Positions 1 through 64,000 are shown, numbered from the stretch's first letter. The stretch is DNA of 64,000 bases from Anthoceros angustus (GCA_010909165.1 MU008163.1:930001-994000), one strand, 5' to 3'. Translations and numbers: made by a program. Notes: generated by a model not told the origin, from the sequence alone.

Positions 1-1031
1 CCTTTCTCTTTGCATCTGTATCCTTTGTCCCTTCTAGAGACTTGGCTTGAGGTCTTCCACCGTGATGTGCTCTTCTTGGAGAAGAGTGCCAAGCCTTCGT
101 TGCCTTGTCCGGAAAGAACCATCAAGCTCCTCTTGTAGGAGTAATCTAACCACCTCATCAAAGGTTGGTTGATTGTCACTTGGACGCATCGCTACGGATG
201 CCCTATAAGACAATAAAAATTGCCTACATGATGGTGGCAAACTACTCGCGACATGATCACCTTACCCTCCAAGGTTTGATCTCGCCTCCCTCATTTGATC
301 AACCAAGCTTTTCAACTTGTTGACATGTTGTTGAACGGTCGCCTCAACCATCTTGAAGTTGGAGAATTGACTTTCCAGCAGATTTCGCTCACAATGCTCT
401 TCTTCTCATACGTGCAAAGAATTTTCCATGCATCCCGAAGAGACACACTCGCTCAATTGTGAGAGAATGTCATCGACATTTCAGATAATATTAGCCAAGG
501 CTTCGCATCCTTGTCTATATCCTTTTCGAGCGCCATCCGGAAGTCCATTTTCCACAAACTTCCACAATCCGTCAATGAGAAGAGATTTTAGCTTCAACTT
601 CCATAATGTGAAGTTCCCGCCATCAAACTTCTCCACTTGACGCGTAGTCTCCATATGCACACCTCCGAAAGCTATGCAAAGACAAGACAAAAGTTCCTCG
701 CACCAAAACTACTACCAAGCTTCACAAATTGCAAACGAGCTTTGACACTTAGTCCGCATAACTACAAACAATGCAATAGAAGACAAGTGGCAGTCCCACT
801 GTGGTGGTGCAGTACTTTACGCATCTCTGAACCATGCTCGATACCATGTTAGAAAGAATTCCTGTGTTCAAGACATTAGAAATGGTGTGCTATGCATACA
901 TATATAGCCTTTGGCCTTGTCATACTCTCGATAGTATGAAACCCTATCTCGCTGGATAATCCTATATACTTCTAGGACTTATACTCATAACTCTAATATG
1001 TGATGTGTTGCCAATCCTATAGATTTCAACA
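1..1031 (-). mobile_element. 5' end of Ty1/Copia LTR retrotransposon: gag fragment, PBS and 5' LTR (847-1031). Duplicate of the element at 21809-26351
   Basis: Gag N-terminus VEKFDGGNFTLWKLKLKSLL (ORF 481-690). Minus-strand PBS TGGTATCGAGC at 836-846 abuts a TG...CA LTR at 847-1031, followed by GATTT (1032-1036). Sequence matches 25297-26356 apart from small indels. Confidence 0.92.
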
Positions 1032-1036
1032 GATTT

Positions 1037-1990
1037 CACGACAACCGGAATGGGGCAACCTTTCCTCGCTAATGGCCCCAATTCCGGGGAGTACTTGGAT
1101 CAGGGGCTTGTGGCAATAGCGAGTAGTGGAGGTCGTGGTGATCCGAAATTGTTTTCGCCTCCCTTAAGGCAAGGGAATTGTGGTTTAGTGGTCCGGCATC
1201 ATGCACGGTATATTGTTTGGATTTTAAGCTCTCGCCTCGTCATCTCTTTTGACGTTCCTTGAATTTCGAAGTCCACATTAGGTGCTCGCGCGGCAGTGCT
1301 GCACCAGTCCTCTTTCCATGCTAAGGTTGCACCTGCACTAGCCATTCTCGAATATTTATGCAGGATGATGTGCATGACCCCAAGGCGACTGCTGAAGTTT
1401 TGGACAATGAGAGATGGTTTCACATAGGATTCAGTGCGTATTTCAATTTGGAGGGCTACCTTTTCGTTGTCAGCAAGATCAGTGACCTCAGCAACTATAA
1501 AGGCTTTCAGGTGTGTTTTCTTGATGTGTTGCAAGCTCGTACCGGCCTACAAGTATGCGTGTGGCTTTAATTCGCGTGCTGAAACATCCGATATACCATC
1601 TCTGGTCCACGGCCACCCGGATGACAGGGTGCACCAGGAGGAATTGAAAGTTTTTCTGGTCATGCATCCTCAGGTCAAAGATGCTGCAGTCATACCGTGA
1701 GTGTTCAAGTTCTTCGAACGTTCTCCAACGTTTTACCGAGGCTAGCTGGTTCTTCTAAGTGCTTTTAAAAGTGCTTGTTTGCCTAAGCAAGCAGACCTTT
1801 ATACAGTATATATATCCCAGAAGATGAGAAACATGTTTGCCTGCAGGTATCCTGGTTCCATGAGTGTATACACCATTCCCATGGCATGTATAGTACATTG
1901 GACCTTGAAAATTCAACCCACCAAAGACGAGATCAAGTACTACATCGCAGAGAAGGTATACTCAAGTACTACATAGCAGAGAAGGTATAC
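1037..1990 (+). pseudogene. 3' half of a 4-coumarate:CoA ligase-like (AMP-binding) gene, copy 1
   Basis: Motifs GELWFSGP, ATAEVLDNERWFHIG, GYLFVVSKISDLSNYKGFQV, EELKVFLVMHPQVKDAAVIP and IPMACIV...DEIKYYIAEKV match the C-terminal half of 4CL-like enzymes. Frameshifted. Confidence 0.8.
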
Positions 1991-2849
1991 TTACAGGACT
2001 GGACCACCTACAGAACTAGCTAGGATTCCACTCGAATAAGCATGCTCGTTTACTGATGATGCGTCAAACCTACTGGCCACGTGCTGTTTTCCTTTCGTGT
2101 TGTTTCCTTCGGCCTTGCTGCGTACATATACAACTTTGTCCAGCCTGTAAAAGTCTCTCAAAGTCTGTAGAAGTCTCTCACAGCATCCTTCAATTCGAGC
2201 CAGGAATGAAAAGATTCAATACAAGAAAACATTACAATGCACGACCCAGCCTAGTTCATGAATCATTCCAATCACGAGCTTGCACTTTCATCCCAGCCTG
2301 GAGACAAACATCTAGTCTACACCGGAACAATACCAGCAGACTGTAAACAAGTGTCAGATCCTGGAGATCCAGCACTTCAATTGCCGCAAGGAACGGGACC
2401 GGATGAAAAGAAAGTCAGATGGAGATGGATGCCGTTTGAGAAGTGGAGGGTCAGGAGGTAGATGTACGACCCAGGTCCCGGATCTGTGCTGAAGCGTTCT
2501 CGAACAGAGATTGTGGTGACTCGGAATGGCTATGATAGCAGGATATTCCCAGCAGGGCTAGGGCATGGTCATGTTGCCATTCAGACCCTGAACAGTGATG
2601 ACTCAAGTTATCACGCTGTCAGATTCTGAGGCCACAGCTCTAAGAGAAAAGTCTACAGCCGAGAGATAAAGAGGAGGATCCACGCCCGACGGAAGAGTCC
2701 GAAGCATGTGCCTTCAGGGAAAGGACTCTGTGAGAGATTAGCAATATCCAAGTTTCCCAATCTTTACAAATCAAAATTAGTCAAAGTACCTTTCCCCATG
2801 TGTGCGTTCAGGTTCAGGTTTCACGATTCAGGTTTCAATCCTTGCATGT

Positions 2850-5055
2850 GTGCTTTCGAGTCTCGTCTCTCTCTCACCACAAAATGTGCACGAGCCGTCT
2901 ATGCCTACCCACCAGCTCTGGCCTGTTTCCATGCCCCAATTGCTTTCCTCCTCGTCTGCAGCTTCTGTGCCTCCCACATCTCATCATTGAGATATATGTT
3001 GGACATCAACACATAGGCTGCAGCATCCTTGTCATGCAGCTTCAGTGCTTCGTTGAAGGCATGGAGTCCCACCGGCACGTTGCTCCACTTCTGACAGGCA
3101 CCCAAAAGTGTGTGCCAGACTGCGATGTCGGGGAAAACAGGCATGCTCCTTGCCACCCCTAGAGCCTCGTGGAGGTGGCCTGCACGACCCAGGATGTCCA
3201 CCATGCACGTGTAGTGCTCCATGGTGGGAGTGATGCCATAGTGTTGGCTCATTGCCTCGAGTACTCTCCCTTGTCCACAAGGCCTGCATGACTGCATGCT
3301 TTCAGAACGCTGAGAAATGTGATGCTGTCCGGCCGCTCTCTGCTCTTGCATTCTGCAAAGCAGGTGGAAGACTGTTTCGCTGTCCTTGCCGGGTGTATCC
3401 TGCAATCAGTGCATTCCAGGCGACACTGTCTGCTTCAGGCAACCCATCAAATACCTGATGAGCATCCACCATGCTCCCAGACTTCGCATACATGTTTATC
3501 AAACTGATGGCTACAAACGGGTCTGCCTGATGCCCCTGTTCTTCGATCTGAACATGCAGCCACCTTCCCGGATGCAACGCTGCTACATCCGCACATGCCT
3601 GCAGGAGGCAGGCAAACGTTACAGAATCCGGAGCAGAAATGCCTTCATCTCGCATGGCTCTGTAAACACGAAGAGCTTCATGGCCCATCCCCTGCTGGCA
3701 GTATCCCGCCATCATGGCATTCCATGTCACCAACGCGTTTTCCGAGCAAGCGGGCAAACACAGCCCGAGCATCCTCGATGCTGCCACACTTTGCATACAT
3801 TATCACCAGGCTGCACCTACAATCGCATCACCCAGCAGCCCTTGACATCAATCTGAGCATGGAGCTCTTTCCTGCCTCAAACCCCGGCACCCACGCTCGA
3901 ACACGCCTGCAGGAGGCTCACAAACGTCACAGAAGTGGGTGCAGCCAGGCCCTCTTCCTTCATAGCCCTGTAGAGATGAAGTGCTTCTTCACCCTGCCCT
4001 GCTGGGCATATCCTGCTATCATGGCATTCCATGACACCGCATCTTTCCCCTACCAAGCCCATCAAAACTCTCCTGGCATCATCCCAGCTGCCACACTTTG
4101 CGTACATGTCCACCAGGCAATTCACAACAAACAAGTCAGGCTCAACCCCACAAGCCATAACATCAGCATGCACCTGCCGCCCAGTTCTCAAGTCCTACGA
4201 AAGCCTGAAAGGCATGCAACAACGAGCTTAATTCTTCAGACAGTACTTTTCTGTCATAGTTTGTACTAGGAGGTTACTCCGACCCAAGGGCAACGAGACA
4301 ACTAGGAAACAACATCATGCACATCAACGTCAGGGCGCGGAACTAAATTCCTCATCATGTGGTAACTCGTCCTGCAATGGAACAAGATAGGGCTCCGAGT
4401 CTTGCCCCATGAGATACCAAAGACTCGAGATACGTGTACAAACTCACCGATTTGGTTTCATGAGGGATGTCATGAGCGAGGAGCCAGGCGGAAAAGATCA
4501 GTGACTCATAAACTGTAACCTGAGGAGAATGTATGTCAAATTGCTCACAATATCCGGATACCCGTGCAAAGGTGTCCTGGTTCTTGACAAATCCTGATAT
4601 GCGAATTTCTCCATCAATATATCCCCCTGTTTTCCTCCCCGCCAGCACATCCATTAGGGTGGTCTTCCCAGCTCCACTTACTCCCATCAGCGCAGTCAAA
4701 GTGCCAGGCCTAAAAGCTCCATTAATATCGTGAAGAAGGGTTCGGCTTCTCCAACATGCCATGAGAAGCATACATCCGGAGGATGTGGTTGCACAGGAAC
4801 GTATCCGATCCATACCCTTCTGCACTGCCAGGACATTCACCTGGCGACCCAGAACCAGCTCCCTCTTCCCCACACAGGTTCTCAGGACAGCGTAGATAAG
4901 AGACCCGTGTTTGCAGGGCCCAGAAAAGCCGTTGCCACAAGAGGAGGTGTGAATGACGTGCGAGGCTCCTGGCAGCCAAGGTGGGCACAGGAATGCGCTG
5001 CCTGTGCAGGCAAGCCTGAACGGTCCAGCTGGGCCCATGCTGCCCATCTCCGCAT
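2850..5055 (-). pseudogene. PLS/E-class pentatricopeptide repeat gene, copy 1 (frameshifted, with a foreign insert at 4195-4744)
   Basis: Repeats such as VTWNAMMAGYCQQGMGHEAL and SLINMYAKSGSMVDAHQVFD, plus the E-motif EHYTCMVDILGRAGHL...WHTLLGAC...AAAYVLMSNIY. Colinear with 28333-30380. Confidence 0.88.
4448..4744 (-). pseudogene. Isolated exon fragment of a PDR/ABCG transporter NBD2
   Basis: [49 protein letters not shown]...[30 protein letters not shown] contains Walker A and the Q-loop region. It ends at a GTGAG splice donor (4447). Confidence 0.9.
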
Positions 5056-5769
5056 GCACTTGCACTAGGACAGAGTCTTTCCTCGAGTTTCATGTCACCC
5101 GACGAGATCGGCCAAGAGGACGGCCCGTAAGACCACATCATCACGAACAACGAAACGCCCTCCGGGTTTCAACGGGACATCCATTTTATTCATGCTTCAT
5201 TTCTTACAGGAACCGTCGGTGCCATACACGTTCGGTCCAAAGTATGGACGAACGGGCCATTTTACAACATGTGACGGCCCCTGTGCCATCTGCTCATCCA
5301 CATAGCGAGTCATAGGGCATGTGCGGTCCTCATGGATTATTAAAATGCATGTGAATTTACAAAAAATGTTCCAAAAGGGGTGTTTGGAGAGCTAGGGCAG
5401 CTCTAAGCAACCACTAGTGACATGTTAGGAAAAGTATGAGTTTAGGCAAAGCAAAAAGTGTTTTGCTCAGCCAGGTACGCTGCATCGGGGAACGTGTATT
5501 CCAAGATATGGGGCAGTTGATAAGAAACAAAGGACCCTTAGTGTAGGTGCCCCTTGGAACACTGGAAACTGTATCTCGAACTTTGGATCTTCCCGAGTAA
5601 AAGATAGGGGCCCAAAACGAATTTTATAAGGAGACACACCGGAGCCTTGCTCCTCGCCACTTTTCTATGACCATGAGTATTGTGCACTACAGTACAATGC
5701 AGCTTGTCTTTGTTTATTGAGTGTGCCTGTCATGGCATAGATTGACAAGAGGCTTTGTACATAATAAAG

Positions 5770-6150
5770 CTGGCACCACTCTCCATAGCCAAGAGCACCA
5801 CTCTCCACAGCCAGGAGCACCACTCTCCACAGCCAGGAGCATCACTCTCTACAGCAAGCAACACCACTCTCCATAGCCAGCAACACCACTCTCCACAGCC
5901 AGCAACACCACTCTCCACAAGTGAGGAACAGCACTCTCCACAAGCGAGGAACAACAATCTCCACAGCCAGGAACACCACTCTCCAGAGCCAGGAACACCA
6001 CGGTCCAATGTCAGGAAATCCAATCTCGATAGTGAGGATTAGGACTCTGCAGAGTGAGGAACACCACTCTCCATAGTTAGGAAATCCACTCTCAGACAGT
6101 GAAGAACAGTACTCTCCACAAACCACCAACAAGATCACCAAAAACACGAT
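5770..6150. repeat. 21-24 bp minisatellite with core CACCACTCTCCA(C/T)AGCCA, roughly 15 degenerate copies, followed by a CAG/CAC-rich tract to about 6600
   Basis: Repeated caccactctccacagccagga units are directly visible. Confidence 0.85.
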
Positions 6151-6589
6151 TCAACCACAAACTTGCTTGCAAGTAGCAGCAACATGTGAAAGGCAGCATG
6201 AGCAATGCAAGCAGCACCAGCTGCTCCACCAACTTCCAACCAGCAGCAACTGCACGCAAAGTCAGACCAAAAGCACTATGTAAAGTTTGCAGCACCAGAC
6301 CACCAACATCAGGACCACCACCAGCATTGTTCCACCCAACAACTAGCATCAACATCGCAACATAACACCACCAGCATTAGCATTGCAGCAGCACACCACC
6401 AGCATGAGTAAGGCAAGCAACACCAACTGCTCCACCACCTTTCAACCAGCAAGCAGCTGCTTGCAAAGTCGGACCACCAACACAATGTAAAGTCAGTAAG
6501 CGCCCATGGGCATCAGCAGCATTAGACCACCCTCGAGTGGGGAACACACTCTCCACAGTCAAGAAATCCACTCTTGATAGGGTGGAAGA

Positions 6590-9500
6590 GCTTTGTCAGC
6601 AACACCAGTCACAAAAATCAAAATCTTCACAAGTGGAAGACAACTAACCTCCCACAAATAGGGCACGCATTGAGCTTCACATGTTTCACAGATTCAGGAA
6701 CATGAGGAAACCATATGTCAAGCGAAGCTTCCATCCAAGCTAGTACCCACAGCGGCCCAGCGGGCAATGTCATCAATTGGGCGAATTCTTTGTGTGAGTT
6801 CAACAGCTTGCCTGTTTTATGCTCCCTTCTTAACATGTCTCTCTGCCGTCTCCAAAGACCTTCGCAATTTAGCAACTTCAACTACCAGGGCATCTTACTG
6901 TTTCTCCAGCTCCTCAAGAGATTTCTTGCAACCGCCCGACTGAGCAACCTTCGCCTCATACTGCTTGAAGCTGTTCTCTCCTAGAACAGCCTTTTTTGCT
7001 GCTAGTTCCCCACACAACTCCATGACATTGTGCCACTTCTTTACCTCCTCCTCATTCTTCACAAGCCGAACAATGTCATTGTGCCAACTATCCAAGAAGT
7101 CCACATAGCTGGCGGCTAGAGGCCTAAACCTCTTCAAGCTCTCAGGGCCCAACACCCCTTCACCTAGACGGAGGTTTCGAGATGTTTCCCCTATTTCAAA
7201 TCTAGCTTTCTCTCGTCATCCAACTTCCGCATTAACCTTGAGAATCTCCACCTCAATTGCTAGATCAGCATGGTCCTCATCTGCAGCCACCTCTTCGGCT
7301 TCAGTCTCCTTGGGATATAGCGAGGAGTTTTTTGCTTTTGCCCGCGAGCGCGTCCTTTGGCTGACATTCTCTCCACCCTCTTCATCCTCTTCCTTCACAG
7401 CCACTTCCTCCTGCAGTTAGAAATGCCATGCGGAAGCGTCTTGCATCAAGCAGATGCTTTTCTAAGAATGATAAACAATCAAGTAAGTTTTAAGTTCATA
7501 GGTGGGCTTTTAAAGGGTTACGAAGGGTTGTGTCCTTCGCTAGCTAGTTAACTAACTACATTTAAAGCTAAGGCCTAGTTAGACTAACCAACGTGGTATG
7601 TAACCAACGTGGTGCTTTTTCTTCTAACTCTCCCTCTCGAGACACGTTGCGGGTTGTCATATCTAAGAGCTCCATGTACAAACGGAGATCACTCTTGTTG
7701 TAGTCAAGCTTCCTTGCTCAATTCGGCTATCACCTAGAGTCACGAATCCGCGGTGAGCTCAGAGTGTACAAAGAACTCGTGGAGAAGAACACCACTCTTG
7801 TGACCAGAAAAGAGTAAGCTTTCTGCAACGACTTACAACTCCTAGTGACGGAACAAAAACGGATAGCCCCACCAAATGAGCGACCTAAATCGTTCAGCAT
7901 CGTACAATATCTACAGGCTACCATTCCAATGACCACTTTTCTGAGAAAGCCAAATAATCATATTCATCACCGATTGCCAACAACTCCACTCAGCTGCTTC
8001 AGGATTGTAACCCTCTGGAAGCGTAAGTAGAACTCCCTCTGCTGCAGCAACACTTTAATTAAAAGAGATAATCTGCATGTCTTGAGAGGTAGTGAAGTCG
8101 GCGTGTTGAACTCCTTTTTTCCATTCCATAGGTGCCTTGGGAACGCCATGATGTGAACATGTGTCTATGGCTACAGTTGTGCACTAACGCCGCAAAAGTA
8201 ATGAGCCACAGATCCTGTAGATAGAAACCACCAAACACACAGTTAGAGCACGAGGTCGGGCTGATCTAGGTACTGGATCTTGGCCTTGGAGACGACGGCA
8301 GCATTCTCCATCCTTGGCTCTTGGCGGGCCTCACCACTGCTTTCTTCCGACACTCTCTCCCAATGGCGTATCGCACCAATGACATGTCCCTCTCGCTAGG
8401 AGACTTGGAAGAACTCAAGATCCCCGAGAGCTCCTGCTCTTATTGTGACCTACCGTTGGTCACGAACATGACCCTTTCTCCCCCGTGTTGAGATGTGCCA
8501 GCATTGAACCTGGCGGCCTCCTCTTGAAGGAGAGCCCCAGCGATCTCTGACACAGTGATATTCGGGACCATGCCCGATCGATGCCGGTGAGCACTTCTCA
8601 CCGTCTGTTCAGGAAGAGACAAAGGTTTGATAACTAGCGGGAGGCTAGCTAAGAGCTGGACATGACAGATCAAATTCGAGATTACCCAAGTCGCAAGTTG
8701 AGCGGTAGATACCTAAACTTGCTTATGTCTTTGAGCAACAACATCGTTAGGTTGCATACGTAATGAGTAGAACTCAAGCGTCGTAACAAGAGTCATCACA
8801 TTAGTAGATTGATAGATATCTATGAGTTGCTTCCAAGCTTCAGAGGTTATGGCACCATCGATGGTGTAAGGTAACCTCGTCTAATCCGGAGATTAGCATA
8901 TGCATAGCCTCTATCTGCATCAAAGGCCAATAGCGGACCGGGACGAACAGGAAGGTACCTTCGACAATCGGAGGAGATCCAGTATTCAAAGCGATCTTCA
9001 TTCGACGAGACCATACTTGAATTTTGTGCCGTCAAGCGATCCTTCTCCTTGAAGTCGAGTCGACGTTCATCATGTTGAAGATTGTTGGCGTTGGTGGTGG
9101 TTGAGCAGCCATCCTTAAGGACTTTCACGGAAGAGCGAGCAGTCGAAATATTATGATATTTCGACTAGATCACTCGTTAGAGGAAAAAGTATCTTCAAAG
9201 GGTAGCAAAAACAATTTGCAAGTACCAGGACTTTGATCTTGCAGGCTTGGACCTGCTCGCAAAACCGGTGCTGCTCCTCAACCCAATCTTGGTCTTGTAG
9301 ACTTGGACCTACTCACAAGAAACGGCGTCATTTCAGAACCGGTGTCCGGAAAAGCCGCGTTCACACCGGTTGGGGCGGCCCAAACGGTTCAGCCAAACGA
9401 CAACTTGTTGTCGTTGGCGCAACGCGCATGAAACCAAGCAACTTGTTGCGCTGCATACCGCTGGAGCGCTGGCTCCCGCCTGCATGGGGCGCTGTGTCAC

Positions 9501-11254
9501 GGCAATCCACCTCCAGCACCTGCAGCATGTGCGATCGGCTGCGGGCGCTGGATCAGCGAGCCGGGGCGCCTCCTCCTGCTGAGCCCTGTGTCTGAATTTG
9601 GTGGATTTCAGGTCAGGATCAGCCGAGAATTGCTTCTCATCCTGCAATCTTCCACACCCCCTTAGATCCGCCTCAATTCTCGACGGAGTTTGCTCGATTC
9701 TGGCATCATTTGGCAGAAGTTGAGTAATAGGGGGCAGATCCGCTGTGGGAATACTTTCTCCCCCTACACACCTGCAGATTGGGAGAAATTGAGCCAGTTA
9801 AAAGATACTAAGATCAACCGAGCTCCAATCCCCCTCTTCCCCAATCAGGCTCCAATCAGCAACTTCTCGTGAGGTGAGGCGCCTGGATCTTAGCAGAGGA
9901 AGGGCGCCCTGTAGGCGCGACCAGCCCTGGCCTGAAATCGCTGTGAACGGGGCATCGGCGCCTCCGATCGGTGTGCCCAAAGATCCTCCTTCTTCTTCTT
10001 CTTTATAAGAAGGTATATAATAAAACCGTGCCTACCTATTTGCCATATAGGGGTTGTAGGGTCATTACAGTGCACACCATCGCAACTCCACAATTAAGCG
10101 CCCTACCCACGGATCAATACCCAGATGGGGAGCCTAACATAGGATTCACATAGTTCAAACAATTCTTTTTGTTTTGTTTTTTTTTTTTTGTTCTTTTAAA
10201 ACGAGATGCACATCTAGAGCCCTTGCAGCCCGTCGTGCTCTCCAGAAACTCTTCTTTCTAAATGTAGAATATTCACAACCACCTAAGACTCATATCTTGA
10301 ATTCTTAAAAACCCTCAATGATCTTGTGAAGTGAATTTTCTTCCATATTTTCTAATGATTTCTAAGAACGTAGTCTAGGACCATTGGAGCCCATCATACT
10401 CTTCAGAAATGCTACAAATCTAATATGATGTGCTATCTACTTTGCTCTTTATCAATGTACAAAAGAAGAGATAGCAAGCAAGTCCATGGCGGATCATTGC
10501 TCTGATACCAAGTTAGAAATGCCATGCGGAAGCGTCTTGCATCAAGCAGATGCTTTTCTAAGAATGATAAACAATCAAGTAAGTTTTAGGTTCATAGGTG
10601 GGCTTTTAAAGGGTTACGAAGGGTTGTGTCCTTTCGCTAGCCTGCTAGTTAACTAACTACATTTAAAGCTAAGGCCTAGTTAGACTAACCAACGTGGTAC
10701 AGAACCAACGTGGTCTGCTTTTTCTTCTAACTCCTGCTTCTTCTTATCTTCTTTCCTCCGTTCCACCCCATCCTTTGCAAGGCTCCTGGCAATTTTTCGA
10801 TATAAGGCCCAATCAACTTGGATACCACAAACCTTTTCTACCAGAACACCTAGAGCAAGCTTCTTCGGCATGTTCTTCTTCCTATCTCTGGGACACTTTC
10901 TATGAATGTAAAATGTGAGACCATTCACAGCATTCCATCAGGCGTGGAAAGTCCTTCACCCCATATAACACGATTCCGTGACCACTTGAAACCATCATTC
11001 ACTGGTGGTCCAAAAATAAGATAGATATACGCATCCCCGCCCACCAGTTCCTTCAAGCATTCCGTGAGGGTCGAATCTCTCACATTGATGCCACCACTTT
11101 TCACATTCCAGGATTTAAATAACCACACCTTCATAGCCTTTGTGTGCATACTCTTCACTTGTTCACATTTCTTCTCTTTCTCCAGAAGAAGTTCCCTCCT
11201 AGTCTTTGGGAGGCCTAAGGCATGACGTGAAGATTCACCCTCTTCCATCTTCAC
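6590..11254 (-). pseudogene. Unknown charged/coiled-coil ORF, probably retroelement-borne, interrupted by the LTR element at 7415-10732
   Basis: Removing 7415-10732 and one TSD restores an in-frame join, RRKEDKKKQ-EEVAVKEEDEEG. Several stops remain and no domain was recognised. Confidence 0.55.
7415..10732 (-). mobile_element. Non-autonomous gag-only LTR retroelement (TR-GAG-like) with AG...CT LTR termini
   Basis: LTRs at 7415-7629 and 10511-10732. TSD CCTGC at 7410-7414 and 10733-10737. PBS TGGTATCAGAGC at 10499-10510 and PPT GAGAGGGAG at 7630-7638. Degenerate gag (FKEKDRL...; LLASLP...ITVSEIAGALLQEEAAR). No RT or RNase H seen. Confidence 0.88.
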
Positions 11255-11634
11255 TTCCCTAGACGACTCCCTCTACAACACAGGCACAAACGAAACGTGC
11301 ACGCAGATCAACACCCATAGTCCATCCAGCTAACAGCAGCAGCAGCAGCAACACATGTGTCGCACACAAGGCAAGGAGCTAACAGCAACAACAGCAACAG
11401 CAGCAGCAGCAGCACATGTCACACACAAGGCCTTTAAAGCAGCTAATAGCAAGGCACACACAAAGCAGAAAAAGAACAAAGAATAGCAGATCTCTCTTAC
11501 ACCTACCACGGTACCTAACAACAACAGCAAAAGCAATAGCACGCGAACGGAAAAGAACGTCCTTCCCTTAAGTCCGTAGGGGGCAGGGCAATCCGATAGA
11601 GGCATGACTCACGGCTTGATCATAGAGCACTCGA

Positions 11635-11823
11635 GCTCTGATACCATAATTGGTTCTTGAGGAAGAGCGAGACCTCGTAGACGAAAGGAAACTCAATAGT
11701 GAATGAATATGAGAATATAAGAATGTCTTAGTATTTGTTCTTATATCCTTAGCATGATGACTCTTCATATAGGCGACCTAACATAAGTAACCTTTGAGCG
11801 AGATTAGGTTAACCCACTCAACA
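11635..11823 (-). mobile_element. Candidate 5' LTR (11651-11823) with tRNA-iMet PBS
   Basis: TGGTATCAGAGC on the minus strand at 11635-11646, next to a TG...CA bounded segment with a TATA-like CCTATATGAA. No partner LTR found in the window. Confidence 0.5.
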
Positions 11824-11829
11824 GGTGTA

Positions 11830-14470
11830 CTAGGGGTGGGGCTTCCGGGCATCGGGAAGTTGTTAGTCGTCTTCAGCGCTTTTGGGCTGGTGACTGGGCA
11901 TCCCTCCAAGAGAAGGCTCTGCATGCTACCAAGGCTCGATGCACTGCATAAATAGAGAATGTCCGATAATGCAACAAACTGCCACGGAAGTTGCTTGGCA
12001 GGGTGAATATGCCCGCGCTGCTAGGGCTCTTCGACCCCTCCCCTTGGTCCCCGCTTCTGAAGAGACCATTGCTGCTCTCCGTGCCCTCCATCCAGCACCC
12101 AAGGATGCCATCCCCCGCGACATATCCGATTATGTACCGGAGGATCCCTTCTCCTTGGATCAGGCAGCTTTTGCTTTGGCACTCTCTACGACCCCACGTC
12201 TTTCATCTGCCGGGTTGTCAGGAATGGTGTTTGAACACCTCAAGGACCTTTTTCTCCCTGAAGATCCATCTAGTGGCTTCCCATAGCTCTTTTCCCAGGC
12301 CACTGTGGTAGCTCGGGGAGAGATGCCTCACTGGATTTCCCTTATTCTTGCAGCTAGCAGGCTTGTCGCTATGGACAAGCTGCCCCGCTTCGATCGTTCG
12401 CCCACTCGCGGATGGGGAAGCCTTCAAATGGCTTCTTAGCCGCACTATTGCCCTTCGGTCGCTCCTTCTCCAAGAAGACCTCAACCCCTTCAATTTGCAT
12501 TACACCGTGGTGTGCTTGGAGTGAAGGCATGCCTTAATACCTACCCGGAGTGGGTGGTCTTACATGTGGATGTCGAGAATGCTTTCAATACCATTTCCTG
12601 GAGTGTCATCTTTGAGGAGCTTAGGCATCCTGGCGCCATCCTAGGGAGCCTTATACCTTTTGTCCGGTGCTTCTACGGGAGGTCCTCCAACCTCTACTGC
12701 CAACAAAAGAACGTCTCTTCAGGATTTGCCGTCTTTGTCTTGGAATCGGCCATAGGTTCCAGGCAAGGCGGCCCCTTGGGCGGTGCTCTCTTCACCATTT
12801 CTCACTATAGGGCCCTATCCAGGGCCGCCTTCTCTGTGTGCCCTGTTCGTGAGGATTCTCACATCCTCAGGCTTGGGGACAAGGTCAAGGAGGCCTTTGA
12901 GCTCTTCTCTCATGAGCTTTCTTTGGTGGGCTTGAAGGTCAAGTTGTTCAAGTGCGGCTCGGTCTCCGCTGGGATCCTGCCATTTGCGCTCACTGGGAGA
13001 TTGCTCGGCTTTGGGATCATGGACTCTAAGGGTCCCTTCTGCCTCGACTTCATCGGGAGCTTCTTGGACCAGGCTCTCGCAGAGGACCTCTCCCATGTCA
13101 AGGACCTTCCCCATGTCAAGGACCTCCCTTTGCTGGAGGATGCACAGATCCTTATGAGTGAAGTTCTTTCCTCCTATTTTGCTAGGCGCCTTGGTTACCT
13201 CATCTGTACGCTGCCTCCGTCTTCGGTCCTTTTGTCTCGGCTTTGGGGGTTTGATAGGAAGAGTATGGATACTCTTGGGAACATCTTGGGCTCAGGGGCT
13301 TTTAAGTGCCCTGTGGGCGATCTGGCCCATTGGGAACCGTCCCTGCCTGTGCAATTTGGACGCACAGGTCTGTTCTCGTTGGAGGTCTCTTCCCGATGAT
13401 TGGGCCCTCTGCCTTTTCGCTGCTTCTCCATGGCCAGGCCTTTTCTAGAGGATCTCGTATCAGGTATGGCGGAGGGAACCTTCTCTCTCCAAATGTCCTT
13501 GAGGTAGGCCATAAACATGTTATCAATGCATGCTCGGAAGGACTTCCCTCCTTTCTCGACATTTATCACTGATGGTTTGTGGGTTCTGAGACATCCTCGC
13601 CGAGAAGCTCGGCGCCGCTTGTCCTCATGGACCCCTCCATCCCCAAGTCCACAAGAGCGCGGCTCCGCTCTTGTTCTGGGAAGGGCACATGTGCTTGGCT
13701 ATTGGCTCGCCCATGCATACGGGGTTTTCACATCGCACCAACCACCTTCACTACTGCGATGGGATTCTGTCTTGGCCTGCTCCAGCTTGTGGCTTCTTCG
13801 CTCCTTGCGAGTGCGGCTCTGCCCTCGATGATTCTGGGGTACACCTTGCTTGTTGTCCCCGTGGGGGTCATCGCATTGCCACCCACGATGTCATCCGCGA
13901 TGTCATGTTTGTCATCGCTCGCGAAAGCGGCTACATGGCCTGGAGGGAGTGGGGGTATACTCTCCATACAGGTTGTTTAATAAGGGTCACCTGCATCGTC
14001 CGGCGACGTGTTTTCGGGTGGTATTCGATCACGACATGACATCATCTCCGCTCAATCATCACTAACCGTCCAGGTTGGGCTGCTGCTGGAGCAGCGACTC
14101 TCAAGGTCCGCAAATATAGCAAGATGCAAGCGGGCCACCTCTTTATTCCGCTTGCACAAGAAAAGTATGGGCCAATGGCTGAGGACTTTGACAAATTTGT
14201 CAAGTCCTGTGCCAAAGATTACCATGCGCGCGCGCAAGCACGCATGGTACGGTGGATCCTCCACAAGGCGGCGACAGTAGGTGATGCATCTTCTTCTACC
14301 TCCGTGGTTTGCATACAGGTTGTTTATTCTTCCTGCATATGACATTGTGGGTACAGTAGGTGACTTTAGGTAGGGAGCTCAGCCGCTCCTCTCCACCTCG
14401 ACCCTCGGGGTCCTCTTTGGTTGTCCCCTCTTGGATGGGCTCTTCCCATCATTTTTTCACCTCAATAAAA
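11830..14470 (+). mobile_element. 5'-truncated, degenerate non-LTR retrotransposon of CRE/SLACS type (RT, zinc knuckle, restriction-like endonuclease)
   Basis: GEYARAARAL, VLHVDVENAFNTISW, GSRQGGPLGGALF, EDSHIL (degenerate YxDD), LVGLKVKLFKC, CECGSALDDSGVHLACCPRGGHRIATHDVIRD and FIPLAQEKYG. 3' UTR ends in CAATAAAA. Confidence 0.8.
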
Positions 14471-17220
14471 TATGTTAGTTATGGAATGAAAGATATGGTT
14501 TCTAGCTAAAGCTATGGCTCCTTGGCTATCATTAAATAATGATGTAGAGTTACTTTGCGGATGATTGAGCTCATCTAAAGCTAACCTACTCCAGACAATA
14601 TCTTTAGCAACTGAGGTTAGTACTGATCCCGACTGATTTGACAGGGGCAATGGTAGGTTGTTTCTTACTTGACCAGGAGATAGGAGCGTTGCCTAAGATG
14701 AGCACATAACGTGATACAAACTTTCGTGTGTCAGGGTCACCAGCATAGGTGGCGTCGACATAAGCTATTAAAGTTAACTTGGTAATACATTAATCCAGTG
14801 TGCATGGTGCCCTTAAGATATCTGAATATGCGCTTAACTGACATTTAGTGTTCACGTTCAGTATTCTCCAAAAACTGTGAACAAGCGCTAACTTCGAAAG
14901 ATATATCATGTCTTGTAAAATTACTTAAATATATTAGGGTGCCAACTGCATGTCTATATGAAATAGCAGACATCGCCAATTTATCCGCATCTGTCTTTAG
15001 ACTCATAGCAGAGGTAAGTCGTATGCCGCAAGCAAAAGGAGTAGGAGCAAGCTTCGCACCCTCAAGTCCAAATTTAATTGAACTTTCCTTAATATACTTG
15101 GTTTGAACTATACTTAAAGTTCTATTGATTCTATCTCATATGTCAGCTCCTCTGGATCAATCATTTCAAAATGACTTCGTAACCAAGCCTTAATTTCAGC
15201 TAAAAGGGAAGTTGATGATGAAGCCATGAATAGGTAATCAACATATAATACGAGATAAAGTATATCATTTCCAGATATTAAGATATATGTACTAGCATCA
15301 GCCTTCGTTTGTTTGAAACCTCGTTTGACTAGCTTAATATGAAAAGTCACATTCCATTCCTTGCCTGATTACCTCAAGCCATACATGCATTTAATACGTT
15401 TGCATACCCAATTTTCTTTGCCTTTAACTTCATAAGCCTCAAGTTGTCTCATGTAGATTTCTTCTTGACGATGTCCATATAAATAAGTTGTCTTCACGTC
15501 CATCATATGGAGATGGTCATGTGGAGCAGTTAAGGCTTGGAATCTTGGTAAACCCTCTTGCCACCGGATGTGCTTTATAGCGCTCAATAGAGCCATCTTC
15601 TTTTCTTTTAATCTTGAATGCCCATATACTAGTTTCAATTTTTCTTCCTTTGGGTGGCCTAACTAATACCCATGTTGAGTTTTTAAGTAAGAAGTTATAC
15701 TTGGAATCTACAGCTATCTTCCACAAGTCTTTTTCAGGTGATGTGAAAGCTTGTTTTAAGATGAATGGTTCTGTAAGATCAGATGTGGCCTTGTATACAG
15801 TCTTTAGATGAGGGGATGCTGAAGAAATATGTTCATCAACCATAGCAAGGTATCCTAAAGGAGGTTCCTTCCATCCTGCTGCAGGCTCAGAAATAGTGGG
15901 TCAAGGACGAAGGTTGAACCTTGGAGCAGGGTGTTCATCTTCCACGTCCTCCTCAAACACTGACGTCGCAACAAGAATATCCGGATCATGATCAGAATCC
16001 TCGGAAGCATAGCCAAGATCAGGGCCCTAGTCATAATTTGAGTCACCAGGTTCCGCATTGGGAAGATCCTCAAGGTGTTGAGGTTCATGGGTATCAAATG
16101 GAGGTGTGTTAGGTCGTGGAAGAGATAATAACTCCTCCTCTTCCTGCACAAGAGGTTTAACCAAAGGAGCTTGGGCGGTAGGAAGAGGAAAATGAGTAAT
16201 ATAATCACTATCACCAAAAGAGGAATAGTCGCAATCCTCAATGGGTAAAGGAGGAAGATTGCCATAATCCGTAGCTCTCACTGAAGGAGAAAATAGGTAA
16301 GACTCATTGAAGGTAATACTTTGGGCATATAGAAGCTTTCTAGTAGATGGATCAACACTACTAGGGAGAGGGGTGTTTTACAAAACCCCTTTTGCAAATC
16401 CCCCAATCTTTACAACGTCTAAACACCTCCGTTGTAAATTGGTTTAAGTTTCGCTGATGTGGCAAGTTTTAAGACTCGATTTACAACGGGGGTTTCTAGT
16501 TGGATGATGTGGCACTCTTTTGGGTGCTCATTTACAACAACGGATTGATGACGTGGCTCCCACGTTGTAGATTACGTTGTAAAAGCCTTTTTTTCAAAAT
16601 TTGATGTTTATTTTTCTAAAAATCTTTATTAACTCTTTATGGCTATACCGAAGGCATCAAAGGTTACGAGTTATTTGCAAATAACTCGTAACCTTTGATG
16701 GCTTCGGTATAGCCAATAAAAGTATACTTGGTAGCCTTGAGATCTAACTTCTTACATTGTGATTTAGGAAAAAACATGTAAGCACGAGATCCAAAAATTC
16801 GAAGATGATCGATAGAAGGCTTTTTACCAGTCAAAGCTTCATATGGAGTCATGCCTAGAACAGTAGATGTAGGCAATCTATTGATGAGATAAGTGGCTGT
16901 AAGAATAGCTTCAGCCCAATAAACTTTTGGTAAGTGTGTTTGGGATAACAAACAGCCTCTGATCTCTTATTGGCTTAAATTCTTATTTTTTGCTACGCCA
17001 TTTTGTTGAAGAGTGTGTATAACAGTGAATTGTTGAGCTATGCCTTCAGCTCTACAAAACTTAACAAATGCATATGATGGAAACTCGCCAACATTGTCAG
17101 AACGTAAGGTCTTGAGTTTTTTATTTGTTAACCTCTCAGCCCAAGGCATGTCATCCTTGAGGAAATGATAAGCATCACTCTTGTGCTTGAAGATATAGGT
17201 AAGAAAGCGAGAGTAGTCGT
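14462..17220 (-). mobile_element. Degenerate Copia pol fragment (integrase-RT-RNase H), related to the element at 49635-62248
   Basis: Integrase KTLRSDNVGEF and YWAEAILTATYLINRLPT. RT WAFKIKRKEDGSIERYKA and LYLVLYVDYL. RNase H QGAIALARN. Confidence 0.88.
16356..16640 (+). mobile_element. Single CACTA (En/Spm) terminus with subterminal repeats, inserted in the Copia integrase region
   Basis: Starts CACTACTAGGGA and carries about six TTTACAACG/CGTTGTAAA motifs in both orientations. A 3-bp CAA lies at 16353-16355 and at 16678-16680. No TAGTG right end. Confidence 0.7.
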
Positions 17221-18465
17221 ATGGTAATGAACAAAGGTAGAGAAATCACTTTTGATGGCTATGCACTAGCCAACGTGCTAGTAGAATCGGAGCGATCCGG
17301 TATTTGGGAGCTCATATTCGTGAAGCTCTTAAATGTATGGTAGTAAGCTCATACCAATTGATGTGAGCATCACGACCTCGCAGCACCAAGGAGCAAGTTC
17401 TTGGAAGGACAAAGGATCATGTGAAGATAAAACTCAAGCTGCACGCTGATGCGTGTGTAGTGGAGGTGGAGTGCTTGGTAACTAACGCCAAGACATATGA
17501 TGTGTTGCTGGAGGCAGATGCTACACATGGCCCTGCGATGGGTGTTGATCTGAAGCCTTTAAATGCGCCACCTGGAAAGATGGCGATTCGCCATTCCCTT
17601 GGAGTGCAATTCAGGACTCGATTTCGTAGCTCTGTACTCACAAACACTACATACGCTCTGTACTCACAAACGCTACATACGCTGAATGCCCCGAGTCGTA
17701 CCTATTTGTGAGCTGGGCTCTTCCCACCTGTAGAAGTCCGTAGCATGTGTGATATACCCCTCTTCTCTCATTTCACATATCTATCTCTCAAACAACAATT
17801 ATCGCAAAAGCTAATCAACGTCACTAGCATGGGAGAAACGTCCCACCAAAAAGTGGTCCACTGCTCACCTAGAGACGTCATAGCAGCCACTCCACTACAA
17901 TGGAAGTCCATGTTAACAACGTAATAGACCGCAACTAAACATGTACAATCGAGAAACCAGTAGCATCATTTTCCAAGTCAACCAAGCAATGAGAAAGGAA
18001 AAAAATAACATGAATTGCGGTCTCTCAATGAGCATAGATAGATTGTCAAGGAGCATAAATACATTGACTTTCATGGTTGAGCAATTAACTTCTAAGAACA
18101 TGTTAACAGCGCAATACACCAACGCAACTAGTCCCAAAGCTACAATTGATGATAGCCATGGAACCCAAAAATCTGGAAATAAAACCTCCATCGTAGTTTC
18201 CACATGGCACAAAGCATAAAGAAACTATAGAGAAAACTTAAAATATCTATAAAAAGAAATACTCCAACGCATTTGCTCCCAAAGTTACAACTAGTGATAG
18301 CCCTGGGACCCAAAAATATGGACAAAAAACATGGATAAAAATTTCTACACAGCACACAGCAATAAAAAAATCCAACAAAACCTTGGAATAGGCATGAAAT
18401 TGAGTTCTGAATTGCCCTCTATGAATAAACATAGATAGATTGTGTAGATTGTCAATGAGCATAAA

Positions 18466-18630
18466 TATAATAACTTTCATGGTTGAGCCAATAGCTTCTA
18501 TGGTTGAGCGAATAACTTCTATGGTTGAGCAAATAACTTCTATGGTTGAGCGAATAGCTTCTATGGTTGAGCGAATAGCTTCTATAATTGAGCGAATAAC
18601 TTCTATGGTTGAGCGAATAGCTTGTATGAT
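18466..18630. repeat. 21-bp minisatellite (ATGGTTGAGCGAATAGCTTCT), about 7-8 copies
   Basis: Directly visible. Translates as MVERIAS repeats. Confidence 0.9.
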
Positions 18631-18760
18631 TGAGCTAGGTATTTCTAATTGCCAAAAGTAACAAAAGATAAGTGAGAAGAAAGTCGTAATAGAGTTAATA
18701 GCTAGCCGGCAATAGTAGAACCAATATCATATCACGTACAACAATAAAGAACATGAAGCT

Positions 18761-19552
18761 TCATAACATGAACAAAGACCAACACAAGTGCTTAGACAGA
18801 CCTTCAACCTCAGTAGACCTGGGGGCAAGAGCATTCTCTGCAAACTGGATTTTGGTGGCGAGGTCGTGCAGGCAGTCCAACTCAAAGGGGCGCTGAGTAG
18901 GGCGAGTCCCCTCCTCCCCCCTAGTGATCCGGATGCCCTGGTTGACATGATCCTTCAACTCCGCCATCTGTGCCTTTGAAACCATCCCAACGCGGGCACC
19001 CTGGAGAATAGTGTTGGAGAGGTCCCACACATGGCTTAGGTCTTGCAAGGTCAAGATTGGGCTAGAGATGATGGTGCCTAGTTGCACAAGAGCCTCCGCG
19101 ACCAGATCCCGCGATTGTGAGACCAAGGCTCTCTGCAGAGTGTTAGCCGCAAACAACTGAGAGTGAAGCCAGCTTGGCTCCAGCAGAATAGAGCTGGACA
19201 TGGTTTGCTTGAGCGCTTCGTTCAACACTTCTTGCCAATGAGACAGATGTTGGCAACGAGCCTTAATCACCGACCAATCTGTGATCTGCTTCGCCCAGCG
19301 AATTGCCAGTTCGAAGGTGATCTCGGACAACGGTGCAGGAGGATTCACTTGCGCTGCTACACGCCAGGCCTTGGCATTGAATTGAACCCACTGTATTACA
19401 TAAGTGAAGACTCGAGTGCTAAGAAGGAGAGAGGAGGAAGGAGGGACGAAGGAGCGGGGTTGGTGGGAACTCCGCTCACCACCTCCCCATGGGGCACTAT
19501 GCCTGCCACCTCCCCGTGGGGAACTATGCCCGCCCGTTGTAAAAGGAAACAT
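18761..19552 (-). CDS. Hypothetical 263-codon ORF of unknown function
   Basis: Uninterrupted ORF with helical, protein-like composition. No motif recognised. Confidence 0.3.
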   Translation of the reverse strand: MFPFTTGGHSSPRGGGRHSAPWGGGERSSHQPRSFVPPSSSLLLSTRVFTYVIQWVQFNAKAWRVAAQVNPPAPLSEITFELAIRWAKQITDWSVIKARCQHLSHWQEVLNEALKQTMSSSILLEPSWLHSQLFAANTLQRALVSQSRDLVAEALVQLGTIISSPILTLQDLSHVWDLSNTILQGARVGMVSKAQMAELKDHVNQGIRITRGEEGTRPTQRPFELDCLHDLATKIQFAENALAPRSTEVEGLSKHLCWSLFML

Positions 19553-19684
19553 GGGAAGGGACGTGCTTGAGAAGAAGGGGGCGTGAGCAAGGAGGATGAT
19601 GAACTACTTACACCCCGAAGACCACGTAGATTTCAAGAAAAAAGCCTCAACCTCAGTCATCAGGCAAACTTATATAGGGCTGTA

Positions 19685-20405
19685 AGTACTCCAAACTTAG
19701 TAATTATATGCTTATAAACTTAGAATTGCTATATATGAATATTGCATGTTGTTTTAGGTTTTAGGATATGGGGGTGTGAGTACTCCAAGCTTGGTAATTA
19801 CTACATACAAGTTTTTCTTATAAGCTTAGAATCAAACTTGTTTAGGGGTGTGAGTATCTATTCCAAGTTTAGTAATTATTGCTTAGAAGATTGCTTATAC
19901 ACTTCAAATTGCTATATATGAATATTATATGTTATTTTAGTTTTTACATTATAGAAGTGTGATTACTCCAAGTTTAGTAATTATTATGTACAATTTTGCT
20001 TATAACCTTAGAATCAAACTTGTATCGCGGTATAAGTATCTACTCCAAACTTAGTAATTATTTATTACAAATGGGAGTGTAGTTTGTGGGGAGTCACTAT
20101 CCGGGAGTGAATGCACCACTCACATGAAAACTCGGCCCGAGAGGGCAGCTTACATACTACAACATCAACCCTTGGCTCGGCGTGACAAGAACGAGGTAAT
20201 ACCAAATTTGCGTACATGAATATTGCATGTTATTTTAGGTTTTAAATTATAAGGATGTGAATACTCCAAGCTTAGTAATTACTATATATAAAATTTCTCA
20301 TAAGCTTAGAATCAAACTTACAGGAGGCTGTCAGTATCTACTCCAAACTTAGTAATTATTATTGCTTATACACTTCAAACTGCTATATATGAATATTGCA
20401 TGTTG
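19685..20405. repeat. AT-rich tandem repeat with roughly 170-180 bp units (core TACTCCAA(A/G)CTTAGTAATTA), interrupted near 20070-20205
   Basis: Blocks tactccaaacttagtaatt, gcttagaatcaaactt and gctatatatgaatattgcatgtt recur in order. Confidence 0.75.
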
Positions 20406-20700
20406 AACCGTCCCGTCTCCAACAAGAGTCTGTGGTGACCGAATGGATATTGGAGCGTGGCAAAGGCATGATTGCCCACCTAATGTAATCAATAAGCCAA
20501 GAAACATAGCCCTGGTTATCGCGAGATGTCGCGGTCATGACCTGGACCCTGCGTAGGATCAAGCATCTTGCTGTTCGAACAAGACAGAACATTGACAGCC
20601 TGAGCCATCTATGTAAGGGAAGCAGGAGCTGAAGCTCGAGCCGATCGTCGCGCGCGCGTCATTCGGGCTCGCAAGCGGCAGAGCTACGGCTGGATCCGGC

Positions 20701-23700
20701 GTGACGATTGCTGGAAGCGGATTCGATGACTCCACAAAGATCTTCTCTAGCACGCAACCTTCCGTTCCTTTGCCAGACGAGCCTGAACTGGGATTCGTGG
20801 AATACCTCGTCTCCAAAACTGCCGCACATATTATGCTTCCCAACTGCATCGACTTCTCTGTGTCTCTTCTTGCCAGTCTGCTGCTCGGGGCAGTGGTCAC
20901 CACCGCCAAGCCCGAAGACACGGACACGGTCAATCCAATGTTCTACGCAGATCTCCAGAGGCATCTCTCTGCTTGGAATATCGACTTCAGCGACTCCTTC
21001 GTTGTTACTTCATATCAAACGTATCACAAGCAGGAGATTTCGTTTGATGAGCTGGATATCATACCATTGCTGGCTGCAGCCCCGCAGCTGATTGCAGATC
21101 CTGAACGCTACGAAGCCGCGATTTTCGACAGTATGATACGCAGACTCAGTATCAGCGAGCCGCTGGAGCATCAGACAGGCAGTGCTTCAGGATGACACCG
21201 CGCTGCTGCTTTTCCCCTCTGGCATGGCAACGGAATCGAGCAAAGGCGTTTTCCTCACGCATCGGAATCTGATAGGGATGGCCACGACTTTCTGTGCCGA
21301 TTTCAGGCTGAATTATGAAGAAGATTCAGAGGACGACGTCTGCATCTGCCTCACTCAGTTCCATGTTTACGGCATTACGGTTACCATTGCACACCTTCTC
21401 AAGGGCTCGACGGTGCCTCACCATGCAGAAGAAGTTCACCATTCGAGAGAATCTAGGCTACTTTGAGGAGCTAGAAATTTTCGCATACCTTGAGAAATAC
21501 GGTGTAACAGACTTGTATGTCCTCCCTGCTATGCTTCTGGAATTTTCGAGAGAGAGAGAGCAGAGGCTTTGCGCAAGTATGATCTCCATCGGTTGACGCG
21601 GACCAACTTCTTTTCACCAGTGGCAAAAGAGATATTGCAGCGCTGCGCATTGTTGTATCCTGGCGTCAAGCTCCTGCAATTATGTAGTTTCGCAGTTCCA
21701 AGAGCTTGGAACACTGCACCCTTTGAATGCCTGTAGTTAGGTTGGAATGTCACTGACTGAATTTAACGCATCGGTTATGTCATCGGACCTTGCCAGGGCT
21801 GTGGATTTTGTTAGAAAACAGTTATTCCCAGGTTCAGTACATTAGAAATGGTGTGCTATGCATACATATATAGCCTTTGGCCTTGTCATACTCTCGATAG
21901 TATGAAACCCTATCTCGCTCCTGGGATAATCCTATATACTTCTAGGACTTATACTCATAACTCTAATATGTGATGTGTTGCACCAATCCTATAGATTTCT
22001 AACACTCCCACTCAACACATCGCTACTCTTTTAAGCCTAACATCTTGCTAAACTTACGTGCTTCTCTAAAGTCAACCCTTTGGTCAAAACATCTGCAGGC
22101 ATGTCCACAGTGGGACAATACGCTAGCTCTATCTCCTTGGATTGAACTTTCTCTCTGATGAAGTGATGCTTTACTTCAATGTGTTTCGTCCTCGCATGAA
22201 AAGTAGCATTCTTTGCTAAGTAAATGCAACCTTGATTGTCGTTGAAGATGGTTGTTGCACCCTTCGCTTAAATCCCATTTCTTGAGCAATCGTCGTAGCC
22301 ATATTGCTTCCATTGTTGCGTGATATTGCCATGTACTCCGCTCAGAGGACAAAGCCACGATGGTGGCGCCTACTACTCCATGAAATGGCTCCCCAAATAG
22401 CATAAATACATATCCTGTGGTAGACTTGCGCCATCGACATCTCCATGTCAATCACAAAATCCAACCACACAGGCTTCTTCATGTCGATCCTTTTGGTATT
22501 TCAACTTCCAATGTTTTGTGCCGCAAGTATCGAATATCCTCTTGATCGCTTGATAATCTTTGTCGAGGTTGGCCAAGAATCGACTCACAACTCCCACGCC
22601 TCGCAATGTCGGGCCTTGTCCTGTTGCCAAATATGTAAGACAGCCAACGCACGTTGATAGAGAGTCTTATCTATCTTCTCTTTCTCCTTTTCGTTGTAGG
22701 GCTCATCTCCTGCGATAGCTTCTCATTGAAGATCATTGGCGTCTTCATGGGTTTGCAATCTTGCATGCCGAAACGCTCCAATATGGTCTCCACATATGTT
22801 TGTTGGCTCAAAGAGATCTTTGTTAGCCCTATTCCTTTCCACCTTTATTCCTAGGGAATAGTGGAGCTCACCCAAATCTCTCATGTCAAAGCTTGCATTA
22901 AGGCTTTGCTTTCGAGTCTAAGAGTTCCATGTCATTGCTAGCAATAATCAAATCGTCCACATAGACAGCAATGATAATTATGGATTCTCCCACTCTCTTC
23001 ACATAGATATTCCAATCAGCATTGGTTTTCTTGAAACCTCTAGACTGGAAAAACACATCAACCTTACGATACCAAGCAAGGGCAGATTGCTTAAGACCAT
23101 ACAGAGCCTTTAGCAGCCTACATACCTCTCCCTCGCGTCCTGGTATTTCGTATCCCTCTGGTTGGTCCATGTAGATCTCTTCATCCAGATCTCCATTCAG
23201 GAGAGCGAGTAACATCCATATGATGTATCTCCATGTCGGCTGCGATAGCTAGGAGAGCTCGGATAGATGCTATCTTAGCGACGGGGAGAAGGTATCGATA
23301 ATCCACACAGGACTTGTGTATATCCTTTCCCCACCAGCCTTGCCTTGTAGCGCTCTATGCTTCCATCGCCTTGCGCTTAATCTTGAATGTCCACTTTGAT
23401 CCTATGCTCTTCCTTCCGTGAGGTAGAGGAGTGATTGCCCAAGTTTTGTTCTTGAGAAGAGAGTTATACTCCATCACGGCTTCTTTCCACTCCTTTGCCT
23501 TTTGGTCCTTCCAATGCTTCCTTAGGCTTTGTGGTTCGCATCGCCAACCATGCCTCCTCATACACACATGCATTCATGGATTCCAAGATCTTCGAAGGTT
23601 TCCATTGTCTCGTTGATCTTCTCAAGATTGGTTGTCTCTCTCGAATACTTGAGCTTCCTCTTCTTCGTCAATTCGACAATGCTTTGATCTTCATCTACTT

Positions 23701-26700
23701 CTCCAATCGCGACATCGAATTTCCCTTTCTCCCCTCTATGTCGCATTGTTGAGAAGGTTCGTTGGGCTCGAGCAGTTGCTCAAGAGTGTCATCATAGTCG
23801 AATCCTCATCGGGTCGCCAACATACGCCGTCGGATCCTTCATGATAACCTGGGGTTGGAGCTCCCACTCCTTTGATGGGTTCCACAACCTCATTAAATAC
23901 AACGTCCTGCTAAAATGATCTTCTTCCTTGAAGATCATACAACCGTAGCCCTTAATCTCGAGAGTATCCAAGCATAAGGCACTTCACGCCTTTTGGATCC
24001 CATTTTGTTCGGGTTTGCTTGAACGTGAGCATAAACCATCGAACCAAAGATCCTCAAATGGCTTATGTCGGGCTTGACGCACCACGCTTCCTCGGTCATT
24101 CCAACAATAGCTTTGGTTGGAACTCGATTCAAAACATAGGTTCTTTGTAAATGACCTCACCCCAAAACGTACTTCCAAGCCACTATGATGTAACATGCAT
24201 TTAGGCCTCCACGACTCAAGTTTGCGCCCGCCACTCCATTTTGCTCCGGTGTGTGAGGGATGGTTAGTTGCCTTCCAATTCCATGCTCCTTGCAAAAGCG
24301 TTGGAAGTCGGTGGAGATGTATTCACCTCCGTTGTCACTACGCAAAGTCTTGACGTTGTCCACTTGCGTTCTCCACCATGGCTTTCCATTCCTTGAAGAG
24401 TGTAAATACCGGATTTCTCCTTCATAAGATATGTCCAGTCTTCCTAGTGAAATCATCCACAAACACCGAATGTAGCGGGCTCCGCCATGAGTGGATTTTC
24501 ATTGGACCACACACATCCGTGTGTACCAACTCTAGCGCCATCTTTGCTCGTCACTGCAATCTTTGGGAACTTAGTTCGTGTAGCTTTCCCATTATGCACC
24601 CTTGGCATAATTGGCTCACCCACTTCTTTCAAATCCAAGCACCAACCATATGTTGGTTCTTCATCAACTGATATTGTCCACACCAATGTGCCCTAGACGT
24701 TGATGCCATAAATCAATAGATCCAATGCTATTTTGCGAATCGTCCATAAAGGTGCAAGCTTGCCTTCCACGAAGCACACAACTTGTACAAATTTCCTATT
24801 CGGACGCCTCTAGCAATCACTTTAGCATTCGATAACTCAGTGCTCATTGGATCCGAAATCCTTTGGAATTGAACACAACCTCATGACTGCATCGGCAATT
24901 TTTGCGAAAGAAGATTCCTCGCAAGATGAGGCACATGATGCACGTCTTTAATACAGTTGTCCTCCGGAAGATGGACTCGTAACACTCCTCTTCCCTTGAT
25001 GTCATGTGACCTATTGTCACCAAGCGCCACCGTATGCCCCTCCGCAATACCTCGTAGCTTGAGAACCAAGGAAGGTTATAAGCGAAATCTTTGGGATGCA
25101 CCGAGTCAAGGTACAAACTCTCATCCTTCTTTGATGAAGTCGCTTGATCTCTTTCGGTGAAGCACGCCAAGATGTGTTCTTGGTCCTTCTCACGACTTGA
25201 TTAGCTTGGGATGATTTCCTTCTTCAAGTCGCCAATCTTATTTCTGATCCTTTGCGTGGTGATTGGGCTTCCTGCAATAATAACAAAAGCCTTTCACCTT
25301 TCTCTTTGCATCTGTATCCTTTGTCCCTTCTAGAGACTTGGCTTGCGAGGTCTTCCACCGTGATGTGCTCTTCTTGGAGAAGAGTGCCAAGCCTTCGTTG
25401 CCTTGTGTCTGGAAAGAACCATCAAGCTCCTCTTGTAGGAGTAATCTAACCACCTCATCAAAGGTTGGTTGATTGTCACTTGGACGCATCGCTACGGATG
25501 CCCTATAAGACAATAAAATTGCCTACATGATGGTGGCAAACTACTCGACCGGTGATCACCTTACCCTCAAGGTTTGATCTCGCCTCCCTCATTTGATCAA
25601 CCAAGCTTTTCAACTTGTTGACATGTTGTTGAAGTGTCGCCTCAACCATCTTGAAGTTGGAGAATTGACTTTCCAGCATTTCGCTCACAATGCTCTTCTT
25701 CTCATCGTTGTGCAAAGAATTTTCCATGCATCCTGCGAAGAGACACACTCGCTCAATTGTGAGAGAATGTCATCGACACATTCAGATAATATTAGCCAAG
25801 GCTTTCGCATCCTTGTCTATATCCTTTTCGAGCGCCATCCGGAAGTCCATTTTCCACAAACTTCCACAATCCTCTGTCAATGAGAAGAGATTTTAGCTTC
25901 AACTTCCATAATGTGAAGTTCACGCCATCAAACTTCTCCACTTGACGCGTAGTCTCCATATGCACACCTCGAAAGCTATGCAAAGACAAGACAAAAGTTC
26001 CTCGCACCAAAACTACTACCAAGCTTCACAAATTGCAAGCGAGCTTTTCACGGACACTTAGTCCGCATAACTACAAACAATGCAATAGAAGACAAGTGGC
26101 AAGAGTCCCACGGTGGTGCAGTACTTTACGCATCTCCGAACCATGCTCGATACCATGTTAGAAAACAATTATTCCTGTGTTCAAGACATTAGAAATGGTG
26201 TGCTATGCATACATATATAGCCTTTGGCCTTGTCATACTCTCGATAGTATGAAACCCTATCTCGCTCCTGGGATAATCCTCTATACTTCTAGGACTTATA
26301 CTCATAACTCTAATATGTGATGTGTTGCACCAATCCTATAGATTTCTAACAGATTTCACGAGACAACTGGAATGGGGGCAACCTTTCCTGCTAATGGCCC
26401 CAATTACGAGCCGGAGTACTTCGGATCAGTAGGGCTTGTGGCGGCGAATACAGAAGCCAGAGTAGTCGGAGGTCGTGGTGATCTGAAATTGTTTTCGCCT
26501 CCCTTAAGGCAAGGGGAATTGTGGTTTAGTGGTCCGGGCATCATGCACGGTATATTGTTTGGATTTTAAGCTCTCGCTCTCGTCATCTCTTTTGACGTTC
26601 CTTGAATTTCGAAGTCCACATTAGGTGCTCGCGCGGCAGTGCTGCACCAGTCCTCTTTCCATGCTAAGGTTGCACCTGCACTAGCCATTCTCGAATATTT

Positions 26701-27330
26701 ATGCAGGATGTGTGCATGACCCCAAGGCGACTGCTGAAGTTTTGGACAATGAGAGATGGTTTCACATAGGATTCAGTGCGTATTTCAATTTGGAGGGCTA
26801 CCTTTTCGTTGTCAGCAAGATCAGTGACCTCAGCAACTATAAAGGCTTTCAGGTGTGTTTTCTTGATGTGTTGCAAGCTCGTACCGGCCTACAAGTATGC
26901 GTGGCTTTAATTCGCGTGCTGAAACATCCGATATACCATCTCTGGTCCACGGCCACCCGGATGACAGGGTGCACCAGGAGGAATTGAAAGTTTTCTGGTC
27001 ATGCATCCTCAGGTCAAAGATGCTGCAGTCATACCGTGAGTGTTCAAGTTCTTCGAACGTTCTCCAACGTTTTTACCGAGGCTAGCTGGTTCTTCTAAGT
27101 GCTTTTAAAAAGTGCTTGTTTGCCTAAGCAAGCAGACCTTTATACAGTATATATATCCCAGAAGATGAGAAACATGTTTGCCTGCAGGTATCCTGGTTCC
27201 ATGAGTGTATACACCATTCCCATGGCATGTATAGTACATTGGACCTTGAAAATTCAACCCACCAAAGACGAGATCAAGTACTACATCGCAGAGAAGGTAT
27301 ACTCAAGTACTACATAGCAGAGAAGGTATA
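20701..27330 (+). pseudogene. 4-coumarate:CoA ligase-like gene disrupted by a Copia insertion (5' part 20701-21808, 3' part 26352-27330)
   Basis: N-terminus SGFDDSTKIFSS..PLP, LLLGAVVTTA and a degenerate AMP-binding box (LLLFPSGMATESSKGVFLTHRNLI). C-terminal motifs as at 1037-1990. Confidence 0.85.
21809..26351 (-). mobile_element. Full-length, frameshifted Ty1/Copia retrotransposon of about 4.5 kb with about 195-bp LTRs
   Basis: LTRs at 21809-22003 and 26156-26351 (TG...CA). TSD GATTT on both sides, PBS TGGTATCGAGC, PPT GTTGAGTGGGAG. Domain order gag, protease (YLDS), integrase ([10 protein letters not shown]), RT (IAVYVDDLII), RNase H (KHFIREK). Confidence 0.95.
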
Positions 27331-28332
27331 CTTACAGGACTGGACCACCCCTACAGAACTAGCTAGGATTCCACTCGAATAAGCATGCTCGTTTACTGAT
27401 GATGCGTCAAACCTACTGGCCACGTGCTGTTTTCCTTTCGTGTTGTTTCCTTCGGCCTTGCTGCGTACATATACAACTTTGTCCAGCCTGTAAAAGTCTC
27501 TCAAAAGTCTGTAGAAGTCTCTCACAGCATCCTTCAATTCGAGCCAGGAATGAAAAGATTCAATACAAGAAAACATTACAATGCACGACCCAGCCCTAGT
27601 TCATGAATCATTCCAATCACGAGCTTGCACTTTCATCCCAGCCTGGAGACAAACATCTAGTCTACACCGGAACAATACCAGCAGACTGTAAACAAGTGTC
27701 AGATCCTGGAGATCCAGCACTTCAATTGCCGCAAGGAACGGGGACCGGATGAAAGAAAGTCAGATGGAGATGGATGCCGTTTGAGAAGTGGAGGGGTCAG
27801 GAGGTAGATGTACGACCCAGGTCCCGGATCTGTGCTGAAGCGTTCTCGAACAGAGATTGTGGTGACTCGGAATGGCTATGATAGCAGGATATTCCCAGCA
27901 GGGCTAGGGCATGGTCATGTTGCCATTCAGACCCTGAACAGTGATGACTCAAGTTATCACGCTGTCAGATTCTGAGGCCACAGCTCTAAGAGAAAGAGTC
28001 TACAGCCGGGATAAGAGATGAAGAGGAGGACCCACGCCCGACAGAAGAGTCCGAAACATGTCCCTTCAGGGAAAGGACTCTGTGAGAGATCAGCAATATC
28101 CAAGTTTCCCAATCTTTACAAATTAAAATGAGTCAAAGTACCTTTCCCCCATGATGAGGACCCACGTCCGACGGAAGAGTCCGAAGCATGTCCCTTCAGG
28201 GAAAGGACTCTGTGAGAGATCAGCAATATCAAAGTTTCCCAATCTTTACAAATCAAAATTAGTCAAAGTACCTTTCCCCCATGTGTGCTTTCAGGTTTCA
28301 GGTTTCAATCCTTGCATGTGTGCTTTCGAGTC

Positions 28333-30380
28333 TCATCTCTCCCTTACCACAAAAATGTGCACGAGCCCGTCTATGCCTACCCACCAGCTCTGGCCTGGCT
28401 GTTTCCATGCCCCGATTGCTTTCCTCCTCGTCTGCAGCTTCTGTGCCTCCTCCCACATCTCATCACTGAGGTATATGTTGGACATCAACACATAGGCTGC
28501 AGCATCCTTGTCATGCAGCTTCAGTGCTTCGTTGAAGGCATGGAGTCCCACCTCCACGTTGCTCCACTTTTGACAGGCACCCAAAAGTGTGTGCCAGACT
28601 GCGGTGTCGGGGAGTACAGGCATGCTCCTTGCCATCCCTAGAGCCTCGTGGAGGTGGCCTGCACGACCCAGGATGTCCACCATGCACGTGTAGTGCTCCA
28701 TGGTGGGAGTGATGCCATAGTGTTGGCTCATTGCCTCGAAGTACTCTCGCCCCTTGTCCACAAGGCCTGCATGACTGCATGCTTTCAGAACGCTGAGAAA
28801 TGTGATGCTGTCCGGCCGTACGCTCTGCTCTTGCATTCTGCAAAGCAGGTGGAAGACTGTTTCGCTGTCCCCTTGCCGGGAGTATCCTGCAATCAGTGCA
28901 TTCCAGGCGACACTGTCTGCTTCAGGCAACCCATCAAATACCTGATGAGCATCCACCATGCTCCCAGACTTCGCATACATGTTTATCAAACTGATGGCTA
29001 CAAACGGGTCTGCCTGATGCCCCTGTTCTTCGATCTGAACATGCAGCCACCTTCCCGGATGCAACGCTGCTACATCCGCACATGCCTGCAGGAGGCAGGC
29101 AAACGTTACAGAATCCGAGCAGAAATGCCTTCATCTCGCATGGCTCTGTAAACACGAAGAGCTTCATGGCCCATCCCCTGCTGGCAGTATCCCGCCATCA
29201 TGGCATTCCATGTCACCAACGTTTTCCGAGCAAGCCGGGCAAATACAGCCCGAGCATCCTCGATGCTGCCACACTTTGCATACATGTTCACCAGGCTGCA
29301 CCCTACAACCGCATCACCCAGCAGCCCCTTGACATCAATCTGAGCATGGAGCTCCTTCCCTGCCTCCAAACCCCCGGCACCCACGCTCGTACACGCCTGC
29401 AGGAGGCTCACAAACGTCACAGAAGTGGGTGCAGCCAGGCCCTCTTCCTTCATAGCCCTGTAGAGATGAAGTGCTTCTTCACCCCTGCCCTGCTGGGCAT
29501 ATCCTGTTATCATGGCATTCCATGACACCGCATCTTTGCTACCAAGCCCATCAAAAACTCTCCTGGCATCATCCCAGCTGCCACACTTTGCGTACATGTC
29601 CACCAGGCAATTCACAACAAACAAGTCAGGCTCAACCCCACAAGCCATGACATCAGCATGCACCTGCCGCCCAGTTCTCAAGTCTGCTTCCCTGCCACAA
29701 GCCTGCAACGCTGCTACATACACATGCCCATCCGGCTCCACACCCGACCTGCGCATCTGACGATACAAGGCTATGCCCTGCTCACCTTGCCCGTGTTTAA
29801 CATGGGCAGAAATCATAGAAGACCACATGAAGACATCTGGCTCAGCCACCACTGTGAAGACATGCATGGCTTCCTCCAACATGCCATGAGAAGCATACAT
29901 CCGGAGGATGTGGTTACACAGGAACGTATCCGATCCATACCCCTTCTGCACTGCCAGAGCATGCACCCGGCGACCCAGAACCAGCTCCCTCTTCCCCACA
30001 CAGTTTCTCAGGACAGCGTAGATAAGAGACTGCGAAACAAGACATCCAGCCTGCACCAGGGCTCCCAGAGCCTCAACAGCCGGCGCCACGCAAACGTGCC
30101 CTTGCTCGCAGAATTTGCTCACTGTCTCGGCACTTACGCCGGGACAGTCCGGCGATGTAGAAGCCAACGATTCGCAACCTGTGCCCGCAAGACCTGTGAT
30201 GCCAGCAGTCCGTGTTTGCAGGGCCCAGAAAAGCCGTTCCCACAAGAGGAGGTGTGAATGAAGTGCGAGGCTCCTGGCAGCCAAGGTGGGCACAGGAATG
30301 CGCCAAGCCTGTGTAGGCAAGCCTGAACCCACAAACCAACTCCAACGCTCCAGCTGGGCCCATGCTATCCATCTCCGCAT
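28333..30380 (-). CDS. PLS/E-class PPR protein, copy 2 (best-preserved copy; one frameshift near 29115, possibly a sequencing error)
   Basis: ORFs 29106-30380 and 28333-29064 give a transit-peptide-like N-terminus, multiple P/L/S repeats and an E/E+ region. Copy 1 has an extra base at the corresponding site. No DYW domain seen. Confidence 0.85.
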
Positions 30381-30768
30381 GCACTTGTACTGGGACTGTG
30401 TCTTTGCTTACCTCGAGTTTCATGTCACCCGACGAGAGGGAAGTTCGGGTGTCATGCTGGAAGTTTGAGGGCCATTACGGCGAAGAGGATGGCCCGGGGC
30501 CGGAAGACCACGTCATCACGAAGAACGAACGTCCTCCGGTTTTCAACGTTTTCAACGGGGACATCCACTTTATCCAGGCATAGAAGATGATGAAGAAAAT
30601 ATTTTAGTCCAAACCGCTATTCACAGGACGGCAAGCCCCTCCCTCGTGCTCTACATATTCTTCCTTGCCCGAGCGTGAAGGCTCATTAGCGAAAACCCTC
30701 GGCTCCGCCTTCGGCTGCGCAGTTCCCCAGCAGCGGCGCGGCGCAGTGGTCCGAACAGACTTGCCACC

Positions 30769-31730
<962 letters not shown>

Positions 31731-32819
31731 AGCGCCTCAACAGCTTTAGCTATCCGGCCCCATAAAGTTTGGGGAAGGCATGCCAACTGTGCAGAGGATT
31801 TGCACGAATCTGGCCTTACCACCCCCACGGCTGTAAAACAGTTGTAGTGCAGTTTTAGAAGCCTTAATTGTGGGAATGTAAACGCATCTTTTTGTTGAGT
31901 GAGTTTGATTGGCATTTGCGCGTTCTGGCCGCTGGTCTCTCGCTGTGATGCACGGTTGGCCCTGTCGGGGCCTACTTTTCAGTTTCGTTATTTCGCCGGA
32001 CTGATGTGTGATGAATTGGAAGCACTTCAGCCCATTAACGCTGGGGTTCGATGATCGTCCTGAATGCCGCGCGCACTTGTCATCACCCAGAAGGACTGAC
32101 GGAAAATGGACTTGTTGGCCTAGCCTGTGAGACTAAAGCACTAAAGAGGTGTGCCACAAGGTTCTCTTCCTCGAATTCACTCAATGTCCTAATCCTGTAC
32201 CTTAACATTCTCTTTCTCAAAATTCTACCGAACGATTTTTCGTTCTGAGAAATGTAAGAGGTATATCAAAATGGTTCTCTAATGGCAATAAGAGTTTTGT
32301 TTGGTAAGTTTACCATGTACACAAACCATGGAACGAGGTTCTCTTAAAAATGGTTATCTAATAACACTAAGAGTTTGCTTGGTAAGTTTATCATGTACAC
32401 AAGACCATGAAATGGAATTTGAACACATGCTTTTTTCGACCAATACTGGAAACTAAAGACTTAGACTAACAACAACAACAATTCTTGATATGTCCGAAAA
32501 AGGAAAGATCAATTACCTATCTAAAAAGACCTATGGTAGATAAAATAAATATTCCAAATGGCAAGTCGTAGCTAGAATTGCGATTCAACTTATCATCTAG
32601 GTCATGAATCATTGTAGCGATCATACAACGTCAACAATAACAATTATATTTATGTCCACCATAGGAGGAAAGAATCGCACTATTTTTCTTCATGAGAAAG
32701 CTATGAAGAATATAAATAAAGTTTGAATGAAAATGTTAAGCACTCAATCTAAATGAGGGTAGCCTAACATGTGCTCATTGGAGCAGGGCATTTAGCATGA
32801 GAGACTCAAGCGGCATGAG

Positions 32820-32851
32820 CCCTAACCCCTAACCCCTAACCCCTAACCCCC
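32820..32851. repeat. Telomere-like (CCCCTAA)n tract, about 4 units
   Basis: ccctaacccctaacccctaacccctaacccc. Confidence 0.8.
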
Positions 32852-33180
32852 TTGAGACATATCCTAGGTGCAGGTTTGAAATTCCCAGAAACAACACGAT
32901 TATATAACCAAAGAGAATAAGCTGCGCCTAGAATCATCCCGAGTGCCGTTAATGTGGCCACTAAGCTATTTCTTTAGAAAGCTCCGATTAGGATAGGAGA
33001 TTCCCCGGATAGGAGATTCCCCGATGAAGCTGCTACTACCCGGTGAACTCATATTCGCTAAAGTAAAAAATAAGGAAATGGTACGGAAATGGGAAGGAAA
33101 TGGTATGGATGCGCACCTTAGGCCTCAGCTTCTTGAGCTGAGTCTACAGTGGAGTTGTATGGCGAAGCGAATCGCTTAGC

Positions 33181-34597
33181 CCACTTATTTGGTTGTTTCG
33201 CTTTCGAAATAGTCTTCACTAGGGTAAAGGTTACCCTTCGAACATAGGTTATCACCTGCTTACCGCTTCTACATGACTTTTCCCGAGCCTTCCTTTTTCA
33301 CTGAAGGTTCCAAGACCTTAACAGCTTCGGCCGTGGGAAACAAATATGAAATTAGCTAGGTAAATGAGCGCTTCCCACTTCTGCTTCAAGACCAATGGAA
33401 AATTACGAATTTTGATCAGAATTGGAAAGCACATGGTGGAGGGCAGAGCCATTGGCGAGCAAAAGAGGGCCTAAAGGAATAAAACTTGTTTTCTGAGCCC
33501 TTCCTCGGGGATTTCCGCCTTAACTTAAGTGGAGGCGGTTGCTTCGCTATGGCATGGCTACACCGTAACCTTAGTTCTGCGAAAGCTTCACCTGAGCACT
33601 AGCTCAAGATAGGTTTTAAGAAAAACCCAGCAAGCTGACAACCATAGACCACGTTGTGACACGGGCAAACACTGCTATGATATATCGTTTGTAAAACTTC
33701 CTCCTCGACTTGGCTCACTCTAGCTCAAGTGGGTTACCCAAGCCGCCGTCCAACCTTCTCTCCTTACCCTTACTATAATAAGCTAAGCACGTTTAACATA
33801 GTGTATTTTACTTGCTAGGAGGAGGGCTGGGTACTCACGCGTTAAGGGTGCTTCCTCTCCTCCCAAGCCCTGTGGTAGGGAAGTTCAAAATGCTACAGAG
33901 CTTAGGAAGTTCGTCACATTTGCAAACTTAGTGGGTTGACAAATGTGACTAACTCTCGCTCTCGTGTAGTTATTAGTTTAGTTAACAAATTTAGTTTTAT
34001 GTTAAGACTAGCCAAGTTTTCGCTAACGGTTTTAGTAAGGAAAACCATAAGCATTTTCTCGTTTTTCTCTTTATTATTTAATACCATCTAGCCACTGGAT
34101 TAACTTCCCTCCCTACATATGTCTATTAACTCTTTGTACATACTTCCAAACAAAGCTTAGCTATGCTAGTGTGTTGTTCTACTAAGAGGAACACCAGGTT
34201 TGGCCAAATGAAAGCACAGTTCTATGAACTAAATAGAACATTGAGCTTAGCAGTGAAAGCCCACAAGTTTTTCTTTTTTAGATTAGAATGGCTTTTTCCA
34301 CAAGTTTTATTCCTTGAGGCCCTCTTTTGCTCGCCAATAGCTCTGCCCTCCACCATGTGCTTTTCAATTCTGATCAAAATTCGTAATTTTCCATTGGTCT
34401 TGAAGCAGAAGTGGGAAGCGCTCATTTACCTAGCTAATTTCATATTTGTTTCCTGACATTGGTCTTGGAACCTTCAGTGAAAAAGGAAGGCTCGGGAAAA
34501 CTCATGTAGAAGGGGTAAGCAGGTGATAACCTATGTTCGAAGGGTAACCTTTACCCTAGTAAAGACTATTTCGAAAGCGAAACAACCAAATAAGTGG
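33181..34597. repeat. Long inverted repeat with arms 33181-33488 and 34301-34597 and an 810-bp spacer
   Basis: The right arm is the reverse complement of the left with few mismatches and one short indel. No TSD found. Confidence 0.92.
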
Positions 34598-36589
34598 AGT
34601 TAGAGAGCCGTATGATAGGTAACTATCTCTTATGGTTCGGAGAGGACTCCATTGTTCTGATAAGTTATTGGGGAATGGTTTCCTTAGCTTCTCCTTCTGG
34701 AGGGAGGAGCTGAGGCCTGGAAGCTGGGGCCGGAATGGGGAGCCGTGGCGTGCATCTCATATCTGCCCATCCATGGAGAGGTGCTCCAATTCCCGCCCCT
34801 GCTTTCAAATCTTGTTCGGGGTCGGCTTCAAGCGTGGCCATGCCAGCGTGGTGCTACCCGTAGCGGGATCATCAATGGATTGCTCAGGAAAGGGATGTCT
34901 CCATTGCACCAGGCTGAAGTCATGCACCCTGTGTGCGAATCCCGGAGTTTTACTCAAGTGCTATTCTCGAGGCAGAGAGGGAGCGCTGGCAGACGAGGCT
35001 CCCCGTCTGCTGGCATCGTGTGAGGACCTAGACTAGCAAGCGCGGGTTGGTGAAGAGGCCGAGCACCAGGCTTAGTTAGGGCTTCTGAAGTTTGTCCGGC
35101 CGGCCAGCTGAAATTTCCCGTTCCTGGCACTCGCATCCTGTCAGGACATCGACTACTGTAGTCCGCGATGCTTTGCACTATTGGGCTGGTTTCTTGATAG
35201 TGAAACTGGTTTTGCAGTTAAGCTTTTGCAACCCGTATGAGCATCATATCTCAATAATTCAGGGGAGATAATATATTTCCAGATGTCGCGGCTTATGGTC
35301 ATCAACCTCCGATGGTTAAGAGTGGGAGTTTTTGGTCTTCTAATTAGTACCTATATTTATGAACCGGAAAATAGGCGAAATTGGTTTCAAGGTCAAAATG
35401 GGTTTATCAGCAAATATGGGTTGAGTAGCTTTGGCATCGGTCCTTTGCAGCAGTCACCGCTTTGACTAGCTCATATGTCAAGATACACTCACGTTTCCTG
35501 GATAGAGTGAGGGATGCCACACATTCATGTCGAAGAACACCTTCAACCAGTGTGACCCCTGCACAACCCTGATACGAAGCACAAAATGACCGAATCTGAG
35601 ATACAATATGTTCCTTCAGAAATGACATGGAATCTAAATAGCCTTGAGTAGATCGGGCCAGTATATCTATGTAGCAACCCACTTGAGCATTAAATTCCAC
35701 AAAGATATCCAGGGACTCTGCAGATAATGAAAGGACATTAGGCTCTAGTTTCATTCCTGAATCAATTGGTCTTTCCTCATCAACCCAGCCTTTTGTCAAA
35801 CAATATGTGTATAAAAGTGCCTACAATGTATAGGAATAATGAGACTAGTTAATAGTCAATAATAATAATAATAAAAGAATAAGTTTCCAAGGACATAAAA
35901 CAAAAGGTATTCGGCTTGAGAAAAGTTACGAACCTGTAACCTAGGAAAAAAATCCTTGTGTGAGGAATGTACAATCTTGATTATGACATTGTAGACGCAA
36001 ACCCATAAAGACATAATCATGATGATTACCGTGTGAAGGTCATTCTAACTATTGATTAACTCATGACATGAATGTGTGGATTTCATTCTTTATACCTACA
36101 TATTGGAACAAAATAATGCACTTGTCCTTCTTCATCTATACTTTCGTAGCAAAGGTGCAACTCAAGCATCCATTGGATGAATTGTTCCTCGTTCACAATA
36201 GTTTCATCAAGCCCTACCTTTTTCATAGACATTTTTATGCACACTACACGCAGTCTTGGAAAGCTATCTTCAACAGCGGCACCCAGGGCTCTGCACTCAT
36301 TTTAAAGGCCAACAAAGAGTTTGCAACCGTGGTGGATGGTCATGTTATTTTGGGACAAAACGAGGACCTTGCCAGAGCCGAAGCAAAGTTCCAAGGTTCG
36401 AAGCTCTTAATCCTGTGAATAGTCTATATGTTTTGCTAGCCTTCTTCTACACATGTAGTTTTTCAATATCATTACACAAGTAGGCCGTTTCTTGCAAACT
36501 CTGAGGCTGTACTTGTTGCAGGATCGAAATCCAGCAGCAGCTTCTCTCCTGAAACTCCTACATAGCTATCCTCGCAAGTAGTAAAGGCT

Positions 36590-37389
36590 GTGCAGAAAGA
36601 ACAACATGTTGCTGTGAGTAGTTATCCTAACCATAGTGTGGAAGTAGGCAAACAGAGAGGTTTGGTAGTGATTGTGAGCATGGAAGAGGATAGACCTGGA
36701 GGAGCTGTAGACCTTGGGCGACCTCAAGCTCTTTTTGAGCCTTTGGCATTTCGTACTAAGATATTAGTGGACTGTTCTGAGGATGTCAAAGCAAGTTTTA
36801 GGAGCATTGCCAGACAAACTGCCCTAGTTGATGACGATTGCTTTATGTGTTGCATCAATGCTCATGGGGGGATTGAAGAAGATGGTAGACAGTACATTCT
36901 CACAAGTGGAGCACGCCGGGAGAAGCTATATGTTGATGATGATATCTTGAAGCCCATCTCTGAATCCACGGGGCTGAGAGACAAGCCCAAGGTATTTCTA
37001 ATCAATGCTTGTAGAGGCACAGGTAGCCTTATCACAAGAGAAAGCTGAGGACTCTGAAGTTGAGAGTAGCCAAATTGTGAGCAAGAGAGTCGGAGAAGTC
37101 CAACTCCTGCATTCTGAGAAGGATTGTCTCATCTTCCTCTTGACGAGTCATGGACAACAATCCTTCAAAGATACCGAGAAACACACACACTTTATCACAA
37201 CTATGATGAACACGATCACTAAAGGGGTCTCGAAAAAGGGATGATGTGTACAGCATTTTAACATTAGTGATTGCCGAGGTCACGGAGATAGAAGTCAGGC
37301 TCCCAAGCGAAGCAGGAAGGCGCTCTAAGAAGAGATCCCAGTGTCCAGAGTTGTACTCCATACTCACAAGAAAGCTTTGCTGGTCTTAA
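36590..37389 (+). CDS. Caspase-like cysteine protease domain (peptidase C14, p20+p10), with two frameshifts as assembled
   Basis: RGLVVIVS, DRPGGAVD, LFEPLAF, DCFMCCINAHG (His codon 36863), KPKVFLINACRG (Cys codon 37010). p10-like DCLIFLLTSHGQQSFKDTEKHTHFITTM and C-terminal QCPELYSILTRKLCW*. Confidence 0.82.
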
Positions 37390-39787
37390 CCATAAGTTCA
37401 CTTACCTGGCCAGCGGGAGTTTGGTGTGGCCATGTTCCTTCATCAGTAACCAGACAGTAATGGAATCATCGTTCCCAACAAGATACTGTTGGTGCAGCAA
37501 ACTGCTTCTAATACGGTCTTGTCATTTGTCCTTTTCTGCTCATTTCTTCTTTAGGCTCGCATACAATTTGGAGGAGAAATGACTCCTTCTGTGGATGAAC
37601 CTGTAGGTGAGAGCTCATGGACTTTAGGGAGGAAAGAACGAGGGAGTTGTGGAGCTGTAGCTATACTCTTTGGTTTCAAAAAGCAAGTCCAGATTTAAGC
37701 GTTTCTTTGACTTCTAGTCCTTTTGCATTCGAGATGTGTGTTCCATTTTCCTGAGCAGCCCAGGCTGGGACAGGATGTCCCTCACTGAAATCGCGTATGA
37801 GGCTTGCCTTTCTTTCCCGATGACAAAAGACAAAGCGCGAACAGTAGCTCACAGTAGCTGGTGCCAAACCCTCGTCTCCGCTATTAGGCTATGGCATTTT
37901 CGCTGTTAAAATTTGGATTAGGTTACTTTTCATGCATCGATGACACAAACATTTCGTAAGTTTTGTCGTCCTTCCAGTGGCGGCAGCAGTATCTCGCCGT
38001 TTCTAGGACTTTGAATAGCGGTTCCGCTTAACAATAGCAAATGGCGACGTCCAGGCTGTGGGGACGTGCTTTGCGCTGCTGAAGCTTCCGCTGGATAACA
38101 CTTACCTATATCTGGAATCGTTTGTGCTAAAATTTTACAACCTATTGTCAAAGCTTGATCGAGGTTGGAAGCCAAGATCAATCGCTCCAAAACAGCAGCG
38201 AATCTCTGACGCGATGCCAATGTGTTCCGGAAGCGAGAGCGAGCCACAGAAGCTGTGCACAATTTGTTTAGCATGATTGTGGCCAAAACAACTTACCATA
38301 GAACTTGGTAAGCATCCTGGCACCACCAGCCGGTAGAAGCACCCTAGCGCGGTGCTTCTAGCCTTCGTGGGTTGCATATATGACTATATAATCGCCATGT
38401 CTATCCATGACAATCTTTGTTTATGTTTATATTTATGTTTATCCCTGTCTATATTGCCATGTTTATTCGTGCAAGGTACAATTCTCAATTAGAGTATAGA
38501 GTACTTAGTAGGATTGTACAACAAAAAAATTTATTAATTTTAAATATCTAGAATGGCAATGAAGAAGAAGTCTATTATAATCCACATGTGCATAATTTCC
38601 TCTCATGGGACTTGGTACTTAACAACTTGTACCATGTATCATGGTGCATACCTGAAGAAAAATATTCTGAACAAAAAGAGAACCCTGTAATATGGAGGAA
38701 CGGCTATCACTCTGTGTTTGAGTCACGTCTTTGAGTACTAAGACATGAGTCAAGTGTCCAAGTACTAAGACATGAGTCACGTCTTTGAGTACTAAGACAA
38801 TACTAAAAGGCTAAAAATGGACAGACTCTTCTAATGAGGGCCGAATGCAATATATAAACGACAATGTGTGGGGCATGAGTGGCACAAGAAGATGCCAGCA
38901 CCAAAAACTCCATAGGTGATCATTGTTACAGCTACTTGATCTTACTTCCAAAGCCGATCATTGTTGCATCTACTTGAGAGCTGCATATTACAAGGTGTGG
39001 AATAAGTACAACAAAATGAAATATAGCTTTTGCCTCGACCGTAAATCGCACTGAATATGAGTACACACAACTTCGATCACCCCGCTATCGAAGTTGGCTA
39101 CACTTTAAAAATAAAAATTATAAAAAAAATAATTTAATTTTAAGTATCTTGAGTTTAATTCTCAATTAGAGCTCTAAATACCTTCAGAAAAATGTGCACA
39201 ATAAAAAAAGCATCCTGAAACATGGAAGAACACAATTTAGAACCATGAATACCTTGAGAAAAACGTTCACAACAAAAAGTAATCTTTGAAGATAAAGGGA
39301 CGCAAATCATTGAGTCGTGTCTATGGGTATTAAAAGGCAGTTGTAATTAGCTAAAAATGGGCTGACTCTTCTAATGATGAAATGTGGTATATCGACCCCA
39401 ATGTGTGGGGTCATATATGAGTGGCACAAAAAGGCGCCAGCAGGTAACACAATCTTTAGCTGAGCATTGTTGCATAAGCTTAATTTGAGAGCACGAGATT
39501 GCTAGATCCGAAATACCACAACAAAATGACAAATAGCTTTTGCCTGGACCTAAATCACACTCAACACGAGTACACACAAGAACGGGAAAATATTATTATA
39601 AATAAAAGCAGGGCACGAATGCCCATAAGACATGCTAGCGGCAGTCCCCATGTAGCTAAAAATCTGGCCTCCTTATTGACGGGGTGAGCTTTGCTGAGCA
39701 AAGCCATAATTTCTGGCTGCCCAGGGCTGGCTGCTTATTTTGGAAAGCTAGCTTTAGTAGGGTCCAGATTGTTTGAAGAGCTCAAAC

Positions 39788-40395
39788 TCAGCCGGAATTG
39801 GCGAAATTGTAGCCAATTTCGATGACCCCGGTGTCGAGGTCGGCCATTGCGGAGAAAGCGGCCTTTGAGAGGTCGATGGTACTGGAGCAGCCGGCGGACG
39901 ATGGGCAGTAGTCCACAATCCGCACCTTAATCGCCTCCTTGTTGGTGCAGCCCGACTTGCACCACACCCAATAGTAATCGCCGCACACGGCGCCTCCCTT
40001 CCAGAACGTATCGCTTGCTGCCGCAAAGTAGTTGTCGGCCGGGAACTGGCCTTTGTCGTACCCGAAGCATGCCGACGCTGTGACATACAGTCAGTCATTC
40101 CCACTTCCAGGATCGCAAGACTAGCCAATGAGATGCTCACAACTAAGTGCCTAGACGTTAAGCTTGCGGCAGAATGCAGACTGGTGATGCGTCCGAGAAG
40201 TGCAGGATGGATGACAAGCACGTGAAATTCCAACAATTGGGTGCACTTACGGACGTATTCGGTGTAGTATGTTGCTTTGCCGTAAGCTTTCGCGGAGGCG
40301 AGGTGCGCATTGTACAGCACTGCGAGCAGCAGTGCCAGTGCTGCTGCTGCCAATGGCGAGCTCAGCCTCACCTTTGCGTTCACCTTGGAAGCCAT
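39788..40395 (-). CDS. EG45-like / plant natriuretic peptide-like DPBB secreted protein. Exons 40395-40251 and 40077-39788
   Basis: Signal peptide, then GKATYYTEYVPSACFG...AAASDTFWKGGAVCG...VRIVDYCP...TIDLSKAAFSAMAD..GVIEIGY. Clean GT-AG intron and a 144-aa product. Confidence 0.92.
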
Positions 40396-40859
40396 ATGTG
40401 AGAGATCACGAACTGGATGACGTTGGACGATGGCCCAGGCAGCTCTAGCACAGCAGATCAGGATAGCAGATCCCAGGAGATATCGATGTGTGAGCTAGAG
40501 GCGATTGGGAGCTGAATGCAAGCCAGCCTTATGTATATTCACAGTGGTAGAGAGTCTTGAAACCTGTTTACAGTCGAATCGATGCCTAGAGGAAAACGGA
40601 CGTGTTGACGCGGCATCTCTTACTAGACTTCCCACAAGGCGGCATCTCCATGGCAGTCGTCCCATACGCTTGGTGTGTGCATCGGTTCGTATGGCTTCCA
40701 ATTTCTACTTGGCGTGGCCCGGTGAAGTCATTGCATGAGGTTGGCGTGGCCCTGGAAAGTCATTCCATGAGGTTGACGTAGCACTGGCAAGTCATCCCAT
40801 GTTTGCTCTCTGGAAATATGTTAGGATGTCAGCACAGTTTTACGTTTATGGGTCAGGTT

Positions 40860-41380
40860 GATGCTGCGTTGCCCTATGCTTAAGGCTGTGGAGGTGTTTC
40901 AGGGAAGAATGTATCGTTTCAATGTGACATCTTGGAATGGCATGGTCTTGGGGTACCGCCAGATGGGTTATGATGAGGAGGCTGTTGCTGTTGTGGTCAA
41001 GGGTGCAAGACACGGTTCAAGGGTGCAAGACACGGTTCAAGGGTGCAAGAGAAGGGTCAAGTCCCGAATGAGACAACATGTGTTGGTGAGAACCACCGAC
41101 GCAGATGTTAGGGCTTAGGAAACGTGGATGGGATTTGTGGGAAGGAAACATGCTTTTGGATGCGCATGCAAAATGTGGGAGCCTCCAGAAATGAGACAAA
41201 CGCTTGACAGCTCGCCTCTGAAGAGTAATGTGGTTCCAGGGAACACCATGATCTTCGGGTATGCCTCCCAGACCCAAAACCTGAAGGCTGAACAGGAAGC
41301 TCTGGCCCTGTACTCACAGATGCTGCAGGAAGGTGAGGTCATGAATTGCCGCACAAATGCTCTTATGAACATGCCCTGAA
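40860..41380 (+). pseudogene. Degenerate PPR fragments
   Basis: NVTSWNGMVLGYRQMGYDEEA and NTMIFGYA...EALALYSQMLQEG. Confidence 0.6.
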
Positions 41381-42547
41381 AAAATCGGATCGATCCATCC
41401 GACTGTCCCGAATCGCCTGTTTTACTCCACAAAGGTGCAGCGTTCAGGATGAGTCGTCTCAAAGACCAGGTCGTTTCACGGTCTCTCAAGCTCTTAGTTC
41501 TACCGTCTGATTTGTGGGAAGACTTGAAGAACCTCGAGCGCGAGAACTCGAAGTCCGTCCAAAGCGTGCAAAGCGCAGGGCACTGAGGCAGGCGCGAAAG
41601 GCCCAGCCAGGCATGTGCCGGGGGCCAAGTTGGGAAGCATTTGCGGCTTCCGCCAGCTGGGGCTGGCCCTGCAGCTGCAGCGGTCACAAAGGTAGCGGGA
41701 CAGAGGTGGGCCCCACGGTGGAAACCCGACACGGGCAGGCGCCGGACTGTTTCGTCGGGCAAAAGGAGTCGGCTACAGCAAGGCACAAGGATATTGCACA
41801 GCTACCACAGCGGACAGAGCTTGAACTTGGAAGGGAGGATATGTCTTTGATCCGGTCACCCGCGCCTGCGCCCGCGCCAGTGCCAGTGCCAGGGCCAGCT
41901 GCACACGATAAGCCGCACATGGTGACGGACGGTGGATTAAGTCTCTGCCAGGTTGCGGATGCCGTACACGAGCCCGGCCAGAACTGCACGGGCTCCAGTA
42001 CGATGCCAGATGTGTACATATGTACAGACATCCCGCTGGAATGCTTCGAGAGCGCAGACAAATGAGTGCTCCTCTGCATGCGCAAGGGCGGATGGAGCAC
42101 AAATGCTTGGAGAAAGGATGGATACACTTCACGGGCTCGTCGAGCGCATGCAAGTGAATGCTGCCCAGCACGCGCTCGAACACAGTGCGAGTACCGCAGG
42201 AATGTTTGACAAGGATGTATAAGTATAATATGCTCGTGGAGCACACACACATGAATGCTACTCTGCAGAGGTCACTAACTCTCACACACAGATGAAGGCT
42301 CTGCGGAGGCCACAAAACTGCAGCTACCTCACCAGGGACCTGATCTGGGAAGCCTTGTGCGGGCGGTGGCCCGTGATGCCAAGTTGCCAATGCGGATGAA
42401 TAGAAGTAGGGAGCACGAAGCCACGGAGTCTCACCATAGCCCTGGGCACACTGGAATCCATGCTCCAACCTGCTCCCTTATCTGTAACATCTCAAATAAC
42501 GCATCCAATGTGAAGCCATGGTAATGTGATTCCAGACCAACCAGGGT

Positions 42548-44121
42548 CTAGAGCACTGCCACGGCCATGGCTGCCAAACCGGCTCCAAAGAGCACGCCGA
42601 ATGAGGCCCTAACAGAGCCCGCGGCACTGGGGTGGCGGGGTCGGGCAGCCGGAGGAGGGGCGGGGCCTCCTGGGCGCCGGAGGAGGCGCGGTGCTGGCGG
42701 GAGGAGGGACGGAGGGGGTCGTTGTGGGTGGAGGAGTCGAAGTCGGGGAGTGGAGGGAGGAGAGGCTGGAGGAGTGGTGGGAGGAGTGGAAGGTGTGGTG
42801 GGAGGAGAGGCAGGTGGGGTGGAGGAGGAAGGTGGTGGGAGGAGTGGAAGGCGTGGTGGGAGGAGTGGACGGTGCGATGGGAGGAGAGGAAGGTGAGGTG
42901 GGAGGAGTGGAAGGTGCGACGGGAGGAGGAAGGTGCGGTGGGAGGAGATGCTGGGGAAGTCGGGGAGAGGCCGGTGAGGTGGGAGGCGAGGCCGGAGTAG
43001 TCGGAGGTTCAGTTGGCTCCTGGCCTGGGAAGGCGGGGAGATGTGGGAGCCAGAGGCGGGGAAACGGGAGGGAATGGAGAAGGCCCAGGAGTCGACGATG
43101 AAGGAGGAGTGGCGGAATTGAAGGAGGAGTTGCTGGGGGTCAACGGGGTGTTGAAGGAGGTGTTGAAGGAGGAGTTGATGGAGGAGTAGCCGGAGGAGCT
43201 GCAGGAGGAGTTGAAGGAGGCGGACCAGGAGTTGTAGGGGAGTTGAAGGAGGAGTTGCTGGAGTGGAGGGAGGAGAGGCAGGGGCGATGGCGGAGATGCA
43301 AGAGGAGGAACGCCTGCCGGGGAGAAGGAGGAGGGATGAAGTAGTCGGAGGGGGATGAAGTTGTCGGAGGAGGGGTTGAGGTAGTCGGAGGAGGGGATGA
43401 AGTAGTCGGAGGGGGGGATGAAGTTGTCGGAGGAGGGGACGAGGTAGTCGGAGGAGGGGATGAAGTTGTAGGAGGAGGGCTAGCACCTCCGCCGGAAGCC
43501 GCAGCAACAACAGCTGAAAAATGCATCATGGGACAATGTCCGGGCACGCCACAGGTGAAGTAGGTAGTGCCTGCGGCCAGGGTGACGGCGTCATTCCCAG
43601 TATTGTAGGTGGCCGTCGGAGAAGCTACTATGCAGCCCGTGAAATCATCCAGACTCCCCAGGGTAATCACGTCGTGCTGGCCCTTAGTATACTTGAACGC
43701 TACGGGAACCACAACGACCGATCAGGAAAAACAACACAATACAACACAACACAGACGAAGAAGAAAGCCAGCTCCCGTGACAACAACAACACAAAACCCC
43801 CAAACTCCGGAGAGAAAAATGCAATGCAGCTCCCGAGTTGACATCAAAATGCACACAGGCTCAGTAGAAAAAACGCAGTGGTCACAGCAGAACAAAAACA
43901 ACAGCCGTCTGCTCAAACTCACTGATCGTGTCCCCGGCCACGAACGTGGTACTGTCAGCCCAGGTCTGATAATCGCCGAAGCCCCAGGTCCCGTCCCCGC
44001 CGGCCGGGTGGTCGGTGGCGCTGCCGCATTGCAGGAACGCGAGGAGCGTGAGGAGCACGGCTGCCGCCGCTGGCGACGCACTGCCCCTTCCCTGCGTCGT
44101 CCGCGACCTGGAGTCCGCCAT
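42548..44121 (-). CDS. Phytocyanin (uclacyanin-like) with a long Pro/Thr/Ser stalk and GPI signal. Exon 1 44121-43923, exon 2 from 43699
   Basis: Signal peptide, WADSTTFVAGDTI|FKYTKGQHDV...TYFTCGVPGHCPMM with candidate H/C/H/M copper ligands, PPPTTSS repeats and a hydrophobic C-terminus. Frame slips occur inside the repeats. Confidence 0.9.
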
Positions 44122-44759
44122 AGCCACCGCTTCCGTAGCAATGCTAAGACTCGTCGGAGCGTGAAAAGTTTGAGACGGGCGAGACGCGATGTGCTCGCGA
44201 GAAGGGGAGGAGAGAAACGACTCAGGCCGCAGCTCGGCCGCGCCACAATGCGTCTCGAGGAGCTGAGGTTCAGTCTTCATCGGGTTCAGCTGCCGTCGCG
44301 CCGTCTCTCTCTACTGGCCGGAGCCCGCCTCTCTCTTGCCATCGCTGTGGCTGGCTTTCCTGGCCTCTCTTGCTCGGCGCGGGCAACGGCTATCTAATCG
44401 AGCCGTTTCCGTCGGGCTGTTCAAGCGTTCAAGCCTTGCACGACCAGCAGAGCGCATCTCAGTCTCCCAAAGTCATCACAGTGCAGAAACCGTAGATTAG
44501 GCAGAAACCGTACATTAAGCAAATGTGATTGTTAATGCGAACAAAGAACTCAGAGGACAAAAAGAGAAAGCTCTGCTGTGGCTTTCAAAAGGAACATGTG
44601 ACAAGAATGCACATGCCGATGTACCGATGTACCGATGTACCTATGCACAGGAGGAATGCCCTACCGACAACATGAAATTCAAATTGGACTTGCAGTGGAA
44701 TTGTGTGGGGAACAACCTGTTTCATCGGTCATCTATGCTTTCAGGTTTTGATGTTGGAG

Positions 44760-46590
44760 TTGCTGTTGGAGTTGTGTGGGGAACAAAATCCTTGCATGTG
44801 TGCTTCACGGTTTCAATCTGGAGATGGCGTCATCTCCCATACCACAAAAACGTGCACCAGCCCGTCGATGCCTACCCACCAGCTCTGGCCTGGCTGTTTC
44901 CATGCCCCGTTTTCTCTCCTCCTCGTCTGCAGCTTCTGTGCCTCCTCCCACATCTGAGCACTGAGACATATGTTGGACATCAACACATAGGCTGCAGCAT
45001 CCTGGTCATGCAGCTTCAGTGCTTCGTTGAGGGCATGGAGTGGGATCCCACCTTCACGTTGCTCCACTTTTGACAGGCACCCAAAAGTGTGTGCCAGACT
45101 GCGGTGTCGGGGAGTACAGGCATGCTCCTTCCCACCCCTAGAGCCTCGTGGAGGTGGCCTGCATACCCAGGATGTCCACCATGCACGTGTAGTTCTCCAT
45201 GGTGGGAGTGATGCCATACTGCTGGCTCATTGCCTCGAAGTACTCTCGCCCCTTGTCCACACGGCCTGCATGACTGCATACTTTCAGAACGCTAAGAAAT
45301 GTGATGCCTTGGGCTGTATGCTCTGCTCTTGCATTCTGCAATGCAGGGTGAAGACCATTTTGGTGTCCCCTTGCCGGGTGTATCCTGCAATCAGTGCATT
45401 CTAGGCGACCGTGTCTGGTTCAGGCAATCCTTCAAACACCTGCTGTGCACACCATGCTCCCATACATGTTTATCAAACTGATGGCTACAAATGGGTCTGT
45501 ATGAAGCCCCTGTTCTTCGATCTGAACATGCCTTCATCTCGCATGGCTCTGTAAACAAAAAGAGCTTCCTGGCCCATCCCCTGTTGGCAGTATCCCGCCA
45601 TCATGGCATTCCATGTAACCAACGTTTTCCGACCGAGCCGGGCAAACACACCCCGAGCATCCTCGATGCTGCCGCACTTTGCATACATGTTCACCAGGCT
45701 GCACCCTATAACCGCATCAACCAGCAGCCCCTTCGCATCAATCTGAGCATGGAGCTCCTTCCCTGCCTCCAAACCCCCAGCACCCACGCTCGCACACGCC
45801 TGCAGGAGGCTCACAAACATCACAGACGTAGGTGCAGCCGCGCCCTCTTCCTTCATAGCCCTGTAGAGATGAAGTGCTTCTTCACCCCTGCCCTGCTGGG
45901 CATATCCTGCTATCATGGCATCTCATGACACCGCAACTTTCCTACCAAGCCCATCAAAAACTCTCTTACCATCATCCAAGCTGCCACACTGTGCGTACAT
46001 GTCCACCAGGCAATTCACAACAAACAAGTCAGGCTCGACCCCACAAGCCATGACATCAGCATGCACCTGCCGCCCCCACACTCGACCTGCGCATCTGACG
46101 ATACAAGGCTATGCCCTGCTCACCTTGCCCATGTTTAACATGGGCAGAAATTATGGAAGACCACATGAAGACATCTGGCTTAGCCACCACCTTCAACATC
46201 CCACGAGAAGCATACATCCGATCCATGCCCCTTCTCCACTGCCAGAGCATGCACCCGGCGACCCAGAACCAGCTCCCTCTTCTCCCACACAGTTTCTCAG
46301 GACAGCGTAGAGAAGAGACTGCGAAACAAGACATCCAGTCTGCACCAGGGCTCCCAGAGCCTCAACAGCCACACAAACGTGCCCTTGCTCGCAGAATTCG
46401 CTCACTGCCTTGCCCGCAATTTGTGTTTGCGGGGTACAGAACAGCGGTTGGCCCAAGAGGCAGTGTGAATGAAGTGCACTGCTCCGGGCAGCCAAGGTGG
46501 GCACGGGAATGCGCCAAGCATGTGCAGGCAAGCCCGAACTCACAACCCAACTTCAACCCTCCAGCTGGGCCCATACTGCCCATCTCCGCA
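44760..46590 (-). pseudogene. PLS/E-class PPR gene, copy 3 (more diverged, with deletions and frameshifts)
   Basis: Colinear with copies 1 and 2, e.g. GLEAGKELHAQIDAKGLLVDAVIGCSLVNMYAKCGSIEDAR and WHTLLGACQKWSN. Confidence 0.88.
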
Positions 46591-47005
46591 TGCACTAGGA
46601 CAGAGTTTTCAATTTCCTCGAGTTTCATGTCACCCGACAAGATAGAAGCTCGTTTGACAAGCTGGAAGTTCGTGGCCTGCGGCATGCACATCCAATCCGA
46701 TACCCCAAAACCCAAGGCCATGAGGACGGCCCGTAGGACCACCTCATCACGACGAACGAACGTCTTCCGGTTTTCAACGGGACATCCACTTTATCTACGG
46801 ACAAACATGCCGCATGCCTCTTCCTCACCGTGCGGTGCTGGCATAGCGCCAACGGCCTGCGTAGGAACTCAAATAATTTTATCCTTTATAACTAACATTA
46901 TTGCATGAGATCGCGCATTTGGTGGAGATTTATTATTGTAGAGTTTATTTATGCTAAGATCTTTTTATCTCTTGTTTGGAGATTTTGACTACGTCCTAGG
47001 CTGAG

Positions 47006-47236
47006 GAGGCTAAGGTGCATACCCAGGATCAAGCAGGTTTTCGTCCTGGTCGAAATACTTTAGGAAGCTAAGGTGCATGCCCAGATCAAGCAGGTTTTCG
47101 TCCTGGTCGAAATACTTTAGGAAGCTAAGGTGCATGCCTAGGATCAAGCAGGTTTTCGTCCGGGCCAAAATACTCTAGGAAGCTAAGGTGCATGCCTAGG
47201 ATCAAGCAGGTTTTCATCCTGGTCGAAATACTTTAG
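47006..47236 (+). repeat. 58-bp tandem repeat x4 derived from LINE RT coding sequence
   Basis: Unit GAAGCTAAGGTGCATGCCTAGGATCAAGCAGGTTTTCGTCCTGGTCGAAATACTTTAG starts at 47006, 47064, 47121 and 47179. It translates to DQAGFRPGRNTL. Confidence 0.92.
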
Positions 47237-47680
47237 ACAATACTTTTACTCTCAGGACTATTATTAATGAGGCTCCACACCATAAGAAACATGTCTACTG
47301 CTGTTTTGTGCATTTTAAGAGGGCTTTCAACTCTGTGCCTTGGGATAAGCTGTTTGGCAGACTGAAATCTCTCTTTGAAGATGCCTTCACATTTGTGGCA
47401 TGCTGCTATTTTATAGGAGGGTTTATGCTCGAATCCACACTCCCCGTGGTTTGTCTACCCACCAAATTCCTATTCAGCTTGGTGTCCATGAGAGTGACCC
47501 TTTGTCCCCAAATCTTTTGAGACTGTATATTGATGAGATCAAAGAGTGGCTTCTACAATCTAGTGATCCTAGTGCTCGCCTGTTCCGCGAGAATATTTTT
47601 ATCCTCTTATATGCTGCTGATGATATTGTTCTTTTCTCACATACCCCGGAGGACACGGCCCACCATCTCAGAAACAACCT
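47006..47680 (+). mobile_element. LINE reverse transcriptase fragment, N-terminal part through the YADD-like motif
   Basis: QAGFRPGR, CCFVHFKRAFNSVPWDKL, GVHESDPLSPNLLRLYID, ILLYAADDIVLFS. Confidence 0.82.
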
Positions 47681-48299
47681 CCGATACTGTGTTGCCATCA
47701 GGACAAGAAGGAGCAGGGGGATCACTAACCCCCATGAGGTTTTTACTTATAAGCTTCTCCAAATATGTAGGTAAAACTTGTTCTGTTGAAGTGAAATGAT
47801 TTTCCAAATTTATGGATTTCTCCTCTATAGTTTGTGAAAAAACGTCATTTTATAACCCTTGCTGCACCAACCTTTCTGAGAGTCTTCCAACCTGATCGTC
47901 TAAATTTTCTAATGATAACATCATGACTATTAAATCTCTTATCGATAAGATCATCCATTACGGAATTGAACTCATCTCCCTCGTCCTCCCTGCCCTCCTC
48001 ATCTCCCTCGTCCTCCGAGTCCGATGCTAAAGATTGGTGCTTAGCCAAAAGAGACTCATATTTTTCCTTAAAGGAAATATTCTCTGCTTCAATATTACGT
48101 ACTCTAGTCTCCAATATAGATACCCTATTAGCTTTATATTTGTCCTCAATACTGCGTAATATAGTCTCCAATATTGATACCTTGTTGTCTACATATTTAA
48201 CTGTTTTACGCTTAGCGACAATGGAAGCCATAACCTCAAAAAATCAACAAAAATAAAAATAACCGCGACCTCCTCCACCCCATGCTCACCGCAATATCA

Positions 48300-48610
48300 A
48301 CCTTAGCACCCCATGCTCAATGCAACAGAGCCACATAGGCCACCACAAAGCAAGCTCTGAACCCCTAGGACATGCCCCACTGCACACCGCACCGCACTGC
48401 TCCGCATACCACACACCACATACCGCAACGCTCCGCAAACTGCACACCGCACCGCACACTGCACACCGCACCGCACACTGCACACCGCACCGATCCGCAC
48501 ACCACAACCACACATCGCAACGCTCCGCACACCGCACTGCATTGCTCCGCACACTGTACACCACAACGCTCCGTACACCGCACACCACGCACGCACCGCT
48601 CCACATACCG
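48300..48610. repeat. Low-complexity (CACACCG/CAC)-rich tract
   Basis: Repeated cacaccgcaccgcacactg. Confidence 0.8.
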
Positions 48611-49510
48611 CGAAGTCTTAATACCCTTCTTCAAGTCAGATATGTGTATATACCCTTCCTGACCAGCCAATGGTGAATAATTTCTTAGATCTTGTGCTTA
48701 CGGTGCGGTATGTATGTTCCTGCTTCCCGACCAGCCAAGGCTCGGAGAGGCTATAGGCTAAAGAGAGATTCTTAACTAAGAAGCTTTCAATCTACCTCGT
48801 ATTCTTCGCCTAGGAAAGTGTTAAACTACGTAAGAAATATGAATATATTTTTTAGAGAAAAATAAAAATTATGTAATTAAGAACTACAAAACATGTGCAA
48901 CACGAGAAGCATAAGCATCAGATAGGGCAGTAAACTACCCTAAGATTCAAAAGAGCTACAATAGGTAGACAAAAAGCCACGAAAGACAGGCAAAAAGACG
49001 GAACCTGCTTTTCGTGGTAGATGTGATATTTCGTCTCTTTTACATAAAGTGTGCACGTTTCTTTTTTGTAAGGAACATATATAGCTCACAAATATGAAGA
49101 CTATGGAATCATAATATAACACTAGTGTAAGAACAAGAATCATATGAGTACTTTAAATCTTTCTTCTTCTTCTTCAATAACGGGATTAGAAAAATAATCT
49201 TCCTTAATATTTAAGATAACTTATGCAAACTTGAATTTATGGTATAATCTTATACTCTAACTCCTTATATATTACTATTTTTATTTTTAATGTTACAAAC
49301 ATTACATCACAAACAATCAAGAAACTGTCTCTCCTCTCATTAATACAAGCATTTCAAAAAATAACCTAAATACTTTAAAATGATTTACCATCTATAATAA
49401 ATGTAAAATATTATCATTATATGATAATTTAATATTTCACCTGACATTACTTGAGTATACGGTTGTTGTCTGTTCACATATCCTGACGGATGAGGGGTCT
49501 GTTTCTCCTA

Positions 49511-49630
49511 GGATCCTAGTTGGTACTTACATGGGATCGATCCTAGTTGGTACTTACCTGGGATCGATCCTACTTGGTACTTACCTAGGATCGATCCTAG
49601 TTGGTACTTACTTGGGATCCTACTTGTTAA
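49511..49630. repeat. 27-bp minisatellite (GGATCGATCCTAGTTGGTACTTACCTG), about 4.5 copies
   Basis: Units start at about 49534, 49561, 49588 and 49615. Palindromic core GGATCGATCC. Confidence 0.88.
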
Positions 49631-49634
49631 GTAC

Positions 49635-52600
49635 TGATGAAATAGGTCTAGATTAGGGCACTATTCATTAGGGCCTCATAACTTAAACATTATTATTTAC
49701 CTAGGGTTATTTAGGTAGTTAGTAGTTATATTAGTTATATTGGTTACAACAACTTACGGTTGCAACTACTTATGGTTGCAACCACTTATGGTTGTAACCA
49801 CCCAACTACCAGCCTATTTAAAGGCTTGTACTTTACTCATTAAACACTTACATTGTTTCTTCTTCTTCTAATCTAAGAGCTCTGATTCTCATCATGGTAT
49901 CGAGCATCGTTGCTCTCTGATGCTTATGTTTCTTATATATGAGGAGATTATTTACAAGGCACTCTTAAATCTAGCATTCGTCTAGATGGAGTGCTATTGT
50001 TCTACATTCTCTATTTCACCAATTCTTCATCTCTTCCTTTAACATGCTTATATGTTTCAATCTTCTATAATTTCTCCATGGACTTCAATTCTATTAGAAG
50101 GAGAAATGAAGGTTAAAAGGAAAGAGAATCTCATTAGGCAACAAGCTATTGAGAGTGAAATAGAACAAATCTCTTCATCTATAGCAAATTTCATTGCATC
50201 AATTTTATTTCCAAGACCGGATCAAGGGAAGCTTATCAAGTTATCAAGACGTCATTTACTTGAATACTTCAGCCCTATTCATATTAAAGCTTTGGAATTG
50301 GCCCTTAACCATATTCCAAATTTAATAATTGGATTAAGTTCTTCCGTACTCTGTTTTGACAAATAAAAATAGAATTCAAACTCCATCTCTTCATGATTTT
50401 TATAATCAATTTTCATCTCTTAAAATTCGGTCTCTAATCTTCAAACTGAATTATTTGATTTGAAATCAAAATTTTCTTTGTTTAATACTAATCAAGGATT
50501 AGAGAGTATGTCATCATCTCCAAAACAACAGCGATGGATGAATTCTATATGTGCAATAAAATTGAGCATAAGCCATCAATGCCTTTGTCCTTTAAGGACG
50601 ATTAGCTATGGGAGTGATTGAAGAAGAATTTGAAGCTACCCAAAACTCGCCTATGGGTAATGATAATGTCCATCCTCCCACACATTATCATTTTGGTGAT
50701 GGTTTCAAAGAGAAAGATAGATTCAACGGAAAGATTATGATATTTGGGCATTACGTATGAGGAGCATTGAGACAAAGAGCATTATGGGGTATTGTTGATG
50801 GATCCATAACGAGACCGAGGTCCGATGATGAACGAGAACTTGATTTCGGGACGCCGTGGATGAGAAGGCACAAGATTTATTAATAAGTGGACTCTCTCAA
50901 CAAATGGTCGCATGTTGCACGCAAAACATCTCATGAAATGTGGTCTCACCTTACTCAATTATATTCATCACAAGATGTAATGAGCATTGTGGCCTTCGTA
51001 ACTTCGTAATTTATTTATGAAAGAATCCGATACTATCGAACATCATATTAATGCTTTTAGACAAGCACGTTCCCAAGTTGAATCTGCAACTGGTGCACCT
51101 ATATCTGAGATGGAAGCTTATGTCACCCTTCTATCTTCATTGCCTCCCTCCTATCGTCCATTCATCACTACTCAAAACGCAGTTATTCGCAATTCACGGA
51201 GAACTGCAGATGATGGCACAAAGGGTTTGACATAAGTGTTTAACCCGATCGGAGCACTTCTCCGGAGGAGGCAAGTAGGCGCCATTCTCACTCCAGGCCT
51301 AATAAACAACAAGTAATGTACTTGCAGAGGGTAGAGGAAGAGGACGGGGGGAGGCCTACTCTTCCCAACGCCTCCATATTCTTCGCCAAGTACGAACATT
51401 GGAGAAAGCTCTTCATCGACACCTTCAAAGGGTAAGAAGAAGAGCGGCATTATATGCAATTGGTGTAGGATCCCTAACCATATGGAAAAGGATTGTCACA
51501 AAGAAGAATGGTGAACCTCGCAGGAGGCTTCACATGGAGTTAATGTAGCATCTAAAAAGCAAACTTCATCAACTCCAATGCTCACGTATGTTTGGCATCA
51601 TCCAAGCTCGCTAATACCTCCCGGTATTTAGACGGTGGAGCAACATCACATATATGTTACAACAAAAGTTATTTTCAATCATACTCACCAACCAGTGGCA
51701 CCAAGTCGTCCTCTTGGGAGATGATCACAACCCGCCTATCAAGGTCTGGTTACATTGTCTTGACATGTGATTCGGACAAGTCCTTCACCTCCACCAAGTA
51801 CTCCATGTTCCATTAATGTGCAAGAATTTATTATCATTGCAAGTATTTGTCAAACCCATTCCATGCGGTGACCCTTTTACGATAGTTGCTTTCTCTCTCA
51901 TGTAGGTGATAGCAATCATATTATTTGTAGTGGTACTTTAGAAGATGGCCTTTATAGATTATCTCCTAGTAGGAGGTCAACAATGCTTATGTCACCAGTT
52001 CTTCTCCACAAGTCCCTCCATCAATGTTATGGCATTGTCGCCTTGGTCACCCAAATAGTCAAAAACTCACCCGGATGTCTAAGGAAACTTTTACGAAACC
52101 CATGTCTTGCAAATGTTGGGCATTTATCACAGTGCGAAACTTGTGTCCTCACAAAGCGTCACCAAGAGCCTTTTAAAACAAATCTCCACAAAGGGCAAAG
52201 AAACCTTTAGAGATAGTGCATACTGGACATCCATGGACCTCTATCTACATCTTCCTTTAGTGGAAGTAGGTATTTTTGACTTTTATAGATGATTTTTCCC
52301 GTTTGTCTCCTCCTATGTCTTGCAACACAAGTCCGATGCTTTTCAATTTTTCAAAGATTATATGAAATGGGCGAGAGACTTACAAACCGAAAACATTACG
52401 CTCGACAATGGAGGTGAATTTACATCTAAACGATTTGAGGAGTTTTGTCGAGCAGAAGGTATTGCTCAACAACTCACTGTTGTCTATACTCCTCAACAAA
52501 ATGGGATAGCCGAAAATAAGAATCTGCGTTTACAAGAGATAACAGGTTGCTTATTAACACAGGCCAAGTTGCCTAAGGTTTATTGGGCTGAGGCCCTTCT

Positions 52601-55600
52601 TACCGCAACCTATCTTATCAATCGCTTACCTACATCGGCAGTACACGGCATGACGCCTTATGAAGCGTTTATTGGCAAGAAACCGTCCATTGATCATCTT
52701 CGTATTTTTGGATCACCGGCATATGTTTTCATTCCTAAAGCATTACGTAAGAAGTTGGATCCCAAGGCAGCCAAGTATCTTTTCATAGGATATCAAGGCA
52801 TTAAAGGGTATAAGTTATATAACCCTTCAACAAGACAACTTCTTTATGCTCGAGTGTTACATTCCATGAGTCTTACCTCTTTTCTCCAATGGGAGTTGAA
52901 GTCGTTGACTGCGATGATGCTAATGATTTTCTACATTTGATGATCCTAATCCCTTCCTTTCCTTGTCCCTACTCCTCGTGTTCCTTCTGGACCCCATGCG
53001 GAGGAGGAGGAGCCTCTTCCACCTTCATCCGATCCCCTTGAGGCCATTTCAAGATGCTATACCTCCTGCTCAAGATGATAATGATCGGTTGGAAGTCATG
53101 ATATCAAGAAATGGATCCCTTAGAACAAGAAGATGAACCAGCCTTCGTGGAAGACACACCGCACCAAGGTACAACCTTAGATCACGTCCACTCATCTCGG
53201 CCTGCTGGTTGGAAAGAACCCCTTTGGGATACCTTGCTATTTTTCCCGATTCTAATTCTCCGAGTCCCTTTATAATCAAGGCGTGTATGCATGAGACTTA
53301 GAAGAGCCTCTTACCCTAAAACAAGCCTTCTCTTCTCCTCCAAACATCTATGGAAGGAAGTCAGATTCGAGTATAATTCCCTCATTAGTAATTCTACATG
53401 GGAATTAGTTGAACCTCCTAAGGGTAGAAAAATAGTAACCAGCAAATGGGTATTTAAGATAAAGAGAAAAGGAGATGGATCCGTGGAAAGGTATAAAGCA
53501 CGCCTAGTTGCTAGAGGTTTTACCCAAAATCGGACTAGACTATATACCTTGGGCCACTTATGCTCCTGTAGCCAAGTTTGCCACTCTTCGCATGATCTTC
53601 GCTATATGTGCCCAAGACGATCTTGAACTTCATATGATGGATGTGAAGACAGATATTTGTATGGGCGCTTGAAAGAAGAAATATACATGAAGCAACGAGG
53701 GTTATGAAGTAAAAGGCAAGGAGCATTTAGTATGTAAATTGATCAAGGGTCTATATGGACTCAAGCAATCCGCAAAATTGGAACTTGACCATCCATATAC
53801 AACTCTCGAATAAGGGATTTAAGCAAAGTAAAGGCGATGCTTGCTTATATATTTACCTTAAGGAAATGATATATTTACCTTCTATTATCGTCGATGCGTC
53901 TTTATGGCAACAAACTCTCTTATTCTCCTGATAAAGCATGGCTTGGACATTATATGAAATGACCGACAGGAGAAAATGAATTATGCACTTGGTGTAAATA
54001 TTATCCGCGATAGGAGTAATAAAAAGTGAGCATAGTTCAAACCAAGTATATAAAGGAGAGTTTAGCAAAATTGGAATGGAAGATGCAAAGCGCACCCACA
54101 CCTTGCTAGTGGCATCAGCTTACGATATGAGTCCTAAGAGTGCTCAAGAGAAAATGGAGATGGCATCCGTCCCATATCGACATGCCGGCACTCTCATATA
54201 TTTAAGCAATTTTACTAGACCGATATTTCTTTTGAAGTCGGCCTCGCTCACGCTTTTGGAGAACCACGACATCAACAGGATGTCAGTTAAGCGTATTTTT
54301 CGATACCTTAAAGGGACTATGCAAACAGGGCTGACATTTAAGCATACACCAGGAATCAAAACATTAACACTTACGGCATATGCCGATGCTGATTATGCTG
54401 GTGATCCTGATACTCGAAAATCCGTATCAGGTTATGTTTTACTTCTTGGAGGAGCTCCAATATCATGGTCGAGTAAGAAACAGCCTACCATTGCCTTGTC
54501 TAAAACTGAATCTGAATATAGAGTACTAACATCTATTTCCAAGGATATAGTATGGTCTAGGCTAATTTTGAGTGAACTTAATCACCCTCAGCAAAACCCA
54601 ACATCTCTTTTAGTGATAGTCGGGCGCCATAGCACTTGCTAGAAACCATTTTCCATTCCAACCAAACACATATGTTGAGTATCACTATATCGTAGAGAAG
54701 TTGGAAGATAACACTATAGATATCACTTATATACCAACACAAAACAATCCATGATTTGTTAACTAAGTCATTAGGAGAGATTTGCATTTAAGACACATGA
54801 AAATGTTAGGTATTCAAGAGGTTTAAGTCACTAGCTAGTATGTGTCAATGTATTTTCTATAGTCCACACATCTTGTCTAGCATAGAAATTTCCTCTCCTA
54901 ACTCTATGTAGTCCTCAACATCGCTTATCCTCTCTTTCTAATACCGGAAGGATCCTACAATACACACCATGGGTTATAAAGTGAAAATGATGAAAAGATA
55001 GTACTTAAGTCGTTAGGTTACTTACATAAGTGTTTGGTGTGTCCTTCATATTTTCACATGGGAAGCACTTAACCACACATCTTAATCCCTCTCTTTTCAC
55101 ATACATACTCCATGGGAACTTCATGGTCATCCTTTCCTCCGGAAGAACCAAGTAGGTTGCCTTGCATAAGTTTCAGGTGTAGGAACTAGGAATTTTCCTT
55201 TTGCACTTGCTCTCTTGCGCATGCTTATGTTTCTTATATATGAGGAGATTATTTACAAGGCACTCTTAAATCTAGCATTCGTCTAGATGGAGTGCTATTG
55301 TTCTACATTCTCTATTTCACCAATTCTTCATCTCTTCCTTTAACATGCTTATATGTTTCAATCTTCTATAATTTCTCCATGGACTTCAATTCTATTAGAA
55401 GGAGAAAGCGAAGGTTAAAAGGAAAGAGAATCTCATTAGGCAACAAGCTATTGAGAGTGAAATAGAACAAATCTCTTCATCTATAGCAAAATTTCATTGC
55501 ATCAATTTATTTCCAAAACCGGATCAAGGGAAGCTTATCAAGTTATCAAGATGTCATTTACTTGAATACTTCAGCCCTATTCATATTAAAGCTTTGGAAT

Positions 55601-58600
55601 TGGCCCTTAACCATATTCCAAATTTAATAATTGGATTAAGTTCTTCCGTACTCTGTTTTGACAAATAAAAATAGAATTCAAACTCCATCTCTTCATGATT
55701 TTTATAATCAATTTTCATCTCTTAAAATTGGTCTCTAATCTTCAAACTGAATTATTTGATTTGAAATCAAAATTTTCTTTGTTTAATACTAATCAAGGAT
55801 TAGAGAGTATGTCATCATCTCCGAAACAGTAGCGATGGATGAATTCTATATGTGCAATAAAATTGAGCATAAGCCTTACAATGCTTTGTCCTTTAAGGAC
55901 GATTAGCTATGGAGTGATTGAAGAAGAATTTGAAGCTACCCAAACTACTATGGGTAATGATAATGTCCATCCTCCCACACATTATCATTTTGGTGATGGT
56001 TTCAAAGAGAAAGATAGATTCAACGGAAAGATTATGATATTTGGGCATTACGTGTCAGGAGCATTGAGACAAAGAGCATTATGGGGTATTGTTGATGGAT
56101 CCATAACGAGAGGTCCGATGATGAACGAGAACTTGATTTCGGGACGCCAGGATGAGAAGGCACAAGATTTATTAATAAGTGGACTCTCTCAACAAATGGT
56201 CGCATGTTGCACGCAAAACATCTCATGAAATGTGGTCTCACCTTACTCAATTATATTCATCACAAGATGTAATGAGCATTGTGGCGACTTCTCGTAACTT
56301 CGTAATTTATTTATGAAAGAATCCGATACTATCGAACATCATATTAATGCTTTTAGACAAGCACGCTCCCAAGTTGAATCATGGTGTACCTATATCCGAG
56401 ATGGAAGCTTGTCACCTTCTATCTTCATTGCCTCCCTCCTATCCATTCATCACTACTCAAAGCAGCTTATTCGCAATTCACGAGAGCTGCAGATGATGGC
56501 ACAAAGGGGTTTGACATAAGTGTTTACACGATCGGAGCACTTCTCCGGGAGGAGGCAAGTAGGCGCCATTCTCACTCCAGCCTAATAAACAACAAGTAAT
56601 GTACTTGCGGAGGGTAGAGGAAGAGGGGGCGAGGCCGAGGTTACTCTTCCCAACGCCTCCATATTCTTCGCCAAGTACGAACATTGGAGAAAGCTCTTCA
56701 TCGACACCTTCAAAGGGTAAGAAGAAGAGCGGCATTATATGCAATTGGTGTAGGATCCCTAACCATATGGAAAAGGATTGTCACAAAGAAGAATGGTGAA
56801 CCTCGCAGGAGGCTTCACATGGAGTTAATGTAGCATCTAAAAGCAAACTTCATCAACTCCAAGTGCTCACGTATGTTTGGCATCATCCAAGCACGCTAAT
56901 ACCTCCCGGTATTTAGACAGTGGAGCAACATCACATATATGTTACAACAAAAGTTATTTTCAATCATACTCACCAACCACAGGGCACCAAGCTGTCCTCT
57001 TGGGAGATGATCACAACCTGCCTATCGAAGGTACTGGTTCTGTTGTACTGACATGTGATTCTGGACAAGTCCTTCACCTCCACCAAGTCCTCCATGTTCC
57101 ATTAATGTGCAAGAATTTATTATCAGTTGCAAGTATTTGTCAAACCCATTCCATGCAGGTGACCCTTTTTACAGATAGTTGCTTTCTCTCTCATGTAGGT
57201 GATAGCAATCATATTATTTGTAGTGGTACTTTAGAAGATGGCCTTTATAGATTGTCCATCCTAGTAGGAGGTCAACAATCATGTCACCGTTCTTCTCCAC
57301 AAAGTCCCCTCCATCAATGTTATGGCATTGTCGCCTTGGTCACCCAAATAGTCAAAAACTCACCCGGATGTCTAAGGAAACTTTTAAAACCCATGTCTTG
57401 CAAATGTTGGGCATTTATCCAGTGCGAAACTTGTGTCCTCACAAAGCGTCACCAAGAGCCTTTTAAAACAAAATCTCCACAAAGGGCAAAGAAACCTTTA
57501 GAGATAGTGCATACTGGACATATGGACCTCTATCTACATCTTCCTTTAGTGGAAGTAGGTATTTTTGACTTTTATAGATGATTTTTCCCGTTTGTCTCCT
57601 CCTATGTCTTGCAACACAAGTCCGATGCTTTTCAATTTTTCAAAGATTATATGAAATGGGCAGAGACTTTAGATTACGAAAACATTACGTTACAATGGAG
57701 GTGAATTTACATCTAATCGATTTGAGGAGTTTTGTCGAGCGGAAGGTATTGCTCAACAACTCACGTTGTCTATACTCCTCAACAAAATGGGATAGCCGAA
57801 AATAAAATCTGCGTTTACAAGAGATAACAGTTGCTTATTAACACAGCCAAGTTGCCTAAGGTTTATTAATGAGGCCCTTCTTACCGCAACCTATCTTATC
57901 AATCGCTTACCTACATCGGTACACGGCATGCCTTATGAAGCGTTTATTGGCAACCGTCCATTGATCATCTTCGTATTTTTGGATCACCGCATATGTTTTC
58001 ATTCCTAAAGCATTACGTAAGTTGGATCCCAAGGCAGCCAAGTATCTTTTCATAGGATATCAAGGCATTAAAGGGTATAAGTTATATAACCCTTCAACAA
58101 GACAACTTCTTTATGCTCGAGTGTTACATTCCATGAGTCTTACCTCTTTTCTCCAACAGGGAGTTGAAGTCGTTGACTGCGATGATGCTAATGATTTTCT
58201 ACATTTGATGATCCTAATCCCTTCCTTTCCTTGTCCCTACTCCTCGTGTTCCTTGTTGACCCCATGCTGCGGAGGAGGAGGAGCCTCTTCCACCTTCATC
58301 CGATCCCCTTGAGGCCATTTCGGAAGATGCTATACCTCCTGTTCAAGATGATAATGATCGGTTGGGCGGTAATCAAGAAATGGATCCCTTAGAACAAGAA
58401 GATGAACCAGTTCTGTGGAAGACACACGCACTGGTACAACCTTAGATCACGTCCACTCATCTCGGCCCTGCTGGTTGGAAAGAACCCCTTTGGGATACCT
58501 TGCTATTTTTCCCGATTCTAATTCTCCCAGTCCCTTTATAATCAAGGCATGTATGCACCACAGACTTAGAAGAGCCTCTTACCCTAAAACAAGCCTTCTC

Positions 58601-61600
58601 TTCTCCTCCAAACATCTATGGAAGGAAGTCGTAGATTCGAGTATAATTCCCTCATTAGTAATTCTACATGGGAATTAGTTGAACCTCCTAAGGGTAGAAA
58701 AATAGTAACCAGCAAATGGGTATTTAAGATAAAGAGAAAGGAGATGGATCCGTGGAAAGGTATAAAGCACGTCTAGTTGCTAGAGGTTTTACCCAAATCC
58801 GGACTAGACTATATACCTTGGGCCACTTATGCTCACTGTAGCCAAGTTTGCCACTCTTCGCATGATCTTCGCTATATGTGCCCAGACGATCTTGAACTTC
58901 ATATGATGGATGTGAAGACACATATTTGTATGGGCGCTTGAAGAAGAAATATACATGAAGCAACGAGGGTTATGAAGTAAAAGGCAAGGAGCATTTAGTA
59001 TGTAAATTGATCAAGGGTCTATATGGACTCAAACAATCCGGCAAAAATTGGAACTTGACCATCCATATACAACTCTCGAATAAGGGATTTAAGCAAAGTA
59101 AAGGCGATGCTTGCTTATATATTTACCTTAAGGAAATGATATATTTACCTTCTATTATCGTCGATGACGTCTTTATGGCAACAAACTCTCTTATTCTCCT
59201 AGTGAGATAAAGCATGGCTTGGACATTATATGAAATGACCGACAGGAGAAATGAATTATGCACTTGGTGTAAATATTATCCGCGATAGGAGTAATAAAAA
59301 GTGAGCATAGTTCAAACCAAGTATATAAAGGAGAGTTTAGCAAAATTTGGAATGGAAGATGCAAAGCACTGCACCACACCTTTTGCTAGTGGCATACTCG
59401 ATATGAGTCCTAAGAGTGCTCAAGAGAAAATGGAGATGGCATCCGTCCCATATCGACATGCAGGCACTCTCATATATTTAAGCAATTTTACTAGACACGA
59501 TATTTCTTTTGAAGTCGGTTCACCTCGCAGTTTTGGAGAACCACAGACATCAACGGATGTCGGTTAAGCGTATTTTCGATACCTTAAAGGGACTATGCAA
59601 AGCGGTGACATTTAAGCATACACCAGCAATCAAAACATTAACACTTACGGCATATGCCGATCGATTATCTTGGTGATCACGATACTCGAAATCCGTATCG
59701 GGTTATGTTTTACTTCTTGGAGGAGCTCCAATATCATGGTCGAGTAAGAAACGACCTACCATTGCCTTGTCTAATCTTGAATCAATATAGAGTACTAACA
59801 TCTATTTCCAAGGATATAGTATGGTCTAGGCTAATTTTGAGTGAACTTAATCACCCTCAAAAAACATCTCTTTTAGTGATAGTCGGGCGCCATAGCACTT
59901 GCTAGAAACCCTTTTCCATTCCAACCAAACACATAAGAGTATCACTATATCAGAGAAGTTGGAAGATAACACTATAGATATCACTTATATACCAACACAA
60001 AACAATCCAGCTGATTTGTTAACTAAGTCATTAGGAGAGATTTGCATTTAAGACACATGAAAATGTTAGGTATTCAAGAGGTTTAAGTCGCTAGCTAGTA
60101 TGTGTCAATGTATTTTCTATAGTCCACACATCTTGTCTAGCATAGAAATTTCCTCTCCTAACTCTATGTAGTCCTCAACTGCATCGCTTATCCTCTCTTT
60201 CTAATACCCGTAAGGATCCTACAATACACACCATGGGTTATAAAGTGAAAATGATGAAAAGATAGTACTTAAGTCGTTAGGTTACTTCGTACAAGTGTTT
60301 GGTGTGTCCTTCATATTTTTCACATGGGAAGCACTTAACCACACCATCTTAATCCCTCTCTTTTCACATACATACTCCATGGGAACTTCATGGTCATCCT
60401 TTCCTCCGGAAGAACCAAGTAGGTTGCCTTGCATAAGTTTCCGGTGGCGGTAGGAACTAGGAATTTTCCTTTTGCACTTGCTCTCTCTTGAGTAGGTCGA
60501 GGGTAGGGCAAATCTCACATGGCTTGTGCCCACACTCTTATCTACACCGCAAAATAGCGAGATATTATTAGGAAAATGTTAGTTTAGTTTACGGTTTTTG
60601 GTATCATCTTTCCTACTCACTCCTTGGCTCTTCTTGTCGCTATTACATCCTCTATGCCATTTACACAAGGATGTGATCTCGGCTTGGCTACCCTCACAAA
60701 TAACCTTGAGGGTCTTCCGGTTTTATAGAGTCCTCGACTCTTCCGAATCTTCATTCATTTTGAAGTCATCATATTCGGCCTCGTTGGTGATCTTGGCTTT
60801 ATCGGATTATCTACATCCATATTTATTAGCATTTTATGCACTCAAAATTTTATGCAATTTATTTTGCAATTTATTGACTTACGATAACTTTGACTTCTCT
60901 CACAACGACCTTGGATTTTTCCACAGTCACGCAGGATATCATCCTCTTCGCCGGGTATGTCTTCACTCTTTGCAATAGGTTGATTTGTGAGAAATTGATC
61001 TTGAAGTTTGGGTCATCCGGTTCCTCCCAAGATCCGATAATGTCGGTACAACTTCATCCGGTACCACAAGTGGTGTGCACGGGCTGCCGTTTTCCTTCTT
61101 TCTTTCTTGGCAAGTATCCTCCTTGGCCACCAAGTGCTTGTTTGATTTTATGTTTCGGCACGCCTCCACCGTGGGGAGCACGGACCCTCCACTCGGCGTC
61201 AAGCTGCGTATATTTATCAAGCAACTCCAGCAATTTATTTAGCAATTTTTCAGCAATTTATTTCAATTTAGCAGCATATAAATCCAGCAAATATTTCAAA
61301 ATTTGATTCGAGGCGAGCACCTTCTTTATGCGCGGCTGGATTCTGGCCAAATTTTCGCTATTTTTCACCGATCTTGCAGCAGTTAGCGCCGAGACTTGAT
61401 CGCGGTGGATCATAGGATCGTCTAAAGCAAGCGAAATTTTTGTGGAGTGATCTCTGGCGGATCGGATCTGTGCATTTGGTGGATAAGCCTTGTGGATAAG
61501 CCGGATGGCCGCAATTTGGATGGTGGCTGGATGGCGCGAGGTCGATGGCGCGAGGCCGGATGGATGTGGATGGCGCGGCAGGATGGCGGCCCGCCGATCG

Positions 61601-62248
61601 AGATCGAGGCGGATCCGAGGATTGAGGCACCCGAGGTGCGCGGAGCCGCGGGGAGAAGACGTTTTGTCTCCCCCGTTCGTAAACCGCCGGGCCGCGGTAA
61701 ATGACGCGACCGGCCGCGTTCTGGCAGGCGGAGGGGCCGTTCGGGCTGTTATAGGCCGAAATGGGCCTATCTGTTTTAGCTTTTATTTATAGGCCATTTT
61801 GTGGCCGTCTATTTTTTTCATTTTCTTTATGCCTATATTAAGTCCTTATTTATGACTTGATTATATGTTAGATGCTTAAGTTTGTAAGACCTTTTTTAAG
61901 CAGATAACTTTAGGTTTAGTGGGAGCCTATTTAACATTTAGGCCTCATTTTAAAGGCTAAACTTCACCCCTATATTCATAGTGAGTGGGAGTGATGAAAT
62001 AGGTCTAGATTAGGGCACTATTCATTAGGGCCTCATAACTTAAACATTATTATTTACCTAGGGTTATTTAGGTAGTTAGTAGTTATATTAGTTATGTGGT
62101 TACAACAACTTATGGTTGCAATTACTTATGGTTGCAACCACTTGTAGTTGTAACCACCCTTCTGACCCTATTTAAAGGCTTGTACTTTACTCATTAAACA
62201 CTTACATTGTTTTTCTTCTTCTAATCTAAGAGCTACAGATTCTCATCA
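49635..62248 (+). mobile_element. Ty1/Copia retrotransposon of 12.6 kb with a tandemly duplicated internal gag-pol region
   Basis: LTRs at 49635-49894 and 61992-62248 (TG...CA). TSD AGTAC at 49630-49634 and 62249-62253. PBS at 49895-49905 and PPT GTGAGTGGGAG. Gag, protease (YLDSGATSH), integrase, RT and RNase H each occur twice (about 49920-55215 and 55220-60490). Confidence 0.95.
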
Positions 62249-62364
62249 AGTACCAAGTCCCATGATGGAAAATTTATGTCCTTAGAATTTCCGTCCTTAG
62301 TGGACTTCATTCAATATGCTTCTTCTTCTATCGGACGAGGTATTAGGTTCTTCTTGTTCGAACG

Positions 62365-62700
62365 GACAACTTTCGTAAAACCAAGGGTCTCTCCGTCAAT
62401 CTGTGCAAGACCAAGATCATGCGGTTCAACTCCCAACTTTCGTAAAACCAAGGGTCTCTCCGTCAATCTGTGCAAGACCAAGATCATGCGGTTCAACTCC
62501 CAGGATTACGAGGGTGAGTGCAAATTCTATTAGGATGGTCAAGAGGTGGAGATGGTATGTTCCTATACGTATCTCGGTGTCACTATTTCTGGCCCCAAGC
62601 TCAATTGGACCTCAGTCTATTGCCGCTTCTTGCGCTACCAAGGGGATGGGCTCTGTTTGTGCTTTATGTCGTGCTTCGTCCAGACTCGAGGAGTTTCGTG
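62365..62700 (+). mobile_element. LINE RT fragment (domains after YADD) with an internal duplication of about 69 bp
   Basis: KGLSVNLCKTKIMRFNS occurs twice, followed by EVEMVCSYTYLGVTI. Confidence 0.75.
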
Positions 62701-62989
62701 TCAACAATTATATTTATGTCCACTTAAGGGTGGAAAGAATTGTATGATTTTTCTTTTGAGAAACGTATAAACGAGGAACATAAATAAAGTTTGAATACAA
62801 AATATTAAGCACCCCATTTGAATGAGAGTGGCATAGCATGTGGCCATTGGAGTGAGGGCCTCTAGCATACGAGACTTAAGCGCTATGATCCCTAATCCTG
62901 TACTGCAAGATTCTCTTTCTCAAATTTATATCGTGCGCTCTTAAATTTATGTTGGACGTTTTCAACAACTTTGTTTATGTTTGAAATAG

Positions 62990-63625
62990 GGAGCAACCAA
63001 TTTCCTGACCCACATTCTATTTATGTTTGAAAAAAAGGAAGACGAATTACCTGTCTTTGATCTAAAAAAGAAACCAGTTACCTCTCTAAGAAGATGAAAT
63101 GTCCCAGACCTACAAGAAGATGAAATGTCCCAGACCTACAAGAAGATGAAATGTCCCAGACCTACAAGAAGATGAAATGTCCCAGATCTACAAGAAGATG
63201 AAATGTCCCAAACCTACAAGGAGATGAAATGTCCCAGACCTACAAGAAGATGAAATGTCCCAAACCTAAAAGAGAGACCAATTACCTATCCAAGAATATG
63301 AAGATAATGTCATCCGCATTAAGTGGGGGCATTGTGAGGTTTGAACTCGCATTCTCTGGGTCGGAATTGAAGAAGAAGGAGGAGGAGCAGCGACTAATTT
63401 CCTGACCCACATCCTATTTATGTTTGAAAAAAAGGAAGACGAATTACCTGTCCCAGATCTAACAAAAGAGACTAGTTACCTCTCCAAGAAGATGAAAATA
63501 CTGTCAACCGCGTTAAGTGGGGGCATTGTGAAGTCTGAACTCGCATCCTTTGAATCGGAATTGAAGAAGAAGGAGGAGGAGGAGGAAGTATCTTAGACCC
63601 AGCGTACCACTAGACCAATAACAAC
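62990..63625 (-). mobile_element. tRNA-derived SINE-like sequence, partly duplicated
   Basis: Minus-strand A-box TGGTCTAGTGG (63607-63617) and B-box-like GAGTTCAGAC (63533-63542). A second B-box-like GAGTTCAAACC lies at 63338-63348 within a duplicated block. Confidence 0.4.
63088..63269. repeat. 26-bp minisatellite (AAGAAGATGAAATGTCCCAGACCTAC) x7
   Basis: Units start at 63088, 63114, 63140, 63166, 63192, 63218 and 63244. Confidence 0.93.
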
Positions 63626-63789
63626 AACTTTAAATTATTTATATCCACTAAAAATGGAAGGACCATCTTGGGATAGAGATAGTACAGCGTAAAAGAGGGG
63701 AAAACCAAATACATGTACGTACGTTTGAGCTAGAAAGACAGTAACAGTTTGAGATAAAAAAGGAGGAAAAAGAAGAAAAAAAGGAGGCG

Positions 63790-64000
63790 AAACCTATAAG
63801 GAGTCTAATAAAGCCTGCCGACGGTCAAAAAGCTCAGAGAGACAAAGTCCAGAGAGCTTGGGAATATGAAAAGAGAAGAATCTGCGCAAGGAAAAACCAG
63901 CACACTGGAAAAGAAGAGTGTAACGAGCCCGAATATCAGCATAGGCAGGAGAATAGAAGAGAAAATGCGATTCAGATTCAGGGTCCAAGGAGCTGAGCTT
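63790..64000 (-). mobile_element. 3' end of a LINE ORF2 (C-terminal cysteine-rich region remnant)
   Basis: ESESHFLFYSPAYADIRARY resembles the E.E.HFLF.CP.Y..IR motif of LINE ORF2 C-termini. Confidence 0.6.

What the first reader, a model, noticed from the sequence alone, without database searches (positions are those of the whole stretch)
36522..37389. Animal-type caspase-like (p20+p10) gene embedded in plant DNA
Seen in the sequence: after bridging two indels (a +1 shift near 37015-37045 and one in the A5G3 run at 37233-37240), the region encodes a complete caspase fold. The motifs are RGLVVIVS, DRPG, LFEPLAF..ILVDCS, DCFMCCINAHG, KPKVFLINACRG, an acidic linker (AEDSEVES), then DCLIFLLTSHGQQSFKDTEKHTHFITTMMNTI and QCPELYSILTRKLCW*. 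Established knowledge: human caspase-8 has PRGYCLIIN, DRNG, DCFICCILSHG and KPKVFFIQACQG, and caspase small subunits have DFL..YST..GY.SWR....GSWFIQ.L. Plant metacaspases instead carry a D(A/S)CHSG nucleophile motif and an acidic S1 pocket for Arg/Lys. Inference: the His-Cys dyad is intact, and the positions forming the basic Asp-binding S1 pocket hold R (36692), N (for Q, 37004) and K (for R, 37167). This predicts Asp-directed specificity, whereas land plants are generally described as lacking true caspases. The domain is intronless and lies between clearly plant genes (RPS13, EG45-like), so horizontal acquisition or an overlooked lineage-specific family is plausible. I cannot tell whether homologues are already catalogued.
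Basis: partly seen in the sequence, partly recalled or inferred. Interest (0 to 1): 0.93.

Follow-up and report, generated by a model that had tools for sequence, protein, structure and literature searches.

The report
Dead caspase-type gene relic in plant
This stretch of plant DNA does encode a protease domain of the animal caspase type, which plants are usually said to lack, but this copy is a broken, rearranged leftover of a larger receptor-like gene.

Summary
Window 36596-37389 (+) encodes a complete caspase-type (Peptidase_C14, p20+p10) domain spread over three reading frames. A family profile built without this sequence matches it from end to end at 208 bits. The nearest solved structures, by sequence and by fold of an intact relative, are all animal caspases, with no metacaspase among those shown.

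It is neither a contaminant nor a recent transfer from an animal. It sits among plant genes and groups in a well-supported clade with liverwort proteins that UniProt already labels 'Caspase family p20 domain-containing protein'.

The family keeps the caspase pocket as Arg/Asn/Arg. This copy has Arg/Asn/Lys.

This copy is dead as assembled:
- two frameshifts;
- an in-frame TAG at 36563;
- a roughly 0.85-kb inversion that flips the COR-like exons which sit directly upstream of the caspase in relatives;
- no Roc or LRR part detected upstream.

The one public run available could not check the assembly, and no RNA run was listed.

Earlier notes of this scan report LRR-Roc-COR-caspase genes, some said to be intact and expressed, elsewhere in this genome. 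This locus is therefore another, decayed, member of that set. I found no paper describing the plant family.

The parts
35265..35441 (+). Weak match to the N-terminal part of a COR-A-like region. This is the left flank of the inversion.
   Evidence: tblastn with the product upstream of P0007 (L002:2-610), residues 1-62, E 0.005. That product has a weak Pfam COR-A hit, E 0.015.
35455..35799 (-). COR-B-like exon, inverted relative to the caspase. Homology stops after ELVKAV, about nt 35455. The ORF runs on to a stop at 35407.
   Evidence: tblastn with P0007 residues 1-66, E 1.6e-12, 39% identity. P0006 gives E 5.8e-8 and P0013 gives E 5e-4, all on the minus strand. Alignment A1. Coordinates.
36086..36244 (-). 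C-terminal part of the COR-A-like region (motif EQFIQWMLELHLCYE...YFVP), inverted.
   Evidence: Motif-level alignment A3 to L002 and L003 upstream products (DQLIxLMxxLDLCYK...Y.VP), 25-30% identity. BLASTP alone found nothing, so this rests on motifs.
35445..36275 (.). Inferred inverted segment of about 0.85 kb. Breakpoints are approximate.
   Evidence: In homologue coordinates the order is COR-A N-part, COR-A C-part, COR-B, linker, caspase. In the window the two middle blocks are reversed in both order and strand.
36281..36395 (+). Linker exon between COR-B and the caspase (TQGSALILKANKEFATVVDGHVILGQNEDLARAEAKFQ).
   Evidence: Alignment A4 to P0007 and P0006 linkers, 28-29% identity. Same frame (2) as the caspase after splicing.
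36396..36521 (+). Putative GT..AG intron (AAG|GTTCGA ... TTGTTGCAG|GA). It is the only one of the donor/acceptor pairs tried that keeps frame 2.
   Evidence: Read from the sequence. Inference only, with no RNA evidence.
36563..36565 (+). In-frame TAG between the linker and the caspase domain.
   Evidence: Frame-2 translation.
36596..37021 (+). p20 part of the caspase-type domain (frame 2). Pocket Arg at 36692-36694, catalytic His (AHG) at 36863-36865, Asn at 37004-37006, catalytic Cys (NACRG) at 37010-37012.
   Evidence: Pfam PF00656 E 6.3e-10. Caspase-8 E 3.3e-7 with alignment. Family profile positions 5-141, 146 bits.
37021..37045 (+). First +1 frame change (frame 2 to frame 0), just after ACRG. 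It is not in a homopolymer.
   Evidence: ORF list and three-frame translation. The only GT..AG pair here spans 22 nt, too short for an intron.
37023..37241 (+). Inter-subunit linker and first half of p10 (frame 0). Lys 37167-37169 stands where caspases and the family have Arg. HTHF stands where the family has GTYF.
   Evidence: Pfam PF00656 E 4.6e-4. Caspase-4 p10 alignment. Family profile positions 150-213. Alignment.
37233..37240 (+). Second +1 frame change (frame 0 to frame 1), in an A5G3 run.
37237..37389 (+). Second half of p10 (frame 1), DDVYSILT ... QCPELYSILTRKLCWS, with the stop at 37387-37389.
   Evidence: Family profile positions 216-255, 18.5 bits. Alignment to Marchantia C-termini QCPVIHSSLKKRLSW.

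Best explanation
Window 35265-37389 is the decayed 3' end of a former multi-domain gene of the type '...COR-A, COR-B, linker, caspase-type protease'. It belongs to a caspase-type family shared with liverworts.

The protease domain is a true structural and sequence relative of animal caspases. It has a p20/p10 layout, an AHG/NACRG dyad and a basic S1 pocket, which is Arg/Asn/Arg in intact relatives.

Shown, taking the assembly as given: this copy cannot make the protein. An in-frame TAG precedes the domain. Two +1 frame changes split it into three frames. A roughly 0.85-kb inversion has turned the COR-A C-part and COR-B exons onto the opposite strand. No Roc GTPase or LRR part was detected upstream. 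One pocket Arg has become Lys and the conserved GTxF has become HTHF.

Inferred: in intact family members the domain would be a cysteine protease activated by proximity or dimerisation, driven by the attached switch module (Roc-COR here, alpha/beta-hydrolase in Marchantia, possibly NB-ARC-LRR in another relative). It would cut after acidic residues, as a death or immune effector.
For: - Domain identity: Pfam PF00656; family profile built without the window row, 208 bits over positions 5-255 of 264.
- PDB sequence searches list only animal caspases among those shown; profile search, E 1e-37 over the full length.
- AlphaFold model of the intact relative P0004 has pLDDT 86. Its top 50 Foldseek PDB matches are all caspases, TM 0.7-0.8.
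- Family placement: a 24-row clade with SH-aLRT 98 that includes Marchantia polymorpha, M. paleacea and Riccia fluitans proteins.
- Pocket residues.
- COR context and inversion: P0006, P0007 and P0013 carry the COR-B-like region and the caspase in one ORF. The window matches the former on the minus strand (E 1.6e-12) and the latter on the plus strand (E 2e-19). The flanking pieces fit the same order.
- Breaks.
- Plant context.
- Many contigs 90-95% alike in a run that also holds near-identical pieces indicate a multi-copy family.
Against: - The assembly could not be checked. The only run offered holds short contigs, mostly of paralogues, and none is shown to bridge the breaks or the inversion junctions.
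- The second frame change lies in a homopolymer, which is typical of long-read error. Earlier scan notes say RNA reads another such locus intact.
- The p20 half is very well conserved, dyad included, so the decay would have to be recent.
- Two blocks of the inversion model rest on weak similarity: the COR-A N-part at E 0.005 and the COR-A C-part by motifs only.
- The search for Roc and LRR used only two relatives about 30% identical, so its sensitivity is limited.
- The mechanism proposed for the family is entirely inferred.
Confidence: 0.8

Rival explanations
1. The gene is intact in the organism. The frameshifts, and perhaps the stop and the inversion, are assembly errors, and the locus encodes a working COR-caspase or Roco-caspase protein.
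For: The second shift lies in an A5G3 run. A PPR gene in the same window is also split by a frame change. Earlier notes of this scan report frame-breaking gaps in other copies and RNA that reads one copy intact. The dyad and most p20 motifs are intact.
Against: The TAG at 36563 is a substitution, not an indel. The first shift is not in a homopolymer. The inversion is structural, with both junctions inside coding sequence. No Roc or LRR was found upstream. Arg-to-Lys and Gly-to-His changes sit at family-conserved positions. The RPS13 exons in the same window read cleanly.
Confidence: 0.1
2. The caspase sequence is animal contamination, a chimeric join, or a recent transfer from an animal.
For: The best named matches outside bryophytes are animal caspases.
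Against: The sequence lies inside one contig between plant genes, and its GC content (0.44) matches its surroundings. It clusters with liverwort proteins in a clade separate from all named animal caspases and shares at most 37-49% identity with anything in the databases. It is linked to a COR-like region, as in other family members. Paralogous contigs occur in a public run that also holds near-identical pieces.
Confidence: 0.02
3. It is a divergent metacaspase or another non-caspase C14 member.
For: Pfam PF00656 covers both caspases and metacaspases.
Against: The nucleophile motif is NACRG and the His motif is AHG. There is no D(A/S)CHSG. The pocket positions are basic or neutral, not acidic. 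The 60 PDB matches shown in each sequence search and the 50 best fold matches are all caspases.
Confidence: 0.01

Closest known systems
Animal caspases (MEROPS C14A; caspase-6, -8 and -3 are the best matches)
   Same: Same p20/p10 fold with full-length profile alignment (E 1e-37) and fold match at TM 0.7-0.8. His-Gly and x-A-C-R-G dyad motifs. Arg and Arg at the two basic pocket positions in intact family members. C-terminal Q.P...S.LT.KL.W motif.
   Different: Asn replaces the pocket Gln (NACRG, a family-wide feature). There is no CARD, DED or pyrin prodomain. The domain is joined to COR-like, alpha/beta-hydrolase or possibly NB-ARC modules. It occurs in land plants. This copy is broken and has Lys for one pocket Arg. 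Cleavage specificity is untested.
Liverwort 'Caspase family p20 domain-containing proteins' (e.g. Marchantia polymorpha MARPO_0108s0037 / Mp_6g00900, M. paleacea Mapa_003498, Riccia fluitans R1flu_002472, R. sorocarpa R1sor_005450)
   Same: Same clade (SH-aLRT 98) with the same motifs. The caspase domain sits at the C-terminal end of a larger protein.
   Different: The partner domain is an alpha/beta hydrolase, not COR. These are intact annotated genes, carry only automatic names, and I found no paper on them.
Bacterial LRR-AP-GTPase (Roc)-COR conflict-system proteins with variable C-terminal effectors that include caspase (Kaur, Iyer, Burroughs and Aravind 2021, PMC8195603)
   Same: The module order, with a COR domain followed by a C-terminal caspase effector. 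The logic is a nucleotide switch gating a death effector.
   Different: These are prokaryotic. I did not test any sequence relationship between their caspase domains and this family. Only the COR-like and caspase parts survive in this window.
Plant metacaspases (C14B)
   Same: Same Pfam superfamily (PF00656), with a His-Cys dyad on a caspase-hemoglobinase fold.
   Different: Metacaspases carry D(A/S)CHSG, an acidic pocket and Arg/Lys specificity (established knowledge; PMC5756287). This domain has none of these motifs, and none of the PDB matches shown was a metacaspase.

Membership tests
Peptidase_C14 superfamily (PF00656) | Significant match to the Pfam model above its gathering score | tested here: met
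   p20 piece 39.6 bits against a cut-off of 21.4, E 6.3e-10. p10 piece 20.4 bits, just under the cut-off.
Caspases proper (C14A type) | Catalytic His in an x-H-G motif and Cys in a Q-A-C-x-G motif | tested here: met
   AHG (His at 36863-36865) and NACRG (Cys at 37010-37012), aligned to SHG and QACQG of caspase-8. Asn replaces Gln throughout the family.
Caspases proper (C14A type) | Basic S1 pocket (Arg179, Gln283, Arg341 in caspase-1 numbering) | tested here: inconclusive
   The window has Arg / Asn / Lys. Intact relatives have Arg / Asn / Arg. This is compatible with acidic P1 but is not the canonical triad.
Caspases proper (C14A type) | Closer to caspases than to metacaspases, paracaspases or orthocaspases in sequence and fold | tested here: met
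   The 60 best PDB sequence matches shown and the 50 best fold matches are caspases. Atlas look-alikes are animal caspase clusters. No rooted tree with outgroups was made.
Caspases proper (C14A type) | Cleavage after Asp | not testable with these tools
   Needs an enzyme assay on an intact paralogue.
Caspases proper (C14A type) | Uninterrupted coding sequence able to yield the enzyme | tested here: not met
   TAG at 36563, two +1 frame changes and an inverted upstream region, as assembled.
Metacaspases (C14B) | D(A/S)CHSG nucleophile motif and acidic S1 pocket | tested here: not met
   NACRG, with pocket positions Arg/Asn/Lys.
Roco proteins (Roc-COR) | Roc GTPase domain followed by COR | tested here: not met
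   Only COR-like fragments were found, and they are below Pfam significance. They were recognised through relatives. No Roc or LRR match appeared in the window with the upstream parts of L002 and L003. The relatives used are about 30% identical, so sensitivity is limited.
Bryophyte caspase-type family (liverwort 'Caspase family p20 domain-containing' proteins) | Placement in one supported clade with the named liverwort proteins, and shared motifs (SMEx..R.GG, INACRG, FSTxEGxxSxR, GTxFvqAL, Q.P...S.L.kkLyW) | tested here: met
   Clade of 24 rows with SH-aLRT 98. Profile score 208 bits, in the range of family members (above 200) and well above animal caspases (148 or less). Two motifs are degraded in the window (SFK for SxR, HTHF for GTxF).

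The most novel reading that the evidence does not exclude
This relic is one copy of an expanded family, turning over by duplication and decay, in which a nucleotide-switch module (Roc-COR) directly carries a caspase-type protease with an Arg/Asn/Arg pocket. If the intact paralogues are active and cut after Asp or Glu, land plants of the bryophyte grade do have true caspase-like death or immune proteases. These would be wired as single-chain 'sensor-switch-caspase' receptors, contrary to the textbook statement that caspases are restricted to animals.
Probability: 0.35. Interest if true: 0.85.

Novelty: new member of a known kind. Interest (0 to 1): 0.45.

Why it matters
Reviews state that caspases occur only in animals and that plants have only metacaspases (PMC5756287, PMC10896300; abstracts). 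This locus adds to the evidence that a caspase-type (C14A-like) domain family exists in bryophyte-grade plants. It also shows that in this genome the domain was attached to a COR module, the layout known from bacterial conflict systems.

The copy itself has no function as assembled. Its value is as a marker of family turnover through duplication, rearrangement and decay, which is typical of immune-receptor-like genes. It is also a warning that apparent 'complete' domains in this assembly need read-level checking. The biologically important tests belong to the intact paralogues and to the Marchantia genes, which are experimentally tractable.

Tried and rejected
- Sequencing-run search. Only one small run of 'DNA?' kind was offered (share of words 0.04), and no RNA run was listed. 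Laying it gave short contigs, mostly 90-95% alike and so paralogues. It settled none of the breaks.
- Exact-product look-up of the window ORF in public assemblies found nothing on record.
- Pfam on the minus-strand COR-like pieces and on nearby ORFs gave no significant hit. BLASTP of the COR-A C-part against relatives gave nothing, and only a motif-level alignment supports it.
- A short intron in place of the first frameshift was rejected. The only GT..AG pair spans 22 nt.
- An alternative splice that avoids TAG 36563 was rejected. Of the donor/acceptor pairs I tried, only 36395|36522 keeps the frame, and that form includes the TAG.
- A search for long multi-domain relatives using the Marchantia paleacea caspase region returned only liverwort hydrolase-caspase proteins and no named Roco-caspase.
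- Eight literature searches found no description of a plant caspase-type family, and no mention of the Marchantia gene identifiers.
- The metacaspase reading was rejected on motifs and on search results.
- I did not identify the organism. Run and organism names are coded. 'Hornwort' comes only from earlier scan notes.

Full report
**Observation.**
- ORF 36590-37048 (frame 2) contains RGLVVIVS, DRPG, DCFMCCINAHG and KPKVFLINACRG. It matches Pfam Peptidase_C14 at E 6.3e-10.
- The domain continues in frame 0 (37005-37244) and then in frame 1 (37237-37389, ending QCPELYSILTRKLCWS*).
- I built a profile from eleven relatives without the window row. The three pieces hit consecutive parts of it: positions 5-141 at 146 bits, 150-213 at 28 bits and 216-255 at 18.5 bits.
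- A read-through with X at the two breaks scores 208 bits over positions 5-255 of 264. The complete p20+p10 domain is therefore present, split by two +1 frame changes.
- The first change lies just after ACRG (37021-37045). The second lies in the A5G3 run at 37233-37240.
- TAG 36563 is in frame upstream of the domain.

**What kind of C14 domain it is.**
- phmmer of the p20 piece against all PDB sequences lists only animal caspases among the 60 matches shown, led by caspase-8 at E 3.3e-7.
- The family profile gives E about 1e-37 over the full length, again only caspases among the 60 shown.
- An intact relative, P0004, aligns to caspase-6 from end to end.
- Its AlphaFold model has mean pLDDT 86 and pTM 0.88. 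Its 50 best Foldseek PDB matches are caspases-3, -6, -7, -8 and -9 and CED-3, at TM 0.7-0.8.
- The ESM Atlas look-alikes of the window piece are chordate and arthropod caspase clusters.
- The nucleophile motif is NACRG, not the metacaspase D(A/S)CHSG.
- At the three pocket positions of caspases (Arg179, Gln283, Arg341), intact relatives have Arg, Asn, Arg. The window has Arg (36692), Asn (37004), Lys (37167).
- A basic pocket suggests an acidic P1 residue. That is inference and was not tested.

**Whose family it is.**
- Scoring all 1.84 billion representative proteins gave only 116 hits at E up to 1e-3. The best was 49% identical.
- The named members near the top are liverwort proteins. They include Marchantia polymorpha MARPO_0108s0037 / Mp_6g00900, which UniProt names 'Caspase family p20 domain-containing protein'. 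They also include M. paleacea Mapa_003498, Riccia fluitans R1flu_002472 and several R. sorocarpa proteins.
- In the Marchantia proteins scanned here the caspase domain follows an alpha/beta-hydrolase domain. Precomputed Pfam hits show the same hydrolase family in several Riccia sorocarpa relatives.
- In a tree of 105 domains, the window falls in a 24-row clade (SH-aLRT 98) with these liverwort proteins and several unnamed ones. All 14 named animal caspases lie outside it.
- The backbone of the tree is unresolved. The sample was chosen by similarity to the query and has no metacaspase outgroup. The tree therefore shows membership of a distinct clade, not its origin.
- Profile scores show the same gap: family members score above 200 bits and animal caspases 148 or less.

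**Context and state of this copy.**
- Three relatives from a Logan assembly (P0006, P0007, P0013) carry, in one ORF, a COR-B-like region, a linker and then the caspase. The product just upstream of P0007 has a weak COR-A hit.
- The window matches the caspase part on the plus strand (E 2e-19). It matches the COR-B-like part on the minus strand at 35512-35748 (E 1.6e-12) (alignment A1).
- In homologue coordinates the full order is COR-A N-part, COR-A C-part, COR-B, linker, caspase.
- In the window the order is:
  - COR-A N-part on the plus strand, 35265-35441 (weak, E 0.005);
  - COR-B on the minus strand, 35455-35799;
  - COR-A C-part on the minus strand, 36086-36244 (motif-level alignment only);
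  - linker on the plus strand, 36281-36395;
  - a putative intron, 36396-36521;
  - the caspase.
- Each block occurs once. The two middle blocks are reversed in both order and strand. This is what a single inversion of about 0.85 kb with both breakpoints in coding sequence would produce.
- No Roc or LRR match was found anywhere in the window with the upstream parts of the two relatives. Those relatives are only about 30% identical, so this is a weak negative.
- A foldback element of about 1.4 kb with 320-nt arms lies just upstream.
- Two family-conserved p10 features are degraded here: SxR has become SFK, and GTxF has become HTHF.
- Of the splice forms I tried, the only one that preserves the frame still contains TAG 36563.
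- As assembled, this is a dead, rearranged 3' fragment.

**Is the assembly right?** I could not test this.
- One public run was offered. It holds short contigs, of which 62 of 98 are only 90-95% alike, so mostly paralogues. None is shown to bridge the breaks. No RNA run was listed.
- What the run does show is that related sequences are multi-copy in that organism.
- The second frame change is in a homopolymer. A PPR gene in the window is also split by a frame change. Earlier notes of this scan say that RNA reads another copy intact. Some indels may therefore be errors.
- The TAG is a substitution, the first shift is not in a homopolymer, and the inversion is structural. The RPS13 exons nearby read cleanly.
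- I therefore put 0.8 on the relic reading and 0.1 on an intact gene hidden by assembly errors.

**Plant context.** The flanks hold PPR genes with an E motif, RPS13, a phytocyanin and an EG45-like gene. GC content is unremarkable. Contamination or a recent transfer from an animal is very unlikely.

**Comparison with what is known.**
- Reviews state that caspases are restricted to animals (PMC5756287, PMC10896300).
- I found no paper on a plant caspase-type family or on the Marchantia genes. NLR surveys of non-flowering plants that I checked mention caspases only for animals and bacteria.
- Kaur et al. 2021 (PMC8195603) describe bacterial LRR-AP-GTPase (Roc)-COR proteins whose variable C-terminal effector can be a caspase. 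That is the closest described architecture.
- I did not test whether the plant module derives from such systems.

**Relation to earlier scan findings.** Notes on other pieces of this genome already report LRR-Roc-COR-caspase genes, both broken and reportedly intact and expressed. They also report other fusions. I used them as leads. Here I independently confirmed the COR-caspase link and the liverwort relatives. I did not check their RNA evidence or the organism assignment.

**Verdict.** The domain is a real caspase-type domain and belongs to a family that databases catalogue but that has not been characterised. This copy is a pseudogene relic. Its interest lies at the family level, not in this locus.

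Noticed in passing
window 33172-33489 and 34300-34606: Inverted arms of about 320 nt, 95-98% complementary, bound a segment of about 1.4 kb. This is a foldback or long-TIR transposon-like element just upstream of the COR-caspase relic.
   Followed up: partly
window 32826-32850: A short interstitial run of four CCCTAA units, which resembles a telomere repeat.
   Followed up: no
window 28333-30380 (-) and 44813-46310 (-): A PPR gene with an E motif is split into two reading frames near 29064-29106, at a site that is not a homopolymer. A second copy about 15 kb away is far more fragmented. These are either pseudogenes or indel errors in the assembly. The RPS13 exons at 30912-31700 read cleanly.
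   Followed up: partly
L001:8001-16614 (JGI metagenome contig, 164 kb): The closest database relative, P0001 (49% identity), lies about 1 kb upstream of NB-ARC and LRR ORFs on the same strand. This may be a caspase-NB-ARC-LRR gene with introns.
   Followed up: no
L002:694-1977 (P0007, Logan SRR33208241): An otherwise intact COR-B-caspase ORF has SGHG where the family has ACRG. The catalytic Cys is lost, so this may be a pseudo-protease member.
   Followed up: no
window 36866-36871: In the only public run, four contigs (depth 271 of 356) lack one G in the G6 run directly after the catalytic His codon. They may be paralogues with their own frame break, or this may be an alignment or assembly artefact. 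It is unresolved.
   Followed up: no
window 42548-43712 (-): A phytocyanin-like gene (Cu_bind_like, E 2e-11) is followed by a long Pro/Ser/Thr-rich repeat region, as in arabinogalactan-type early-nodulin-like proteins.
   Followed up: no
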